Assembly (NCBI GenBank): GCA_963832165.1
Contig: CAWHTE010000002.1
Span: forward strand, 192,001-256,000
DNA from: an uncultured delta proteobacterium
Lineage (GTDB): Bacteria > Myxococcota_A > UBA9160 > SMWR01
Length of the DNA: 64,000 bases
Direction: 5' to 3'
Part shown: positions 1 through 64,000 of the stretch, one piece after another
Layout of the letters: every line of letters starts with the position of its first letter
How positions within the stretch are numbered: the first letter of the stretch is position 1
The notes under the pieces: generated by a model
The model's database searches: none
What the model was told of the DNA's origin: nothing
The model's input: only the letters and a program-made list of their open reading frames with translations
Program-made: the position numbers and the translations under genes

Positions 1-737
1 GTGTCGCCCGCGAAGAAGTAGCGGCGCGCGCCGGAGTCGATCAGCCACGTGCACCAGAGCGATTCGTTGGTTCCGAGATCCGCACGGCGCGACCAGTGCT
101 GCGACGGCAGGCAGGTGATCGTCCAGCGGCCGCGTTGCGCGCTCTGCCACCAGTCGAGCTCGACGACGTTGGGGCGCTCCCGGTCGCGGAACCAGTCCGC
201 GAGCCCGAGCGGCACGAACCACTGGACGGTCGCGGGCAGCGCGTCGACGGTGTAGGCGTCGAGGTGGTCGTAGTGGCTGTGGGAGATCACCGCGAACGCG
301 TCGGGCGGGACCGCCTCGATCGGAACGCCGGGGGGTACGAGCCGCGCCGGGATCAGCGCGCGCGGGCCGAAGTGCGGATCGGTGAGGATCACGTCGGGGC
401 CGTCGTGGATCGCGAAGGTCGCGTGCCCCACCCAGGTGAAGCTCGCGCTGTGCTCGACCCCGGCGAGGCCGCGGCCGTCGTTCGCGGCGATCGGAACGAC
501 CGGCGCGCGGCTCTTGTCGTAGGGATTGCGCGAGAACAGCTGCCAGCGCAGGAAGCCCCAGACCGACTTCGGGTCGCTCGACCACGGCGTGAAGAAGCCC
601 GCGTCTCGATCGCCGTGGGGCGCGTAGAGGGAGCGGGCGTTCTCGGGCGCGTCTTCGGGGGCATCCGCGGTGCGCACCGGGAATGCTGCGAGCAGCGCGA
701 ACCCCACGGCGGCGCAGGCAAACAGCGAACGCTTCAC
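1..737 (-). CDS. MBL-fold metallo-hydrolase, NAPE-PLD-like (partial; runs off the window)
   Basis: Not in the ORF track; hand translation from GTG at 737 (GGAG upstream) gives a signal-like N-terminus, TWVGHATF, VISHSHYDHLD, QHWSRR and LWCTWLIDSGARRYFFAGD. Confidence 0.85.
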   Translation of the reverse strand, partial: MKRSLFACAAVGFALLAAFPVRTADAPEDAPENARSLYAPHGDRDAGFFTPWSSDPKSVWGFLRWQLFSRNPYDKSRAPVVPIAANDGRGLAGVEHSASFTWVGHATFAIHDGPDVILTDPHFGPRALIPARLVPPGVPIEAVPPDAFAVISHSHYDHLDAYTVDALPATVQWFVPLGLADWFRDRERPNVVELDWWQSAQRGRWTITCLPSQHWSRRADLGTNESLWCTWLIDSGARRYFFAGD

Positions 738-829
738 TCCATCTCCACGGACGCGGTGCGGTACATACGGTATCCGGCCCGCGCGCGAGCGTCTTCTCGA
801 ACGGGCCGGGTACACTCGCGAGCCCGCTT

Positions 830-870
830 GGTGGTCTTCGCTCGCCTGCGGCTCGCTGCGCGCAACTTGC
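830..870 (+). repeat. Dispersed 41-bp element, copy 1
   Basis: GGTGGTCTTCGCTCGCCTGCGGCTCGCTGCGCGCAACTTGC, 38/41 identical to the copy at 14786; directly followed by the GGAGG RBS. Confidence 0.9.
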
Positions 871-880
871 GGAGGTCACA

Positions 881-1639
881 GTGCCGATTCGCGCCATCGT
901 CTTCGATCTGTTCGACACGCTCGTCGACCTGCGCTGGGAGCGCCTGCCGGTCACCGAACACCGCGGGAAGAAGCTGCCCGCGTCGACGCCGGAGCTCCAC
1001 GAGCGTGTGCGCGGCCGCTGCGCCGTCGATCTCGACACGTTCGTGGATGCGATGGTGCAGGGCGATCGCGACTTCGCCGAGTCGCACTACAAGCACGACC
1101 GCGAGGTGCCGACCGAGCTCCGGATGGGAGCCGTGTTGCGCCGGCTGGGGGTCGAGGATCCCGCCCTCGCGCGCGAGCTCACGCTGCTACACATGAATGT
1201 GGTGCGCAGCGGGGTCGAGCTCGTGGCGCACCACGGTGCCGTGCTCGACCGCCTGCGCCAGAACCGGCGCCTCGGGCTGTGCTCGAACTTCAGCCACTCG
1301 GAGACGGCGCTCGCGGTGCTCGAGGACGCCGAGCTCCGCCACCGACTCGATCCGGACGCGCTCGTCGTCTCCGATGCGTTCGGCCTGCGCAAGCCGCGCG
1401 CCGAGATCTTCGCGGAGGTGGTCGCGCGGCTCGGCGCCGCGCCCGAAGAGACGCTCCACATCGGCGATAGTCTGCGCGCCGACGTGGGCGGCGCGGCGAG
1501 CGCGGGTCTGCGCACGGCCTGGATCACGCGGCGCGTCGCCGACCCGAAATCCGCACTCGCCGAGCACGAAGGCCCGCGTCCGGATCACGTGATCGGCGAT
1601 CTCGCGGAGCTGCCCGACCTCTTGACTCAGTTGGGCTGA
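881..1639 (+). CDS. HAD-superfamily hydrolase
   Basis: FDLFDTLVD motif I, CSNF, RKP, HIGDSLRADVGGA; GGAGG before GTG 881. Confidence 0.9.
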   Translation: MPIRAIVFDLFDTLVDLRWERLPVTEHRGKKLPASTPELHERVRGRCAVDLDTFVDAMVQGDRDFAESHYKHDREVPTELRMGAVLRRLGVEDPALARELTLLHMNVVRSGVELVAHHGAVLDRLRQNRRLGLCSNFSHSETALAVLEDAELRHRLDPDALVVSDAFGLRKPRAEIFAEVVARLGAAPEETLHIGDSLRADVGGAASAGLRTAWITRRVADPKSALAEHEGPRPDHVIGDLAELPDLLTQLG

Positions 1640-3504
1640 GCGCGCAGGCAACCGACGAAGAAGTTTCCCGCGCTCGTCTCTACGATCGACTCGTCGCGCT
1701 CGCCGGGCTGGCGCCGGAACAGCTCCACTTCGGCATCGTCGGGGCTCATCGAGATCACGCAGGGAATTCCGCGCGCGTCGAGCTCGGCGAGGTAGCGCGC
1801 GCGCAGGCGGTTGTTGTGGATCGTCTGCGACGGCTCGGGGTCGGGCGTGGCCGGCACGAGGTCGGCGAAGAAGTACCAGTGTCCGCGGCTGCCGATCGCG
1901 CTCGCCACGACGACCGGGCGCGTCCCGACCTTCTCGCGCAGGCGCCGAGCCGTGTCGAGGAACTCTCCGAGCGGCAGCGCGCTGAACACCGAGTAGGGCT
2001 GCGCGAGGTCGTAGCGGTATCCGACGCGGCCCGGAACCGGATCGACCTGCGCCCCGCGCGCCGCGAAGGCGCGGGCTCGTCCGGCCGGATCACCGGAGAG
2101 ATGCGCGAGCTGCTCGGTGCGCAGCGCGCCGAGCACGGGCAGGAGCATCAGCACGAGCACGGGCGACGAGGCGAGCCGGAGGTCGGTGCGCCGCAGCCCC
2201 GCGACGGCGGCCGCGACGAGGAAGGCGAGCGGCACGAGCATCGCGAGCACGTGCGACTCCTCGCTGCGCAGGAGCGCAGGTGCGTGGCCCGCGAACGCCG
2301 CAGCGGCGACGGCCGCCGCCGTCACGCGCCAGTGCCGCGAGCGGTGTCCGCCGAATGCGGCCACCGCGAGCAGCGCCGCCGCCGCGATCGGAACGGCGAG
2401 GAAGAGGATTCCGACCGGGTCGAGGAACGAGCCGTCGAACGGCATGTTCGAGAAGCCCGAGACGACGTAGCCGCCGACTTCGAAATAGCGCCGCACGAAC
2501 GCGCCGAGCGCGCCCGCCGACGCAAACAGCAGCAGCATCGGCGCCACTGCGAGCAGCGCGCCCGCACCGAACGCGGCCGCGATCGCGGCGACGCGCGCGA
2601 ACGATGCCGCGCGCGTCGCCAGCGCGAACGCGGCGAGCAGCGCCGCCCCCGCGACCCCGCAGCCGAGATTCTCCTGGGCGATCAGCGCGAGCCAGCCCCA
2701 GACGAGTCCGCCCGCGGCGAGGATCAATCCCTCGCGCGCCGAGAGCGGCGCATCGCGCGGCGGAACGCGCGCGAGCACCGAGCCGATCGTCAGCACGGCG
2801 TGGACCCCGCCCGCATAGCGGATGCAGGTGGCCCATCCGTAGAAGAACTCGTAGCTCCCGCCCGCGGTCGGCCACAGGAACGCAAACGGGGAGAAGAGCC
2901 GCAACGTCACGAGGCCCGCTGCGACCGCCGCCAGGGGGAAGAGCCACGCGAGCCAAGCCACAAGCAGTGCGCCGCCCGCGAAGTTCATCCACAGCCAGAA
3001 CTCGCGGAATCGCTCGAGCGACACACCGAAGTGTTCGAGGTACTGGACCGCGAGCATCTGCATCCCGGGCCCGTACTGCGTGCCCGACTCGAGGTAGAAG
3101 TCCTTCCCGGCGAGCAGCGCCTGGATCGGGCCGAGGTGGGCCAGCTCGTGCCACTCCATCGGACGCGCAGCCTGCTCGAGGTTCCAGGGTGGCCCGAGCC
3201 AGAGCGCGTAGACGGCGAGCGCGCCGAGCACGCGCGCAAACGAGGACGAGTCGCGCGGGGCCGCACCCACGGGCGAGTGACTCCACCACGCGCGGGACCG
3301 CACCGCGAGCAAGGGCACGAGCCCGAGCGACGCCACGCCCAGCCAATAGCCGATCAGCAGCCAGCGCCGGTCGTGGAACTCGTAGCCGAACCAGACGATC
3401 TCGGGATCGGGCCCGGGCAGCCACGCGCGCGCGGCGAGTGCGACCGCGAGCGAGCCCGCGAGCGCGACCAACGCCGCCGCGAGCGAGCGGTGCAGATGCC
3501 GCAT
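1627..3504 (-). CDS. Polytopic membrane protein, possibly GT-C-fold glycosyltransferase
   Basis: Many hydrophobic segments; loop EWHELAHLGPIQALLAGKDFYLESGTQYGPG resembles the first loop of GT-C enzymes. Confidence 0.6.
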   Translation of the reverse strand: MRHLHRSLAAALVALAGSLAVALAARAWLPGPDPEIVWFGYEFHDRRWLLIGYWLGVASLGLVPLLAVRSRAWWSHSPVGAAPRDSSSFARVLGALAVYALWLGPPWNLEQAARPMEWHELAHLGPIQALLAGKDFYLESGTQYGPGMQMLAVQYLEHFGVSLERFREFWLWMNFAGGALLVAWLAWLFPLAAVAAGLVTLRLFSPFAFLWPTAGGSYEFFYGWATCIRYAGGVHAVLTIGSVLARVPPRDAPLSAREGLILAAGGLVWGWLALIAQENLGCGVAGAALLAAFALATRAASFARVAAIAAAFGAGALLAVAPMLLLFASAGALGAFVRRYFEVGGYVVSGFSNMPFDGSFLDPVGILFLAVPIAAAALLAVAAFGGHRSRHWRVTAAAVAAAAFAGHAPALLRSEESHVLAMLVPLAFLVAAAVAGLRRTDLRLASSPVLVLMLLPVLGALRTEQLAHLSGDPAGRARAFAARGAQVDPVPGRVGYRYDLAQPYSVFSALPLGEFLDTARRLREKVGTRPVVVASAIGSRGHWYFFADLVPATPDPEPSQTIHNNRLRARYLAELDARGIPCVISMSPDDAEVELFRRQPGERDESIVETSAGNFFVGCLRAQPN

Positions 3505-3612
3505 TCCACCGAGCGGGATCGGACTCCGGACCCGCCGCGAGCAGCGCTCGCCCGAGGTCGCGCGCTGCCGCGAGCAGTTCGCGGGCCGGTGAAGCGAATC
3601 CCATGGACCCGG

Positions 3613-4458
3613 TTAGGGGAGCCCGGCTCCGGGCACCGACACCTCGACGACCTCGATCTTCGCGCTGCGCTTCGCGCGGCAATCCTCCGCCGCGAGGCTC
3701 TCGGAGGTGCACACGAACAGCGTGGTCCGCTTCGGACCCCCGAGCATGCACGCAATCGCCTGCGTGGCGACTCGGATCCGCTCGGTCACCTCGCCACCCT
3801 CGCGCACGCGCAGCACCTCGCCGCTCATCGGAGAGGCCACCCAGATCGCGCCCTCCGCATCGAGGCAGATCCCGTCGGGCACGGCCTTCTCGAGCTGTGC
3901 CCAGACGCGGCGGTTCGAGAGCGAGCCGTCTTCGGCCACGTCGAACGCGGTGAGACGCGAGCCGAACGATTCGCCCACGATCAACGTGCGGCCGTCGGGC
4001 GTGATCACGGTGCCATTCGGGAACGAGAGATCATCCGCGGCGATGCGCACCTGGCCATCCGGTGAGACGAGCGCCATCGCCGTCGTGCGCGGCTTTTCCC
4101 CCTTCGAAAAATCGAAGCCGAAGTTGCCCACGTACGAGCGGCCGCGCGCGTCGGTCACCATGTCGTTGCAGTGATAGGTGGCCACGCGCGAGAGATCGGC
4201 GACTTCGTGGAGCCCATCGGGGTCGAGGCGCAGCAGGCGGCGGTCTCGCATCGATACCACGAGCAGGCGGCCGTCGGGCAGCCAGCCGAGGCCGGAGGGA
4301 TCGTTCTCGACCCGCACGATCTCCTCACAGCGGCCGTCGAGATCGACCGTCTTCACGAGCTGGTCGTGCATGTCGGAGAACCAGAGCTTGCCGTCGCGCC
4401 AGCGCGGGCCCTCGGGAAACGCGAGGCCGTCGAGCAGGACGTCGGTCGTCTTCGCCAT
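3613..4458 (-). CDS. SMP-30/gluconolactonase/LRE family protein
   Basis: FPEGPRW, CNDMVTD, FPNG, PDGICLDAEGAIWVA. Confidence 0.92.
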   Translation of the reverse strand: MAKTTDVLLDGLAFPEGPRWRDGKLWFSDMHDQLVKTVDLDGRCEEIVRVENDPSGLGWLPDGRLLVVSMRDRRLLRLDPDGLHEVADLSRVATYHCNDMVTDARGRSYVGNFGFDFSKGEKPRTTAMALVSPDGQVRIAADDLSFPNGTVITPDGRTLIVGESFGSRLTAFDVAEDGSLSNRRVWAQLEKAVPDGICLDAEGAIWVASPMSGEVLRVREGGEVTERIRVATQAIACMLGGPKRTTLFVCTSESLAAEDCRAKRSAKIEVVEVSVPGAGLP

Positions 4459-4465
4459 TTTGTTC

Positions 4466-4499
4466 GATCTCCGCTCGGCTCCGCCTTCGCTGCGCGCGA
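4466..4499 (+). repeat. Diverged copy of the 41-bp element
   Basis: CGCTC-GGC-TCC-GCC-TTCGCTGCGCGCGA versus consensus CGCTC-GCC-TTC-GGC-TCGCTGCGCGCGA; stem bases swapped but pairing kept. Confidence 0.6.
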
Positions 4500-4619
4500 G
4501 GAACCGCTTGCGCGCAGCATACCAGCAGCGAGGCGCCGTGCAGCGACGATCGAATCGGCGATGGGCTCGCCCCGGTCTTCCGGTTACCCTCGCGAGTGAA
4601 GCGTCGAACCGGGGGATGG

Positions 4620-5069
4620 ATGCAGGCGGGCGACGAGGTGCGCGCCGCAGCGCAGCGGGATCTCGCTTTGCCGCCGCGTCGCGCGGCCGCGTGGGCGGCG
4701 GGTGTGTGGCTGCTCGTGATCGTCGTGCTCTCCGCCACCGCGACGATGAGCCCGCGCGTCGTGCTGCAGTGGACCCCCTACCTGCCGGGGCGCGACAAGA
4801 CGGGCCACTTCCTGTTGATGGGAGGATTCGCCGGGATCTCCGTGCTCGCGTTCGCGGGCCGGCGACTCGGAACGCGGCGCGTCTCGGCGCTCGGCGTGCT
4901 GGCGGTGGTGACGCTGCTGGTCGTGCTCGAGGAGTATCTGCAGGTCTGGCTGCCGCACCGAACGTTCTCGTCGGTCGACCTCGCCTGGAGCCTCGCGGGC
5001 GTGGCCAGCTTCGGCGCGCTCGCGGCCGGCTGGCGCGCGCTGCGGAGCCGGCGCAAGCCGCCGCGTTAG
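4620..5069 (+). CDS. VanZ family membrane protein
   Basis: DKTGHFLLMG and EEYLQVWLPHRTFSSVDL motifs; four hydrophobic segments. Confidence 0.8.
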   Translation: MQAGDEVRAAAQRDLALPPRRAAAWAAGVWLLVIVVLSATATMSPRVVLQWTPYLPGRDKTGHFLLMGGFAGISVLAFAGRRLGTRRVSALGVLAVVTLLVVLEEYLQVWLPHRTFSSVDLAWSLAGVASFGALAAGWRALRSRRKPPR

Positions 5070-5075
5070 GTGGAT

Positions 5076-5097
5076 CGCGGGCCGGCGGCGGCCCGCG
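5076..5097. terminator. Hairpin between convergent genes
   Basis: CGCGGGCCG-GCGG-CGGCCCGCG, perfect 9-bp stem. Confidence 0.5.
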
Positions 5098-5100
5098 GAC

Positions 5101-5444
5101 TCACGACCCGCGCAGCGGTACACGTCGAACGAGCGCCGACCCTCCGACGACGTCGGACCCTGGGGCACGATCGTGTCGCCCCCCATCTCGCTCGCTTCGT
5201 TGCGCGCGAGTCTCTCGAGCTCCTCGTTCACCTTCATCGGGCTGCGCGAGAAGAAGGTCACCCGCGTGCTGGTCTTGGCGTGGGTCGCGCCGAGCTTCTC
5301 GCAAGCACCCACCTGGGCCATCGTGCCGACCTGGATGCTCTCGCCAGGTGGTGTGAGCTTCACCCAGGTGCAGGCGCCCGCGAGCATGGCCGTGCCCGCA
5401 ATCGCCGTGATTCGCAACCCCAGTGCGATTCGTGTGTCGTGCAA
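5101..5444 (-). CDS. DUF4156-like lipoprotein (stop codon out of frame by one base)
   Basis: TTG at 5444 after AGGAGA; lipobox LAGAC; CTWVKLT...C.KLG...LARNEASEMGGDTIV...FDVYRC; TGA at 5101-5103 is off-frame. Confidence 0.75.
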
Positions 5445-5581
5445 AGCTTCGTCTCCTGCGATTGGCCCCGCGCAGGGTAACGCACGATCGCGCGTATGCG
5501 CCGGCATGCCGATCACTGCGCGCATGGAGCGGCCGATCGCGCGGCGCTAGCCTGGAGCGTCGTCCAGGAGGATCCCCCCCC

Positions 5582-6769
5582 GTGGCATTGCTCGACTACC
5601 TCGCATTCGACTGCGACAACCACTACTACGAGGCGCACGACGCCTTCACGCGCCACGTTCCGCGCGCGATGCAGCCGCGCTGCGTGCAGTGGGCCGAGAT
5701 CGAGGGGCGCAAGTACCACGTCGTGGGCGGCAAGCTGTCGCGAGCGGTCGTGAACCCCACCTGGAACCCGATCGCGAAGCCCGGAGCAATGTACGAGTAC
5801 TTCCGCGGCAACCCGCACGGCCGCAATCCGCTCGAGATGCTGCGCGACCGCGAGCCGCTGCCCTCGCATTACATCGACCGCGACGCCCGCGTAGCGGTGA
5901 TCGAGCGTCAGCAGCTCGAGGCCGTGTGGCTGTTTCCCACACTGGGCGTGCTGTACGAGGAGCTGCTCAAGCACGATACGGAAGCCGTGGTGACGTTGGT
6001 CCGCGCGTTCAACCGCTGGCTCGAGGAAGACTGGGGCTGCAACTACAAGGGCAAGATCTACGCGGCGCCCTACATCTCGCTGGTCGACCTCGACTTCGGT
6101 TGCGGCGAGCTCGACTGGGCGCTTGCGCAGGGCGCGCGCGTGGTGGTGATGCGACCGGCGCCGATCTGGACCGCGCAGGGGCCGCGCTCGCCGGCCGACC
6201 CGATCTTCGACCCGTTCTGGGCGCGTGCAGCGGAGGCCGGGATCACCGTGGTCGTCCACGCGGGCGACTCGGGCTACACCACGCACGGCTACGTGCGCGA
6301 CGGCTTCGCCTCGGGCTTCGACGGGGGGAACAACTACAAGCCGTCGGTGAAGTCGTTCCTGATCGAGCGCGCCGCCTACGACTTCCTGATCACGCTCGCC
6401 TACGAGAAGCTCTTCGAGCGCCATCCGAACCTGCGCGTCGCGTCGGTCGAGAACGGCTCGGAGTTCCTCCCGGATCTGTTCCGCAAGCTCGAGCAGTCGA
6501 AGAACCGCATGCCGGGCTACTACGCGGAGGACCCGTCGGCGCTGTTCCGCAACAACGTCTGGATCAACCCGTTCTGGGAGGACGACGTGAACGAGGTGGT
6601 GCGCCTGCAGGGCGCCGACCGCGTGATCTTCGGCTCCGACTGGCCGCACATCGAGGGGATGCCCGAGCCGCTCGACTACCTGCGCGACCTCGCCCACTTC
6701 GACGCGGTCACGAAGCGCAAGATCCTGCGCGAGAACGGCGTCGAGCTGAACAACCTGCGGCCGGCCTGA
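5582..6769 (+). CDS. Amidohydrolase family protein (Amidohydro_2)
   Basis: [34 protein letters not shown]. Confidence 0.9.
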
Positions 6770-6771
6770 GC

Positions 6772-8250
6772 GTGGCGGATCCGATCCTCGTCGCGCGGAA
6801 CGGCGACGTGGAGTGCAACCTGCTGCCGGCCATGGCCAACCGCCACGGGCTGATCAGCGGCGCCACGGGCACCGGCAAGACGGTCACGCTACAGGCGATC
6901 GCCGAGGGTCTCTCGAAGCAGGGCGTGCCGGTGTTTCTGGCCGACGTGAAGGGAGACCTCGCCGGAATTTCGCAGGCGGGAACGCTGCCGCCGAAGGTGG
7001 CCGCGCTGATCAAGGAGCGCGGCCTGCCCGAGCCGCAACCGATCGCGTGCCCCGCGACGCTCTGGGACGTGTTCGGCGAGCAGGGCCATCCCGTGCGCGC
7101 GACCGCGAGCGACATGGGGCCGCTGCTGCTCGCGCGCATGCTCGCGCTGAACGACATCCAGTCCGGCGTGCTGAGCCTCGTGTTCAAGGTCGCCGACGAC
7201 AACGGCCTCGCGCTGCTCGACTCGAAGGACCTACGCGCGATGCTCCAGCACGTGGGCGAGAACGCGCGCTCGTTCACGACCGAGTACGGCAATGTGAGCC
7301 CGGCGTCGATCGGTGCGATCCAGCGCGGCCTGCTGCAGATCGAGGAGCAGGGCGGCGACCGCTTCTTCGGCGAGCCGATGCTCCAGATCGCCGACTTCCT
7401 GCAGACGGCCGACGGCCGCGGCGTGGTCAACGTGTTGGCCGCCGACCGGTTGCTCCAGGCGCCGAGGCTGTACGCGACGTTCCTGTTGTGGCTCTTGTCG
7501 GAGCTGTTCGAGGCATTGCCCGAGGTGGGCGATCTCGACCAGCCGAAGCTCGTGTTCTTCTTCGACGAGGCCCACCTCCTGTTCGAGGACGCGCCGGCCG
7601 CGCTCGTCGAGCGGATCGAGCTCGTCGTGCGCCTCGTGCGCAGCAAAGGCGTCGGTATCTTCTTCGTCACACAGAACCCGCTCGACATTCCCGATACCGT
7701 GCTGGCCCAGCTCGGCAACCGCGTGCAGCACGCGCTGCGCGCGTTCACGCCGCGCGACCAGAAGGCGGTGAAGGCGGCCGCGAGCACGATGCGCGTGAAC
7801 CCGAAGCTCGACGTCGAAGCCGCGATCGGCGAGCTCGCTGTCGGCGAGGCGCTCGTCTCCCTGCTCGACGAGCAGGGGCGCCCGGGTGTCACGCAGCGCG
7901 TGTTCGTGGTGCCGCCCGGTAGTCAGATCGGGCCGATTGCGAGCGAGCAGCGCAAGGCGCTGGTCGCGAGCTCGCTCGTCGCTGGGGCCTACGACGAGGC
8001 GGTCGATCGCGAATCCGCCTACGAGAAGCTCAAGGGCCGGGCTGCCGCGAGCGCCGACGCCGCGAAGAGCGGACCGGATCGCGATTGGAAGGATCTCGTG
8101 TTCGGACATACTGGACCGCGCGGCGGACATCACGAGGGTCTCGCCGAATCGGCCGCGCGCAGCGCGGTGCGCAGCATCGGCTCGTCCGTCGGGCGCCAGA
8201 TCGTGCGCGGTGTGCTCGGATCGATCTTCGGCGGCGGACGCCGCCGCTGA
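6772..8250 (+). CDS. HerA-like ATPase, DUF853/YjgR family
   Basis: [16 protein letters not shown]alker A, FFFDEAH Walker [24 protein letters not shown]. Confidence 0.92.
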
Positions 8251-8275
8251 CTTCTACTACGAGAAAGGAACCCCC

Positions 8276-9187
8276 ATGATCGCTTCACGACGATTGATCG
8301 CCTTCGTTCTTCCGGCCATCGCCCTGATCTCGGCATCCGCCTGCAACAACGCGGCGAAGATCGCCGAGTACACGGCAAAGGCACAGCAGCTCGTGACGAC
8401 GTACTCGCCGCAGGTCGCCCAGCTGCAGACCCAGCTCCCGGATCTGCTGACGCGCGCTGGGGCGATTCCCGACGAGGTTCCTGGCGCGAGCGACGTGAAG
8501 ACCGCGCTCGGGACCAGTCAGGAGACGCTCGCGAAGCTCCAGTCACTGCTCGTTGCGCTGCCGGACCAGGTCGCGAACCTGATCAAGGAGCGCAAGACCG
8601 AAGAGGCCGACGCCGCGCTCGCATCCGCCACCCAGGCGCTCGAGACCGGCCTCTCGGAGGCGCAGGCCCATCTGGGCACGGCCACCGCGCAGATCGCGGA
8701 ACTCGAGGCGAAGGCGATCGAGATGGCGGGCTTCACCAAGGCGCTCTCGTCGGGGTTCGAAGTGAAGGGTGCGACGGACGGTCTCGAGAGCCAGCTCGTC
8801 GCATTCCTCGACGACAGCGCGCAGCCGATCGACAAGACGAAGTGGTTCACGTGCGACAAGCTCGTGTTCCGGGCGGAGGCGCCCGAGCTCGACACGGAGC
8901 AATCGAGCGGTCAGGTCACGAACATCGCCGAGATCCTCAAGGCGTATCCGACCGCGAAGCTCACGATCGGCGGATTCACCGACAATACGGGTACCGCTGC
9001 CGCCAACAAGGCGCTTTCGAAGAAGCGTGCCGACGCGGTGGTGGCGGCGCTCGTGGCCGCGGGCGCCCCGAAGGACCGACTCGTGGCCGAAGGCCAGGGG
9101 CCCGAGAACCCGGTGTGCGCGGCCAACGACACCGAGGAGTGCAAGGCGCAGAACCACCGCATCGCGGTCAACGTGCGGTCGCGCTGA
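8276..9187 (+). CDS. OmpA-family lipoprotein with N-terminal helical region
   Basis: Lipobox ISASAC; C-terminal IGGFTDNTG...NKALSKKRADAV...NHRI. Confidence 0.88.
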   Translation: MIASRRLIAFVLPAIALISASACNNAAKIAEYTAKAQQLVTTYSPQVAQLQTQLPDLLTRAGAIPDEVPGASDVKTALGTSQETLAKLQSLLVALPDQVANLIKERKTEEADAALASATQALETGLSEAQAHLGTATAQIAELEAKAIEMAGFTKALSSGFEVKGATDGLESQLVAFLDDSAQPIDKTKWFTCDKLVFRAEAPELDTEQSSGQVTNIAEILKAYPTAKLTIGGFTDNTGTAAANKALSKKRADAVVAALVAAGAPKDRLVAEGQGPENPVCAANDTEECKAQNHRIAVNVRSR

Positions 9188-9188
9188 G

Positions 9189-10409
9189 ATGTCGTTCGAC
9201 ATCAACGATCTCGACAGCGACCCCGCTCAGCGCGAAGCCGAGCTCGCGCGGCTGCGGCGCGAGGATCCGGTCCACTGGGACGAGACGAACGGCTTCTGGC
9301 TGCTCACGCGCTACGCCGACGTGCGCGCCGCGTCGAAGGATCCGGAGCTGTTCTCCTCCCAGGCGAAGGGTCCGTGGCACACGTTCGACGTCCACTTCTC
9401 GATGCAGGCGCTCGACGGGCCGGAGCACCGCCGCCAGCGCGGCATCGCGTCGAAGGGGTTCACGCCGCGCATGGTGCGGCGGCTCAGCGAGACGGCGCAC
9501 GCGACGATCCACGCGTGCATCGATGCGGTCGAGGCGCAGGGCGCGTGCGAGTTCGTGAGCGCGCTCGCGGCGCCGGTCCCGCTGCGGCTGATCGCCGACA
9601 TGCTGGGCCTGCCCGCCGAGCACTTCGATCTGTTCCAGCGCTGGAGCGACGGCACTGCGTCCGCGGACCTTCAGCTGCGCAGCTCGCCGGGGTTCGCCGC
9701 GGATCAGGCACGGCTCGAGGCGCTCCTGCGCGAGGAGGCCGAGCGGCGGCGCAGCGAGCCGCGCGAGGACCTGATCAGCGCCGTGGTCGCAGCCGAGGCC
9801 GGCGGTGTGCTCGACTGGGGCGGCGCCGACTCGTTCGAGGGCTTCGCGAAGGACGACCTCGTCTCGTTCGCGCAGTTCATCCTGCTCGCCGGGAACGAGA
9901 CCACGCGCAACGCGATCTCGCGCGGCATGCTCGGGCTGATCGAGCACCCCGAGCAGTGCGAGCTGTTGCGCGCGCGTCCGGAGCTGCTCCCGAGCGGCGT
10001 CGACGAGATCCTGCGCTGGTCCAGTCCCGTGCGCGTGCTGCGCCGCGTGGCGACGCGCGACACGGAGCTGCGCGGAAAGAAGCTGCGCGAGGGCGACTCG
10101 GTGCTCCTGCTCTACGCCTCGGCGAACCGCGACGAGGAAGTCTTCGCCGATCCGTACGCGTTTCGCGTCGATCGCAGCCCGAACGAGCACATCACGTTCG
10201 GGCTCGGCCCGCACTTTTGCCTCGGCGCCAACCTCGCGCGCATGGAGATCGAGACGGTGATCGGCGCGCTGATCGAACGCCTGCCCGATCTGCGCCTCGC
10301 GCCGGGCGCGCGCGTGCGCGAGGCGCGCAACCCGATCCTCTCGGCGATCGAGGAGATGCCGGTCGAGTTCTCGCCGCGTGGCGAAGGCGGATTACGGCCT
10401 TTGGCCTAA
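9189..10409 (+). CDS. Cytochrome P450
   Basis: LAGNETT, EILR (ExxR), FGLGPHFCLGANLAR haem motif. Confidence 0.95.
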   Translation: MSFDINDLDSDPAQREAELARLRREDPVHWDETNGFWLLTRYADVRAASKDPELFSSQAKGPWHTFDVHFSMQALDGPEHRRQRGIASKGFTPRMVRRLSETAHATIHACIDAVEAQGACEFVSALAAPVPLRLIADMLGLPAEHFDLFQRWSDGTASADLQLRSSPGFAADQARLEALLREEAERRRSEPREDLISAVVAAEAGGVLDWGGADSFEGFAKDDLVSFAQFILLAGNETTRNAISRGMLGLIEHPEQCELLRARPELLPSGVDEILRWSSPVRVLRRVATRDTELRGKKLREGDSVLLLYASANRDEEVFADPYAFRVDRSPNEHITFGLGPHFCLGANLARMEIETVIGALIERLPDLRLAPGARVREARNPILSAIEEMPVEFSPRGEGGLRPLA

Positions 10410-10419
10410 TCCGCGCTAG
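10386..10419. repeat. REP-like palindrome (GTAG-family-like)
   Basis: GGCGGATTA-CGGCCTTTGGCC-TAATCCGCGCTAG; GCGGATTA/TAATCCGC arms with an inner GGCC/GGCC stem; overlaps both convergent stop codons. Confidence 0.7.
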
Positions 10420-12428
10420 AGCGTCTTCAAGTACTCGATGATCGCGCGCCGCTCATCGTCGGTGAGCACGGCGCTGAACTCGTGGCCCTCGTTGCCCTGC
10501 GCGAACATCCAGGTGTTCATGATCTTGCGGTCTTCCATCTGGACGGGCAGCAGCGGCGGCGGGAAGAAGATGTTCCAGGCCAGCAGCACGTTGGTGTAGA
10601 GCGCTGCGAGGATCTGCTCGGCGAGCGGGTCCTGCTGGTCGGCCTCGCTCGGCATGCAGTTCACGTAGGGAGAGACGGACGGGGTCGTCGCGTTCTCCAC
10701 CTGGCAGGGGATCTCGTCGTAGCGCCACCCCACCTTCTCGGTGTCGAACGCGCGCGCGAGATCGGTGTCGTAACCCATGATCACGTTGCCGAGCACGTTC
10801 AGGATCGACGGGGCGGGAGCCGGCTTCGAGACGCGCTTCCAGATCCGCTTGCGATCTTCGGGCTCCAGAACCTCCCAGAGGTTGGGCACCGCGCCGTTGT
10901 GGAAGTAGGGCGCCGTCGCCCAGATGCCGTAGAGCGGCGGCGCGAGGTAGCCGAGCTCGCGCCCGGCCGGGCGGACCAGATCGCCGTTCTGCGGCCCGCA
11001 GTCCTGCGCGGTGTCCTTGGTGGGCGGATAGCCGAAGAAGCTGTCGCGTCCCGACGCCTGTACCGCCTCGTTGTTGGCGAGCAGCCGCTCAGGGTCCGTT
11101 CCGATGATGTCGAGCGGCACGATGTAGGCCGCGATCCCCTCGAGCTCGGGAGTGTCGAGGAAGGCGGGATCGTTGACATAACGCTTTGCGTACGCGCCGT
11201 GGCAGCTCGCGCACGAGCCGTTTCCCTCGGGCCGGCGCACCGGGTTGTCGCGGTCGGGACCCCACAGATCGAGCTTGTGGAACAGCTTCGCGCCATGCTC
11301 GGCGAGCGCGGTGTCGATCGGGTAGGGATAGGCGGGAGACTTCAGCGCCTCGACCCACGCGTTGAGATCGGGGCCGTTGTCGCGCATCCACGTCTGGCCC
11401 TCCGGCGTGATGCCGATGGTGGGCGCGTAGAACACGGCGTCCACGCGCGGCGTGTCCATCGCGAATACGCCGTCGACGAACTTCGCCGGGCGATGGCCCA
11501 TGTTCCACCACGCGGGCGTATCCAGGTCGGCCGTCGAACCCGAGGTGAGCACGCCCGGAAGGTTCGGTATCGCACTGGGCCCGGCGGCCGCGAACGCGAG
11601 GTTGATCAAGCTCGCGTCGTTGCGTCCGCGCGTGTGGTTCAGGTTCAAGAGCACCGCCGCGGAGGCCTCGTAGCCGAGCACGAGGAAGTCGCGCAGGAAT
11701 AGATTCAGATCGGCGAGGCTGCTGCCGCCGCCCCAGATCATGCCGGGCCCGTCGCCGTTCTGGCCCGTGCCGACGGTGCCGCTGTGGCACGCGTGACAGG
11801 TCACGGTGATCTCGCCGCTCCAGCCGCCGTACGGGCCGCCGCGCAGCTGCGTGAACATCTCGGGCAGGCGCCCCGATCCGCCGTTCGTGAGGTTCGGATC
11901 CTCGCCGGGCAGCGGGTAGGGGTTGGGATTGGTCCCGAACCCCGAGCCGTAGCGCTCCGCCACGAGCTCATCGAAGTTCGCCGGCCGCTCCAGGAAACCG
12001 CCCCAGATCCGCCAGACCTCGTTGTACGCGCTGGCGCTGATCGTCGACGTGCCGGTGCTCGGAGTGGTGCCCGTGAACAACCCGCCCGCATTGGAACTCC
12101 CGGTGTCGAGCAGCAGCTCGCCGCGGTAGAAGCGCTCGCGCAGCTCGCCGCAGGTCTCCGCGGTACCGACCTCCTGCACCGCTGCGGGATCGACGTGGCA
12201 GTTCTTCCAATACACGTTCATGTGTACGGCTTTGCCCGCATTGGTGCCGGGCTGCGCGAGCGTGCGGGGGTCGGGCGGAAGCGGAGTCGCGTCGGGCTTG
12301 CCTTCGCAGTAGTCCCACGCGAACGACCCGCCGCGAGCGCTGTTGAGCAGCGCGTCCGGCGGATCCTCGGCCGTCGCGGACAGCGGAGAGAAGAGGGGCA
12401 GCAGCGCGAGAGCGGCGATGCGCCGCAT
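10416..12428 (-). CDS. roxA: RoxA-like (rubber oxygenase family) secreted dihaem c-type cytochrome, 670 aa
   Basis: Signal peptide; CHACH and CASCH haem motifs; WWNMGHRPAKFVDG; GYLAPPLYGIWATAPYFHNGAVP; C-terminal GNEGHEF. Confidence 0.75.
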   Translation of the reverse strand: MRRIAALALLPLFSPLSATAEDPPDALLNSARGGSFAWDYCEGKPDATPLPPDPRTLAQPGTNAGKAVHMNVYWKNCHVDPAAVQEVGTAETCGELRERFYRGELLLDTGSSNAGGLFTGTTPSTGTSTISASAYNEVWRIWGGFLERPANFDELVAERYGSGFGTNPNPYPLPGEDPNLTNGGSGRLPEMFTQLRGGPYGGWSGEITVTCHACHSGTVGTGQNGDGPGMIWGGGSSLADLNLFLRDFLVLGYEASAAVLLNLNHTRGRNDASLINLAFAAAGPSAIPNLPGVLTSGSTADLDTPAWWNMGHRPAKFVDGVFAMDTPRVDAVFYAPTIGITPEGQTWMRDNGPDLNAWVEALKSPAYPYPIDTALAEHGAKLFHKLDLWGPDRDNPVRRPEGNGSCASCHGAYAKRYVNDPAFLDTPELEGIAAYIVPLDIIGTDPERLLANNEAVQASGRDSFFGYPPTKDTAQDCGPQNGDLVRPAGRELGYLAPPLYGIWATAPYFHNGAVPNLWEVLEPEDRKRIWKRVSKPAPAPSILNVLGNVIMGYDTDLARAFDTEKVGWRYDEIPCQVENATTPSVSPYVNCMPSEADQQDPLAEQILAALYTNVLLAWNIFFPPPLLPVQMEDRKIMNTWMFAQGNEGHEFSAVLTDDERRAIIEYLKTL

Positions 12429-12433
12429 CGGGT

Positions 12434-13447
12434 TCAGCACGCGGTGTTTCCTCGGTGTTCGCTGCGTCGGCGCAGGCCCGCGAGGGTCAGCGCTCCCGCG
12501 ACGAGCAACACACTCGCGCCGGGCTCGGGCAGACTCACGACGCGAAAGCCCATGATGCTGCCCTCGGCGTCGGGAACGGTGTGACTGCGAGATTCCGCAG
12601 CGAGGTGGGTCGGCTTGACGTTGAAGCTCCCGCCGCGCAGGCCGCGGCTCGCGCCGTCGACGACCGCCTCGTTCCACTCCCAGACGTTGCCGCCCTGGTC
12701 GAGCGTCCCGTTCGGGCTGGCCGCGCCCGGATAGCTGCCCGCCGCGGTCGGATTGCCGACGCCGGGCGTCCCGCCCGCGGAGCCGCAGTTCGCGGTGTTC
12801 GCCGTGGCCGCGGGCGGCGCACACACGGACGCGGTGTTCGCGCCGGCCGGGTAGTCGAAATAGCCCGCACTCGCCGCGTCGTAGTAGGCCGCCTTGTACC
12901 ACTCGGCCTCGCTCGCGAGCGCGACGGTGGCGCCCGCATTGCGCGCGATCGAATTGTTCGCGATGCCCTGCGCAGTGATCGTGTAAGCGCCCGCCTCGGT
13001 CGTCGCCGGGCCCTGCGCGCCGACGGGCTGTCCGTTGTGCAGCCAGTTTGCGAAGCGCAGCCCGTCGTAGAACGACACGTAGTTCACGGGCTGATCCTCG
13101 CGGCCCGTGACCGCCGCGTAGCCGTAGTTTCCCGGGCTGCCGCTGCGAGCGATACCGCCGAAGCCGGCGCCGTTCGAGGCCATTGCAGGGTTGTAGAGCG
13201 CGTTCGGGTCAGCCTTCGCCACCGCGTTCAGGAACGCGGTGTACTGGGCGTTGGTGATCTCGGTGCGCGCGATCCGGTAGGCGCCCGCCACGGCACCGAA
13301 GCAGCCCTGGGGCTGGGCGTCGCAGGCGTTGCCCGCGCCGCCGACGTCCACCCAGTCGACCGCCACCGCCGAGGCGGTCGGAGCCGTCACGAGCGCCGCA
13401 ACCCAGATGGCGGTGCAGAGCAGGAGCGGTCGCGCTGAGCTCTGCAT
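12434..13447 (-). CDS. FGE/SUMF1-domain secreted protein with PEP-CTERM sorting signal
   Basis: TEITNAQY, PVNYVSF, SEAEWYKAA, DQGGNVWEW, LRGGSF, GFRV, then LPEPGASVLLVAGALTLAGLRRR. Confidence 0.9.
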   Translation of the reverse strand: MQSSARPLLLCTAIWVAALVTAPTASAVAVDWVDVGGAGNACDAQPQGCFGAVAGAYRIARTEITNAQYTAFLNAVAKADPNALYNPAMASNGAGFGGIARSGSPGNYGYAAVTGREDQPVNYVSFYDGLRFANWLHNGQPVGAQGPATTEAGAYTITAQGIANNSIARNAGATVALASEAEWYKAAYYDAASAGYFDYPAGANTASVCAPPAATANTANCGSAGGTPGVGNPTAAGSYPGAASPNGTLDQGGNVWEWNEAVVDGASRGLRGGSFNVKPTHLAAESRSHTVPDAEGSIMGFRVVSLPEPGASVLLVAGALTLAGLRRRSEHRGNTAC

Positions 13448-13471
13448 CCGATTTCCCTTTCGCGGCCGGGA

Positions 13472-13499
13472 GAGTAATGATAAGATCATTCTATTACTC
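13472..13499. promoter_or_regulatory. Candidate TetR operator
   Basis: AT-rich nested inverted repeats GAGTAAT/ATTACTC and AATGAT-AAG-ATCATT in the 72-bp divergent gap. Confidence 0.55.
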
Positions 13500-13519
13500 C
13501 CATTCGGAAGGACTGTCAA

Positions 13520-14161
13520 TTGGCAAAGCAGGCCGCCAGGCAGGTGCCGCGTGCGAATCGAGACGCCGCGGCCGCGGAGCCGGTGCGCGAACGGATCCTC
13601 GCCGCGTTCTCGGCTCGCGCTAGGCGTGAGGGAATCCGCGCGATTCCGATGGGCGAGCTCGCCTCGGAGCTTCGCATGAGCGCGATGACGCTATACAAAC
13701 ATTTTGCTTCGAAGGACGAACTTGTTGCTGCGATGGTCGACGCGTGGGCGCTCGAGCTCGCCGCGCTCGACGCGCTCGATTGGGACAAGGCCCGGAGCTG
13801 CAGCTCCGCGCTCGAAGTGCTGCTGTCGTGGGCGGACGCCTGGACGGCGAGCCTGTCGCGCGTGAGCCCGACCCTGTTCGCGGATCTGCAGCGCGATCAC
13901 CCGGTGGCCTGGAAGCGCTTCCAGTCCCAGATCGAGCAGCGCAAGCAGATCGCGGCACGACATCTCGCGCCCTACCTGCGCGACGACGTCCATCCGGGCG
14001 TGGCGATCCTGATGCTCGACAGCCTCGTGATGCAGGCCGCCGATCCGGGCTTCATCGAGATGCTGGGCATCTCGCGGCGCGAAGCGGTCCGCAGCGCGCT
14101 CGCGCTCTGGGGCGGCGGTGCGCTTCGCGAGCGCGCGATTCTGCGTCCCGTGAAAGGCTAG
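13520..14161 (+). CDS. TetR/AcrR family transcriptional regulator
   Basis: RERILAAF...MGELASELRMSAMTLYKHFASKDEL HTH. Confidence 0.92.
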   Translation: MAKQAARQVPRANRDAAAAEPVRERILAAFSARARREGIRAIPMGELASELRMSAMTLYKHFASKDELVAAMVDAWALELAALDALDWDKARSCSSALEVLLSWADAWTASLSRVSPTLFADLQRDHPVAWKRFQSQIEQRKQIAARHLAPYLRDDVHPGVAILMLDSLVMQAADPGFIEMLGISRREAVRSALALWGGGALRERAILRPVKG

Positions 14162-14184
14162 TCGGGAGAACGGGGGGCTCCGCC

Positions 14185-15309
14185 CTACGCAATCGGCCCC
14201 GCGACCTTTGGCGCCACCTCCTCGACGAGCATCCGCAGCGACTCCTCCCAGCGTTCCTGCTCTCCGGTGAAGTCGTAGAGCACCACGAGCAGCGTGCCGA
14301 AGCCGCCCGTGTCGTGTTGCAGCTGCTGGAGCTTCTCGGTCACCGTCGCGGGCGAGCCCACGAGCCAGTTGCGGTCGACGAGGTAGTCGACGTTCAGCAT
14401 CGAATCCGGCTCGCTCGGATCGTTCTTGAAGTGCGCGCCCATTCCGCTGCCCACGTAGAACGGCAGCAGGTATTCGCCCCAGCAGCGCCCCATCGCGCCG
14501 TCGCGCGCATATGCGCGCGCGCGCGCATCGGTGTCTGCGATGTACACCTCGCGCACGAGGCGCCACTCGCGGCGGTCGGGCACGCGCCCCGTGCGCGCGG
14601 CGCCGCGCAGCACCGAGTCCCAGTGCGACGCCGTGTGCGCCGGGTTGAGCGAGATCGAGAGCGGGAGGAAGCCGCGCTCGCCCGCGAGCTCGAGCGTCTT
14701 CGAGCCCGCGGAGAGGCCGGCGATGCCGATCGGCGGATGTGGAGTCTGGTAGGGCTTCAGGTGGACGCCCAGGAAATCGAGCCACGATGGTCTTCGCTCG
14801 CCTTCGGCTCGCTGCGCGCGACTTGCAGCGGTGTCGAGCCGTCGCACGTTCCAGAATTCTCCGTCGAAGTCGAATGCTCCCTCCTGCCAGAGCCGCAGCA
14901 TGATCTCGAGCGATTCGAGCGTGCGGCGCCGGTTCTCGCCGCCTTCGGCGTCCATGTCGTAGAGCATGAGGTCGCCCGGCAGCGCGCTGATTCCGACGCC
15001 GAGCATGTAGCGGCCACGTGCCATGTGATCGAGATAGGCGACGCGATGCGCGAGCTCGATCGGGTGGTGATAGGGCAAGAGGTGCGCGCCGGGCGCCAGC
15101 ACGATGTGCTCGGTCTCGCGCAGCGCCTGCGCGATCAGCAGATCGGGAGCTGGGCACGGCTCCCAGGGCGCGGTGAAGTGCTCGCCGATCCAGGCCTCGC
15201 GGAAGCCGAGTCCGTCGAGCAGGCGCAGCTGCGCGAGGTCGTAGTCGATGCCTGCGCGGATCCCGCGCTCGGGCGGGTGCGACGGCATGATGAACGCGCC
15301 GAGTTTCAT
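14185..15309 (-). CDS. LLM-class (luciferase-like) flavin-dependent monooxygenase
   Basis: WIGEHFT, LLPYHHPIELAHRVAYLDH, KPYQTPHPPIGIAG; ATGA overlap with the upstream gene. Confidence 0.92.
   Translation of the reverse strand: MKLGAFIMPSHPPERGIRAGIDYDLAQLRLLDGLGFREAWIGEHFTAPWEPCPAPDLLIAQALRETEHIVLAPGAHLLPYHHPIELAHRVAYLDHMARGRYMLGVGISALPGDLMLYDMDAEGGENRRRTLESLEIMLRLWQEGAFDFDGEFWNVRRLDTAASRAQRAEGERRPSWLDFLGVHLKPYQTPHPPIGIAGLSAGSKTLELAGERGFLPLSISLNPAHTASHWDSVLRGAARTGRVPDRREWRLVREVYIADTDARARAYARDGAMGRCWGEYLLPFYVGSGMGAHFKNDPSEPDSMLNVDYLVDRNWLVGSPATVTEKLQQLQHDTGGFGTLLVVLYDFTGEQERWEESLRMLVEEVAPKVAGPIA
14786..14826 (+). repeat. Dispersed 41-bp element, copy 2, in-frame inside the LLM gene
   Basis: GATGGTCTTCGCTCGCCTTCGGCTCGCTGCGCGCGACTTGC; read on the minus strand as [14 protein letters not shown]. 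Confidence 0.9.
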
Positions 15310-16517
15310 GCACGACTCCCTGTGTTCAAGCGAACGTCCGTGACCCCGAACAGGAAGCGCCGCGCACCGAGGCCGATCACGAGCGGAAGGATGCCCGCGC
15401 GCGCAAGCGCGGGCACCACCCGGTTCACGAAAAAGCGCGCAGGCGCAGAGCGCTGGAACATGAAGCGCGGCGGTACCCGTTGCAGACGCTGGACCACGCG
15501 CACCTCGGGCAGGCGCTCGCGGTTGATGCGCTCGCATGCCTCGAGCACCGCGCGCGCGTCCCCGGGGCCGGCCGCGAGCGGTGCGAGGTGGTTGGCGGCC
15601 ACCAGCGCATCGCGCAGCGCGATGTTGATGCCCTGCGCGCCGACGGGTGACATCGGGTGGGCCGCGTCGCCGAGCAGCAGCAGCCCGGGCGCGCACCACT
15701 GCTCGAGGTGATCGCACACGACGTCGAGCAGGAAGAAGTCACCGACCGCGTCGCGGTGCGCCTCGAGATGCTGCGCGAGATCCGGCGAAACCGTGCGCGC
15801 GAGCTCGCCGAGCCAGTCGCTGATCCCGCGCCGACGCAGCTCGCCGAACGTGCCCTTCTCGATCACCCAGCCGATCTGGAGCCGGCCGTCGGGTGCGGGC
15901 AGCGCGATCGCGAAATGTCCCTGTCCCAGATACAAGCGGGCCTGCTGCGCGTGATCCTGCAGCGGCGGCACCCGACACCAGACGACGTCGAAGATCTGGG
16001 CCTCGCTCTTGCGGTCGAGCGGCGAATGCTTGCGCGTGGCCGAGGCGCGTCCGTCGGCGCCGATCACCCAGTCGGCCTCGACTTCGCGCGGGCCGCTCGG
16101 CGAGTCGCCGCGCACACCGACGACGACGCCGTCGCGGGTCAGGAGGTCGCGCACGGTGAAGCCGCGCTCGAGCCGGAATCCGGGCCACTTGCCCGACTCG
16201 TGTACGAGCATCTCGAGCAGCGCGGGCTGCGACACCACGCGCGGACCGCCGCCACCCGCGAGCGGCAGCTCGAAGAGCGGGCGCGCGCCCTGATAGAGCG
16301 CGATCCGCGCGACGCTGCGCTGCGGCAGAGCTTCGAGCGCGCTGCCGAGGCCCATCTGCGCGATCGCGTCGAGCCCGCTCGGCATGAGCACCTCGCCGCG
16401 GAACTCTCGCGCGAAATCGGTCTGGCGCTCGAGCAACGTCACCTGACCGCCGGCCCGCGCGAGCAGGTAGCCGAGCGCCGCACCGGCGGGACCCGCACCG
16501 ACGATCGCGAAATGCAC
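15306..16517 (-). CDS. FAD-dependent oxidoreductase/monooxygenase (UbiH-like)
   Basis: IVGAGPAG, REFRGE, IGADG, GDAAHPMSPVGAQGINIALRD. Confidence 0.92.
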   Translation of the reverse strand: MHFAIVGAGPAGAALGYLLARAGGQVTLLERQTDFAREFRGEVLMPSGLDAIAQMGLGSALEALPQRSVARIALYQGARPLFELPLAGGGGPRVVSQPALLEMLVHESGKWPGFRLERGFTVRDLLTRDGVVVGVRGDSPSGPREVEADWVIGADGRASATRKHSPLDRKSEAQIFDVVWCRVPPLQDHAQQARLYLGQGHFAIALPAPDGRLQIGWVIEKGTFGELRRRGISDWLGELARTVSPDLAQHLEAHRDAVGDFFLLDVVCDHLEQWCAPGLLLLGDAAHPMSPVGAQGINIALRDALVAANHLAPLAAGPGDARAVLEACERINRERLPEVRVVQRLQRVPPRFMFQRSAPARFFVNRVVPALARAGILPLVIGLGARRFLFGVTDVRLNTGSRA

Positions 16518-16527
16518 GATCCGGAGT

Positions 16528-17814
16528 CTACGCGAGCAGCCTCGCGTAGTCCGCCTCGACTTGCGCGAGGTCGAGCCGCTCGAGGAAGCTGCTGTAGGCG
16601 AGCCACGCGGAAAGACCGTTCAGGTCAGCGACCGGAGGCGGCAGGTAGAGCGGCGGCACCACGAGCCGTTGCTCGACGAGGTCCGAGAGCGTGCCGACGT
16701 CTTCGAGCGTGAGCTTTCCGCAGAACAGGAGCGGGATCCGGTCGAGTCTGCCGCGCCGCACGGCGATCTGCATGAAGCAGTAGATCGCCACGAAGCCCTT
16801 GTGATAGGCGAGGTCCTTCGTGAACGGGCTCGCGGTAGGAGTGCTGCCGCGGAACACGCGCACCGAAGTGGTGTACGCCTCGTCGCGCGTGCGCCCGCGC
16901 GCGATCAGTGCGTCGAACACCTCGACGAAGTTTGCGCCCGATTCGGCGAGCGAGATCGCGTGGACGCGGTCGGTGATCCGGCGCAGCCGCGTCGGGTGCG
17001 AGACACCGGCGAGAATCTCGACGAGCAGCGCGAGGCCCTCCTGCGTGATCGTCGTCGACGGCGTGCCCTTGGCCAGGAACGTGCAGAACGGCTGGCGCTG
17101 GCCGTTGAGCGTGGTGCCCACGTGCACCCAGCCCTCGTGCGCCTCGAGCACGCGCAGGTCGCGCTCGCTGAACCGAACGTCCTTTCGCAGCTTGATGTAG
17201 TCGGAGCCCGCCGCGGCGTCGGCCACGATGCCGTCGCTCTCCGTCACGCGCACGCGGGACCCGGGCTCGGAGAAGATCCGATCGAGTCGTTCCTGGAGCC
17301 TTGCCACCGCATCAGCGGTGGGGATGTCGTGCGAGGTGCGGTCGAAGAACGCGCTCTCGTCGATTGTGCGCAGCGCCTGGTCGAGCGACGCGGCGAGATC
17401 GGTGATCGACGGGCCGCCCGCGTGGAACGCGTCCGAGGCGCTTCCGTAGAGGTGTCTCGAGATCTCGCCGAAGCTGCTCGTGCCGCGCGCTCCGATCAGC
17501 TCGATCACCTCGAGATACTCGTCGCACATCCGGTGCATCAGCCGGCCGGCCGGGTTGGCGCGGCCGAGCTGGGCCGCGATGTCGCGCTGGATGTCCCGGA
17601 ACGCGGTGCGCGCGTCGGCCGGATCGAACGCGAGTGGTGTGCGCTGGTAGTAGTCGGCGTCGACCTTCGGAAGCTCGCGACAGTCCGATGCGTAGAATGC
17701 AGTCTGGACGTCCTCGCCCCACTTGATCGCGTCGAGCACGCGGATGCCCCGCTGGGCTGCGACGACGCGCTCCGAGAGCGCGCGCACGCGATCGGCATAG
17801 CTGGGCTCGTCCAT
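16528..17814 (-). CDS. QEGLA-motif protein (DUF1704 family), putative metallopeptidase
   Basis: HEGWVH, TITQEGLA, RVFRG, FTKDLAY. Confidence 0.88.
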   Translation of the reverse strand: MDEPSYADRVRALSERVVAAQRGIRVLDAIKWGEDVQTAFYASDCRELPKVDADYYQRTPLAFDPADARTAFRDIQRDIAAQLGRANPAGRLMHRMCDEYLEVIELIGARGTSSFGEISRHLYGSASDAFHAGGPSITDLAASLDQALRTIDESAFFDRTSHDIPTADAVARLQERLDRIFSEPGSRVRVTESDGIVADAAAGSDYIKLRKDVRFSERDLRVLEAHEGWVHVGTTLNGQRQPFCTFLAKGTPSTTITQEGLALLVEILAGVSHPTRLRRITDRVHAISLAESGANFVEVFDALIARGRTRDEAYTTSVRVFRGSTPTASPFTKDLAYHKGFVAIYCFMQIAVRRGRLDRIPLLFCGKLTLEDVGTLSDLVEQRLVVPPLYLPPPVADLNGLSAWLAYSSFLERLDLAQVEADYARLLA

Positions 17815-17824
17815 GCTCCCCGGC

Positions 17825-18220
17825 TTAGCAAGCTTCGACGATCAGCGTAAGCCCCCGCACTTCGCACACGTGCACGTGCGCGCCCGCGTCGATCGCCGCG
17901 CATCCCGGGGCGAGCTCGGCGCGCCAGAGCTCGGCGCCCACACGCACGTAGCCCTCTGGATCGATCCGCTCGCGCGCGATCCCCGTGCGGCCCACGAGCA
18001 GCGTGGCCGCCGAGGGGTCGCTCACGGCGTAGGCGTCGCGCAGCCACGGATAGAGCGCAAAATCCTTGATCACGAACAGCGTCCAGCCGAGTGCGGCGAG
18101 CCACGGCGCGATGCCGGCCTTCGCGGTGAGCCACCACGCCACGACCGCCGCGAGCACCCAGCCGGGCGTCTCGAGCGCCACATAGCGCACGAAGGTCCGC
18201 TGCCAGAATCTGCGGACCAC
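17825..18220 (-). CDS. NfeD-like membrane protein
   Basis: Two TM segments, then LVGRTG...PEGYVRVGAELWRA...GLTLIVE OB-fold. Confidence 0.85.
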   Translation of the reverse strand: MVRRFWQRTFVRYVALETPGWVLAAVVAWWLTAKAGIAPWLAALGWTLFVIKDFALYPWLRDAYAVSDPSAATLLVGRTGIARERIDPEGYVRVGAELWRAELAPGCAAIDAGAHVHVCEVRGLTLIVEAC

Positions 18221-18224
18221 GGCG

Positions 18225-18725
18225 CTAGCTCCGGTAGCTGACGCCCGTGATCTCGAACACGGCGTCGCCCTTCGGGCGCCGCACGGTGACCTCGTCGCCG
18301 CGGCATTTGCCGAGCAGCGCTTGTCCGAGCGGCGAGTCCATGCTGATCCGACCGGTCTCGACGTCGAATTCGTCGGGTCCGACGATCTGGTATTCGATGC
18401 GCTGGCCGTCCCCGTCCGCGAGCTGGACCCAGGCGCCGAAGCGCACGACGCCGTCGCCCAGATCCTCGGGTGCGATCACGCGCAGCTCCTCGAGGCGCTG
18501 GCTCAGGAACTCGAGGCGGCTGTCGATCTCGCGCAGGCGGCGTTTGCCGTAGATGTATTCGGCGTTCTCGGAGCGATCTCCCTGCGCCGCCGCCTCGCCG
18601 ACTTCACGCGTGACGCGTGGCCGCTCGACCGACCACAGCCGCTGATATTCCAGCTCGAGGCGCTGACGACCCGCAGCCGTGATGCAGGGCGAGCGCGGCG
18701 CGCGCGGTGTCGGGCGGCGGCTCAT
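18225..18725 (-). CDS. greB: Transcription elongation factor GreB
   Basis: ERPRVT, AAAQGDRSENAEYIYGKRRLREID, ISMDSPLGQALLGK. Confidence 0.93.
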   Translation of the reverse strand: MSRRPTPRAPRSPCITAAGRQRLELEYQRLWSVERPRVTREVGEAAAQGDRSENAEYIYGKRRLREIDSRLEFLSQRLEELRVIAPEDLGDGVVRFGAWVQLADGDGQRIEYQIVGPDEFDVETGRISMDSPLGQALLGKCRGDEVTVRRPKGDAVFEITGVSYRS

Positions 18726-18789
18726 GGGTGCCCGAGCGTACCGGAACCGCGCCGCGAGCGCGTACACTGCGCTGCGATCGGAGGCGCGC

Positions 18790-19392
18790 GTGAAGCTCTA
18801 CGACTACCTCGAGTCCGGCAACGGCTACAAGGTACGCCTGCTGCTGAACCAGCTCGACGTCCCGTACCAGCGCATCGAGGTCGACATCAATGCAGGTGCC
18901 ACGCGCACGCCCGACTTCCTCGCGATGAACCGCAACGGGCGGATCCCGCTGCTCGTGCTCGACGATGGCACCGCGCTCGCGGAGTCGAACGCGATCCAGT
19001 TCTACCTGGCCGAGGGCACGCGGCTCATGCCCGCGGGCCGCGTCGAGCGCGCCCAGGTGCTGCAGTGGATGTTCTTCGAGCAGTACAGCCACGAGCCGTA
19101 CATCGCGGTCGTGCGCGCGTGGTGTCACTGGCCGCAGCGCGCGCCGGCCGATCCGAACGAGCTCGCCGCACGCCGCGCGCGCGGCTACGACGCGCTCGCG
19201 GTGATGGAGGATCACCTCCACGTGCGCGACTTCTTCGCGGCGGGCCGGTACACGATCGCGGACATCGCGCTCTACGCCTACACGCACGTCGCGCACGAGG
19301 GCGGCTTCGATCTCGAGCCCTATCCGGCCGTCCGCTCGTGGCTCGACCGCGTGCGCAGCCAGTCGCGCCACATCCCGATCACACAGGGCTGA
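18790..19392 (+). CDS. Glutathione S-transferase family protein
   Basis: SGNGYKVRL, NGRIPLL, ESNAI, WMFFEQYSHEP, TIADIALYAY. Confidence 0.93.
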   Translation: MKLYDYLESGNGYKVRLLLNQLDVPYQRIEVDINAGATRTPDFLAMNRNGRIPLLVLDDGTALAESNAIQFYLAEGTRLMPAGRVERAQVLQWMFFEQYSHEPYIAVVRAWCHWPQRAPADPNELAARRARGYDALAVMEDHLHVRDFFAAGRYTIADIALYAYTHVAHEGGFDLEPYPAVRSWLDRVRSQSRHIPITQG

Positions 19393-19444
19393 GCCCGGTC
19401 CGCGCCGATCAAGCCGGGGCCGCGGATTTTCGATACGACCCCCC

Positions 19445-20050
19445 ATGAGCCGTTTGCTGCGTCTGATCCCGATCCTGCTCCTGGCCGGCGTAGTCGCCGC
19501 GTTCAAGGTCCTGCCGTGGTGGGGCAGCGTGGCTCTGCTGGTCGGGCTCGGGCTGTGCGTGAAGCTGTTTGCGTGGCGCCTGCTGAAGGGCCTCATGCTG
19601 GGTGCCTTCCGGGCCAAGGGCGCTGCGCTCGCGGGGGCCGACGCCACGCTGCACGCGATTACGCACGCCACGCCGCCCAAGCCGGGCGCGGACGACTCCC
19701 AGGACGACGAAATGGAGACGTCCGGCACCCTGCGCTGGGTCCACATCGATCTGACGGTTCACGTGCCCGAGAACAACTCGAGCAAGACGCCGTTCCGGCT
19801 CTGGGACGCCGGCGAGCTCAGCATCGTCCCCGTCGACGCGAAGGCCGGTCCGCCCGAAGACGAGGACTCGCTGGGTACGATCGCGGGCGTCGAGCTCTTC
19901 CGCGACGGGAGCTGGGTGACGCTCGACGAGAAGCTCGAGGGCAGTCAGCGCATCCGGCTGCACGCCGGGATGAAGCCGGACGTGCAGTACTTCAAGCTCC
20001 GCTACTACTTCGAGATCGTCGAGAACCGCGCCACCGTCCGGCGCAGCTGA
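19445..20050 (+). CDS. Hypothetical membrane-anchored protein
   Basis: Two N-terminal TM segments and a beta-rich soluble part; coding-like codon usage. Confidence 0.7.
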   Translation: MSRLLRLIPILLLAGVVAAFKVLPWWGSVALLVGLGLCVKLFAWRLLKGLMLGAFRAKGAALAGADATLHAITHATPPKPGADDSQDDEMETSGTLRWVHIDLTVHVPENNSSKTPFRLWDAGELSIVPVDAKAGPPEDEDSLGTIAGVELFRDGSWVTLDEKLEGSQRIRLHAGMKPDVQYFKLRYYFEIVENRATVRRS

Positions 20051-20068
20051 GCGCCCGATCCAACAGGC

Positions 20069-20908
20069 TCAGCTCGCGCGGTCTCCCTGCTCGGCGAACT
20101 GCGGCCGATAGCGCCCGTAGATGTGGTCGCCGATGCGATGCAGGCGCTTGAGCTCGTCGGGAGCCAGCGGTCCGGCCTCGAGCGCGCGCAGCGCCTCCTG
20201 CATCTGATCGCGGTTCTTGGGTCCGCACAACACCATGTCGACGTCCGGATGGGAGAGCGCGAAGCGGTAGCAATCGCGCGCGGGAGGGGGTGCCTCACCC
20301 GCGGGCATCTTGGCCGGATCGCACAGATGTCCCCAACGCGTCGCGGTGTAGGCGACGATGCCGGGGCGGCGCTCGGGCAGATGGGGGAACACATCCTGCT
20401 CCGCGCCGCGGTGGACCGCGTTGTAGCGCAGCATGAAGGCGTCGTAGGGGCTCTCTCCGCGCTCGAAGTCCTCGAAGTGGCCCTGGAGCGAGGGGCGGTT
20501 GTGGGTGCTCATCATGAGGTGGCGCACGAGCCCGCGCGCCTTCAAACGCTGGGCGGCCTCGACGAGCGAGGGTCCCGGCGGCCGGTTCCACATGCCGAGC
20601 AGCAGGAAGTCGAAGTAGGCCAGGCCCGTGCGGCGCAGCGCGATCTCGACCGAGGGCGCCATGAGCGCCGCCACGCGCGTGTAGGACTGCACCGTCACCA
20701 CGACCCGGTCGCGGTCGCGGCGCGCGACGTTGCGGATCGCGCGTCCGAACGCGGTGCGGCGCAGCGACCCCCAGTAGAGGTAGTTGATCCCCTGATCGAC
20801 GGCCTCTTCGATGACACTTTCGTCGGTCGTGAAGCTGCTGCCGATTCCGAGGCGCGACGCGCGCAGACCGGTCTGGCCCAGGACGATCGGATTGTGGAAA
20901 TCGGGCAC
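20069..20908 (-). CDS. Aldo/keto reductase family protein
   Basis: LGQTGLRASRLGIG, GINYL, YNAVHRGAE, YRFALSHPDVDMVLCGP. Confidence 0.85.
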   Translation of the reverse strand: MPDFHNPIVLGQTGLRASRLGIGSSFTTDESVIEEAVDQGINYLYWGSLRRTAFGRAIRNVARRDRDRVVVTVQSYTRVAALMAPSVEIALRRTGLAYFDFLLLGMWNRPPGPSLVEAAQRLKARGLVRHLMMSTHNRPSLQGHFEDFERGESPYDAFMLRYNAVHRGAEQDVFPHLPERRPGIVAYTATRWGHLCDPAKMPAGEAPPPARDCYRFALSHPDVDMVLCGPKNRDQMQEALRALEAGPLAPDELKRLHRIGDHIYGRYRPQFAEQGDRAS

Positions 20909-21044
20909 GGCTTGCCTCCTCGGCGGATTCTCCCGCGTACTGCGCCATCGCGAAAGCGGAATCGTGCACCGGCCGGGCCGGACCGCGGCTTTGCGGTTGA
21001 CCGGCCGCTTGCAGGGCTGCGATCCTCGCCCCCACGAGGTGCCC

Positions 21045-22361
21045 GTGGACCGCTTCGATCCGCTCGATCCCGAGGTGATCGCAGATCCCTATCCCTGGTA
21101 CCGATCGCTCCTGCGCGAGGCTCCGGTCTACCACGACGAGGCCAACGCGCTCTGGGTCCTCTCGCGCTACGACGACGTGCTGGCCGCCACGCGCGCGCCC
21201 AACGCGCTCTCCTCCGAGCAGGGCGTCGCCTACCGGCGCATCGGCCTGCCCATGATGATCTCGATGGATCCGCCCGACCATACGCGGCTGCGCAGCATCG
21301 TGTCGCGCTCCTTCACGCCCAAGAGCCTCGAACGCTGGCGGCCGATCGTGGAACGGCTCGCGCGCGAAGCCGTGGATCGGTTGGTCGAAGACGACACGGC
21401 CGACTTCGTCAGCACCGTGGCGTCGCCGTTCCCGGTCGCAGTGATCGCGGAGATCCTCGGCGTGCCGCACGAAGACCTCCCGCTCTTGCGCCGCGTCTCC
21501 GACGACTTCATCGAGGGCTTCAAGATCGGCCAGGAGAAGAGCCGCGTCGCGGGGCGCTTCATGGACGTGATGTCGCGTCGGACCGTGGTCCACTCGGTCA
21601 GCCGTCTCGGCATGCGCCATCCGCTCGCGATGCGAGCGTTCGTCGGAGGGGTGGCGGCGATCATCCGCGCCGTCGAAGGCACGAGCGGCCGCTGGGCCGA
21701 CGATCTCGACCGCGTGCCGCGCGCGGTGGCGGATCTCCAGGCCTACTGCGTGGACTTGATTCGGGAGCGCAAGCGGCGCCCCGCCGACGACCTGATCTCG
21801 AAGCTGATCGCCGCACAACCCGAGGGTGAGCTCTCGTCCTACGAGATCTTCTGGTTCTTCGTGCTGCTGCTCATTGCGGGCCACGAGACCACCACGAGCC
21901 TGCTCTCCAACCTCGTTCTGGCGCTGGTCGATCACCCCGATGAGTGGGACTCGCTGCGCCTCGATCCGAAGACCGTGCCCGCCGCCGTGAACGAGGCCCT
22001 GCGCTACGACGCGCCCGTGCAGGGCTTCTTCCGCTCCGCGCTCACGCGCTATGCGGTGGGCGACCGCGAGATCCCGGAAGGCGCGCGCGTGCTGCTGCTA
22101 TTCGGCGCAGGCAACCGCGACCCGCGCAAGTATCCGGATCCCGACGTGTTCCGCGCCGCGCGCAATCCCGAGGACCACCTGGCCTTCGGCGGCGGCATCC
22201 ACTTCTGCCTCGGGGCCTCGCTCGCACGCATGGAGGGCGCCGCCGTGCTGGGCGAGCTGGTGCGGCGCGTGCGAAACTTCGAACTCGCGGGTCCGGTGGA
22301 GCGGACCTGCAATCCCACGCTGCGCGGAGCCAGGAAGCTCCCGCTGCGCATCGCGCGATAG
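21045..22361 (+). CDS. Cytochrome P450
   Basis: DPYPWY, MDPPDHTRLR, IAGHETT, EALR, FGGGIHFCLGASLAR; GAGGT before GTG 21045. Confidence 0.95.
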   Translation: MDRFDPLDPEVIADPYPWYRSLLREAPVYHDEANALWVLSRYDDVLAATRAPNALSSEQGVAYRRIGLPMMISMDPPDHTRLRSIVSRSFTPKSLERWRPIVERLAREAVDRLVEDDTADFVSTVASPFPVAVIAEILGVPHEDLPLLRRVSDDFIEGFKIGQEKSRVAGRFMDVMSRRTVVHSVSRLGMRHPLAMRAFVGGVAAIIRAVEGTSGRWADDLDRVPRAVADLQAYCVDLIRERKRRPADDLISKLIAAQPEGELSSYEIFWFFVLLLIAGHETTTSLLSNLVLALVDHPDEWDSLRLDPKTVPAAVNEALRYDAPVQGFFRSALTRYAVGDREIPEGARVLLLFGAGNRDPRKYPDPDVFRAARNPEDHLAFGGGIHFCLGASLARMEGAAVLGELVRRVRNFELAGPVERTCNPTLRGARKLPLRIAR

Positions 22362-22367
22362 GACGAA

Positions 22368-23045
22368 GTGATGGCCCAATCTCCGACGATGGCACCCGGC
22401 GACACGCCGTCCAACGCGCGCGAGGCGCTTCCGGTGTTCTTCTCGCACGCGAGCCCGCGCCTCCTGCTGATCGCGTTCACGGCGGCGCTGTCGGCGCGCG
22501 TCTGGCTCGGCGGATGGTCGGTTTGGGACCTCGCGCCCGTGGCCGTGATCGCGGTGCTCTGGCCGCTCCAGGAGTGGCTGATCCACGTCCTCATCCTGCA
22601 CGCCAAGCCGAAGCAGATCGGCCGCTTCACTTTCGACGGACAGGTGCCGCGCAAGCACCGCGCGCACCACGGCGACCCGTGGAACTACCACCAGTTGTTC
22701 ATTCCTTTCCACTCGTTCACCTATTCGCTGCCGCTGCTCGCAGTGCTCTGCTACGTGCTCACTCCGAGCCTCGAGCTCGCGCTCACGGCGCTCGCGTCGT
22801 ATCTGTTGCTCGCGATCCACTACGAGGCCGTGCACTTCCTGATCCACACGCGCGTTACGCCCTGGGGTGCCTACTACCGCGGGCTCTGGCGCAATCACCG
22901 GCTGCACCACTTCAAGAACGAGAAACACTGGTTCGGAGTGACCCGGCTCGAGGCCGATCGCGTGCTCGGAACGGCGCCGGTCCCGACCGAGGTGCCCGCG
23001 TCGGCGACGGCGCGCACGCTCGGCGTCGCTCCGCCGGCGATCTAG
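22368..23045 (+). CDS. Sterol desaturase / fatty acid hydroxylase family protein
   Basis: His boxes HVLILH, HRAHH, HFLIH, HRLHH. Confidence 0.9.
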   Translation: MMAQSPTMAPGDTPSNAREALPVFFSHASPRLLLIAFTAALSARVWLGGWSVWDLAPVAVIAVLWPLQEWLIHVLILHAKPKQIGRFTFDGQVPRKHRAHHGDPWNYHQLFIPFHSFTYSLPLLAVLCYVLTPSLELALTALASYLLLAIHYEAVHFLIHTRVTPWGAYYRGLWRNHRLHHFKNEKHWFGVTRLEADRVLGTAPVPTEVPASATARTLGVAPPAI

Positions 23046-23057
23046 CCCGCCTTCTGG

Positions 23058-23924
23058 CTAGGCCACACCCTTCGCGCGCAGCGCGGTGAGGATCTCGCGC
23101 GTCGCGGGCGAGCGGTTCAGCGTGAAGAAGTGGATGCCCGGGACGCCGCGCGCGAGCAGCTCTTCGCATTGCTGCGTCGCCCATTCCACGCCGGCCGCAG
23201 CCACCGCATCGGCGTCTCCGTCGACGCGCTCGAGCTCCTTGGCGAGCGCGTCCGGAATGCGGTTGCCATTCATCGCGGCCATGCGCTTGATGCCGGCGAC
23301 GCTCGTCACGGGCATGATCCCCGCGACGATCGGCACCCCGATGCCCGCAGCGCGCGCGCGCTCGACGTAGGCGAAGTAGTCCGCGTTGTCGAAGAAGAGC
23401 TGCGTGATCAGGAACTCGCAGCCCGCGGATACCTTGTGCTGCGCGCCCGCGATATCGACGGTCCAGTCGTGCGAGTGGGGATGCATCTCGGGGTGCGCGG
23501 CGCCGCCGATCGAGAATCCGAACTCGCGTGCGAAACCCGCGAGGTCCGACGCGTGGGCGAAGTCGCGCTGGGCGTCGGCGCCCGCGCCATCCGGCAGATC
23601 GCCGCGCAGCGCGAGCAGGTTCTCGATCCCTTCGTCGCGCAGCTGCTCGAGCACCGCGCGCACCTCGTCGCGCGCGTAGAGCACCGTCACGAGGTGAGCC
23701 ATCGCGGTGAGGCCGAGCTCGCGCTGGATCCGCGCGACCAACGAGAACGTGAGCGGCCGGCGCGGCTTGTCGAGCGGGCAGGTCACGGAGACGAAGTCGG
23801 GGCCCAGGCGCGCGAGCTCCTCGAGCGCGTCGAACAGCGACGTCACGCCCGCGTCCGTCTTGGGCGGGAAGAACTCGAACGAGAACACCGGGCGCTCGAG
23901 GCGGTAGAGTTCGGCGATGCGCAT
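23058..23924 (-). CDS. metF: Methylenetetrahydrofolate reductase
   Basis: FSFEFFPPK, LALRGD, ITQLFFDN, GIHFFTLN. Confidence 0.93.
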   Translation of the reverse strand: MRIAELYRLERPVFSFEFFPPKTDAGVTSLFDALEELARLGPDFVSVTCPLDKPRRPLTFSLVARIQRELGLTAMAHLVTVLYARDEVRAVLEQLRDEGIENLLALRGDLPDGAGADAQRDFAHASDLAGFAREFGFSIGGAAHPEMHPHSHDWTVDIAGAQHKVSAGCEFLITQLFFDNADYFAYVERARAAGIGVPIVAGIMPVTSVAGIKRMAAMNGNRIPDALAKELERVDGDADAVAAAGVEWATQQCEELLARGVPGIHFFTLNRSPATREILTALRAKGVA

Positions 23925-23961
23925 AAGGCCCCGAAGGGGTCGCCGAGTATAGGATGCGGCG

Positions 23962-24177
23962 GTGAAGCCGGTCGAGGTGCCGCCTACCGCGCTCTCGCGC
24001 GAGGCGCTGCGAGCGCTGATCGAGGAGTTCGTCACGCGGGACGGCACCGATTACGGCGCCGTCGAGCGCAGCCTCGACGCCAAGGTGGCCGACGTGTACC
24101 ACCAGCTCGAGCGCGGCGAGGTGCGGGTCGTGTTCGATCCCGAAACCGAGACGACCACGCTCGTTCTGTCGCGCTGA
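23962..24177 (+). CDS. YheU (UPF0270) family protein
   Basis: LIEEFVTRDGTDYG signature. Confidence 0.9.
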   Translation: MKPVEVPPTALSREALRALIEEFVTRDGTDYGAVERSLDAKVADVYHQLERGEVRVVFDPETETTTLVLSR

Positions 24178-24181
24178 ACAA

Positions 24182-24217
24182 AGCGCGGAGCCAGCGGTGA
24201 CCCGCCGACTCCGCGCT
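24182..24217 (+). terminator. Hairpin after the yheU-like gene
   Basis: AGCGCGGAG/CTCCGCGCT arms with an inner GCGG/CCGC stem; no U tract. Confidence 0.4.
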
Positions 24218-24368
24218 CGGGGCGACAGCTGGCCCCTTCCCGTGCCTCATTCTGTCCCCGCGGCGCGCTCGCGGTCAACGGGAATCCCCGGCCCTCGCCG
24301 GCCGGTGCGCGAGGGGGCATCTTCCGGGCGCGCGCCTGTTCCACTGCGCGCAACCGCGGAGGAACTCA

Positions 24369-24770
24369 ATGAAGGCAGTGCTTTGGGTCGGGCTCCTGCT
24401 CACGCTCGCAGGCGCCGTGCACGCGGCCGAGATCGACTGGCAACGCTTCCAGGACCAGGACGTGATCGAGATCGTGACTCACGACGAGGACGGGTCGCTG
24501 CGCGAGACGTCGATCTGGATCGTGACCTTCGACGGGCACGGATACGTGCGCACCAACGACTCGCGCTGGCTCGCGAACATCCGGCGCGGCTCGACCGTGG
24601 CGCTGCGACTCGACGAGCAGGAGTTCGCGGTCGCCGCGCGCGAGCTCGACGATGACGCGATCAATGCGCGCGTGGAGGAGGGCTTCAAGCAGAAATACGG
24701 CTTCACGCAGCGCGTGATGAGCGTGTTCCGCATGACCGAACCGACCTTGCTCGAGCTCAGCGCGCGCTGA
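24369..24770 (+). CDS. DUF2255-like secreted protein (split-barrel fold likely)
   Basis: Signal peptide; DGSLRETSIWIV...YVRT...WLANI...FKQKY; GGAGG RBS. Confidence 0.7.
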   Translation: MKAVLWVGLLLTLAGAVHAAEIDWQRFQDQDVIEIVTHDEDGSLRETSIWIVTFDGHGYVRTNDSRWLANIRRGSTVALRLDEQEFAVAARELDDDAINARVEEGFKQKYGFTQRVMSVFRMTEPTLLELSAR

Positions 24771-24784
24771 GCAGGAGGGCTGCG

Positions 24785-25810
24785 ATGACGCAACGCCGCA
24801 ATCGCCAATGGCTGCTCGCGAAGCGCCCGGCCGGCATGGTGAGCGCCGCGAACTTCGAGTTTCGCGAGGTGCCCGCTGCCGTGCCCGGCGCGGGCGACAT
24901 CCTGGTCAAGAACCTCTACCTCTCGTTCGATCCCGCGATGCGCGGCTGGATGGAGGACCGCCCGAGCTACATGCCGCCGGTCGGGCTCGGCGAGGTGATG
25001 CGCAGCGGCGCCGTCGCGCAAGTGATCGAATCGCAAGACGCGGCGTTTCCGGCCGGAAGTTTCGTGTCGGGGATGTTCGGCTGGCAGGAGTACGCGCTGG
25101 CGGGACGCGGCCGCGCGACGCCGATACCCGCCGGCACGCCGCTGACCTGGCCGCTCGGCGTGCTCGGCATCACGGGGCTCACCGCCTACTTCGGCATGCT
25201 CGACATCGGGCAGCCGAAGTCCGGCGAGACGGTGGTCGTGTCGGGCGCCGCGGGCGCGACCGGATCGATCGCGGCGCAGATCGCGCGGATCCGCGGCGCG
25301 CGCGCGATCGGCATCGCGGGCGGTGTGGAGAAGTGCGCGTGGCTGCGCGAGGAGGCTCGCCTCGACGCCGCGATCGACTACAAGTCCGAGGACGTCGGCG
25401 CGCGCTTGTCCGAGCTGTGCCCGAAGGGCATCGACGTGTTCTTCGACAACGTCGGCGGCGAGATCCTCGAGTCGGTGCTCGACCGGATCGCGCTGCGCGC
25501 GCGCATCGTGCTGTGCGGCGGTATCTCGGGCTACAACGAGAAGGAGCCGCCGCCCGGCCCGCGCAACCTGATGAACCTCGTGCGCCTGCGCGGACGCATG
25601 GAAGGGCTGATCGTGATCGATTACGCGGCGCGCTTCGGCGAGGGCGTGGCGCAGCTCTCCGAATGGGTGCGCGCGGGCGAGCTCGCTCACCGCGAGGACA
25701 TCCAGGAGGGGATCGAGAACGCGCCGCGAACCTTCCTGCGCCTGTTCTCGGGCGAGAATCTGGGCAAGCAACTGCTTCGCGTCGGTGAACCCGAAGGAGA
25801 CGTCCGTTGA
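24785..25810 (+). CDS. NADP-dependent oxidoreductase (CurA/prostaglandin reductase-like MDR)
   Basis: YLSFDPAMRGWM, GLTAYFG, VSGAAGATGS, FFDNVGG, GENLGKQL. Confidence 0.93.
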   Translation: MTQRRNRQWLLAKRPAGMVSAANFEFREVPAAVPGAGDILVKNLYLSFDPAMRGWMEDRPSYMPPVGLGEVMRSGAVAQVIESQDAAFPAGSFVSGMFGWQEYALAGRGRATPIPAGTPLTWPLGVLGITGLTAYFGMLDIGQPKSGETVVVSGAAGATGSIAAQIARIRGARAIGIAGGVEKCAWLREEARLDAAIDYKSEDVGARLSELCPKGIDVFFDNVGGEILESVLDRIALRARIVLCGGISGYNEKEPPPGPRNLMNLVRLRGRMEGLIVIDYAARFGEGVAQLSEWVRAGELAHREDIQEGIENAPRTFLRLFSGENLGKQLLRVGEPEGDVR

Positions 25811-26760
25811 TCTACGACAGCATCCTCGACACGATCGGCAATACCCCGGTCGTGCGCCTCAACCGCATCGCGCCCGCGGGCGTCGAGATCTTCGTGAAGG
25901 TGGAGGCGTTCAACCCGGGCGGCTCCGTGAAGGACCGCCTCGCCTACGCGATCGTCGCCGACGCGGAGCGACGGGGTACGCTCTCGCCGGGCCAGACCGT
26001 CGTGGAGGCCACGTCGGGCAACACGGGCATCGCTCTCGCGATGGTGTGCGCTGCGCGGGGCTATCCATTCGTGGCCACGATGGTCGAGACGTTCTCGATC
26101 GAGCGGCGCAAGGTGATGCGCGCGTTCGGCGCGAAGGTGATCCTCACGCCGGCCGCCGAACGCGGCAGCGGCATGGTGAAGCGCGCTGAAGAGCTCGCGG
26201 AGAAGCACGGCTGGTTCCTCGCGCGTCAGTTCGAGAACCCCGCCAACCCGGAGTATCACCGCCACACGACGGGTCCCGAGATCCTGCGCGACTTCGCCAA
26301 CCGCCGGCTCGACTACTGGGTCACGGGCTGGGGAACGGGCGGAACGCTCACGGGCGCCGGGCAGGTGATCAAGGCCGCGCGCCCCGCGGTGAAGATCATC
26401 GCCACCGAGCCCGAGGTCGCGTCACTGCTCGGAGGGAAGGATTGGAAGCCGCACAAGATCCAGGGCTGGGTGCCCGACTTCCTGCCCGACGTGCTCGACC
26501 CGAACGTGCACGATCAGCTGGTCCCCGTCACGGAAGACGACGCGCGCAAGTGGGCGCGCCGGCTCTCGACCGAGGAGGGCATCTTCGTGGGCCTCTCCGC
26601 GGGTGCCACGCTCGCGGCCGCGATGCAGGTGGCGCGCGACGCGGCGCCCGGCACCACGTTCCTCGTGATGCTGCCCGACACCGGAGAGCGTTACCTCTCG
26701 AGCTGGCTGTTCGACGACCTCGAGTCCGGCTCCGACGAGGCATGGCTCGAGAGCTTGTAA
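25807..26760 (+). CDS. cysK: Cysteine synthase A
   Basis: IGNTPVV, NPGGSVKDR, EATSGNTG, GTGGT, PHKIQG, PDTGERYLS. Confidence 0.93.
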   Translation: MIYDSILDTIGNTPVVRLNRIAPAGVEIFVKVEAFNPGGSVKDRLAYAIVADAERRGTLSPGQTVVEATSGNTGIALAMVCAARGYPFVATMVETFSIERRKVMRAFGAKVILTPAAERGSGMVKRAEELAEKHGWFLARQFENPANPEYHRHTTGPEILRDFANRRLDYWVTGWGTGGTLTGAGQVIKAARPAVKIIATEPEVASLLGGKDWKPHKIQGWVPDFLPDVLDPNVHDQLVPVTEDDARKWARRLSTEEGIFVGLSAGATLAAAMQVARDAAPGTTFLVMLPDTGERYLSSWLFDDLESGSDEAWLESL

Positions 26761-26768
26761 GCGCCCGC

Positions 26769-27869
26769 TCAGAAGTGCAGGTGCACACCGATCCCGATCG
26801 TGTCGATGCGGCGCACGAAGAACTGTCCGTTCGGTGAGTTGCCCTTGAAGAAGTGGGCGAGCAACTGCACGCGCATCTTGGAGAGCTTGGGATTCTCGAG
26901 CTGGATCCCCGCCGCACCCGAGAGCTCCTCGCGCCAGTGGAGCTCCTCTCGCGACCCGTAGTTGAACGCGGCGAGCGGGCGCACCGCGTTGCCGATGAAC
27001 GCGACCGGGCTCTCGAGCTCGACGCCCGCCTGCGCCGAGAGGCGGTGCATGCCCTTGGGGTATGAGTGGAGCAACACGCCGGGGCCGGCATAGAGGCGCA
27101 GCCACGGCCACGGATCGGCCGAGATCAGCAGGTCGGCGCCCTCCCAGCTCAGGTTCACGCGCTCGACCTGGTTGTTCAGCAGATACTCGTCGCCGAGGTG
27201 CGAGCTCTGGTGGTAGAGCCGCAGCTGCGCCGACACGCCGTCGTTGCGCGCCGAGAACGTCGCGCCCGCCCGAAAATCCGAGTTGATCAGATCGTACGAG
27301 TCCTTGTCCATGTCGAAGATCGAGAACACGCCGCCGAGCGCGCCGATCTCCCAGCGCCCGCCCCAGAGGTCGCCGCCGAACAGCGCGAAGGTCTCGCCGA
27401 AGTTCGCGCTGCCGACGTCGCTGAGCTCCGGATCGTCGCGATACCACTGGTAGAGCACCGAGAAGTGGGTCTGACGCGGATCTGCGATCAGGGGATCGAA
27501 GAGCTCGCCGCGCGGCAGCAGCTCGAACAGGTCGGGCTCCTTGGTGGTCTCCGGACCCGGCTCACCGTTCGCCGGCGCGGTGGGCTCTGGTGAGATGCCC
27601 TCGTCGGCTTCGCTGACCTCGACGCGCTCGATGCCCTCGATCTCCATGAGCGCCGTTTCGATCCGCTCGGCCGGTTGATCCCCGAGAGCGACGACCACGA
27701 CGCGTGCGACGCGATCGCGCACTTCGAGGCTCACGACCTTGAGACCGAGATCGCGCTCGATCACGGCCGTGGCGTAGCCCGCGAGGTACGTCTCGTCGGG
27801 AACCGCAAGCGAGCTCGCCGCGCACAGGAGCAGCGCGGCCGCGCACAGCGCGCGAATCGCCGCGCTCAC
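26769..27869 (-). CDS. DUF1207-like outer-membrane/secreted protein
   Basis: Signal peptide; LFDPLIADPR, DLINSDF, RLYHQSSHLGDEY, SPNGQF; terminal Phe. Confidence 0.8.
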   Translation of the reverse strand: MSAAIRALCAAALLLCAASSLAVPDETYLAGYATAVIERDLGLKVVSLEVRDRVARVVVVALGDQPAERIETALMEIEGIERVEVSEADEGISPEPTAPANGEPGPETTKEPDLFELLPRGELFDPLIADPRQTHFSVLYQWYRDDPELSDVGSANFGETFALFGGDLWGGRWEIGALGGVFSIFDMDKDSYDLINSDFRAGATFSARNDGVSAQLRLYHQSSHLGDEYLLNNQVERVNLSWEGADLLISADPWPWLRLYAGPGVLLHSYPKGMHRLSAQAGVELESPVAFIGNAVRPLAAFNYGSREELHWREELSGAAGIQLENPKLSKMRVQLLAHFFKGNSPNGQFFVRRIDTIGIGVHLHF

Positions 27870-28654
27870 GCGGTCCGCCGCGGCGGGCGCGGCACGAACG
27901 CGCTCGTGCGCGCGGCGTAGTCTGCGTAATCGGGGCGGCGCTTCGCGATCGAGCGCTCGAGCAGCGCGACGCCCGAGACGCGCAGCAGCAGGAACGTCAT
28001 CGCGACCGGCGACGCGAGCGTCCAGATCCCGATCGGCGTCGCAGCTGCGATCAGGTAGAGACCCCACCACACGCAGCAGTCGCCGAAGTAGTTGGGGTGG
28101 CGCGTGTAGCGCCATAGCCCGCGGTCCATCACGCGCCCGCGATTCGCGGGGTCGGCGCGGAAGCGCGCGAGCTGGAGATCGCCGACGGCCTCGAAGAACA
28201 GGCCGATCAGCGCGAGCGCGGCGCCCGCCGCATCGAGCGCGCCGAGCGGCCCGCCCGAAGAGACGTGCACCGCCTGCACCGGCAGCGACACGAACCACAT
28301 GAGCAGACTCTGCAGGCCGAACACCGTGAACAGGCTCGCGAGCGGGAAGCGGTCGCCCCAGCGCCGGCGCATCGCCTGATAGCGCGGATCCTCGCCGCGG
28401 CCGATGTTGCGCCACGCGAGATAGCCGCCCAGGCGAACGCCCCAGAGCGCGACGAGCGCGGTCGAGAGCGCGCGGCGCTCCGCATCGCCGCCCGATCCGA
28501 GCAGCCAGGACGCGCCCGCGATCAGCGCGAAGCCCGGCCCCCAGAAGATGTCGACGATGCTCGCGTCGCGCAGCGCGAGCGATACCAGCCACAGCGCGGC
28601 CATCGCCGCGGCGCCGATGGCGAGCGCCGTGGCGAACAGGGTCGGGGCATCCAA
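27866..28654 (-). CDS. DUF1295 (steroid 5-alpha-reductase-like) membrane protein
   Basis: DASIVDIFWG, WGVRLG, EDPRY, GLWRYTRHPNYFGD. Confidence 0.9.
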   Translation of the reverse strand: MDAPTLFATALAIGAAAMAALWLVSLALRDASIVDIFWGPGFALIAGASWLLGSGGDAERRALSTALVALWGVRLGGYLAWRNIGRGEDPRYQAMRRRWGDRFPLASLFTVFGLQSLLMWFVSLPVQAVHVSSGGPLGALDAAGAALALIGLFFEAVGDLQLARFRADPANRGRVMDRGLWRYTRHPNYFGDCCVWWGLYLIAAATPIGIWTLASPVAMTFLLLRVSGVALLERSIAKRRPDYADYAARTSAFVPRPPRRTA

Positions 28655-28731
28655 AATGTGATCACTCCGCAGCCACCCCCAGCATAGCGACAGCGGACGG
28701 AGCGCAAGGGCTGCGCTACGAAGGCGCCGCG

Positions 28732-29637
28732 ATGGCAGTCGACGAAGCGCGCGAGCCGAACGGCGGATCACCGCGCACGCGGCTGTGGCTCGCGCTCGGC
28801 GCCGCGGCGGGAGTCGGCTGCGCGGCGATCGGTCTGCTCCTCCCGGGTGAAGGCGGCCGCGAGCTGCCCGCGAACGCCGCCGCCTCGGTGAACGGCGCGG
28901 TGATCCGGCTCGAGGAGTACGACCGCGCGGTCGCGGCGTTCGCGTCGGACCGCCGCGAGCCGATCGGGCCCGAAGAGCGCCGCCACGTGCTCGATCGGCT
29001 GCTCGACGAGGAGCTGCTCGTACAGCGCGGCCTCGACCTCGGCCTCGCGCGTCACGACCGCCGCGTGCGCGGCGACATCGTATCGGCCGTGATCGAGCTC
29101 GTGGTGTCGCAGGCCGACGCCGAAGCGCCGAGCGACGCCGACTTGCGCGCGTTCTACGAGGAGAATCGCGACTACTTCGCCCGCACCGAGCGGCTGCTCG
29201 TGCAACAGATATTCGTTCGCGCAGCGCCGCTGCGCTCGGAGGACGAGGCGCGCGAACGCGCCGCGGACGCGGCGGCACGGCTGCGCGGCGGCGAGCCGCT
29301 CGAGCGTGTGCAGGCGGCGCTCGGAGATTCCGAGGTCGCGCCGGTGCCGCGCGACCTGCTGCCGATCGCCAAGCTGCGCGAGTATCTGGGCCCGACCGCC
29401 GCGCGCGTCGCGCAGGAGCTCGACGTCGGTGGCACGAGCGAGCCGCAGCGCTCGGCGAGCGGCTACCACGTGATCGTGCTGCTCGACCGCTCGCCCGGGT
29501 TCGCGCCGCCGCTCTCCGAAGTAGAGGACGAGGTGCGGGCCGAGCTGCGCCGACGCGCGGGCGAGCGCGCGCTGCGCGCCTATCTCGACGATCTGCGCGA
29601 GCGTGCCGACGTGCGCGTACGCAGCGAAGTGCCGTGA
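28732..29637 (+). CDS. SurA/PpiC-type peptidylprolyl isomerase-like chaperone
   Basis: TM anchor, AASVNGAVI, LDRLLDEELLVQRG, SEPQRSASGYHVI. Confidence 0.8.
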   Translation: MAVDEAREPNGGSPRTRLWLALGAAAGVGCAAIGLLLPGEGGRELPANAAASVNGAVIRLEEYDRAVAAFASDRREPIGPEERRHVLDRLLDEELLVQRGLDLGLARHDRRVRGDIVSAVIELVVSQADAEAPSDADLRAFYEENRDYFARTERLLVQQIFVRAAPLRSEDEARERAADAAARLRGGEPLERVQAALGDSEVAPVPRDLLPIAKLREYLGPTAARVAQELDVGGTSEPQRSASGYHVIVLLDRSPGFAPPLSEVEDEVRAELRRRAGERALRAYLDDLRERADVRVRSEVP

Positions 29638-30863
29638 GGCGCGCTGCACTCGTACTGGCGCTTGCCGGTGCCGCGGCGCTCCCGGCGGCTGCGCACACGC
29701 GCAGCGTCTCCTACTCGAGCTGGCAGCTCGAAGCGTCGGGGGCCACCGTGCAGGTGCGCATCTCGCTGCTCGAGCTCTCGCGGCTCGCCTTCGATCCGGT
29801 GCTCGACGTCGGAAGCGGGGGCCCGGCCGCGCAGTATCTCGCCTCGCACCTCACGCTCCTCGCTGGCGACGCGGTGTGCAGCACGGCGGAGCCGCCCAGC
29901 GCCGAGTCCGCGCCGATCGGCTGGGCCCACTTCCGCTGGCGGATCGCGTGCAGCTCGAGCGGGCCGCGCTCGCTCGAGAGCCGCGTGTTGCTCGACCGCG
30001 CTCCGTCGCACCTCCACTTCGCGCGCGTCGCGAGCGAAGGCGCGTGCAAGGACGTCGATTGCAAAGACTGGCGCGAGCGCGTGCTCACCGAGGCGGAGCC
30101 GACCTGGGCGCTCGAGACCGCGCGCGGCGCGGGCCCGGTCGACGCAAAGGGAACCACGCTCGCGGGATACGTCGGGCTCGGCATCCTCCACATCACCACG
30201 GGCTGGGATCACCTCGCCTTCGTGCTCGCGCTGCTGCTGCTCGCGCGCCGCCTGCGCGAGGTGGCGGTGCTCGTCACCTCGTTCACCGCGGCGCACAGCG
30301 TGACGCTGGGGCTCGCCGTGCTGGGCCTGGTCCGTCCCGACGGTGCCGCGATCGAAGCGCTGATCGGCTACTCGATCGCGCTCGTCGCGGCCGAGAACGC
30401 ATGGCTGCTCGGCGGGCGCGGCGTGGCGGTGCCCGCGGCGGTCGCACTCGGAACCGGGCTGCTGGCGCTCTTCGCCGCGCTCGGCACCGGATCGGTAGGG
30501 CCGCTCGTGTTCGCAGGGCTCGCGCTGTTCGCGAGCTGCCATTTCGCGCTGCTCGCGCGCGTGGCGCATCCCGCGCGCCTGCGCGCCGCGGTGGCGTTCG
30601 TGTTCGGTCTCGTGCACGGCTTCGGCTTCGCGGGGGTGCTCGCGGAGATGGAGCTGCCCACGTCGCGCCTGGCTCCGGCGCTGTTCGGCTTCAACCTCGG
30701 CGTCGAGCTCGGGCAGCTCGCGGCCGTGGCGTTGGTGTGGCCCGCGCTCGTGGCGATCTCGCGCGCGAGTCCGCAGCGCTTTGGCCCGCGCATCGCCGAG
30801 GTCGGCAGCGCTGCGGTCTGCGGGCTCGGACTGTTCTGGCTCGTGACCCGCGCATTCGGGTGA
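29634..30863 (+). CDS. HupE/UreJ family protein
   Basis: Signal ending AAAH; LGILHITTGWDHLAF, FTAAHSVTL, FGLVHGFGFA, FNLGVELGQ. Confidence 0.9.
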   Translation: MRRAALVLALAGAAALPAAAHTRSVSYSSWQLEASGATVQVRISLLELSRLAFDPVLDVGSGGPAAQYLASHLTLLAGDAVCSTAEPPSAESAPIGWAHFRWRIACSSSGPRSLESRVLLDRAPSHLHFARVASEGACKDVDCKDWRERVLTEAEPTWALETARGAGPVDAKGTTLAGYVGLGILHITTGWDHLAFVLALLLLARRLREVAVLVTSFTAAHSVTLGLAVLGLVRPDGAAIEALIGYSIALVAAENAWLLGGRGVAVPAAVALGTGLLALFAALGTGSVGPLVFAGLALFASCHFALLARVAHPARLRAAVAFVFGLVHGFGFAGVLAEMELPTSRLAPALFGFNLGVELGQLAAVALVWPALVAISRASPQRFGPRIAEVGSAAVCGLGLFWLVTRAFG

Positions 30864-30868
30864 GCCCG

Positions 30869-31771
30869 TCAGATCCGCTGCAACCACTCTGCGATCGCGC
30901 GGCCGATCTCGTCGGGTGAATCTTCCTGGATGAAGTGCGAGCCGCGCACGCGCACCTCGGTCTGGTTCGGAAACGAGCGACAGAACTCGCGCTGGGCGCC
31001 GATCAGGATCGCGCCCGGATCCGCATCGATGAACAGCTTCGGCACGTCGCAGCGAGCGAGCCAATCGGCGTAGCTCTGCACGATCGCGACGACGTCGGCG
31101 GGCTCACCGTCGAGCGGGATCTGGCGCGGCCACGAGAGCGTCGGGCGCCGGTCCTCACCCGGAGTGCGGAACGGTCGCCGGTAGACCTCCATCTCCGCGT
31201 CGCCGAGCACGCGCAGCACGGAGGACGGAAGCACCCGTTCGATGAACAGGTTGTGCTCGAGCACCATCGCCTCGCCGGCCGGCGAGCGGAAGCCCTCGAA
31301 CACCTTGCGCGCGGCTTCGGGCCACTCGCCCCAGCGCAGCGGGCACACGATCGCCTCCATGTACGCGATGCCGCGCAGCGCGTCCGGATGGCGCCGCGCC
31401 CAGTCGAAGCCGAGCGCCGAGCCCCAGTCGTGAATCACCAGCGTGACGTTCTCGCGAACCCCGAGCTGCTCGAGCAGCGCGTCGAAATAACGCCGGTGCT
31501 CGACGAACGTGTAGCGGTCGGGTCCGCTGCCCGGAAGCTTGGCCGAGTCGCCCATTCCGATCAGATCGGGCGCGATGCAGCGGCCCAGGCCTGCCAGGTG
31601 CGGGATCACGTTGCGCCACAGATACGACGAGGTGGGGTTGCCGTGCTGGAACACGATCGGATCGCCGCTGCCGACCTCGACGTACGCCATCTCCAGCCCG
31701 AGCACCGACGCGCGCCGCTTCGGGTAGCGCTCGTCGGACGGGATCGCCGTGGCCGGGTCCGCCATCTCCAT
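30869..31771 (-). CDS. Haloalkane dehalogenase (LinB/DhaA-type)
   Basis: [42 protein letters not shown]. Confidence 0.93.
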
Positions 31772-32446
31772 CTAGGACGGCATCAGCCTCTGCGCGCACT
31801 CGGGACAGATGCCGTGCGTGAGCTGAACGCCGGAGTGGTCGCGCATGAAGGCATCGAGCTGCTGCCAGTATCCCTTGTCGTCGCGCACCGCTTTGCAGTG
31901 AGAGCAGATCGGGATCAACCCGGAGAGCACCTTCACGCGGTCGAGCGCGGCCTGCAGCTCGCGGATCAGGCGCTCGCGTTCGTCCTCGGAGCGCACGCGT
32001 TCGGTGATGTCGAGCGCCACGCCGACCACGCCGCGGATCGCCTGGCTCGCGTCGCGCATCGGCTCGACGTGCGCGCGTAACAGGCGCGACTCGCCGTCCA
32101 TCTCCACCCACACCTCGAAGTTGCGCGATTCGCCCTCGAGCGCGGCGCTGTGCGCCTGGATCGACGGGTGCTCGGGATTGCTGTGGCTGAAGAGCTCCAC
32201 GACGCTCACACCCATACCCGGGTCGACGTCGAACCCGACGAGACCCCTTCGCTCCGGTTGCATCCAGGTGATGCGCAGATTCTCGTCGGTGGCCCACAGA
32301 AAGGCGGGAAGCTGTTCGAGCAGCGGGCGCACGCGCGCGAGGTCGGTGTCGCGGTGGCGGTCGTACTGGGCGAGCCGGGTGCGCAGCTCCCGAACTTCCG
32401 CGATCAGCTCGCGCTTCGATCGCCGATCGTCATCGCTCGCCTCCAC
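31772..32446 (-). CDS. PAS-domain protein with C-terminal four-Cys domain
   Basis: PAS/PAC ending DITER, coiled coil, LIPICSHCK...HGICPEC. Confidence 0.85.
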   Translation of the reverse strand: MEASDDDRRSKRELIAEVRELRTRLAQYDRHRDTDLARVRPLLEQLPAFLWATDENLRITWMQPERRGLVGFDVDPGMGVSVVELFSHSNPEHPSIQAHSAALEGESRNFEVWVEMDGESRLLRAHVEPMRDASQAIRGVVGVALDITERVRSEDERERLIRELQAALDRVKVLSGLIPICSHCKAVRDDKGYWQQLDAFMRDHSGVQLTHGICPECAQRLMPS

Positions 32447-32502
32447 GCCGGCCGCCTCCGCACGAGCTGCTAATGCATCGCGCCCATTCTCACCCGCCCG
32501 CG

Positions 32503-33909
32503 TCAGCGCTTCAAGATGTCAGTGACCGTGCCCGCCGCCACTTCACCTGCGAGACCGACCGTTTCGGAGAGGCTCGGATGGGGGTGGACCGTGAGCGCGA
32601 CGTCCCAGACGTCCGCTCCGAGCTCGATCGCGAGCGCGAGCTCCGCGATCAGCTCGCCCGCGTGCACACCGACGATCCCGCCGCCGAGGATCCGCCGCGA
32701 TTCGGGCTCGAAGAGTAGTTTCGTCAGCCCTTCGCTGCGCGCGATCCCGAGCGCGCGCCCGCTAGCGGCCCACGGGTAGACCGCTTTCTCGAACGCGATG
32801 CCGCGCTGCGCCGCCTCGGACTCGGTGAGCCCGACCCACGCCACCTCGGGGTCGGTGTAGGCGACCGACGGGATCGCGTGCACGTCGAACGCGGAGCGGA
32901 GGCCGGCCACCACTTCAGCAGCGACCTTGCCCTCGTGCATCGCCTTGTGCGCGAGCATCGGCCCGCCGCACAGATCCCCGATCGCGTAGATGTTCGGGAC
33001 GTTGGTGCGCTGCTGGCCATCGACGGGCACGAAGCCGCGCTCATCGACGCGCACACCCGCGGCCTCGGCGCCGATCCCGTCGCCATTCGGCCGCCGGCCG
33101 ACCGCCACGAGCACCCGGTCGAATACCGTTTCCGCGGGCGCATTCTGCCCCTCGAAGCGCACGCGCAGCCCGTCGGGCTCGGCGCGTACCTCGCTGACCT
33201 TGGTCTGGAGATGGATGCCCGCATAGCGCTGCGCGATGCGCCGCTGCAGCGGGCGCACGAGGTCCGGATCGACACCCGTGAGCAGCGCGGGCAGGAGCTC
33301 CACCACGGTGACCGCGCTGCCGAGCGCGTGGTACACGGCGGCCATCTCGAGACCGATGATGCCGCCGCCGATCACGAGCAGGCGGCCCACCTCGTCCACT
33401 TCGAGCGCGGAGGTCGAGTCGAGAATGCGCGGGTCGTCGGGCAGGTTCGGCAGCGTGGCGTTGCGCGAGCCCGCGGCGAGGATCGCCGCATCGAACGAGA
33501 TGCTCCGCACGCCCGCGGCCGTCTCTATCTCGACGTGGTTCGGCGACGCGAGCTGCGCGGCTCCGGTCACCACCTCCACCTTGCGCTGCTTCGCGAGCTG
33601 GCCGAGCCCGCCGGTCAGCTTCTTCACCACGGCATCCTTGTGCGCGCGCAGCTTGACGAAGTCGAGCACGGGAGCGCCGAAGGCGACACCGTGGTCCGCG
33701 AGCGCGGCCGCTTCGCCGATCGTGAACGCCACGTGCAGGAGCGCCTTCGACGGGATGCATCCGACGTTCAGGCAGACGCCGCCGAGCGCGGGGTAGCGCT
33801 CGACGAGCACTACCCGCTTGCCGAGGTCTGCGGCGCGAAACGCAGCGGTGTAGCCCCCGGGACCCCCGCCGAGCACCAGCACCTCGGTATCGTGCGCTGC
33901 GCTCTCCAC
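32503..33909 (-). CDS. lpdA: Dihydrolipoyl dehydrogenase (E3)
   Basis: GGGPGGY, GGVCLNVGCIPSKALL, HPHPSLSE. Confidence 0.96.
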   Translation of the reverse strand: MESAAHDTEVLVLGGGPGGYTAAFRAADLGKRVVLVERYPALGGVCLNVGCIPSKALLHVAFTIGEAAALADHGVAFGAPVLDFVKLRAHKDAVVKKLTGGLGQLAKQRKVEVVTGAAQLASPNHVEIETAAGVRSISFDAAILAAGSRNATLPNLPDDPRILDSTSALEVDEVGRLLVIGGGIIGLEMAAVYHALGSAVTVVELLPALLTGVDPDLVRPLQRRIAQRYAGIHLQTKVSEVRAEPDGLRVRFEGQNAPAETVFDRVLVAVGRRPNGDGIGAEAAGVRVDERGFVPVDGQQRTNVPNIYAIGDLCGGPMLAHKAMHEGKVAAEVVAGLRSAFDVHAIPSVAYTDPEVAWVGLTESEAAQRGIAFEKAVYPWAASGRALGIARSEGLTKLLFEPESRRILGGGIVGVHAGELIAELALAIELGADVWDVALTVHPHPSLSETVGLAGEVAAGTVTDILKR

Positions 33910-33918
33910 CCTCGGCGC

Positions 33919-35351
33919 CTAGAGGATCAGCCGGCGCAGGTCGGAGAGCAGCTCCGACAGACGCGTGGTGAAACGCGCGGCGTCTGCGCCGTCGATCACG
34001 CGGTGATCGTAGGAGAGCGAGAGCGGCAGGATCAGGCGAGGCACGAACGAGCCGTCGCGGTGCACGGGCTGCCAGCTCATCTTGCCGACGCCGAGGATCG
34101 CCACTTCGGGGTGGTTGACGATCGGGGTGAAGAAGGTGCCGCCGATCCCGCCCAGGCTCGAGATCGAGAACGATGCACCCTGCAGATCGCCCGGCGCGAG
34201 CTTGCGCCCGCGCGCGCGCGCAGAGATGTCCATGAGCTCCGCGGCGATCTCGTACAGGCCCTTGCGATCGGCGTCGCGAACCACGGGCACCACGAGTCCA
34301 TTCTCGGTGTCGACGGCCACGCCCACGTGGTAGTAGCGCTTCAGGATCAGGTTCTCGCCCGTGTGGTCGAGCGACGCGTTGAACCGCGGCTGCTCCTTGA
34401 GCGCGTAGGCGCACGCCTTGATCACGAACGGAAGGAACGTGAGCTTGACCTCGCGCGACTCCGCTTCCGGCTTCATCTGCTTGCGGAACTCGTCGAGGTC
34501 GGTGATGTCGGCCTCGTCGTGCTGTGTGACGTGCGGGATCGTCACCCAGCTTCGGTGCAGATTCGCCGCGGAGAGCTTGCGGATGCGATGGAGCGGCTCG
34601 ATCTCGGTGGGGCCGAACTTCGCGAAGTCGATCTGCGGCGGCGCGGACACCGAGACGCCCGCGATCGGTACGCCCGCCGCGGTGCCTTTCTCGATCATGC
34701 TCTTCACGTAGCGGCGCACATCGTCGGGCGTGATGCGCGCCTTCGGCCCGGTGCCGGGCACCAGCCGCAGATCGACGCCCATCTCGCGCGCGACGCGTCG
34801 CACCGACGGGCTCGCGTGCGCAAGGATCGCGGCGCCCTGTGCGGGAGCTGCCTCGGGTTCGGCGAATTCGGGTTCGGTGGCCTCGGGTTCGATCGGCGCG
34901 GGCGCCCGCACCGCGGGAGCGGCTGCGGCGGGCGCGGCGGCGGCTCCGGCGCACGCGGCGCTTCCGCGGGTTTGGCGGCGGGCGCCTCTGCGGGCTTGGC
35001 GGGCGCCTCCGCGGGTTTGGCCGGCGCCGCGGTCTTGGCGGGCGCCTCCGCAGGTTGGGCCGGTGCCGCGGTCTTGGCGGGCGCAGGCGGTGCCTCCTGC
35101 GCTTCCTCCTCGTCGGCTTCGATGATCGCGATCAGCGAGCCCTGGTTCACGTGGTCGCCCACGGAGACCTTCATCTCGGCGATCACGCCCGCGACCGGCG
35201 ACGGGATCTCCATGCTCGCCTTGTCGGTCTCGAGCACGATCAGCGACTGCTCGGCCGTCACCCGCTGGCCCTTCGAAACGAGCACCTCGGCGACGTCGAC
35301 GTCGGAGAAGTCGCCGATGTCGGGGAGCAGGATCTCCTGCTTCTTGCCCAT
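33919..35351 (-). CDS. aceF: Dihydrolipoyllysine acetyltransferase (PDH E2), one frameshift in the linker
   Basis: Lipoyl ETDKASMEIPS, Ala/Pro linker, frame change near 34945-34965, HASPSVRR, SYDHRVIDG. Confidence 0.92.
34960..35095 (-). repeat. Low-complexity tandem repeats of the AceF linker
   Basis: Repeated PAKTAA / PAKPAEA units. Confidence 0.75.
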
Positions 35352-35352
35352 C

Positions 35353-38014
35353 TCACGACCTCGCGGGCGCAGGCTTGCCGGGATCGATCCCGTACTTCTC
35401 GATCGCCTTCGTCACCGTCGAGGGCGGAACCTCTCCGTCGTCCATGAGCGCCTTCAGCGCCGCGAGCGCGACGTAGTAGCGGTTCACCTCGAAGAAGTGG
35501 CGCAGCTGCTCGCGCGTGTCGGAGCGGCCGAAGCCGTCGGTGCCGAGCACGACGTAGCGTCCGGGCACGAACGCGCGGATCTGGTCGGCGTGCACCTTCA
35601 TGTAGTCGGTCGCGGCGATCACGGGACCGCGCCGCGGCGCGAGCTCGCGCGACACCACGGGACTGCGCGGAGCGTCGGCGGGGTGCATCAGGTTCCAGCG
35701 CTCGGTGAGCAGCCCCTCGCGCCGCAGCTCGTTGAAGCTCGTCACGCTCCACACGTCGGCCTCGACGCTCCAGTCGTTGCGCAGGAGCTCCGCGGCCGCG
35801 CGAACCTCGCGCAGGATCGCGCCGCTCCCGAGCAGCTGAACGCGCGGCTGCGCACCCGCGGTGCCCTCCTCGAGCAGGTACATGCCGCGCACGATCCCCT
35901 CGCGCACGCCCTCGGGCATCGGCGGCTGCTCGTAGTTCTCGTTCAGCACCGTGATGTAGTAGAAGACGTCTTCCTGATCCGTGAGCATGCGGCGCAGGCC
36001 GTCCTGGATGATCACGGCGAGCTCGTAGGCATAGGTGGGGTCGTAGGCGACACAGTTCGGGATCGTCGACGCGATCAGGTGGCTGTGCCCGTCCTGGTGC
36101 TGGAGCCCTTCGCCCGCGAGCGTGGTGCGGCCCGAGGTGCCGCCGAGCAGGAAGCCGCGCGTACGCGAGTCGCCCGCGGCCCAGGCGAGGTCGCCGATGC
36201 GCTGGAACCCGAACATCGAGTAGAAGATGAAGAACGGGATCAGCTGCACGCCGTGGTTGGCGTAGGCGGTGCCCGCGGCGAGCCACGACGAGAACGCGCC
36301 GGCCTCGTTGATGCCCTCCTGGAGGATCTGTCCCTCGCGATCCTCGCGGTAGTACATCACCTGTTCGTGATCGACGGGCTCGTAGAGCTGGCCCTCGCAC
36401 GCGTAGATGCCGAGCTGGCGGAACAGGCCCTCCATGCCAAACGTGCGCGCCTCGTCGGCGACGATCGGAACCACGCGCTTGCCGAGCTCCGGATGTCGCG
36501 AGAGCGTGGTGAGGATGCGCACGAACGCCATCGTGGTGGAGATTTCGCGCTCGCCCGATCCCTTGAGCGCGGCGTCGAACGTCTCGAGCGGCGGTGCCTC
36601 GAGCGGCTGCGTGCGCGCCGTGCGCGCGGGCAGGTAGCCGCCGAGCGCCTGGCGGCGCTCGTGCATGTAGCGGATCTCGGGACTGTCCTCGGCGGGCTTG
36701 TAGAACGGCGCCTCGGCGATGCGATCGTCCGGAATCGGAATGCGATAGCGATCGCGGAACACGCGCAGCGCGTTCTCGCCCATCTTCTTCTGCGAATGGG
36801 TGATGTTCTGGCCCTCGCCGGCCTCGCCCATCCCATAGCCCTTCACGGTCTTGGCGAGGATCACCGTGGGCTGGCCGACGTGCTCCGTCGCCGCGGCGTA
36901 GGCCGCGTAGACCTTCTGCGGGTCGTGGCCGCCGCGGTTGAGCTGCCAGATATCGTCGTCGGTCATGTTGGCGACCATCTCGAGCAGCTCCGGGTACTTC
37001 CCGAAGAAGTGCTGCCGCGTGTAGGCGCCGCCACGCACCTTGTAGTTCTGGTAGTCGCCGTCGACGGCCTCTTCCATGCGCTTGAGCAGGAGGCCCTTGC
37101 GGTCGCGCGCGAGCAGCGGGTCCCAGCGGTCGCCCCAGATCACCTTGATCACGTTCCAGCCCGCGCCGCGGAACGTGCCCTCGAGCTCCTGGATGATCTT
37201 GCCGTTTCCGCGCACGGGGCCGTCGAGGCGCTGCAAATTGCAGTTCACGACGAAGATCAGGTTGTCGAGCTTCTCGCGCGCGGCGAGGCCGATCGCGCCG
37301 AGCGACTCGGGCTCGTCCATCTCGCCGTCGCCCATGAACGCCCATACCTTGCGCTCGTTCGCGTCGATCAGGCCGCGGTGCTCGAGGTACTTCATGAGCC
37401 GCGCCTGGTAGATCGCCATGATCGGACCCAGGCCCATCGACACGGTCGGGAACTGCCAGAAGTCGGGCATCAGCCACGGGTGCGGGTAGGAGGAGAGCCC
37501 GCGCGCGCCGACCTCCTGGCGGAAGCGGTGCATCTGCTGCTCGCTGATCCGCCCTTCGAGGAACGCGCGCGCGTAGAAGCCCGGCGAGCTGTGGCCCTGG
37601 ATGTAGAGCAGGTCGCCCATGAAGTCTTCGGTGGGCGCGTGGAAGAAGTGGTTGAAGCCGACGTCGTAGATGCGTCGCCGCGCTCGCGAAGCTCGCGATG
37701 TGCCCGCCGAGCCCTTCGTGTTCGCGGTTGGTCTGCACCACGAGCGCGAGCGCGTTCCAGCGGATGATCGAGCGGATGCGGTGCTCGAGGCCCGGCTCGC
37801 CCGGCGCCACCTTCTCGTCGTTCACGTGGATCGTGTTGAGATAGGCGGTGGTGGCCTTGTGCGGCAGGTGTGCGCCCGATCGGCGCGCCTTGTCGATCAG
37901 CTGCTCGATCAGGAAGTGCACGCGCTGCGTGCCCTCGCGCTGGAGGGCCGACTCGAGCGCGTCGAGCCACTCCTGGGTTTCCTGGGGATCGCTGTCGTGA
38001 GGCAGATCGGCCAT
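35353..38014 (-). CDS. aceE: Pyruvate dehydrogenase E1 (homodimeric), one frameshift near 37671
   Basis: DPQETQEWLDAL...GGHIASFASAAT / YDVGFNHFF...QGHSSPG, GDGEMDEPES, GEGLQHQDG, LGTDGFGRSD. Confidence 0.94.
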
Positions 38015-38982
38015 CAGAGGTCTCGCGCTGCGGCTGCGGTGCGGGCGGCCCGCAGCTGCTGGAAATCTGCATCGGCATGGTAGGACGAGCGCGTGAGCGG
38101 AGAAGACGACACGAGCAGGAAGCCGCGCGCGAGCGCCTGCTCGCGATGGCTCGCGAACTCCGCGGGGTCGGCATAGCGCGCGACGGGTGCGTGGCGCGGG
38201 GTCGGGCGCAGGTACTGCCCGATCGTGAGGAAGTCGACGTCGGCTTCGCGCAACGCATCCATCACCGCGAGCACCTCGTCCGGCGCTTCTCCCAAGCCCA
38301 GCATGAGACCGGATTTCGTGAACGCGGCGGGCTCGCACCGCTTGACGCGGCGCAGCAGGTCGACCGAGTGCGTGAAGCTCGCGCCGGGGCGGATCTGGCG
38401 ATAGAGCCGCGGCACGGTCTCGACGTTGTGGTTGTAGACGTCGGGTCGCGCGGCTGCGACGCGCTCGATCGCGCCTTCCTTGTGCCGGAAGTCCGGCGTG
38501 AGGATCTCGATCGTGGTGTGGGGACAGCGCGCGCGAATGTGCTCGATGCAGCGCACGAAGTGCTGTGCGCCGCCGTCCTCGAGGTCGTCGCGGTCGACCG
38601 ACGTGATCACGACGTGGCGCAGGCCGAGCTCGGCGACAGCATCCGCGAGCCGCGCGGGCTCGTCCGGATCGACGCGGTCGGGCAGGCCCGTGGCGACGTT
38701 GCAGAACGCGCACGCGCGCGTGCACACGGTGCCGAGCACCATCACCGTCGCGTGTCGCTGCGACCAGCACTCGTGCAGGTTCGGGCACGCGGCCTCCTCA
38801 CAGACCGTGCCGAGCTTCCGGCCGCGCAGGATCGCGCGCGTGCGGAGCAGCTCGGGTGTCTCGCGCACGTGCACGCGAAGCCACGGGGGCTTGGGCAGCG
38901 GGGCGTCGCCCGCAAGTCGTGCGGAGCGAGCCGAAGGCGAGCGAAGGCCATCGGATCCGGCAGGAGACGGGCTGCGGGCCAT
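38014..38982 (-). CDS. lipA: Lipoyl synthase
   Basis: [35 protein letters not shown]. Confidence 0.96.
38912..38952 (-). repeat. Dispersed 41-bp element, copy 3, in the LipA N-terminal extension
   Basis: Reverse complement GATGGCCTTCGCTCGCCTTCGGCTCGCTCCGCACGACTTGC, 38/41 identical to copy 2; encodes [14 protein letters not shown]. Confidence 0.9.
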
Positions 38983-39037
38983 GACTTCCGGTCAGTGTTC
39001 CGGCGCAGCCACACGGAGTCAAGCGATCGCGCCCGCG

Positions 39038-40384
39038 TCAGAACGCGATGCGCGCGATCGTCGAGAACGAGCAGTAGTAGAGATCATTGGACCAGCCCGG
39101 CGCGGGAAACACCACGGACTGGAACAGGGTCGGAACCGACGCGCGCGCTCTCTCTTCGCCGGTCGCGATGTCGAGCAGCACCACGTCCTCGGCGGTCGCG
39201 CGCGCGAGTCGCCGCCGCACGGCGGGATGGGTCGCAATCGGTGCGAGCCAGCGCGACACGGCGCGAAACGCGCGCGTGCGGAACAGCGCGGGCGCGTGGA
39301 AGTCGTAGGCGACGAGCGTCCCGGTGTCCGGGAATCGGATCAGGTGCCCCGCGGTGGCGAGCGGCCGCTTCCAGAGCGGCTCGAGCGCTCCCGACTCGGT
39401 GTGACGCCACGCCGCGATCACGCCGTTGCCCGAGTCGTAGGCGACGGCGATCCGACGCGCGGGATCGTAGACCGGGGGATTGGTACACGTGCCGTACGCG
39501 ATCCCGGAGATTTCGACGGAATCGTGATCCCGGGCGTCCGCCAGCGAGACGCGGTAGAGCCGGATCGCGCGTCTCGCGATGCCCGCGCCTAGCATGGTTC
39601 CCGTGTAATCGTGCTCACCCTGGTCCATGAACCAGGCGTGACCTCCCTCGAGCACGACGTCCCAGCCATAGCTCTGATCGGAGTGCTCGCGATAGCGGTG
39701 GCTCCACGACCGATCGCGCACGAGAGCACGACCGTCCCAGGCGAGCCGGAACAGCGTGTGATCGCCGAGCGCATAGATCGAGTTGCCGTCCCCGGACAGC
39801 CGCGCGATCGAGGGCTCGGGCAGCGGCACGGGCGCGCAGGCGGGCTCGAGCGACTCGGGATCGAGCACGGAGAGCAGCGCCGGCTCGCGCGTCGCGTGAT
39901 CGAAGTCCTTGGTGACGATCAGACCGCAGTCGAGCAGCACGAACGAGTTGTAGGGTCGCGCGCGCGGCAGCGCGTGGCTCCGAAGCGGCGCGAGATCCGC
40001 GCTCAGGCGGTGCGCGTGGCGCCCGAACACCACGTAGAGCGATCCGTTCGCGTGGCAGGCCATGCCGCCGGGCCAGAACGGGCCGGCGGCGAGATCGGGC
40101 GAGCGCGCGAGCGTCGAGAGCGTCTCTGGATCGAGCCGCTCGACCCAGGCGATGCAGGGCTGCCCGGGTCGGGTCGGCATCGTATGGCGCAGCGCGAACA
40201 GCTCACCGGGCTCGCGCAGCACGAGCATGGTCGCACCGAACGCGTCGCGGTGTGTGACGGTCGGCGCGCGATCCCCGGCGCACACGACTCCCGCGATTCC
40301 GACGGGCGCCTGCGAGCGCCGCGGCCCTCCATCCTCCGCTGGCCAGGGGCTCTTCCAATAGCTCGCGGCGTCGCGTTCGCTCAC
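39038..40384 (-). CDS. Hypothetical protein (possible beta-propeller)
   Basis: GTGA overlap with the upstream gene; 448 aa of coding-like composition; no family recognised. Confidence 0.7.
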   Translation of the reverse strand: MSERDAASYWKSPWPAEDGGPRRSQAPVGIAGVVCAGDRAPTVTHRDAFGATMLVLREPGELFALRHTMPTRPGQPCIAWVERLDPETLSTLARSPDLAAGPFWPGGMACHANGSLYVVFGRHAHRLSADLAPLRSHALPRARPYNSFVLLDCGLIVTKDFDHATREPALLSVLDPESLEPACAPVPLPEPSIARLSGDGNSIYALGDHTLFRLAWDGRALVRDRSWSHRYREHSDQSYGWDVVLEGGHAWFMDQGEHDYTGTMLGAGIARRAIRLYRVSLADARDHDSVEISGIAYGTCTNPPVYDPARRIAVAYDSGNGVIAAWRHTESGALEPLWKRPLATAGHLIRFPDTGTLVAYDFHAPALFRTRAFRAVSRWLAPIATHPAVRRRLARATAEDVVLLDIATGEERARASVPTLFQSVVFPAPGWSNDLYYCSFSTIARIAF

Positions 40385-41298
40385 TCCGATCCACGGCGCG
40401 CGCGCGGGATGGAATGATCCCAATCCGCGAGCAGCGTGCGCAGGCCCGTAACGAGCAGGAGCGGCTGGTCGAGCATCATGTGGTGATAGGCCTCGGGAAT
40501 CTCGATGACGGGCGCCCTGCGGCCGAGCAGCTCGTACATGTACTCGCCGATGTCGGGCGTCACGAGGCCGTTCTCGGCGCGGAACAGCGCGACGCGGCAG
40601 CGCACGTCCGCGAGCAGCTCGTGGGTCGCGCGCGGCGTCACGCGCCGCCACACGACCGGATCGAACTTCCAGGTGTAGGCGTCGGCACCGGTCTCGGGAT
40701 GGCGCACGCGCACGAGCGATTCGCGCGCGACGTGGTCGATCACGTACGGCAGCGACGAGGGCTGATCGGGCACGGTCCGGAAGTGACGCAGCGCGGTCTC
40801 GACATCGGGGTAGATCTTCGGATTGCGGAACGCCTTGCCGCGCGCGCCTTCCTCCTCCTCTGGATCGAGCCTCCGAACCGGGGAGTCGAGGATCACGGCG
40901 CCCGCGAGCTCCGCGCCGAACTCGACCGCAGTCGCGATCGTCACGAAGCCGCCCATGCTGTGGCCGACCACCACGGGCGGCCCCGCGGTGCCGAGGTCCT
41001 TCGCGACCGCCAACACTTCGCGCGCCCAGAGGTCGCGTGGATAGGCGTCGCGGCGGCCGCTCTCGCCATGACCCGAGAGGTCGATCGCAGCGACGCGGTA
41101 CTCGGGCACGAAGAGTGGCGCGATGAAGCTCCACCAGTGGGCGTGCGCGGCGCCGCCGTGCACGAAGACGATTCCGGGCCGCCCGCTGGGGCCCCAGTGC
41201 AGGTAGTGAATGCGCGCGCCTTCGACTTCGACCTCGCCGTGCTGCGGCCGGTTGGCGAGCGCGCGGCGGAACCACGCGGGAGTGGGGGTACCAGTCAT
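40381..41298 (-). CDS. Alpha/beta hydrolase
   Basis: VHGGAAHAHWW, DLSGHGES, GHSMGG, AYHHMMLDQP. Confidence 0.92.
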   Translation of the reverse strand: MTGTPTPAWFRRALANRPQHGEVEVEGARIHYLHWGPSGRPGIVFVHGGAAHAHWWSFIAPLFVPEYRVAAIDLSGHGESGRRDAYPRDLWAREVLAVAKDLGTAGPPVVVGHSMGGFVTIATAVEFGAELAGAVILDSPVRRLDPEEEEGARGKAFRNPKIYPDVETALRHFRTVPDQPSSLPYVIDHVARESLVRVRHPETGADAYTWKFDPVVWRRVTPRATHELLADVRCRVALFRAENGLVTPDIGEYMYELLGRRAPVIEIPEAYHHMMLDQPLLLVTGLRTLLADWDHSIPRARRGSE

Positions 41299-41509
41299 CC
41301 TCTCGTAGCTCTCCTCCGGGCGCGGACGTGAACCGTTCCGCGCCCGAACTTTCTGGTCAAGGCCCGGGGCCCACCGCCCGAAGAGAGGGACGGAGGGGTG
41401 GCGAGCTCGTGTGCCGAGCGGACCTGCCACTGCTGCACCCAGGCTGCTGCTGCCGCGCACGCCGAGTACCGACGCGACTCGCCGCCCCCCAGTTCGACCT
41501 CGCGTCGTT

Positions 41510-42556
41510 CTACGCGATGTCGAGCGGCGCGAGTGAGTCGATCAGCGCATCGAGCCGATCGCTCACGGCCGCGTCGAGCGCGTCAAACCGCAGGAACCAG
41601 CCATCAGCGTCGTCATTGCGCTCGACCACCGTGTGCACGAGCAGCGGCGCGGCGCCGAACGCGCCGAACATGGCGACGACGAGCGGATCGCCCACCGATA
41701 GGCGCTCGTCCCATTCGATCCGCAATCCCTCGCACGAGAGGTCGCGCGCGAGCAGCACGTGTGCGGTCCCGCCGTGCACGCCCATCACGCGCTGCTGGAA
41801 ACGGCGGCGCAGCGTGCGGCGGCGGTCGCGTGTCGGCGGCAGCACGCGCTCGCGCAGGCCGCGGTCGCCGCGGCTCGAGCTGCCCTCGACCGACGGGCGG
41901 AAGTCGATCGCGTGGCGCGCCATCAGTGCGCGCAGCGTGACGCGGTCGACGAGATCGAGTGCGCGGAACGCCACCGACACGTCGAACGTGCGCCCGTCGC
42001 CTGTCGCGAGCTCGCGTGAGCCGAGCACCTCGCCCGAGAGCACGAGGTGCCGCGGCGCGCTGAGCTCGGGTGGCAGCTCGAGCTCGACGCGCGCCCCCGT
42101 GCGCAGCAGAGCGGGGCTGATCAGACCGCAGCCGCCGATCGAGATGCGTGAGATCGTCACTTCGCGCCGGTCCTCGCCCACGCGCACCCACACCGAGGTG
42201 CCCAGCGCGACACGCGTCGAGAGCCGGCGCTCGCGGCTCGCCGCGAGGTCGGGGCGGCGCGTGAGCAGGCGCAGCACCGAGTTCTCGATCGGCCGCACCA
42301 GCTCGAGGTCGCACGGCGCTCCGAACGACTCGGCTCGGTCGCTGATCACGGCGTGCAGGTGGTGGGGCGGCGCCTCCGAGCCGCCATCGGCGAGCGCGCG
42401 TGCGCGCGACGGCGTCGATAGCAGGATCGGGACCGCCTCGCCGATCGTGGCACGGCGCGCGTCGCAATGCGCCACGCCGAGCGCGCGCAGCGCCGCGCGC
42501 ACGTCGTCGAGCTCGCCGTCGTCGAGCAGAGCGACCCGGGGAATCTCGGCTTCCAT
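41510..42556 (-). CDS. Tandem PilZ-domain protein
   Basis: ERRLSTR...ISIGGC and DRRRTLR...DLSCEG. Confidence 0.8.
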   Translation of the reverse strand: MEAEIPRVALLDDGELDDVRAALRALGVAHCDARRATIGEAVPILLSTPSRARALADGGSEAPPHHLHAVISDRAESFGAPCDLELVRPIENSVLRLLTRRPDLAASRERRLSTRVALGTSVWVRVGEDRREVTISRISIGGCGLISPALLRTGARVELELPPELSAPRHLVLSGEVLGSRELATGDGRTFDVSVAFRALDLVDRVTLRALMARHAIDFRPSVEGSSSRGDRGLRERVLPPTRDRRRTLRRRFQQRVMGVHGGTAHVLLARDLSCEGLRIEWDERLSVGDPLVVAMFGAFGAAPLLVHTVVERNDDADGWFLRFDALDAAVSDRLDALIDSLAPLDIA

Positions 42557-42617
42557 CGCGTTTTGGACAGATCGGCGCGCCGAGCCGCGTCCTGAATCGC
42601 CGTATGCGCCGGGCGGG

Positions 42618-42935
42618 TTATCCGAGCGAGCGCAGCTTCTGCTGCAACTCCCCGCTCTGGTACATCTCCACGACGATGTCGCAGCCCCCCTGGAACTCCC
42701 CCGCCACGTAGAGCTGAGGGATCGTGGGCCACGACGAGAACTCCTTGATGCCGTCGCGGATCTCGGAGTCCTCGAGCACGTTCACCGTCTGGTACTCGGG
42801 CACCAGCGTGTCGAGGATCTGCACCACGGTCGCCGAGAAGCCGCACTGGGGCCGCTGGCGGTTGCCCTTCATGAACAGCAGCACCGGGTGGCCTTTGACC
42901 AGACCGTCGATACGCGTGCGGGTCGAATCGTTCAT
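42618..42935 (-). CDS. grxD: Monothiol glutaredoxin Grx4
   Basis: [24 protein letters not shown]. Confidence 0.95.
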
Positions 42936-43423
42936 CGCGAATCCTCCGAAAGAGTTTCAGGCGAAAGCGGGACGAGGCGGATCGGGTCGAGCCAGGCGGC
43001 CATCGCGCGCTCGTCGCGCTGGAGATCGGCGAGGTGGATGCGGGCCAGCGTATCGCGCAGTGCGGCCTGCACCGCGCGCCAGAGCGCGCGCAGGCCGCAG
43101 TCGCTCGATCGCACGCACTTGCGCTGCTGACCGCCGTGGCACTCGCAGAAATCCTCGGAGAAGAAAGCGCCCCCGAGCACCTCGAGCGCGCTCCAGACGC
43201 TGATCTGTTCGGCGGGCCGCGCGAGCCGGTAGCCACCTTCGGCGCCGCGGACGCTCTCGACCAGTCCGCCCAGCCGAAGCTCGCGCATCAGCTTCGCGGT
43301 GTATTCGGGTGAGAGGCCCTCGGCATCGGCGATCTGCGAGATCGACACGGGCGCGCCGGTCGCGCTGAGCGACACCTGGAGCAGACACCGCAGGCCGTAT
43401 TCTTCACTCGCGAGCAGCTGCAT
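42932..43423 (-). CDS. Rrf2 family transcriptional regulator (IscR-like)
   Basis: [22 protein letters not shown], Cys-rich FCECH...KC...DC. Confidence 0.92.
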
Positions 43424-43474
43424 CGCAGAGAACCTACGATACTATACCCATGAGTCAACATTGAGTTCTCCGCG

Positions 43475-44524
43475 GTGACTCCCGATCGATCCTCCAATGG
43501 TCTCGTCCGCGACCGGCTCGGCCGCCGACTCCACGACCTGCGCATCTCGGTCACCGACCGCTGCAACTTCCGCTGTCCCTACTGCATGCCCGCGGAGATC
43601 TACGGCGAGCACTACCCGTTCCTGCCGCGCCCGCAGCTCTTGACCTTCGAGGAGATCGAGCGGCTCGCGCGGATCTTCGTCGATCTCGGCGTGGAGAAGA
43701 TCCGCATCACGGGCGGCGAGCCGCTGCTGCGCCACGGGCTCCCGCAGTTGATCGAGGGCCTCTCTGCAATCCCGGGCCTCACCGATCTCACGCTGACCAC
43801 CAACGGTTACCTGCTCGCGAAGCAGGCCACGTCGCTCGCGAGCGCGGGTCTGCGCCGGATCACCGTGAGCTTCGACAGCCACGACGAGGAGGTGTTCCGG
43901 CGCATGAGCGGCCGCGACTTCGGCCCTGCGCGCGTGCTCGAGGGCATCGCGGCGGCCGCTGCAGCCGGTCTCGCGCCGATCAAGATCAACTGCGTGGTGC
44001 AGAAGGGTGTGAACGACCACCAGATCGTCGATCTCGCGCGCCACTTCCGCGGCAGCGGCCACATCCTGCGCTTCATCGAGTTCATGGACGTGGGGACGCT
44101 CAACCACTGGGACCTCACGCAGGTGGTGACCGCGCGCGAGATCATCGACCGCATCGCCCGTGAATATCCCCTCGAGCCGATCGGGCCCAACTACGCGGGC
44201 GAGGTGGCGGAGCGCTGGCGCTATGCGGATGGGGCGGGTGAGATCGGCGTGATCGCGTCGGTCTCGCAGCCGTTCTGCCGCGGCTGCACGCGCGCTCGGC
44301 TCACGATCGAGGGCAAGCTGGTCACGTGTCTGTTCGCGGCGGGCGGCGCCGATCTGCGCACGCCGCTGCGCGCGGGCGCGAGCGACGATGACCTGCGCGA
44401 CCAGATCGCGGGCATCTGGTCGCGTCGCGCCGATCGCTATTCGGAGGAGCGCGCTGCGCTGACCGACTCGGCGGGACACGTCGCGCCCCGACCCAAGATC
44501 GAGATGTATCAGGTAGGCGGCTAG
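43475..44524 (+). CDS. moaA: GTP 3',8-cyclase MoaA
   Basis: [32 protein letters not shown]-terminal GG. Confidence 0.96.
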
Positions 44525-44531
44525 ATCTCGC

Positions 44532-45839
44532 CTAAGGCTTGGGGTCGAGATTCACGAGCTCGCGGATCAGCGTCTCGGTGGGTACCGAAACCGTCTCGAC
44601 GCGCCCATCGTGTCTCTGCACCGCGATGTCGAAGCGGGGCGCCGTGGTCAGCGCCGTCCGCACGGCCTCGAACGCGCCCGGGGTACCGATCTGGACGCCG
44701 TTGATCGTCCGGACCCGGTCGCCGTTGCGCAGCCCGATGCGGTCGTAGAAGCCACCGCGCCGCACTCCATCGAGCTCGATCGCGACGAGCTGGTCTCCCT
44801 CGTAGATCGGAGTCGGCTTGCCTTCGGCGAGCAGTCCTCCCTCGGCGAGGATGGGCTCGGGCGGGTTGTCGATCCGCTCGCGAATCCTCTCCAGGCTCTG
44901 GCGTTGGAACTCGACCGATTCGGGATCGGGCTTCTTGAAGCCGAACCGATCGGCCAGGCGCGCCGGATTGGAGCCGACCACGAGCTGCTCGATGCGACCC
45001 TCGTTGTCGATCAGCACGCGACCCACCTCGATGCGGTCGAGTCGGGCCTTGGGATGATTCGCGAACGTATCTCCGATGTGGAGCGTCGCGACCACGAGAT
45101 CCCCGAGATCGATGATCACGGCGCTCGACTTGCTCTCGAGCTCGTCGACCTTCGTGGCCAGGAGATCGAGCGGCAGTGTCGTCGCCGGGTAGTCTTGCGG
45201 TGCGTCGCCAGGCGCGGCGGGCGGGGTAGGGGCCGGGACTTCGGCGGTCGGGCCGGTACTCTCGCCGGTCGGCGCCGCGGGTGCGGGTTGCATCGGTGAG
45301 GGCTCCGCAACGGGCCTAGGGAGCAGGAAGCCCGCTGCGATGCACGCGACGGCCACGCCCGAGAGCCACACGGGGATGCGAGCCTCGGAGCCGACCAGCC
45401 AGCGCGAGATCAGCACCGCCGCACCCACGCCGGCCGTCATTTCGGCGCAGCTCTGCAGGAAGTTTGCGATGCCCGCATAGCGCACCGAGTCCGTACCCCA
45501 CAGGCCCGACGGCAGCAGCAGCCCCGCGACCGCGGTACTCGCGATCGCGGCCGCGGTGAAAACGCCGAGTGCGAGCGCGACCCGACCGCGGCGCGCGAGC
45601 GAGAAGACGCGCTCGATGAGCGGCCACAGCAGGAAGGTCATCGCGACCGCCGGCAGCAGTCCCTTGAGCAGCACCACGCGCGCGTAGATCGCGAGCGCCA
45701 TCGGAAGCTGTCTCGCCGCGTCGGGATCCTGCGAGCGGACCATCAGCGCGCCCACGGCGAGCAGAGCGAGGAATCCCGCGCAGAGCAGCGCCGCGGAGCA
45801 GGCGAACCAGAGCAGCGCCCGAAGCAGGCCGCGGTTCAC
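44532..45839 (-). CDS. Multi-TM protein with GspC-like HR and PDZ domains
   Basis: About five TM segments, Pro-rich linker, LPLDLLAT...SAVII...IGD...[17 protein letters not shown], then [18 protein letters not shown] overlap. Confidence 0.7.
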
Positions 45840-48583
45840 GCGCACCGATTTCGACGCGCGCGCCGCCCGCGCGCGCACGCCAGACCCAGCGCACCCGCCA
45901 CGAGCGACGCAATCCCGTCGGGCTCGGGCAGCGCGACGAGGTCGAGCTCGCCCGCGATGAAGCCGCCCGACGAGAGCGGCGCGACGACTCCGCTCACCTC
46001 GTCGACCGTGACGATCTTGCCGCCCGAGCAGCTGCCGTCGGAAGCGCACACCCCGGCGTCGGCGACGTAGATGTCGCCACCCGGTCCCACCGCGATGCCC
46101 GTGGGCCGCTGCCACGGATAGGTGTTGTTGAGCGCGGTGGCGGCGCCCGTCGACGGGTCGATGCGATACACGCCATGGCCCGTGGTGTTCTGCAGTCCAG
46201 CCGCCAGAATCGCACCGTTCGCCTCCACGGCGAGGTCGAGCCATTTCCGGCTCGCGAGAGTCGGATCGAGGACGGTGATCGCCTTCGTGACGGCGTTGAT
46301 GCGCATCACGCCGTTGCCCAGGAAGCCGGCTCCGGTCACGAGCAGATTGCCGTTCGCCTCGAGCGCGAGCGCGTCGCCGTCCCAACCGAGTAGCGTCGTC
46401 CCCGCCGGAACGGAGAGCCAGGTCGACTTCGCGCCCACGCCGACGAGCGACCAGGTGACCTTCGAGATCTGCGTCTGCTCGAGTACGTACGGATTTCCGG
46501 AGGCGTCGAACGCGAGCTGGAGCGACTCCTTCGGTACGAGCGGCGGACTCGCCTGGCGCTGTGCGCCCGACGCCGCCACCGCGAACAGCCCGGCAGGATC
46601 GGCCACCACGATCTCCGCGCCGCCGCGCAGCGCCACGCCCTGCGGAGCCTGTAGCTGCGCGCCCTGGCTGATCAGGGTCTGTGCCCCCGTGACGGTGTTC
46701 ACGAAGAACACCGCGCGGCTCTCGCGGTCGACGGCGACGAGACCCGGCTGCGCGACGAAGGGCTTCTCGCTCTCGCTCGCCGCGGACGAGCAGCCGGTAT
46801 CGGCGGGATGGTCGGTGAATCCGTCGTTGTCGTTGTCGACGCCGTCGCTGCACTGGGCCTTTTCGAACGCGTCGTCGAGGGCGACGCAGCCCGGGTACTG
46901 GACCGGGTAGTCGACCCGTCCATCGACGTCGTTGTCGACGCCGTCCGAGCACTGCGGGTTCTCGGAGAGATCTGCGGCCGAGTCGCACTGAGCGTCGGCC
47001 GGGAAGTCGATGTCACCGTCGCCGTCGTCGTCGAGCCCATCGCTGCAGTCCGCGACCTCGGAGAGGTCGGACGCGCGCACGCACTGGGCGTCAGCCGGGT
47101 AGTCGATGCTCGCATCGGCGTCGTTGTTGATTCCGTCCGAGCACTGCGGGTTCTCGAGCGGCCAGTCGGGCGTGAAGCAGCCGGGATCGCTCGGATGATC
47201 GGTCGGTCCGTCGCCATCGTCGTCGATGCCGTTCGAGCAGTCGGGGCGTTCGGTGGAGTCGGTGGCCGACCAGCAGCCCGAATCGGCGGGGAAGTCCACA
47301 TCGCCGTCGCCGTCATCGTCGATGCCATCCTGGCAATCGAACTGCTCGGAATGGTCGCCCGGGGACCAGCAGCCCGGGTCGTTCGGGTAGTCGGTCGAGC
47401 CGTCGAGATCATCGTCAGTGCCATTGCTGCACGGCGGCGGGGTCAGGTAGGCCACCCAACCCTGGGGATTGCCCTGCGGATCCACGCCGCGACCCACCAC
47501 GCGGAAGCTGTTCGCGACGACGTCGGACACGCCAAGCGCTTCGACGAGTACCCAGCCCGTGAGGTCGAGGCCGTAGTCGCTGGTCAGCACACTCGCGAGG
47601 TCGCGCATGCCGTGCGCCGCATCCCAGATGAAGGCGCGGTCGGTGCCATTCGCGTCGACGGCGCGCCCGACGATCACGCCTCCGTTGGCCGACGCGGCGT
47701 GCGCCTCGCTGTCGACGAAGGGAGCGCCCGGCAGAGAGCCGAGCTGCTGCACGGTGGCGAAGCTCGCTCCGCTCCAGCGCACCGCCTGCTTGTCGGCCGC
47801 GACGACGGTTCCGCCGGGCAGCGTGATCGTGCGCTTGGTGCTCGAGCCCACGATCGCCGTTCCGTCGCTCGACACGGCCGCCGCCGAGGCCGCAATCGGC
47901 GCGCCCGCGTGCAGGTGCGGCAGCGGGTTCAAGCCCGAGCCGCTCCAGTACCAGGCGTCCTTGCCGCTGTTGCTCTCGTGATCTCCGACGATGATCGAGC
48001 CCGTGAGCGAGGCGCCGAGCGCCTGGCCGACCTCCTCGCTCGCCGCGAGATTGCCGAGATCGGAGAGCGTCGTGCCGCCGCCGGCCCAGCGCACGGGGTC
48101 GACGTGCAGCGGCGAGCTGAGTCCGCCCCTTGCGACGGAGAGCCCGACTGCGACCAGACCGTTGCCCGAGACCCCGAACCCCTCGGTGATCGGATCGCAG
48201 CCCGAGCAGCTCTGGTTGTTCAGCAGCGTCATCACGCCGCCGCTCCAGCGGTAGGCGCGCCGGACTCCGCTCGCGTCGTCGCTGCTTCCGACGATCACCG
48301 AGCCCGTGCTGGAGACGGCGCGCGCGGAGCTCCACGGATTCGCGAGCGACAGGAACCCGAGCCCGCTCATGCCGCCGCTCTGCGTCCAGCGGAAGGCCTG
48401 AGTGCCGCTCGTCCCCACGCTCTCGCCAACGACGACCTGACCATCGGCGGAGATCGCGAGCGCGACGCTGTCGCTGGTGCCGCCCGGAAGATCGCCGACG
48501 CCGGTGAACGAGGGAAGATCGGCCCTGCCCGCGCTCGCCAGGAGCAGCGAGCCGAGGATCGCGATCCGAAGGTAGGGGCTCAC
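45836..48583 (-). CDS. Large secreted PEP-CTERM protein (HAF-type repeats, Asp-rich Cys repeats, propeller)
   Basis: Signal peptide; ISADGQVVVG...QAFRW repeats; seven CSDGxDxDxDG repeats; LPEPDGIASLVAGALGLACARGRR. Confidence 0.88.
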   Translation of the reverse strand: MSPYLRIAILGSLLLASAGRADLPSFTGVGDLPGGTSDSVALAISADGQVVVGESVGTSGTQAFRWTQSGGMSGLGFLSLANPWSSARAVSSTGSVIVGSSDDASGVRRAYRWSGGVMTLLNNQSCSGCDPITEGFGVSGNGLVAVGLSVARGGLSSPLHVDPVRWAGGGTTLSDLGNLAASEEVGQALGASLTGSIIVGDHESNSGKDAWYWSGSGLNPLPHLHAGAPIAASAAAVSSDGTAIVGSSTKRTITLPGGTVVAADKQAVRWSGASFATVQQLGSLPGAPFVDSEAHAASANGGVIVGRAVDANGTDRAFIWDAAHGMRDLASVLTSDYGLDLTGWVLVEALGVSDVVANSFRVVGRGVDPQGNPQGWVAYLTPPPCSNGTDDDLDGSTDYPNDPGCWSPGDHSEQFDCQDGIDDDGDGDVDFPADSGCWSATDSTERPDCSNGIDDDGDGPTDHPSDPGCFTPDWPLENPQCSDGINNDADASIDYPADAQCVRASDLSEVADCSDGLDDDGDGDIDFPADAQCDSAADLSENPQCSDGVDNDVDGRVDYPVQYPGCVALDDAFEKAQCSDGVDNDNDGFTDHPADTGCSSAASESEKPFVAQPGLVAVDRESRAVFFVNTVTGAQTLISQGAQLQAPQGVALRGGAEIVVADPAGLFAVAASGAQRQASPPLVPKESLQLAFDASGNPYVLEQTQISKVTWSLVGVGAKSTWLSVPAGTTLLGWDGDALALEANGNLLVTGAGFLGNGVMRINAVTKAITVLDPTLASRKWLDLAVEANGAILAAGLQNTTGHGVYRIDPSTGAATALNNTYPWQRPTGIAVGPGGDIYVADAGVCASDGSCSGGKIVTVDEVSGVVAPLSSGGFIAGELDLVALPEPDGIASLVAGALGLACARGRRARRNRCA
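46790..47431 (-). repeat. Seven tandem ~32-aa coding repeats CxDGxDxDxDGxxD(Y/F/H)PxDxxC
   Basis: Read directly from the translation; probably Ca-binding and disulfide-closed. Confidence 0.85.
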
Positions 48584-48593
48584 ACGCTAGAGA

Positions 48594-49289
48594 TTACGTC
48601 CCCGCGAGGCGGACAAGGCACTGCTCGATCAGGGGATTGGTCGGGAACGTGTCCTGCGTCTTCAGCGTGAGGTCTCCGACCAGGTGGATGGGATAAGGGA
48701 ACGCGCCGAACGGGAAGATCGTGTCGATGTGCTGAGTGACCGTCATCTGGCCCGTTCCCAGGAACAGACCCAGCGCATCGAGCAGCGGCAGCGGTATGTC
48801 CGCCACCAGGTGGAAGGGGAACGGGATCAAGGGGTCCCCGAACAGCGGGTTCGGCTCGATGAACCGGGCGGCCGTGTTCACGACCACGTCGAACGTGGCG
48901 GTCTGCGCGAGGAGGGCGTACGCGAACGCGCCACCGCTCTCGCTCGCGAGCGCGATGCAGATCGGCGGGAACTCGAGCACGTGTACGAAGTTGAGGCCAG
49001 TTCCCGTGAACAGCACGTCGTCGACCGTGATGTCTCCGTCCATCGTTCCGTCGAGGTAGTCGAACAGATCCATGCTCACGTTGATGGTCATCACGACGCC
49101 GCCGCCCAGCGTCAGCTTTCCACTCTCGACATCGATCGGCGGGTCGTCGAGCGTCTGAAAGAACAGGTTCAGCGCGCTGCCGTCCTGCATGGCGAACGTC
49201 TTCTGGATCGCCAGATTGCAGCCCACAGTAGACATTGCGAAGAGTGCGAGGACACCAGAAAGCAGGGTTCGCTTGAGCTGCATTGTCAT
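48594..49289 (-). CDS. Hypothetical lipoprotein
   Basis: Lipobox-like STVGC after a hydrophobic stretch; no family recognised. Confidence 0.7.
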   Translation of the reverse strand: MTMQLKRTLLSGVLALFAMSTVGCNLAIQKTFAMQDGSALNLFFQTLDDPPIDVESGKLTLGGGVVMTINVSMDLFDYLDGTMDGDITVDDVLFTGTGLNFVHVLEFPPICIALASESGGAFAYALLAQTATFDVVVNTAARFIEPNPLFGDPLIPFPFHLVADIPLPLLDALGLFLGTGQMTVTQHIDTIFPFGAFPYPIHLVGDLTLKTQDTFPTNPLIEQCLVRLAGT

Positions 49290-49534
49290 TCCTTGTTTCG
49301 TGTCCTGTTAAGATTTGTGGACGCGATCGATAAAAAAGTGAACAAGTTTCATTGGGGCGCCTAATAGTCCGTCACGCTAAGGGGCGTGTCGAATCGCCGC
49401 TTCTGGCGCAACCCAGGGCATTATAAGCGAATTCCCTACACCCGTGTTTCGAAAAGCAGATTCCCCGCGGGAACTATCGGGTTCCACACCTGGGAGCTCA
49501 TGGGAATAATGGTGGGGAGGTCGCGGATCGGGCG

Positions 49535-50752
49535 TTAGCCGATCCCGCGCAATACCTCGGCCAGCCGCTCGTAGTCGCCAATCGAGTTGTAGGCCTGCGC
49601 GGAGATCCGGAGCAGCCGGCCCGGGTGGGCGGCGCACGTGAGTACGGGCACCTCGATGCGGTGTTCGCGGAACAGCGTGTCGTGGAGTGGGTCGAGGTCG
49701 AGCGCGGACATCGCCTGGGGCGCGGGAAGATGGGGCAGCGGCGGCACGGGCAGCGACGCCATCGCGCCGATCATCGCGTCCGGGCACGGAAGCGGAGCGC
49801 CTAGCGCGTCGGCGATCACGCGGCGACCCGCGAGCGCCAGATCGCGATTGCGTCCGCGCAGCGCCGCGGCGCCGCCGGGCACCAGCTGCTCGAGGAAGTG
49901 CAGCGCGGCGGGCACCGCGAGTGCGGACGTGCAGTCGTCGGTTCCGGTCCACGCGAACTCTATGAAATAACGCTGCTCCAGCGGCACGGGCGCGTTGGCG
50001 CCGTGGCTGATCACCGCGGGTCGGACGTCGCGGCGGCGGTCCTCGCGCACCCAGAGGAAGCCCACCCCCTTCGGCGCGCAGATCCACTTGTGGCAGTTGG
50101 CCGCATAGTAGGCGGGCGCGAGCGCGCGGATGTCGACGTCCACCATTCCGGGTGCGTGGGCGCCATCCACGAGCACGTCGACGCCGCGTGTCTCGAGCTC
50201 GCGCACGAGCTCGGCGATCGGAAACACGAGCGCGGTCTGGCTCGTGACGTGGTCGATCACTGCGAGCCGCGTGCGATCCGTGACGCGCGCGAGCACCGCC
50301 TCGAGCACGGCGTCGGGCCCCGTGATCGGGAACGGGACCTGCGCCACGACCACGCGACAGCCGCGCTCGGCGGCCACGTACTCCATGATGTTGCGCGTCG
50401 CGTTGTACTCGTGGTCGGTGACGAGCAGCTCCGATCCAGCCGGCAGCGGAACCGACCGCAGCACGGCGTTGATCGCAGTCGTCACGTTCGGCACGAACGC
50501 GAGCCCAGCGGTTGGGGCGTTCACGAAGCGCGCGAGCTCCTTGCGCGCAGCCGCGAGCAGGACGGGCGCTTCCCGGTTGAAGAAGCGCGCGGGCTCGCGC
50601 TCGAGCTGGTCGCGCAGCGCCTGCTGCGCCGCGAGCACGGGCCGCGGACACGCGCCGTACGAGCCGTGGTTCAGATAGGTGATCTCGGGATCGAGCGTCC
50701 AGTGGCGTGCGAGATCGTTCGCGGATTGCGGGCGTGCGGCGTTCTCCTGCAA
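49535..50752 (-). CDS. Class V PLP enzyme (isopenicillin N epimerase / cysteine desulfhydrase-like)
   Basis: YLNHGSYGACP, DHVTSQTA, VDGAHAPG, NCHKWICAPKG, RISAQAYN; GGAGG before TTG. Confidence 0.9.
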   Translation of the reverse strand: MQENAARPQSANDLARHWTLDPEITYLNHGSYGACPRPVLAAQQALRDQLEREPARFFNREAPVLLAAARKELARFVNAPTAGLAFVPNVTTAINAVLRSVPLPAGSELLVTDHEYNATRNIMEYVAAERGCRVVVAQVPFPITGPDAVLEAVLARVTDRTRLAVIDHVTSQTALVFPIAELVRELETRGVDVLVDGAHAPGMVDVDIRALAPAYYAANCHKWICAPKGVGFLWVREDRRRDVRPAVISHGANAPVPLEQRYFIEFAWTGTDDCTSALAVPAALHFLEQLVPGGAAALRGRNRDLALAGRRVIADALGAPLPCPDAMIGAMASLPVPPLPHLPAPQAMSALDLDPLHDTLFREHRIEVPVLTCAAHPGRLLRISAQAYNSIGDYERLAEVLRGIG

Positions 50753-50812
50753 GCGGGCCTCCGGACGGCGCAGGGTACATCGCGCGCGCGCGTCGTGTAC
50801 TCTCGACCGCCG

Positions 50813-51541
50813 ATGAGGCGCCTCGTCCTCGCGGCCATTTCCGTCGGAATCGCGATCCTGGTCGCGGCGGGTGCCTACCTCGTGTGGTCGCTCGACGCGC
50901 GCGTCGCCCGCGCAATCGAAGCGCACGGCACGCGGATCGTCGGGACGAAGGTGCACGTCGATTCGGTCGACCTCGACCTCCGCGCGGGCCGCGGGACGAT
51001 TCACGGCGTGCGCGTCGCGAATCCGGACGGCTACTCCTCGGGCGATGCGATCTCGCTCGTCGCGATCGAGCTGGCGATCGACGCGAGCTCGATCGGCTCG
51101 CAGCCGCTCCGCGTCACGCGTGTTCGCGTCGGCGATTCCGTGGTGAACTTCGAGCTCCGCGCCGACGGCGGATCGAATATCGAGCACATCAGGCGCCACA
51201 TCTCGGGCGAGTCCGCAGGTGCGACCGAAGAGCCGGCGCCGCCCGTCGATCCGCAGCGCTTCGCGATCGGCGATTTTGCGTTCGCGGGGGGCGAGATCTT
51301 TCTCGTGCGGCCCGGCGTCGAGGTTCCCGAACGCGTTCACATGCCCGGCCTCGAGATGCGCGACGTCGGAGGCGGCGACGGCGCCACGGGCGGAGAGGTC
51401 GGCAAACAGATCGCGCGCGCATTCACGCGGCGCGTGGTCGCGGCCACCGCGGGTCACCAGCTCGGCCGCGCCGTCGAGAAGGAGCTCGGCGAGACCGCGG
51501 GAGAAGCCGCCGAATCGATCCTGCGCCAGGTGCTCGACTAG
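50813..51541 (+). CDS. Membrane-anchored AsmA/DUF748-like protein
   Basis: N-terminal TM, GTKVHV...VANPDGY...GGSNI. Confidence 0.65.
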   Translation: MRRLVLAAISVGIAILVAAGAYLVWSLDARVARAIEAHGTRIVGTKVHVDSVDLDLRAGRGTIHGVRVANPDGYSSGDAISLVAIELAIDASSIGSQPLRVTRVRVGDSVVNFELRADGGSNIEHIRRHISGESAGATEEPAPPVDPQRFAIGDFAFAGGEIFLVRPGVEVPERVHMPGLEMRDVGGGDGATGGEVGKQIARAFTRRVVAATAGHQLGRAVEKELGETAGEAAESILRQVLD

Positions 51542-51656
51542 CGCCGTTTGTACAAACGGCCCGAGCGCGTGTCGATTCGCGCGCCGCGTCGATCGCGCCG
51601 TCTTCGGATCGAAGCGGGCGCCGCCTCCGGAGCCGCGACCGAAGCCACCGTCGCGA

Positions 51657-51673
51657 TCGGCACATGCATTGCA
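51657..51673 (+). promoter_or_regulatory. Candidate sigma54 promoter
   Basis: TCGGCACATGCATTGCA, GG-N10-GC spacing. Confidence 0.55.
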
Positions 51674-51765
51674 CCTGCAATTCGCTGCGCAAAATACGCT
51701 CAGCGAGCGCAATGCGCACCGTGAGCGGCGGGTGAGCGGTTGCGCACCCCCGCATAGGAGGGTGC

Positions 51766-51984
51766 ATGATCAAGCTACGAAGCGTGATGGCAGTGGTGGC
51801 GGTGCTCAGTCTCGCGAGCGCGTCGTACGGTGTGGCTCCGGCTTTCAACGAGCTCGACAAGGACCGTGACGGCATGCTCACGAAGGCCGAGACGACCACG
51901 GTGAAGGGCCTCGATTTTGCGAAGGCCGACACCAACAAGGATGGTCGCCTCGATCGCGCCGAATACGAAGCGGCGGTCGGGTAG
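51766..51984 (+). CDS. Small secreted EF-hand protein
   Basis: Signal peptide; DKDRDGMLTKAE and DTNKDGRLDRAE; AGGAGG RBS. Confidence 0.88.
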   Translation: MIKLRSVMAVVAVLSLASASYGVAPAFNELDKDRDGMLTKAETTTVKGLDFAKADTNKDGRLDRAEYEAAVG

Positions 51985-52004
51985 ATCGAACCCGCGTGAA
52001 GGTG

Positions 52005-52048
52005 GCGTGCACCTGCCCGGGGCCGAATGGCTCCGGGCAGGTGCACGC
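52005..52048 (+). terminator. Long hairpin, probable terminator
   Basis: 20-bp stem GCGTGCACCTGCCCGGGGCC/GGCTCCGGGCAGGTGCACGC (one G-U pair), GAAT loop, followed by GTTT. Confidence 0.65.
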
Positions 52049-52082
52049 GTTTCGATCGCGCGGGCTCCTCTGGAGGTGAGGC

Positions 52083-52931
52083 ATGCACCGTGGCGGTCGA
52101 TTGATGTTATGCAGCGCCCTCGTGGTGATTGCGCTCGCGATGCAGAGACCCGCTGCCGGAGCGCGCACCCAGGTGTCGTTCGAGTTCTTCCACACGAATC
52201 TCCAGCCGTACGGGAGCTGGCACGTCTCCGCGAGCCTTGGACAGGTCTGGATTCCGCACGTTCACGTGAGCGGGTGGCATCCGTATGCGTACGGGCACTG
52301 GGTGTACAGCGACTTCGGTTGGACCTGGGTGTCGGATTACGCGTGGGGCGCGATTCCGTACCACTACGGCACCTGGGCGCTCGATCCGGAGTTCGGTTGG
52401 GTCTGGGTTCCGGGCTACGTGTGGGCGCCGGCCTGGGTCGTGTTCCGTACCGGTCCGAGCTACGTGGGCTGGGCTCCCGTGCCGCCGAGCTTCTCGATCG
52501 GCGCGTCGTTCTCGTTCGCCGACTACGGCCCCGATCATTTCGTGTTCGTGCGCGAGAGCGATTTCGTGGAGCCCGAGATCCATCGGCACGCGTTGCCAGC
52601 CCAGCGTTCGCGGGCGGTCTTCAGCGACACGACGGTCATCCACAACCTCCAGATCGAGAACGACGTCGTCGTCAATCGCGGCCTCGACGTGCATCAGGTC
52701 GAACGCCAGGCGCGGGCGCCGGTAGCGCGCGCGCCGATCGAACGGGTGCCGAAGGTGGCTCCGGTCGAAGGCGAAGGCGTGACGCGCGACGAGCTGCGCG
52801 TAGATCCGAAGGAGGTCGAGCAGGGCAAGGTGCGCGCAGCCGCGCCCGTCGAGGCGGAGCGCGCGCCGGCACCCGAGCCGCCGCGCGGGGAGAAGCAACG
52901 GCCGAACCTTCGGCGCGGGCCGATGGAATGA
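52083..52931 (+). CDS. DUF6600-like secreted protein
   Basis: LQPYGSW, WHPYAYGHW, GWTWVS, PYHYGTW, WVPGYVWAPAWV. Confidence 0.85.
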   Translation: MHRGGRLMLCSALVVIALAMQRPAAGARTQVSFEFFHTNLQPYGSWHVSASLGQVWIPHVHVSGWHPYAYGHWVYSDFGWTWVSDYAWGAIPYHYGTWALDPEFGWVWVPGYVWAPAWVVFRTGPSYVGWAPVPPSFSIGASFSFADYGPDHFVFVRESDFVEPEIHRHALPAQRSRAVFSDTTVIHNLQIENDVVVNRGLDVHQVERQARAPVARAPIERVPKVAPVEGEGVTRDELRVDPKEVEQGKVRAAAPVEAERAPAPEPPRGEKQRPNLRRGPME

Positions 52932-52952
52932 GGCAGTGGCTCCGAATCGGGA

Positions 52953-54758
52953 TCAGATCTCGTAGTAGAGCTTCTGCTGGTCGAGGCCGCCGTTGCGCCG
53001 CGGACACTGCCTGCAGCGCGAAGTGAGGATCTGGTACGCGTAACGGATCGCGAGCAGCGTGCTCGTCTGCCGTACCGGCTGCTCCAGGAACACGCGCTCA
53101 CCGAGCCGCCCGGAGAGGCCGGTCTTCTCCATCGTGCTCGCGAACTCGTGGCGCACCCCACACAAGAGAACGCGCACGCCGCGCTCCTTCATCCGATCGA
53201 GGAAGCTCTCGAGCAGCAACAGTCCCACCGCGTCGGGGCTGCGCGCGCGCTTCACGCGCAGCACGAGAACCTGCGTGGATGGCGTCATGCGCTTCTCGAT
53301 CTCTGCGAAGTGCTGCTCGAGCGCTGCGGTGGCGCCGAAGAACATCTCGCCTTCGAGACCAAAGATCAGCATGAGCTCGCACGGTACGTCCTCGGGTAAC
53401 CGCTCGTGGATGGCGCCCTCGTCGGTGAGCACGAACTCCGTGAGCAGCATGCGGCCCGCGCGCGGCACCGCGAGCAGGAACGACATCATCACACCGATCA
53501 GCACGCAGAACTCGATCGAGATGAACACCGCGGAGAACGCTGTCACGGCGACGATCGCCAGGTCGAAGCGGGTCGCGCGCAGGTGATAGTGGAGAGAGCG
53601 CCAATCCACCATCTTCCAGGCCGAGACCATCAGGATGCCGGCCAGCGCGGCGCGCGGAATGAAGCGCGCGAACGGCGCGAACGCGAGCATGATCATCGCC
53701 ACGGCGGCCGCCGACACGACGCCCGACCACTGCGTGACGGCACCGGCCTGCTGGTTGATGGCGGAGCGCGTGAGCGATCCAGACCCCGGCATGCACTGGA
53801 AGAAGCTCCCCGAGAAGTTCGCGAGGCCCTCGGAGAGGCACTGCTGGTTCATGTCGAGCTTCTGCTTCGTCACCGACGCGATCGCCTTCGCCATCGCGAT
53901 CGCCTCGAGCAGTCCGAGCAGGGCGATCGCGAGTGCGCCGCCCGCGAGGTCGCGCAGATCGGCGGGCGCGAGCGGTGGAAGCTCGAACCCGGGCAGCCGC
54001 GCAGGGATCTCACCCACCACTTTCACGCCGCGCGCGTCGAGGTCGAACGCGGAGACCAACGCGGCCATCAGCACCACGACGATCAGCAGCTCGGGGAGCA
54101 GGTACAGGCCGAGCCGGCGTTTCAGCGCGCGCAGCGCGATCACGAGCCCGATCGCGCCGAAGCCGATCGCGGCCGTCTCCGCGTGAATGCCGCCGCCTTG
54201 GAACAGCGTGTGCGCGAGCCGGTACAGGAAATGGTCGTGGATGTCGCCCATCGCCTGCATGCCGAACAGGTTCTTGAGCTGATCGAGCACGAGCAGCGTG
54301 CCAGCGCCCGCGGTGAAGCCCACGATCACCGAGTGCGAGATGTAGCGGGACAGGTCGCCGAGCCGGAGCAGCGTGATGCCGAGCTGGATGGCACCGACCA
54401 GGAACGCGAGCATCACCGCGGCTTGCGGCTTCTGCTCCGCGGGTACCGCGGCGATCACCGAGAGCACCGCGATCGAGATCGCATTGGTCGGGCCGTTGAT
54501 CAGCTGGCGCGAGGAGTCGAACAGGGCGCCGACCGCCGTCATCACGATCGCGGTGTAGAGGCCGTACTCCGCGGGCAGGCCGGCAACCATCGCGTATGCC
54601 ATCGCCTGCGGGACGGCGACCGCGGCCACCGTGAGCCCGGCAAGGGTATCGGCGCGCAGGTGCGAGCCCGAATAGCTCCGCAGCGAATCGAACGCGGGGA
54701 CGAACCGATAGAGCCGATCCCGAAACGGCGACGCGGATTCGCGGGAGATCGAGCTCAA
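52953..54758 (-). CDS. SulP family anion transporter with STAS domain
   Basis: VAVPQAMAYA, GLYTAI, GPT, GSLTRSAIN, GEMFFG. Confidence 0.93.
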   Translation of the reverse strand: MSSISRESASPFRDRLYRFVPAFDSLRSYSGSHLRADTLAGLTVAAVAVPQAMAYAMVAGLPAEYGLYTAIVMTAVGALFDSSRQLINGPTNAISIAVLSVIAAVPAEQKPQAAVMLAFLVGAIQLGITLLRLGDLSRYISHSVIVGFTAGAGTLLVLDQLKNLFGMQAMGDIHDHFLYRLAHTLFQGGGIHAETAAIGFGAIGLVIALRALKRRLGLYLLPELLIVVVLMAALVSAFDLDARGVKVVGEIPARLPGFELPPLAPADLRDLAGGALAIALLGLLEAIAMAKAIASVTKQKLDMNQQCLSEGLANFSGSFFQCMPGSGSLTRSAINQQAGAVTQWSGVVSAAAVAMIMLAFAPFARFIPRAALAGILMVSAWKMVDWRSLHYHLRATRFDLAIVAVTAFSAVFISIEFCVLIGVMMSFLLAVPRAGRMLLTEFVLTDEGAIHERLPEDVPCELMLIFGLEGEMFFGATAALEQHFAEIEKRMTPSTQVLVLRVKRARSPDAVGLLLLESFLDRMKERGVRVLLCGVRHEFASTMEKTGLSGRLGERVFLEQPVRQTSTLLAIRYAYQILTSRCRQCPRRNGGLDQQKLYYEI

Positions 54759-54865
54759 CGGCGCTCCAGAGCCGCGGGCTTCGTGTCCTGCGGCGCAGGA
54801 GGCGAAGACTATCGCGCCGCGCGCGCCCGCGCGGCTCGCCACGTTACACTGCCGCGCAACGCCTC

Positions 54866-56134
54866 ATGCGCCGTTCTCTCTCGCGCTTCGACGTCACCTG
54901 CCTCGGGCTCAATGCGATCGTCGGGTCGGGCATCTTCCTGTTGCCGGACGATCTCTACCGGGAGATGGGCGCGCTCTCGCCGCTCGCCTTCCTGCTGTGT
55001 GGGATCGGCCTCTTGCCCGTTGCGCTGTGCTACGCCGAGGCCGCGAGCTACAGCGAAGAGACGGGCGGCCCCTATCTCTACGCGCGCGACGCGTTCGGTC
55101 CCAGGGTCGGCTTCGCGGTCGTCTGGATGTGCTTCGTCAACGCGCTGTTCTCGTTTGCGGCCGTGGCGGCGGCCGCCGCGGCGTACGCGGCGCGCCTCTT
55201 GCCCTGGCTCGAGCCCGTGCTCGGCCCGCGCGAGATCGCCGTGGCCGTGATCGCGCTGTTCGCGGCGCTCAACTACGTCGGCGCCAAGCCCGGCGCAATC
55301 GCGGTGGACGCGTTCACGGTCGCGAAGTTCGCGGTGCTGATCGTGCTGGTGTGTGCGCTCGTGCCCGAGGCCTCGGGCGCGGAGCTCTCCGCAGAGTTGC
55401 CGCACGGATGGTCCGGTATCGGCTCTGCGACCTTCGTGGCGCTGTTTGCGGCGCAGGGATTCGAAGTCGTGCCCGTCCCGGCCGGCGAGACGCGCTCGCC
55501 GCGGCGCAATCTGCCTTTCGCGATCGTGAGCTCGCTGGTCGCCGCATCACTCTTGTACGTGATCGTGCAGGCGGTGCTCGTGGCTTCGGGCACGGATCTC
55601 AGTGAGCCCAGCGATACGCCGCTCGTCGCCGCGGCGCTTTCGGTCGCGCCCGCACTCGCATTGCTGGTCGTGGCGGGTGGCCTCGTGTCGACGCTGGGCT
55701 TCGTCTCGGGCAGCGCACTCGGGACGCCGCGTTATCTGTTCGCGGCGGCGGTCGACCGCCACCTGCCCGCGGTGTTCGGCGCGGTGCATCCGCGCTTCGC
55801 CACGCCGCACGTCGCGATCGCTGCGACTGCGGGGCTCGCGATCGCGCTCGTGGTCTCGTTCGACTACCGGTCGCTGATCGGCATCTCGAACGTGGCCGTC
55901 GCGGTTCAGTACCTCGCTACGTGTCTCGCGGTGCCGCGGCTGCGGCGGCGCGGAATCCCGGGCCGGCGCATCCCGGGCGGCCCGATCGTGCCGCTGATCG
56001 GCGCCGCCGTGAGCATGTGGGTATTCACCGAGGCCTCGCGCGCGGAGCTCGTGTGGGCCGCAGTTGCGCTCGCGATCGGGCTCGCGTTGCTCGCGTTGAA
56101 CGGCTGGCGCGCGTCAGCGGGTGCGGCGCGCTAG
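54866..56134 (+). CDS. APC family amino acid permease
   Basis: IVGSGIFLLP, TGGPYLYARDAFG, GFE, AGETRSPRR. Confidence 0.92.
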   Translation: MRRSLSRFDVTCLGLNAIVGSGIFLLPDDLYREMGALSPLAFLLCGIGLLPVALCYAEAASYSEETGGPYLYARDAFGPRVGFAVVWMCFVNALFSFAAVAAAAAAYAARLLPWLEPVLGPREIAVAVIALFAALNYVGAKPGAIAVDAFTVAKFAVLIVLVCALVPEASGAELSAELPHGWSGIGSATFVALFAAQGFEVVPVPAGETRSPRRNLPFAIVSSLVAASLLYVIVQAVLVASGTDLSEPSDTPLVAAALSVAPALALLVVAGGLVSTLGFVSGSALGTPRYLFAAAVDRHLPAVFGAVHPRFATPHVAIAATAGLAIALVVSFDYRSLIGISNVAVAVQYLATCLAVPRLRRRGIPGRRIPGGPIVPLIGAAVSMWVFTEASRAELVWAAVALAIGLALLALNGWRASAGAAR

Positions 56135-56629
56135 CGAGTCGATCCGGCTCCCGAGCACGCCCGGCATGTACTCGATCAGCTCGACGAGCGTGCGGTCGGG
56201 GTCTCGGCAGCACACGACCGCCTCGATGCCGGTCGGCGCGTCGGGCCCGCGCGGCGGCGTGACGAACTCGATCCCGCGCTGCCGCAGATCCTCGTAGGCC
56301 GCGCGCACGTTTTCGACCCGGATCGCGATGATGCGCGGTGCGGTCCGTGCGACCGGCGTGTCGGGGAAGGTCGCCTTGGGCTCGAGCCATTCGATCAGGT
56401 CGAGGCGCGTATGGAGCTCGCCGTCGCCGATCGCGAGCAGCGCACCGCGCCCCTGCGCGCGCTCGAGGCCGAACTGGGGCGCGAGGTAGTCGGGCCAGAT
56501 CACGTCGCGGTTGTCGCGCAGCAGCCGAAAGCCGATCGCCGTGTAGAAGTCGATCGAGCGCTCGATCGACGCGACCGAGAGCGTGAAGTGGAACAGCGAG
56601 AGCGGCTTCCAGGTGGTTTGCTCGTCCAA
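56114..56629 (-). CDS. VOC/glyoxalase family protein
   Basis: HFTLSVASIERSIDFY...RDPDRTLVELIE. Confidence 0.88.
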   Translation of the reverse strand: MDEQTTWKPLSLFHFTLSVASIERSIDFYTAIGFRLLRDNRDVIWPDYLAPQFGLERAQGRGALLAIGDGELHTRLDLIEWLEPKATFPDTPVARTAPRIIAIRVENVRAAYEDLRQRGIEFVTPPRGPDAPTGIEAVVCCRDPDRTLVELIEYMPGVLGSRIDSLARRTR

Positions 56630-56722
56630 CGATGCTCCGATTTGTCGTGTACAGACACCCTCGAGCCCGAGTAGCCTCATGGATCGGCACGGCCGCCGTC
56701 AAGCGCCGGCCGAGGAGGGTCG

Positions 56723-57922
56723 ATGGCGAAGCCGGGCCGGCTCGTGTTGGACGTGTTCTCGGAGCTTCAGCGCGCGCGGCGCGGCGACCCGGTCCGCGAA
56801 CGCCAGGTCTACTTCGACGCGATCGAGCAGGCGCGGCTCGCCGATCAGCTCGGCTACGGCTGCTGGTGGACGGTCGAGCACCACGGCGCCACCGAGTTCA
56901 GCTACAGCTCGATTCCGGAGCTCATGCTCACCGTGCTCGCGCGCGAGACGGAGCGCATCCACCTCGGTCACTCGGGTGTGTTGGCGCCGTTCCGGATCAA
57001 CCACCCGATCCGCGTCGCCGAGCGCGCGGCGTTCACGGACGTGATCTCGAACGGGCGCATGGAGCTGGGCCTCGCGCGCTCGGGCGGAACCGAGTGGGAT
57101 GCGTTCGGCGTCGACCCCGACCGCTCGCGCGCGGAGCTGCGTGAAGCGCTGACCGTGGTCCCGCGCATGTGGACGCAGGACACCTTCGAGTGGAAGAGCG
57201 ATCTGCTCGTGATCCCCGAGCGCGCCGTGCTGCCGAAGCCCGTGCAGGTGCCGCACCCGCCGCTGTGGCAGACGTGCACGAGCGCCGAGTCGTTCCGGAT
57301 GGCCGGCGAGCTCGGCGTGGGCGTGCTCGCCACCACGCTGTTCACGCCGCTCGCGAGTCTCTCCACGCTGTTCGCCGAGTACCGCAAGGGACTCGCGGCT
57401 TGCAGCTCGCCGGTGGGGAAGTTCACGAACGAACAGATCTCGGTGTTCACGTTCATGCACTGCGCCGAGACGCGCGAGCAGGCGATCGCGAGCCGCGCGG
57501 CCGAGTCGGCGCTGTGGTTCCTGAACGCGGCGCCGAACGTCTTCCAGGTGCCGCGGAGCCTCTGGATCGACGCGATTCGCGGCGATCTCCAGAGCAGTGA
57601 CCCGCGCGTCTCGCGCAGCGTCGGTTCCGCGGAGATCACGGGCAAGATCGATCTCGACGACCCGAATCCCGTGATCCGGCTGCTCAACCGGCAGCTGCTC
57701 GGCGAGGAGATCGATCCGGTCGAGGCATTCGAGGTGCTCGAGCCGCTCGAGAGCGTCGTGATCGGCGACCTGGCGAGCTGCCGCAAGAAGATCGCGGGAT
57801 ACTCTGCGATCGGCGTCGATCGCCTGATGTGCCTGATGTCGTTCGGGCGCATCGCGCAAGAGGACGTGCTCGCGAGCCTGCGTCTCGCCGGCGAAGAATT
57901 GATCCCCGAGCTCGCGGGCTGA
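56723..57922 (+). CDS. LLM-class flavin-dependent oxidoreductase
   Basis: WTVEHH, HPIRVAERAA, PKPVQVPHPPLW. Confidence 0.92.
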   Translation: MAKPGRLVLDVFSELQRARRGDPVRERQVYFDAIEQARLADQLGYGCWWTVEHHGATEFSYSSIPELMLTVLARETERIHLGHSGVLAPFRINHPIRVAERAAFTDVISNGRMELGLARSGGTEWDAFGVDPDRSRAELREALTVVPRMWTQDTFEWKSDLLVIPERAVLPKPVQVPHPPLWQTCTSAESFRMAGELGVGVLATTLFTPLASLSTLFAEYRKGLAACSSPVGKFTNEQISVFTFMHCAETREQAIASRAAESALWFLNAAPNVFQVPRSLWIDAIRGDLQSSDPRVSRSVGSAEITGKIDLDDPNPVIRLLNRQLLGEEIDPVEAFEVLEPLESVVIGDLASCRKKIAGYSAIGVDRLMCLMSFGRIAQEDVLASLRLAGEELIPELAG

Positions 57923-57937
57923 TTCCGGAGGTTCGCT

Positions 57938-58873
57938 GTGTCCGACGAAATCACGGCTGATTGGTGTCTCGAGACCTTCGAGTCGGTGAAGAATTGGGGC
58001 CGCTGGGGGCCCGACGACCAGATGGGCGCACTGAACTACATCACGCCCGAGCGGCGCGCACGCGCCGCGCGCACGGTGCGCGATGGCGTGACGGTGAGCT
58101 GCTCGCTCGATTTTCCGGTGGTCCCGTCGGTCGAGAATCCGGTGCCCGCGCGGCACCACATGCTCGTCGCGGGCGATGCGCTCGATGCCATGGGCGGCGA
58201 TCTCGAGGCGTCGCTCGACTACATCGGGATCTCGTTCCACGGCATGGCCACGTCGCACATCGACGCGCTGTGCCACGTATTCGTCGCGGAGACGATGTAC
58301 AACGGCTTCCCCGCGAGCGACGTGAAGAGCATCGGCGCGATGAGGAACGACATCATGGTCGCGCGCGACGGAATCACCTCGCGCGGCGTGTTGATCGACG
58401 TGCCGCGCCTCCAGGGCAAGAGCTGGCTCGAGCTCTCGGAGCGGATCCGGCCCGCCGATCTCGAGGCCGCCGAACGCGCGCAGGGCGTGCGCGTGGAGGA
58501 GGGCGACGTGCTGCTCGTGTCGACGGGCCGCGATGCGCGGCGCGCCGCACACGGACCCTGGAGCCCGAACGGGGAGGGCCTCGCGGGTCTGCACCCGACC
58601 TGCATTCCGTGGCTCCACGAGCGCCGGATCGCGGTGCTCGGCAGCGACGGGGTCTCGGATGCACTGCCGGGCCTCGCAGTTCCCAGCTGGTCGATCCCCG
58701 TGCACCAGTGCTGCCTCGTCGCGATGGGCGTGCACCTGCTCGACAACCTGGACCTCTCGCGCTTGTCCGCCGCGTGCGCGGAGCGCGAGCGCTGGGAGTT
58801 CCTGTTCGCGGTGGCGCCGCTGCGCGTGCGCGGCGGGACCGGCTCGCCCGTGAACCCGATCGCGATCTTCTGA
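57938..58873 (+). CDS. Cyclase family metallohydrolase (kynurenine formamidase-like)
   Basis: [33 protein letters not shown]. Confidence 0.9.
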
Positions 58874-58874
58874 C

Positions 58875-60797
58875 CTACAGCTCGACCTGTGCGCCGAGCT
58901 CGACGACGCGGTTGGGCGGCACGCGGAAGTAGGTGTTGGCGCTCTGCGCGTTGCGCGAGAGGTAGGCGAACAGCATCTCGCGCCAGCGTCCCATCCCCGA
59001 GCCGCCGGTCGGAGATCAGCTGCTCGCGGCCGAGGAAGTAGCTGACCTGCGTCGAGGTCGATCGGGAAGTGCGTCGGAGCGGACCTGCTGCGAGCAGCGC
59101 CGGCACGTTCGGCACCTCCATGAACCCGTAGCGCGCGACGACGCGGCAGAAGCCCTGGTCGAGCGCCTTCACGGTGACGCGATCGCCCTCGGTCACGTGA
59201 AGGGCACGTCCTCGGTGAGCAGCGTCAGCAGGATCGTTCGCTCGTGCACGACCTTGTTGTGCTTGATGTTGTGGAGCAGCGCGGGCGGCGTGCCGGCCGG
59301 ATCGCCGGTGAGGAACACCGCGGTGCCGGGCACGCGCGGAAGCGTCGACGTCTCTAGGTCGGGCAGGAACAGATCGAGCGGCAGCGAGGCCTCCTCGAGC
59401 CGCTCGCGCAGCACCTCGCGGCCGCGCTTCCAGGTGCTCATCAGCACGATACACGACTCCGCCGACCACGAGCGAGAACCAGCCGCCGTGGTGAGACTTG
59501 AGCAGGTTCGAGCCGAAGAACGCGAAGATCGATCGGAAGCAGCATCGCGAGACCGAGCGCGAACGCTGCGCCGACGCCAGCCCCAGCGCTGCTGCGCCAC
59601 CACGCACAGCAGCGACGGTCGTGAGCAGCGATGTCTGCAGGTCACCGCCATCCCATACGCCGCGGCAAGATTGCTCGACGAGCCGAAGCCGACCACCAGC
59701 CCGCACGCGGCGATCAGCGAGCATCCAGTTCACGGGCGCGACGTAGATCTGACCGCGCTCCTGGGCCGAGGTGTGGCTGATCGGGAGGCGCGGCGCGTAG
59801 CCGAGCTGGATCGCCTGGTGCGTGAGCGAGAACGCGCCCGAGATCACCGCCTGCGACGCGATCACGGTGGCCGCGGTCGCGAGCAGGACGAGCGGCCACA
59901 GCGCCCAGGCCGGTGCGAGCAGATAGAACGGGTTGTGCGCGGCCTCGGGATCGACCAGCAGCAGCGCTCCCTGGCCGAAGTAGTTGAGCACGAGTGCGGG
60001 CAAGGCGAGCGCGAACCAGCCCAGCCGGATCGGACGCGGACCGAAGTGGCCCATGTCGGCATAGAGCGCCTCGCCGCCCGTCACCACGAGGAACACCGCG
60101 GCGAGCACGGTGAAGCCATGGAAGCCGTTGTGCGCGAAGAAGCTCACCGCGTAGTGCGGCGAGATCGCTGCGAGCACCTGAGGATGATCCGCGATGCCGC
60201 GGATTCCCAGGAGCGCGATCACAGTGAACCACGCGATCACGATCGGGCCGAACAGCGTGCCGATGCGGCCCGTGCCGCGGCTCTGGACCGAGAACAGGCC
60301 GATCAGGATCGCAACGGTGATCGGGATCACGACCGGGCGCAGCGCGGGCGTAACCACCTCGAGGCCCTCGACCGCGGAGAGCACCGAGATCGCGGGCGTG
60401 AGCATGCCGTCGCCGTAGAGCAGCGCGGCGCCGAACAGCCCGAGCAGGCGCGAGCCAGGCGGTGTTGCTGCGGCGCGTAGCGCGGCACCGCGAGCGCCAC
60501 GAGCGCGAGAATGCCGCCCTCGCCGCGGTTGTCCGCGCGCAGCACGAACCCGAGGTACTTCACCGAGATGACGAGCACGAGCGACCAGAGCACGAGCGAG
60601 AGGATCCCGAGCACGTTCGCGGGCGTCACGGCCACCCCGTACTCGCCGTGGAAGCACTCGCGCAGCGCGTAGAGCGGGCTCGTGCCGATGTCGCCGTAGA
60701 CGACGCCGAGCGCGCCGAGCGAGAGCGCGGCGAGGCGCCGGCCGCGCGGCGCGTCGTTGACGCGCTCCTGGTCGGCGCCGCCGGCGGCTTCGCTCAC
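58875..60797 (-). pseudogene. kup: Potassium uptake protein Kup, multiply frameshifted (pseudogene or assembly errors)
   Basis: [20 protein letters not shown] / [32 protein letters not shown] / RVPGTAVF / ELGAQVEL spread across several frames. Confidence 0.85.
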
Positions 60798-61603
60798 CAG
60801 GCTCCTGCCGAGTCGACGTCTGCAGCCGGGCCCAGGTAGTGGTGGACGAGGCCGTGCAGGCCGTAGAGCAGCGGTGTGATCATCACGGCGACGCCGAACT
60901 TGAACCCGTAGCCGCTGAGCGAGGTGTTGAGGAAGTCGGCGAACGTGAACGGGACTTCGGAACGGCTGTAGCCGAGCCGCGAGGGCAGATAGAGCCCGAC
61001 GAAGCCGACCACGAACGTGTCGATCAGCTGGCTCACCACGGTGGACCCGGTGGCGCGCAGCCACAGATGTCGCCCACCCGTGCGGTGGCGGACCAGCCAG
61101 AACACGGATACGTCGACGAGCTGGGCGATCAGGAACGCCGTGATGGAGCCGACGATGATCCAGCGTGACTGCAGGAACACGCGCGAGAAAGAATCGTCGT
61201 CGATGGGCGAGAACGGTGCGGCATCGACGTACTGGGTGAGCCAGAGCATCACGAACGCGTAGCTGATCATCCCGGCCGCGAGCAGGCTGAGACGGCGCAC
61301 CCCGGCGCGCCCGAAGTATTCGTTCACCACGTCGGTCATGATGAACACGAACGGCCACAGCACGACGCCACAGCTCAGCGTGAACGCGTGCCAGGGCGTG
61401 AACACCTGGAACAGCTTTCCGCCGATCAGCTCTGCGAGCAGCGCGTTGCCCACGAAGAACGCGCCGAGCACCTGAAAGATCAGCTGCCGCCGCGCGGCCC
61501 ACTGCGGGCCGATCGAGTCCGTCACGAGCGGGAGGTTGCCAGCCTTCGGCCTGCCCGGCGACCCACCCGCGGATGTCGTCACGCGTTCGAAATCGGGGTG
61601 CAT
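60794..61603 (-). CDS. Queuosine precursor transporter (YhhQ/Vut_1 family)
   Basis: [39 protein letters not shown]; start uncertain. Confidence 0.88.
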
Positions 61604-61698
61604 CGAGCAATTCCCCCTTGACGGAACGGCCGGACCGGACGATATAGCCGTGCGTCGGCTCCGATCGTGGGGACGGCGCCGCCTCGGAGTGGCCGCGA

Positions 61699-62262
61699 TT
61701 GTCGTCGAGTTCTCTGCTGGGCTCCGGTCTGGTGGGTGTCGAGTGCGCAGCGAAGGGCGGCCGCGCCGTGATCGCGTCGCGCAGGCTCGCGAGGGACAGC
61801 GTGCTCGCGGTGTGGGGAGGCGACGTCGTTCGCCTCGAAGAGCTGAAGCGCCGCCCGCTCGAAATTCGTCGGCTCACGCTCCAGATCGACGAAGACGCCT
61901 TCCTGATCTCCACGACCGAAGGCCCGGCGGATTGGGTGAACCACAGCTGTGAGCCCAACGCGGGTCTGCGCGGGCAGCTCACGCTGGTGGCGATGCGCAC
62001 GATCGAGCGCGGCGAAGAGGTCTGCTTCGACTACTCGATGGCCGACGGGTGCGACTACGACGAGTTCACCTGTCACTGCGGCAGCCCGTCGTGCCGCGGC
62101 CGGATCTCCGGTGAGGACTGGAAGCGGCCCGAGCTGATCGAGCGCTATGCGGGCTACCGATCGCCGTATCTCGAGCGGCGGATCGCGGCGCTGCGCCGGC
62201 GCGCGTCCGCGAGCGTGCGCAAGGCACCGGGTCGCCGGGCCACGGCCGGCGTGCTCTCGTAG
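61699..62262 (+). CDS. SET-domain protein with post-SET Cys motif
   Basis: [27 protein letters not shown]. Confidence 0.9.
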
Positions 62263-62367
62263 CGTCGGCAACGTCGACAGGGAACCGTCCAGCGCGACGG
62301 GAACCCGACACCCCCGCGCTCCCCCGCCGCCGCAGGCGGCGGTCGTTCTGAGAAGGTTCCTTCATAT

Positions 62368-62434
62368 TATCGGACAGTTACGCGCGCCGACCCGCGGCGA
62401 GGACCAGCGAGGACCGGTTGGCACGGAGCGTGCT
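62368..62434 (+). promoter_or_regulatory. Sigma54 promoter with upstream IHF-like site
   Basis: TTGGCACGGAGCGTGCT at 62418-62434 (GG-N10-GC); TATCGGACAGTTA at 62368-62380 resembles WATCAANNNNTTR. Confidence 0.65.
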
Positions 62435-62462
62435 CCCGGCACGGGCAGGGGGATCCAAAACC

Positions 62463-62630
62463 ATGTCCGCAGCCTTTTCCCGCGCCACGAAGTTCGAAGA
62501 GGCGCCGCCCGCGACCACTCTGGCCAATCTGATCTCGGTGCTCTCGGAGCTGACGGAAGACGAGAACGAGATCGTGGGCACGCTGCTGCACATGGTCGAG
62601 CAGCGCAGCGTCCGGCTCGTCGTCGCCTGA
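62463..62630 (+). CDS. Small hypothetical protein (55 aa)
   Basis: GGGGGA RBS; TTLANLISVLSELTEDENEIVGTLLHMVEQRSVRL helical pattern. Confidence 0.7.
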   Translation: MSAAFSRATKFEEAPPATTLANLISVLSELTEDENEIVGTLLHMVEQRSVRLVVA

Positions 62631-62655
62631 GCGCGCCAAAGCGCGCTTCGCCAAT

Positions 62656-62675
62656 GGGCCCGCGATCGCGGGCCC
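62656..62675. terminator. Perfect 20-bp palindrome between convergent genes
   Basis: GGGCCCGCGATCGCGGGCCC. Confidence 0.55.
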
Positions 62676-62683
62676 GCGCCCGG

Positions 62684-63856
62684 TCAGATCTCGAGCGAAC
62701 CGGTCAGCGCGTCGTAGCTCCGGTGCAGCGCCTGGAGCCCGATCTCGTTCCGCCCGATCAGCACGCTGCGGCCGCGCTCGGCCTCGAAGCTCTTCTGGGC
62801 CTGCGTAGCCACGCGATAGTCCTCGCTCGACACGACGTGGTAGAGGCCTTCGAAGCCGAGCTGCGCGAGGTTCTGGTCCTGTTCGCTCTCGGGGCGCTGC
62901 CACGCGTAGGTCGAGAAGCGGAAAGCGGTCTCGCCGACGTGACTGCCCGGATCGGATCGCGTGAGCGCGACGAGCTCGTGCGCGATCACGAGGCCCGTCG
63001 ACGGGAACAGGTTGTGCACGAGCTGGAAGTGATGCATCGGGTCGTCCCAGTCGCGCTCGGGCAGATCGCGCAGCGCGAGGATCGACGGAGCCGGGATCGC
63101 CATGCGCTGGTGCAATCCGAACGTCTCGAAGGTCTGCGTGTTGCCGATCGTGCGCGGCCCGACGGTGTTCTTGTGTAGAAACGCGACGTGGTAGACCTCG
63201 TGCCCGCTCTCCACCGTGAGCTTCCAGTTCGCGGGCACGCGGATCTCCCGCGTGTCGACGCGGTGCATGGCGCCGAACCCGAACGACTCGATCTGCGGTC
63301 CGATGCCGCGCAGCACCTCTTCAGCGTCGAAGCTGCGCCCGGGCGTCGGCAGCACGAGCAGCAGTCCGTAGCGCTCGTGCGCGGGCAGTGGGGTCAGCGC
63401 GCGGCGCTCGAGGCCCAGCGATTCGAACGAAGCGCGGTCGGGCAGCCCGGCGAGCCGCCCGTGATCGTCGTAGGTCCACGCGTGCCACGGGCAGACGAAG
63501 CGACTGCCACGGCCGCAGCCCTCGGCCACGCGCGCGCCGCGATGCCGGCACGCGTTGATGAATGCGCGGAACTCACCGTCTTCGCCGCGCACGAGCAGCA
63601 CCGGCACACCCGCGACGTCCTGGGTCGACCAGCTGCCGGGCTCCGGGAGATCACAGGAGAGGCCGACCACCTGCGGATACTCGAGGAAGAGCCGCCGGCG
63701 CTCGTGCGCGAAGCGCTCCGGATCGACATAGCGCGCGGTATCGAGCTCCACTGCGGTGTCGGCGCGCGTGGTGGTCTTGCCCTCGAGCAAATCGAGCAAC
63801 GCCCGCGCGATCGCGATCCGGTTGGCCCGCTCCAACGTCGACTCCCGTGGCTCCAT
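62684..63856 (-). CDS. Rieske aromatic ring-hydroxylating oxygenase alpha subunit
   Basis: NACRHRG...CPWHAWTY; NWKLTVE..HEVYHVAFLH; ED. Confidence 0.93.
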   Translation of the reverse strand: MEPRESTLERANRIAIARALLDLLEGKTTTRADTAVELDTARYVDPERFAHERRRLFLEYPQVVGLSCDLPEPGSWSTQDVAGVPVLLVRGEDGEFRAFINACRHRGARVAEGCGRGSRFVCPWHAWTYDDHGRLAGLPDRASFESLGLERRALTPLPAHERYGLLLVLPTPGRSFDAEEVLRGIGPQIESFGFGAMHRVDTREIRVPANWKLTVESGHEVYHVAFLHKNTVGPRTIGNTQTFETFGLHQRMAIPAPSILALRDLPERDWDDPMHHFQLVHNLFPSTGLVIAHELVALTRSDPGSHVGETAFRFSTYAWQRPESEQDQNLAQLGFEGLYHVVSSEDYRVATQAQKSFEAERGRSVLIGRNEIGLQALHRSYDALTGSLEI

Positions 63857-64000
63857 TAGAACGCAATCGCGAGCCGATTTAAATCTTTATTTACGGGGCG
63901 TTGCGCCCCAAGGCGCGGGCGCGGGACCGGCACGCGCCGCGCAGCCGCGGCCGGAAGCCACCGAGATCGCTGCGCTTGCGAAGCGGGGCCGGCGCGCCCG

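Follow-up and report, generated by a model that had tools for sequence, protein, structure and literature searches.

The sequence that occurs three times in the window (the whole 64,000-nt stretch of DNA that was analysed, C2:192001-256000) is most probably a member of a real family of mobile repeats, short, non-autonomous and abundant, that occurs in a lineage of soil Myxococcota; its unit has 42 nt and its usual net insertion 45 nt. We put the probability of this reading at roughly 0.8. The element family is new; it resembles mycobacterial interspersed repetitive units (MIRUs) where it lies between genes and Rickettsia palindromic elements (RPEs) where it lies inside them. The genome under study is a Myxococcota MAG of 5.54 Mb (70% G+C, 11 contigs, 89% completeness).

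All three element sites are found where the initial annotation placed a 41-mer, at 830-870 (forward), 14786-14826 (forward) and 38912-38952 (reverse complement), and the reported similarity is reproduced, with pairwise identities of 38/41, 38/41 and 35/41, both other copies being 38/41 identical to copy 2. When the 27-nt core of the element was searched against the window with up to three mismatches, the only matches were these three sites, while 0.00 were expected from 100 dinucleotide-preserving shuffles. The full unit is 42 nt long in each case (Table 1), and its ends are fixed independently by metagenome contigs, which diverge from the window at 14785-14788 and 14818/14826. The observation of a dispersed repeat is confirmed. 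Its description as an in-frame insertion inside proteins holds for copies 2 and 3 but not for copy 1, which is intergenic: a HAD-type hydrolase gene (881-1639, forward strand) has its GGAGG-GTG start 11 nt beyond the forward end of this copy. The 14-residue peptide of copy 2 is present in the LLM ORF, N-terminal to the KPYQTPHPP motif, and the 14-residue peptide of copy 3 is read in the LipA ORF from the opposite strand of the element. Together with positions 14782-14784, copy 2 makes up a net insertion of 45 nt that encodes 15 amino acids, and it lies within the single stretch (residues 1-333, E 1.8e-40) over which the LLM protein matches PF00296. It is true that no stop codon occurs in any of the six frames, but this is unremarkable, since 79,504 of 200,000 random 42-mers of this genome (40%) share that property at 70% G+C.

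Table 1. Coordinates of the element copies, their host genes and the conserved core in the window.
Feature	Position	Strand	Description or basis
Copy 1	829..870	-	intergenic unit in a divergent region
Copy 2	14785..14826	-	42-nt unit; sense strand (GCAAG...CCATCG) is the coding strand of the LLM gene
Conserved 27-nt core within copy 2	14792..14818	-	core searches in the genome and its relatives; pairing counts
Host of copy 2: luciferase-like (LLM) flavin oxidoreductase, 374 aa	14185..15309	-	own gene call; PF00296; orthologue alignment
Copy 3	38912..38953	+	42-nt unit, codons 11-24 of lipA; rare antisense orientation relative to host
Host of copy 3: lipoyl synthase LipA, 322 aa	38014..38982	-	ORF; orthologue alignment

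We use the term sense for the strand of the element that is co-oriented with genes, which is the opposite of the 41-mer in the initial annotation. The sense strand reads GCAAGTTTCGCGCAGCGAGCCGAAGGCGAGCGAAGACCATCR (42 nt), with GGTGGGC usually next, and its core has the form CGCGCAGCGAG-CC-GAA-GG-CGAGCGAAG. The modules around this core vary: on the 5' side there is GCAAG, optionally with a GAA-loop hairpin, and on the 3' side there is CGAAGNCCATCRGGTGGGC or another tail. Three architectures with the common core were distinguished. Type A, the type found in the window, is represented by 103 copies, which we call standard units. Types B and C have different 3' tails and carry an additional perfect hairpin after GCAAG, in which the stems differ and the C-GAA-G loop is constant.

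The core is likely to form a hairpin of its own on the sense strand, judging from its pairing pattern. Its seven pair positions would comprise five Watson-Crick pairs and, in the middle of the stem, a tandem G.A/A.G, with GAA as the triloop, in the order G-C, C-G, (G.A, A.G), G-C, S-S, C-G; the other strand would have pyrimidine mismatches. A10 and G20 do not vary at all, loop position 15 varies more than any other, and positions 12 and 18, which would pair, are C-G in 130 of the 180 core copies, G-C in 43 and without complementarity in 7. This single strong covariation may stem from one event that split two subfamilies. Folding with ViennaRNA, in which sheared G.A pairs are poorly modelled, did not separate the element significantly from shuffled sequences on either the sense strand (z -1.56) or the other strand (z -0.23). 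We infer that the strand on which the hairpin lies matters to the element.

Further copies, the existence of which the initial annotation had made a point to be checked, are numerous. The 41-mer has 112 matches in the genome at up to 8 mismatches, and the core CTTCGCTCGCCTTCGGCTCGCTGCGCG has 180 matches at up to 4 mismatches. Neighboring copies include four direct tandem pairs with a period of exactly 42 in this genome; arrays in other genomes have periods of 44-90, and tandem joints are also seen in metagenome contigs. In order to examine relatives we searched 41 related genomes with the two covarying core positions left free and up to two mismatches allowed. The core was found in 30 of them, representing 12 families of one order, with 1-370 copies each; 11 of the 41 had no match, and the reversed core gave 0 matches in all 41. 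Copy numbers are about 350 each in two genomes (G014 and G017) and 90-200 each in five others (G003, G004, G005, G009 and G016). In a phylum-wide sample, 20 of 201 genomes contain the core and nearly all of these are of the same order or class, the exception being one other family in which it occurs in 2 of 13 genomes. Across the same genome set the host proteins diverge down to 53% identity and the core remains near constant, and therefore it must have been kept constant otherwise than by neutral common descent. Contig depth in four independent soil-type metagenomes is 53-378x at 14794-14814 against about 2-7x in most flanking bins. Contigs bypassing the element were not seen among the best-matching samples, which share no more than 26% of words, none of those listed being RNA, a comparison that has no bearing on expression or polymorphism. 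A search of Rfam returned a single chance-level miRNA match beside the element and no family for the element itself. Four 17-mers of the core were absent from the searched literature text, and keyword searches on repeats in Myxococcota returned no description of the element; both searches covered texts other than subscription journals and supplements.

Comparison with orthologues demonstrates that the copies inside genes are insertions. In the LLM protein, orthologues from three genomes (G004, 93% identity; G013, 78%; G035, 53%) lack exactly 15 residues, or 45 nt, at the element. In LipA, the sequences from L020, L021 and L095 lack the 42 nt (14 residues) of copy 3, and L019, with 85% protein identity, has a partly decayed element copy in the same place. 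The lipA start codon is conserved: the ATG at 38982 and a promoter-like block upstream of it align with L019 and L020. The closest public records with lipA are MAGs labelled Myxococcota. Additional filled and empty alleles were compared against genomes of the same genus. Relative to their orthologues RadA, BirA, PurH and an AMP-binding enzyme each carry 15 extra residues (45 nt), in RadA just past the Walker A motif; there are also 45 extra nt at the 3' end of a gene preceding a hemH-like gene and 42 extra nt at codon 5 of another gene. An insert in a DUF3604 protein is common to the genome under study (G000) and G004 only and is lacking in G003, G005 and G006. Inserts common to two species, in DUF3604 and in lipA of L019, show that some have outlived speciation. 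Pfam families were matched by 17 of 19 mid-ORF hosts, and the insert lies within a single Pfam stretch in DUF3604, BirA, a KaiC/RadA-type ATPase, two AMP-binding enzymes, DUF6607 and PurH. The structure predicted for the LLM protein from a four-sequence alignment has a mean pLDDT of 43 and is unusable for placing the insert in a loop. Beside the inserts in LLM, RadA, BirA, lipA, C4:72507 and C4:85187 we detected no target duplication, at the limited resolution that genomes 75-93% identical allow. Junction bases differ from the empty alleles by a few, and at this identity the cut sites cannot be fixed.

These comparisons support the initial interpretation of the repeat as an independent, much shorter coding repeat family that adds peptide modules to conserved enzymes: the copy number, the clean gaps of 14-15 residues in orthologues and the use of two frames all agree with it. 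They also speak against a conserved peptide domain, as the same DNA is found in two main frames and between genes, and the LLM orthologue at 93% identity is without it. The peptide does recur across many proteins, and the DUF3604 and LipA inserts are each common to two species, as might be expected of an ancestral or convergently selected protein motif that was never inserted as DNA. However, this DNA is translated in two main sense frames, in a rare third one and from the opposite strand, 53 of the 103 standard units are intergenic, and nucleotide identity between copies is far above that of the host genes. We regard the protein-motif reading as refuted by the intergenic copies, the clean orthologue gaps and the multiple frames, and give it next to no weight. 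It is just as improbable that metagenome assembly or binning, misled by a repeat, created the copies in genes. The genome is indeed an incomplete MAG in 11 contigs, and in other samples short-read contigs end at the element, but frames are open and in phase across every insert that was checked, inserts are common to independently assembled genomes (L019, G004), and contig X4 (record 26), which is independent, joins the LLM flank to 17 nt of the element.

In order to determine where the copies lie relative to genes, we used our own codon log-odds caller, which yielded 4777 genes and 86% coding sequence; it is crude (the lipA start was set too far downstream and panB-panC were merged), and the resulting counts are approximate. 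Among the 103 type A copies, 44 are in called ORFs, 53 are between them and 6 extend across an end. We re-scored the 44 ORF copies by the coding potential of both flanks. Fourteen are securely mid-gene, with both flanks coding in the same frame; 19 are C-terminal, no more than 30 codons from the end of an ORF that is clearly coding further upstream; five are N-terminal, in the first codons of an ORF; and six are doubtful. Types B and C contribute 8 further mid-gene copies (3 of type B, 5 of type C) and 10 C-terminal ones. With 86% of the genome coding, copies are much scarcer in gene interiors than the share of coding sequence would suggest. The interpretation given in the initial annotation was right in substance but over-weighted the coding copies: the family is mainly found at gene boundaries and between genes, and just 14 of the 103 standard units have a secure mid-gene position.

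The orientation of the element follows that of genes. Its sense strand is the coding strand in 41 of the 44 type A ORF copies, and in spacers between co-directional genes 28 copies run with the gene direction and 7 against it; divergent spacers hold 15 copies and convergent ones 3. Reading in both orientations, as it had been described, does occur, LipA being read antisense, but antisense copies are the exception (3 of the 44 ORF copies, plus lipA). Replication strand was rejected as a cause of this bias, which tracks genes: the ratio of 45:35 in regions with G>C equals the 56% found for genes themselves. The three sense frames are used 15, 25 and 1 times among the 41 co-oriented ORF copies. 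The third, with its one copy, yields the very basic peptide KFRAASRRRAKTI, and the antisense frames yield hydrophobic or cysteine-containing peptides. From these properties of the little-used frames we infer that the orientation and frame bias is at least partly due to selection.

Many copies are close to translation starts. A called start follows within 30 nt of the 3' end in 25 of the 103 units, and at such starts an AGGTGG, GGAGGG or AAGGGG end of the element occupies the Shine-Dalgarno position. Filled and empty alleles include such cases: an insertion directly 5' of the radA ATG, two units and a half unit within a panB-panC spacer of 7-20 nt, and a start in G004 before which the element end AAAGGTGGA stands in place of the native GGAAGGAGG of the orthologous start. 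A fusion of panB and panC through the element was considered and rejected, because the TAG stop is retained and both units are in the spacer; a caller artefact or a frameshift accounts for the long ORF. The C-terminal ORF copies are mostly found where co-directional genes meet and their stop and start overlap, within the sequence that contains the ribosome-binding site of the next gene. That copies are enriched near starts may be a matter of tolerance and not of targeting.

Placement of this kind raises the alternative that the element is mainly a functional cis-module and not selfish, with an mRNA hairpin and a Shine-Dalgarno-like tail selected at operon junctions and in 5' UTRs for translation initiation, mRNA processing or stability, and with the in-gene copies as by-products. 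Co-orientation with genes outside ORFs as well (28 versus 7), start codons no more than 30 nt after 25 of 103 units with AGGTGG or GGAGGG ends at Shine-Dalgarno distance, the replacement of a native Shine-Dalgarno sequence in G004, the coincidence of the structured, purine-rich strand with the mRNA-like strand, and a core near invariant across an order in which proteins fall to 53% identity would all fit such a role. However, the orthologous sites in congeners function without the element, 11 of 41 relatives lack it entirely, no Rfam family corresponds to it, and no regulatory role needs copies that are nested in one another or sit in enzyme loops. We consider this alternative unlikely, and continue with the reading of the element as a mobile repeat.

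Evidence on the landing sites of such a repeat comes from copies inserted into other copies. Of the 103 type A units, 22 are flanked by the two halves of another copy, its 5' half upstream and its 3' half downstream; a further 15 have an extra 3' half only and 1 an extra 5' half only. As elements make up about 0.15% of the genome, 22 nested units out of 103 mean that the element's own centre is very strongly preferred. The genome contains a second family, a canonical GTAG-headed REP (GTAGGGCGGATTAGCCCGAAGGGCGTAATCCGCC) with roughly 50 loci, often in inverted pairs. Its apex has the same C-GAA-G loop and is sometimes GCGAGC-GAA-GCGAGC, resembling the core, and three to four type A units are situated exactly at this apical GAA loop, adding 41, 42 and 43 nt. 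From nesting in the element's own centre and insertion at REP apices, GAA-loop hairpins thus appear to be a recurrent landing site. Site-specific hairpins in the flanks were dropped as a general target, since complementarity of the flanks, counted per copy, is no better than in a shuffled control (13 versus 10.2 of 103).

The same positions raise the possibility that the element spreads without any dedicated transposase, by template switching or gene conversion between short GAA-loop hairpins (of the quasi-palindrome type) with microhomology at the junctions. No transposase is linked to the copies, there are neither target-site duplications nor terminal inverted repeats, and the few junction bases are replaced and not duplicated. 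Insertions at hairpin apices of both the element and the REP family, the independent repetition of modules L and R (15 units have L only), and a native GACGACCACGG at C4:85187 that resembles the element 3' end GAAGACCATGG point the same way. Against this, 100-370 copies with near-identical cores in many genera exceed the usual yield of such events, many target sites have no obvious hairpin or homology, and the flanks are no more complementary than in the control. Template switching between hairpins of this kind is a live alternative, although on balance a rather improbable one.

For a mobile repeat one would look for a mobilizing gene, and the initial annotation proposed to look for an HUH or RAYT transposase flanked by copies. 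None was found. The genome has 12 ORFs similar to PF01797 (Y1_Tnp), of about 230 aa, and none of them is flanked by the element; one has core matches within 4 kb, at about 1.4 and 2.1 kb. These paralogues share about 70-85% nucleotide identity and are diverged, not recent copies. With the query used, no Y1_Tnp-like gene was found in G003, G004, G005, G009 or G016, which have 90-200 element copies each, and G015 has a Y1_Tnp-like gene and 0 element copies. Y1_Tnp/RAYT was therefore rejected as the mobilizer, both on position and on the mismatch between the distributions of gene and element. There are also no inverted doublets, neighbor pairs within 300 bp being 0 inverted and 6 direct, and we found no terminal inverted repeats: GCAAGTTTCGCG at one end is not an inverted copy of ...GACCATCAGGTGG at the other. 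The lack of a flanking Y1_Tnp gene, the mismatched distributions and the lack of inverted doublets are the reasons for not classing the element as a REP or REPIN; the lack of terminal inverted repeats and target-site duplications is the reason for not classing it as a MITE.

Judging from the positions of existing copies, new ones would land in GAA-loop hairpins, either at the centre of an existing copy or at a REP apex, and in short spacers or gene ends just 5' of starts, co-oriented and with the AGGTGG/GGAGGG 3' end at the position of the ribosome-binding site. Copies in ORFs persist, on this reading, only when their length is divisible by three and their frame encodes a hydrophilic peptide, which gives two peptides, one per main frame; these in-frame copies add 14-15 residues to variable loops or ends of conserved enzymes. 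Our working guess for the mobilizer is a trans-acting enzyme that would recognize the sense-strand hairpin on single-stranded DNA. Such an enzyme would allow a link to transcription via the exposed non-template strand. A more far-reaching combined account can be proposed, which we regard as doubtful in its entirety. The element would be a transposase-less, strand-specific hairpin element, near letter-perfect across a Myxococcota class, whose targets would be GAA-triloop hairpins and the regions of translation starts, entered in the direction of transcription. It would serve as a portable ribosome-binding or junction module, leave loops of 14-15 residues in RadA, BirA, PurH, Mfd and LipA as a by-product, and be mobilized by a host function (replication, repair or transcription-coupled, on the non-template strand) and not by an element-encoded or RAYT-type enzyme.

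Several known systems share some of these features. RPEs form ten families in obligate intracellular Alphaproteobacteria. They are described as about 150 bp long, with 44 in-gene copies in R. conorii, and as occurring both between genes and in frame in unrelated housekeeping genes, where they add a conserved peptide and leave the host protein intact (PMC10969869). Similarly, our element is in frame in unrelated conserved genes (LLM, RadA, BirA, PurH, AMP-binding enzyme, LipA) and absent from their orthologues. In contrast to RPEs it is 42-45 bp long, belongs to free-living soil Myxococcota, is strongly gene-oriented (41/44) and self-nesting, and mostly lies at gene boundaries. The element is probably unrelated to RPEs, judging by size (42 against about 150 bp) and host phylum.

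MIRUs are repeats of tens of bp that lie between co-directional genes in gene orientation and form short direct tandem arrays. They are presented as short, apparently mobile repeats that insert at start codons (PMC12548453). The element is similar in its co-orientation in co-directional spacers (28 versus 7), in its proximity to starts (25/103 within 30 nt) and in its direct tandem arrays (four pairs of period 42), and its placement in the panB-panC spacer and the radA leader is MIRU-like. It differs in phylum and sequence, and also in occurring in frame within genes and in hairpin apices. For the -4 coupling of stop and start known from MIRUs, the NTGA overlap at the downstream start was counted in 15 of 49 type A copies; its share among all called starts of the genome is 34%, and the overlap is not enriched. 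Overall, the element differs from both RPEs and MIRUs in size, phylum, self-nesting and the display of both behaviors at once.

REPs are extragenic by definition. The element resembles REPs and REPINs in being short, GC-rich, hairpin-forming, high in copy number and long-lived in its lineage, but its arms are not palindromic beyond the seven-position core stem, it has no GTAG head or inverted doublets, no Y1/RAYT gene flanks it, and the distributions are mismatched. The defining features of MITEs are terminal inverted repeats together with target-site duplications, and their usual length is 100-400 bp. Bacterial MITEs (Correia, ERIC, Nezha, QMITE) are characterized as non-autonomous, with occasional in-frame intragenic copies and effects on the expression of neighboring genes, and both RPEs and intragenic ERIC are given as in-frame repeats already known (PMC10969869). 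The element shares with MITEs its non-autonomous nature and in-frame copies, but it is far shorter, and neither terminal inverted repeats nor target-site duplications were found.

In-frame selfish repeats have so far been a curiosity of the reduced intracellular genomes of Rickettsia, and start-codon-seeking repeats one of mycobacteria. Here one very short element, with a sequence conserved across an order, combines both behaviors in large, free-living soil bacteria. Its copies provide many natural experiments on how proteins tolerate or use loop insertions of 15 residues, including one that adjoins Walker A in RadA and another inside BirA, and its orientation bias and self-nesting offer handles on the insertion mechanism. 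The element also carries a warning for the annotation of high-G+C MAGs, in which contigs break at the repeats and ORF callers run through them, as with the mis-set lipA start and the fused panB-panC. An apparent fusion through the element was also noted for CoA-binding-SUI1.

At the site orthologous to C5:351579 of the host genome (G000), locus L145 on contig C393 of genome G003 points to a hot spot that was hit independently. In RadA of genome G002 (L129, contig C73) an unrelated insert of about 19 codons, which is not the 42-nt element, occupies the same loop, after the Walker A motif, as the G000 site at C7:403573; the length of this loop has thus changed more than once. Upstream of radA lies an inverted repeat, CTGTCAACC...GGTTGACG, which is conserved in all five congeners and may serve as an operator or promoter element. 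G000 and loci L019, L020 and L095 share a conserved TTGAC...(A/G)ACACT block before the start of lipA, probably its promoter region.

In G000 the open frame of PanC also takes in the N-terminal 207 residues of PanB. The conserved panB TAG stop is still present but lies in a different frame, which suggests that panB is frameshifted, either genuinely or through an assembly error.

Tandem arrays of three core-bearing units each were found in four other genomes (G030, G038, G127 and G225). Most of the five periods are multiples of three, and therefore some of these arrays may be coding.

Coordinates of the features (G000 unless another genome is named)
Feature	Position	Details
Block upstream of lipA	window 38990-39080	- strand
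radA-upstream inverted repeat	C7:403100-403190	L118:13080-13200; orthologous loci L138, L129, L127, L132
PanB-PanC frame	C11:613080-614912	locus L116/L122
Three-unit array	G030:C26:10782-10916	period 54 nt
Three-unit array	G030:C11:23878-24018	period 57 nt
Three-unit array	G038:C8:74624-74738	period 44 nt
Three-unit array	G127:C16:81095-81223	period 51 nt
Three-unit array	G225:C2:1554079-1554285	period 90 nt
REP example	C2:428945-429030	
REP example	C5:256754-256880	
REP example	C11:69210-69300	
Y1_Tnp-like gene	C11:917879-918556	
Y1_Tnp-like gene	C3:43921-44607	
Y1_Tnp-like gene	C11:229607-230281	
Y1_Tnp-like genes	nine others	

Distinct from the element, a canonical REP family (GTAGGGCGGATTAGCCCGAAGGGCGTAATCCGCC) with a GTAG head occurs genome-wide in G000 at about 50 loci. 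Its members are frequently arranged as REPIN-like inverted pairs, and the apices of the family vary (GCCC-GAA-GGGC, GGCC-GAA-GGCC, GCGAAGC and GCGAGC-GAA-GCGAGC). The genome also encodes 12 diverged paralogues (about 54-87% amino acid identity) of a Y1_Tnp (PF01797)-like protein of about 230 residues with an H-x-H-L-V-V-E motif. Neither the element nor REP flanks these genes within 1 kb. The protein family is multi-copy in 8 of the 41 relatives, at 6-22 copies per genome.
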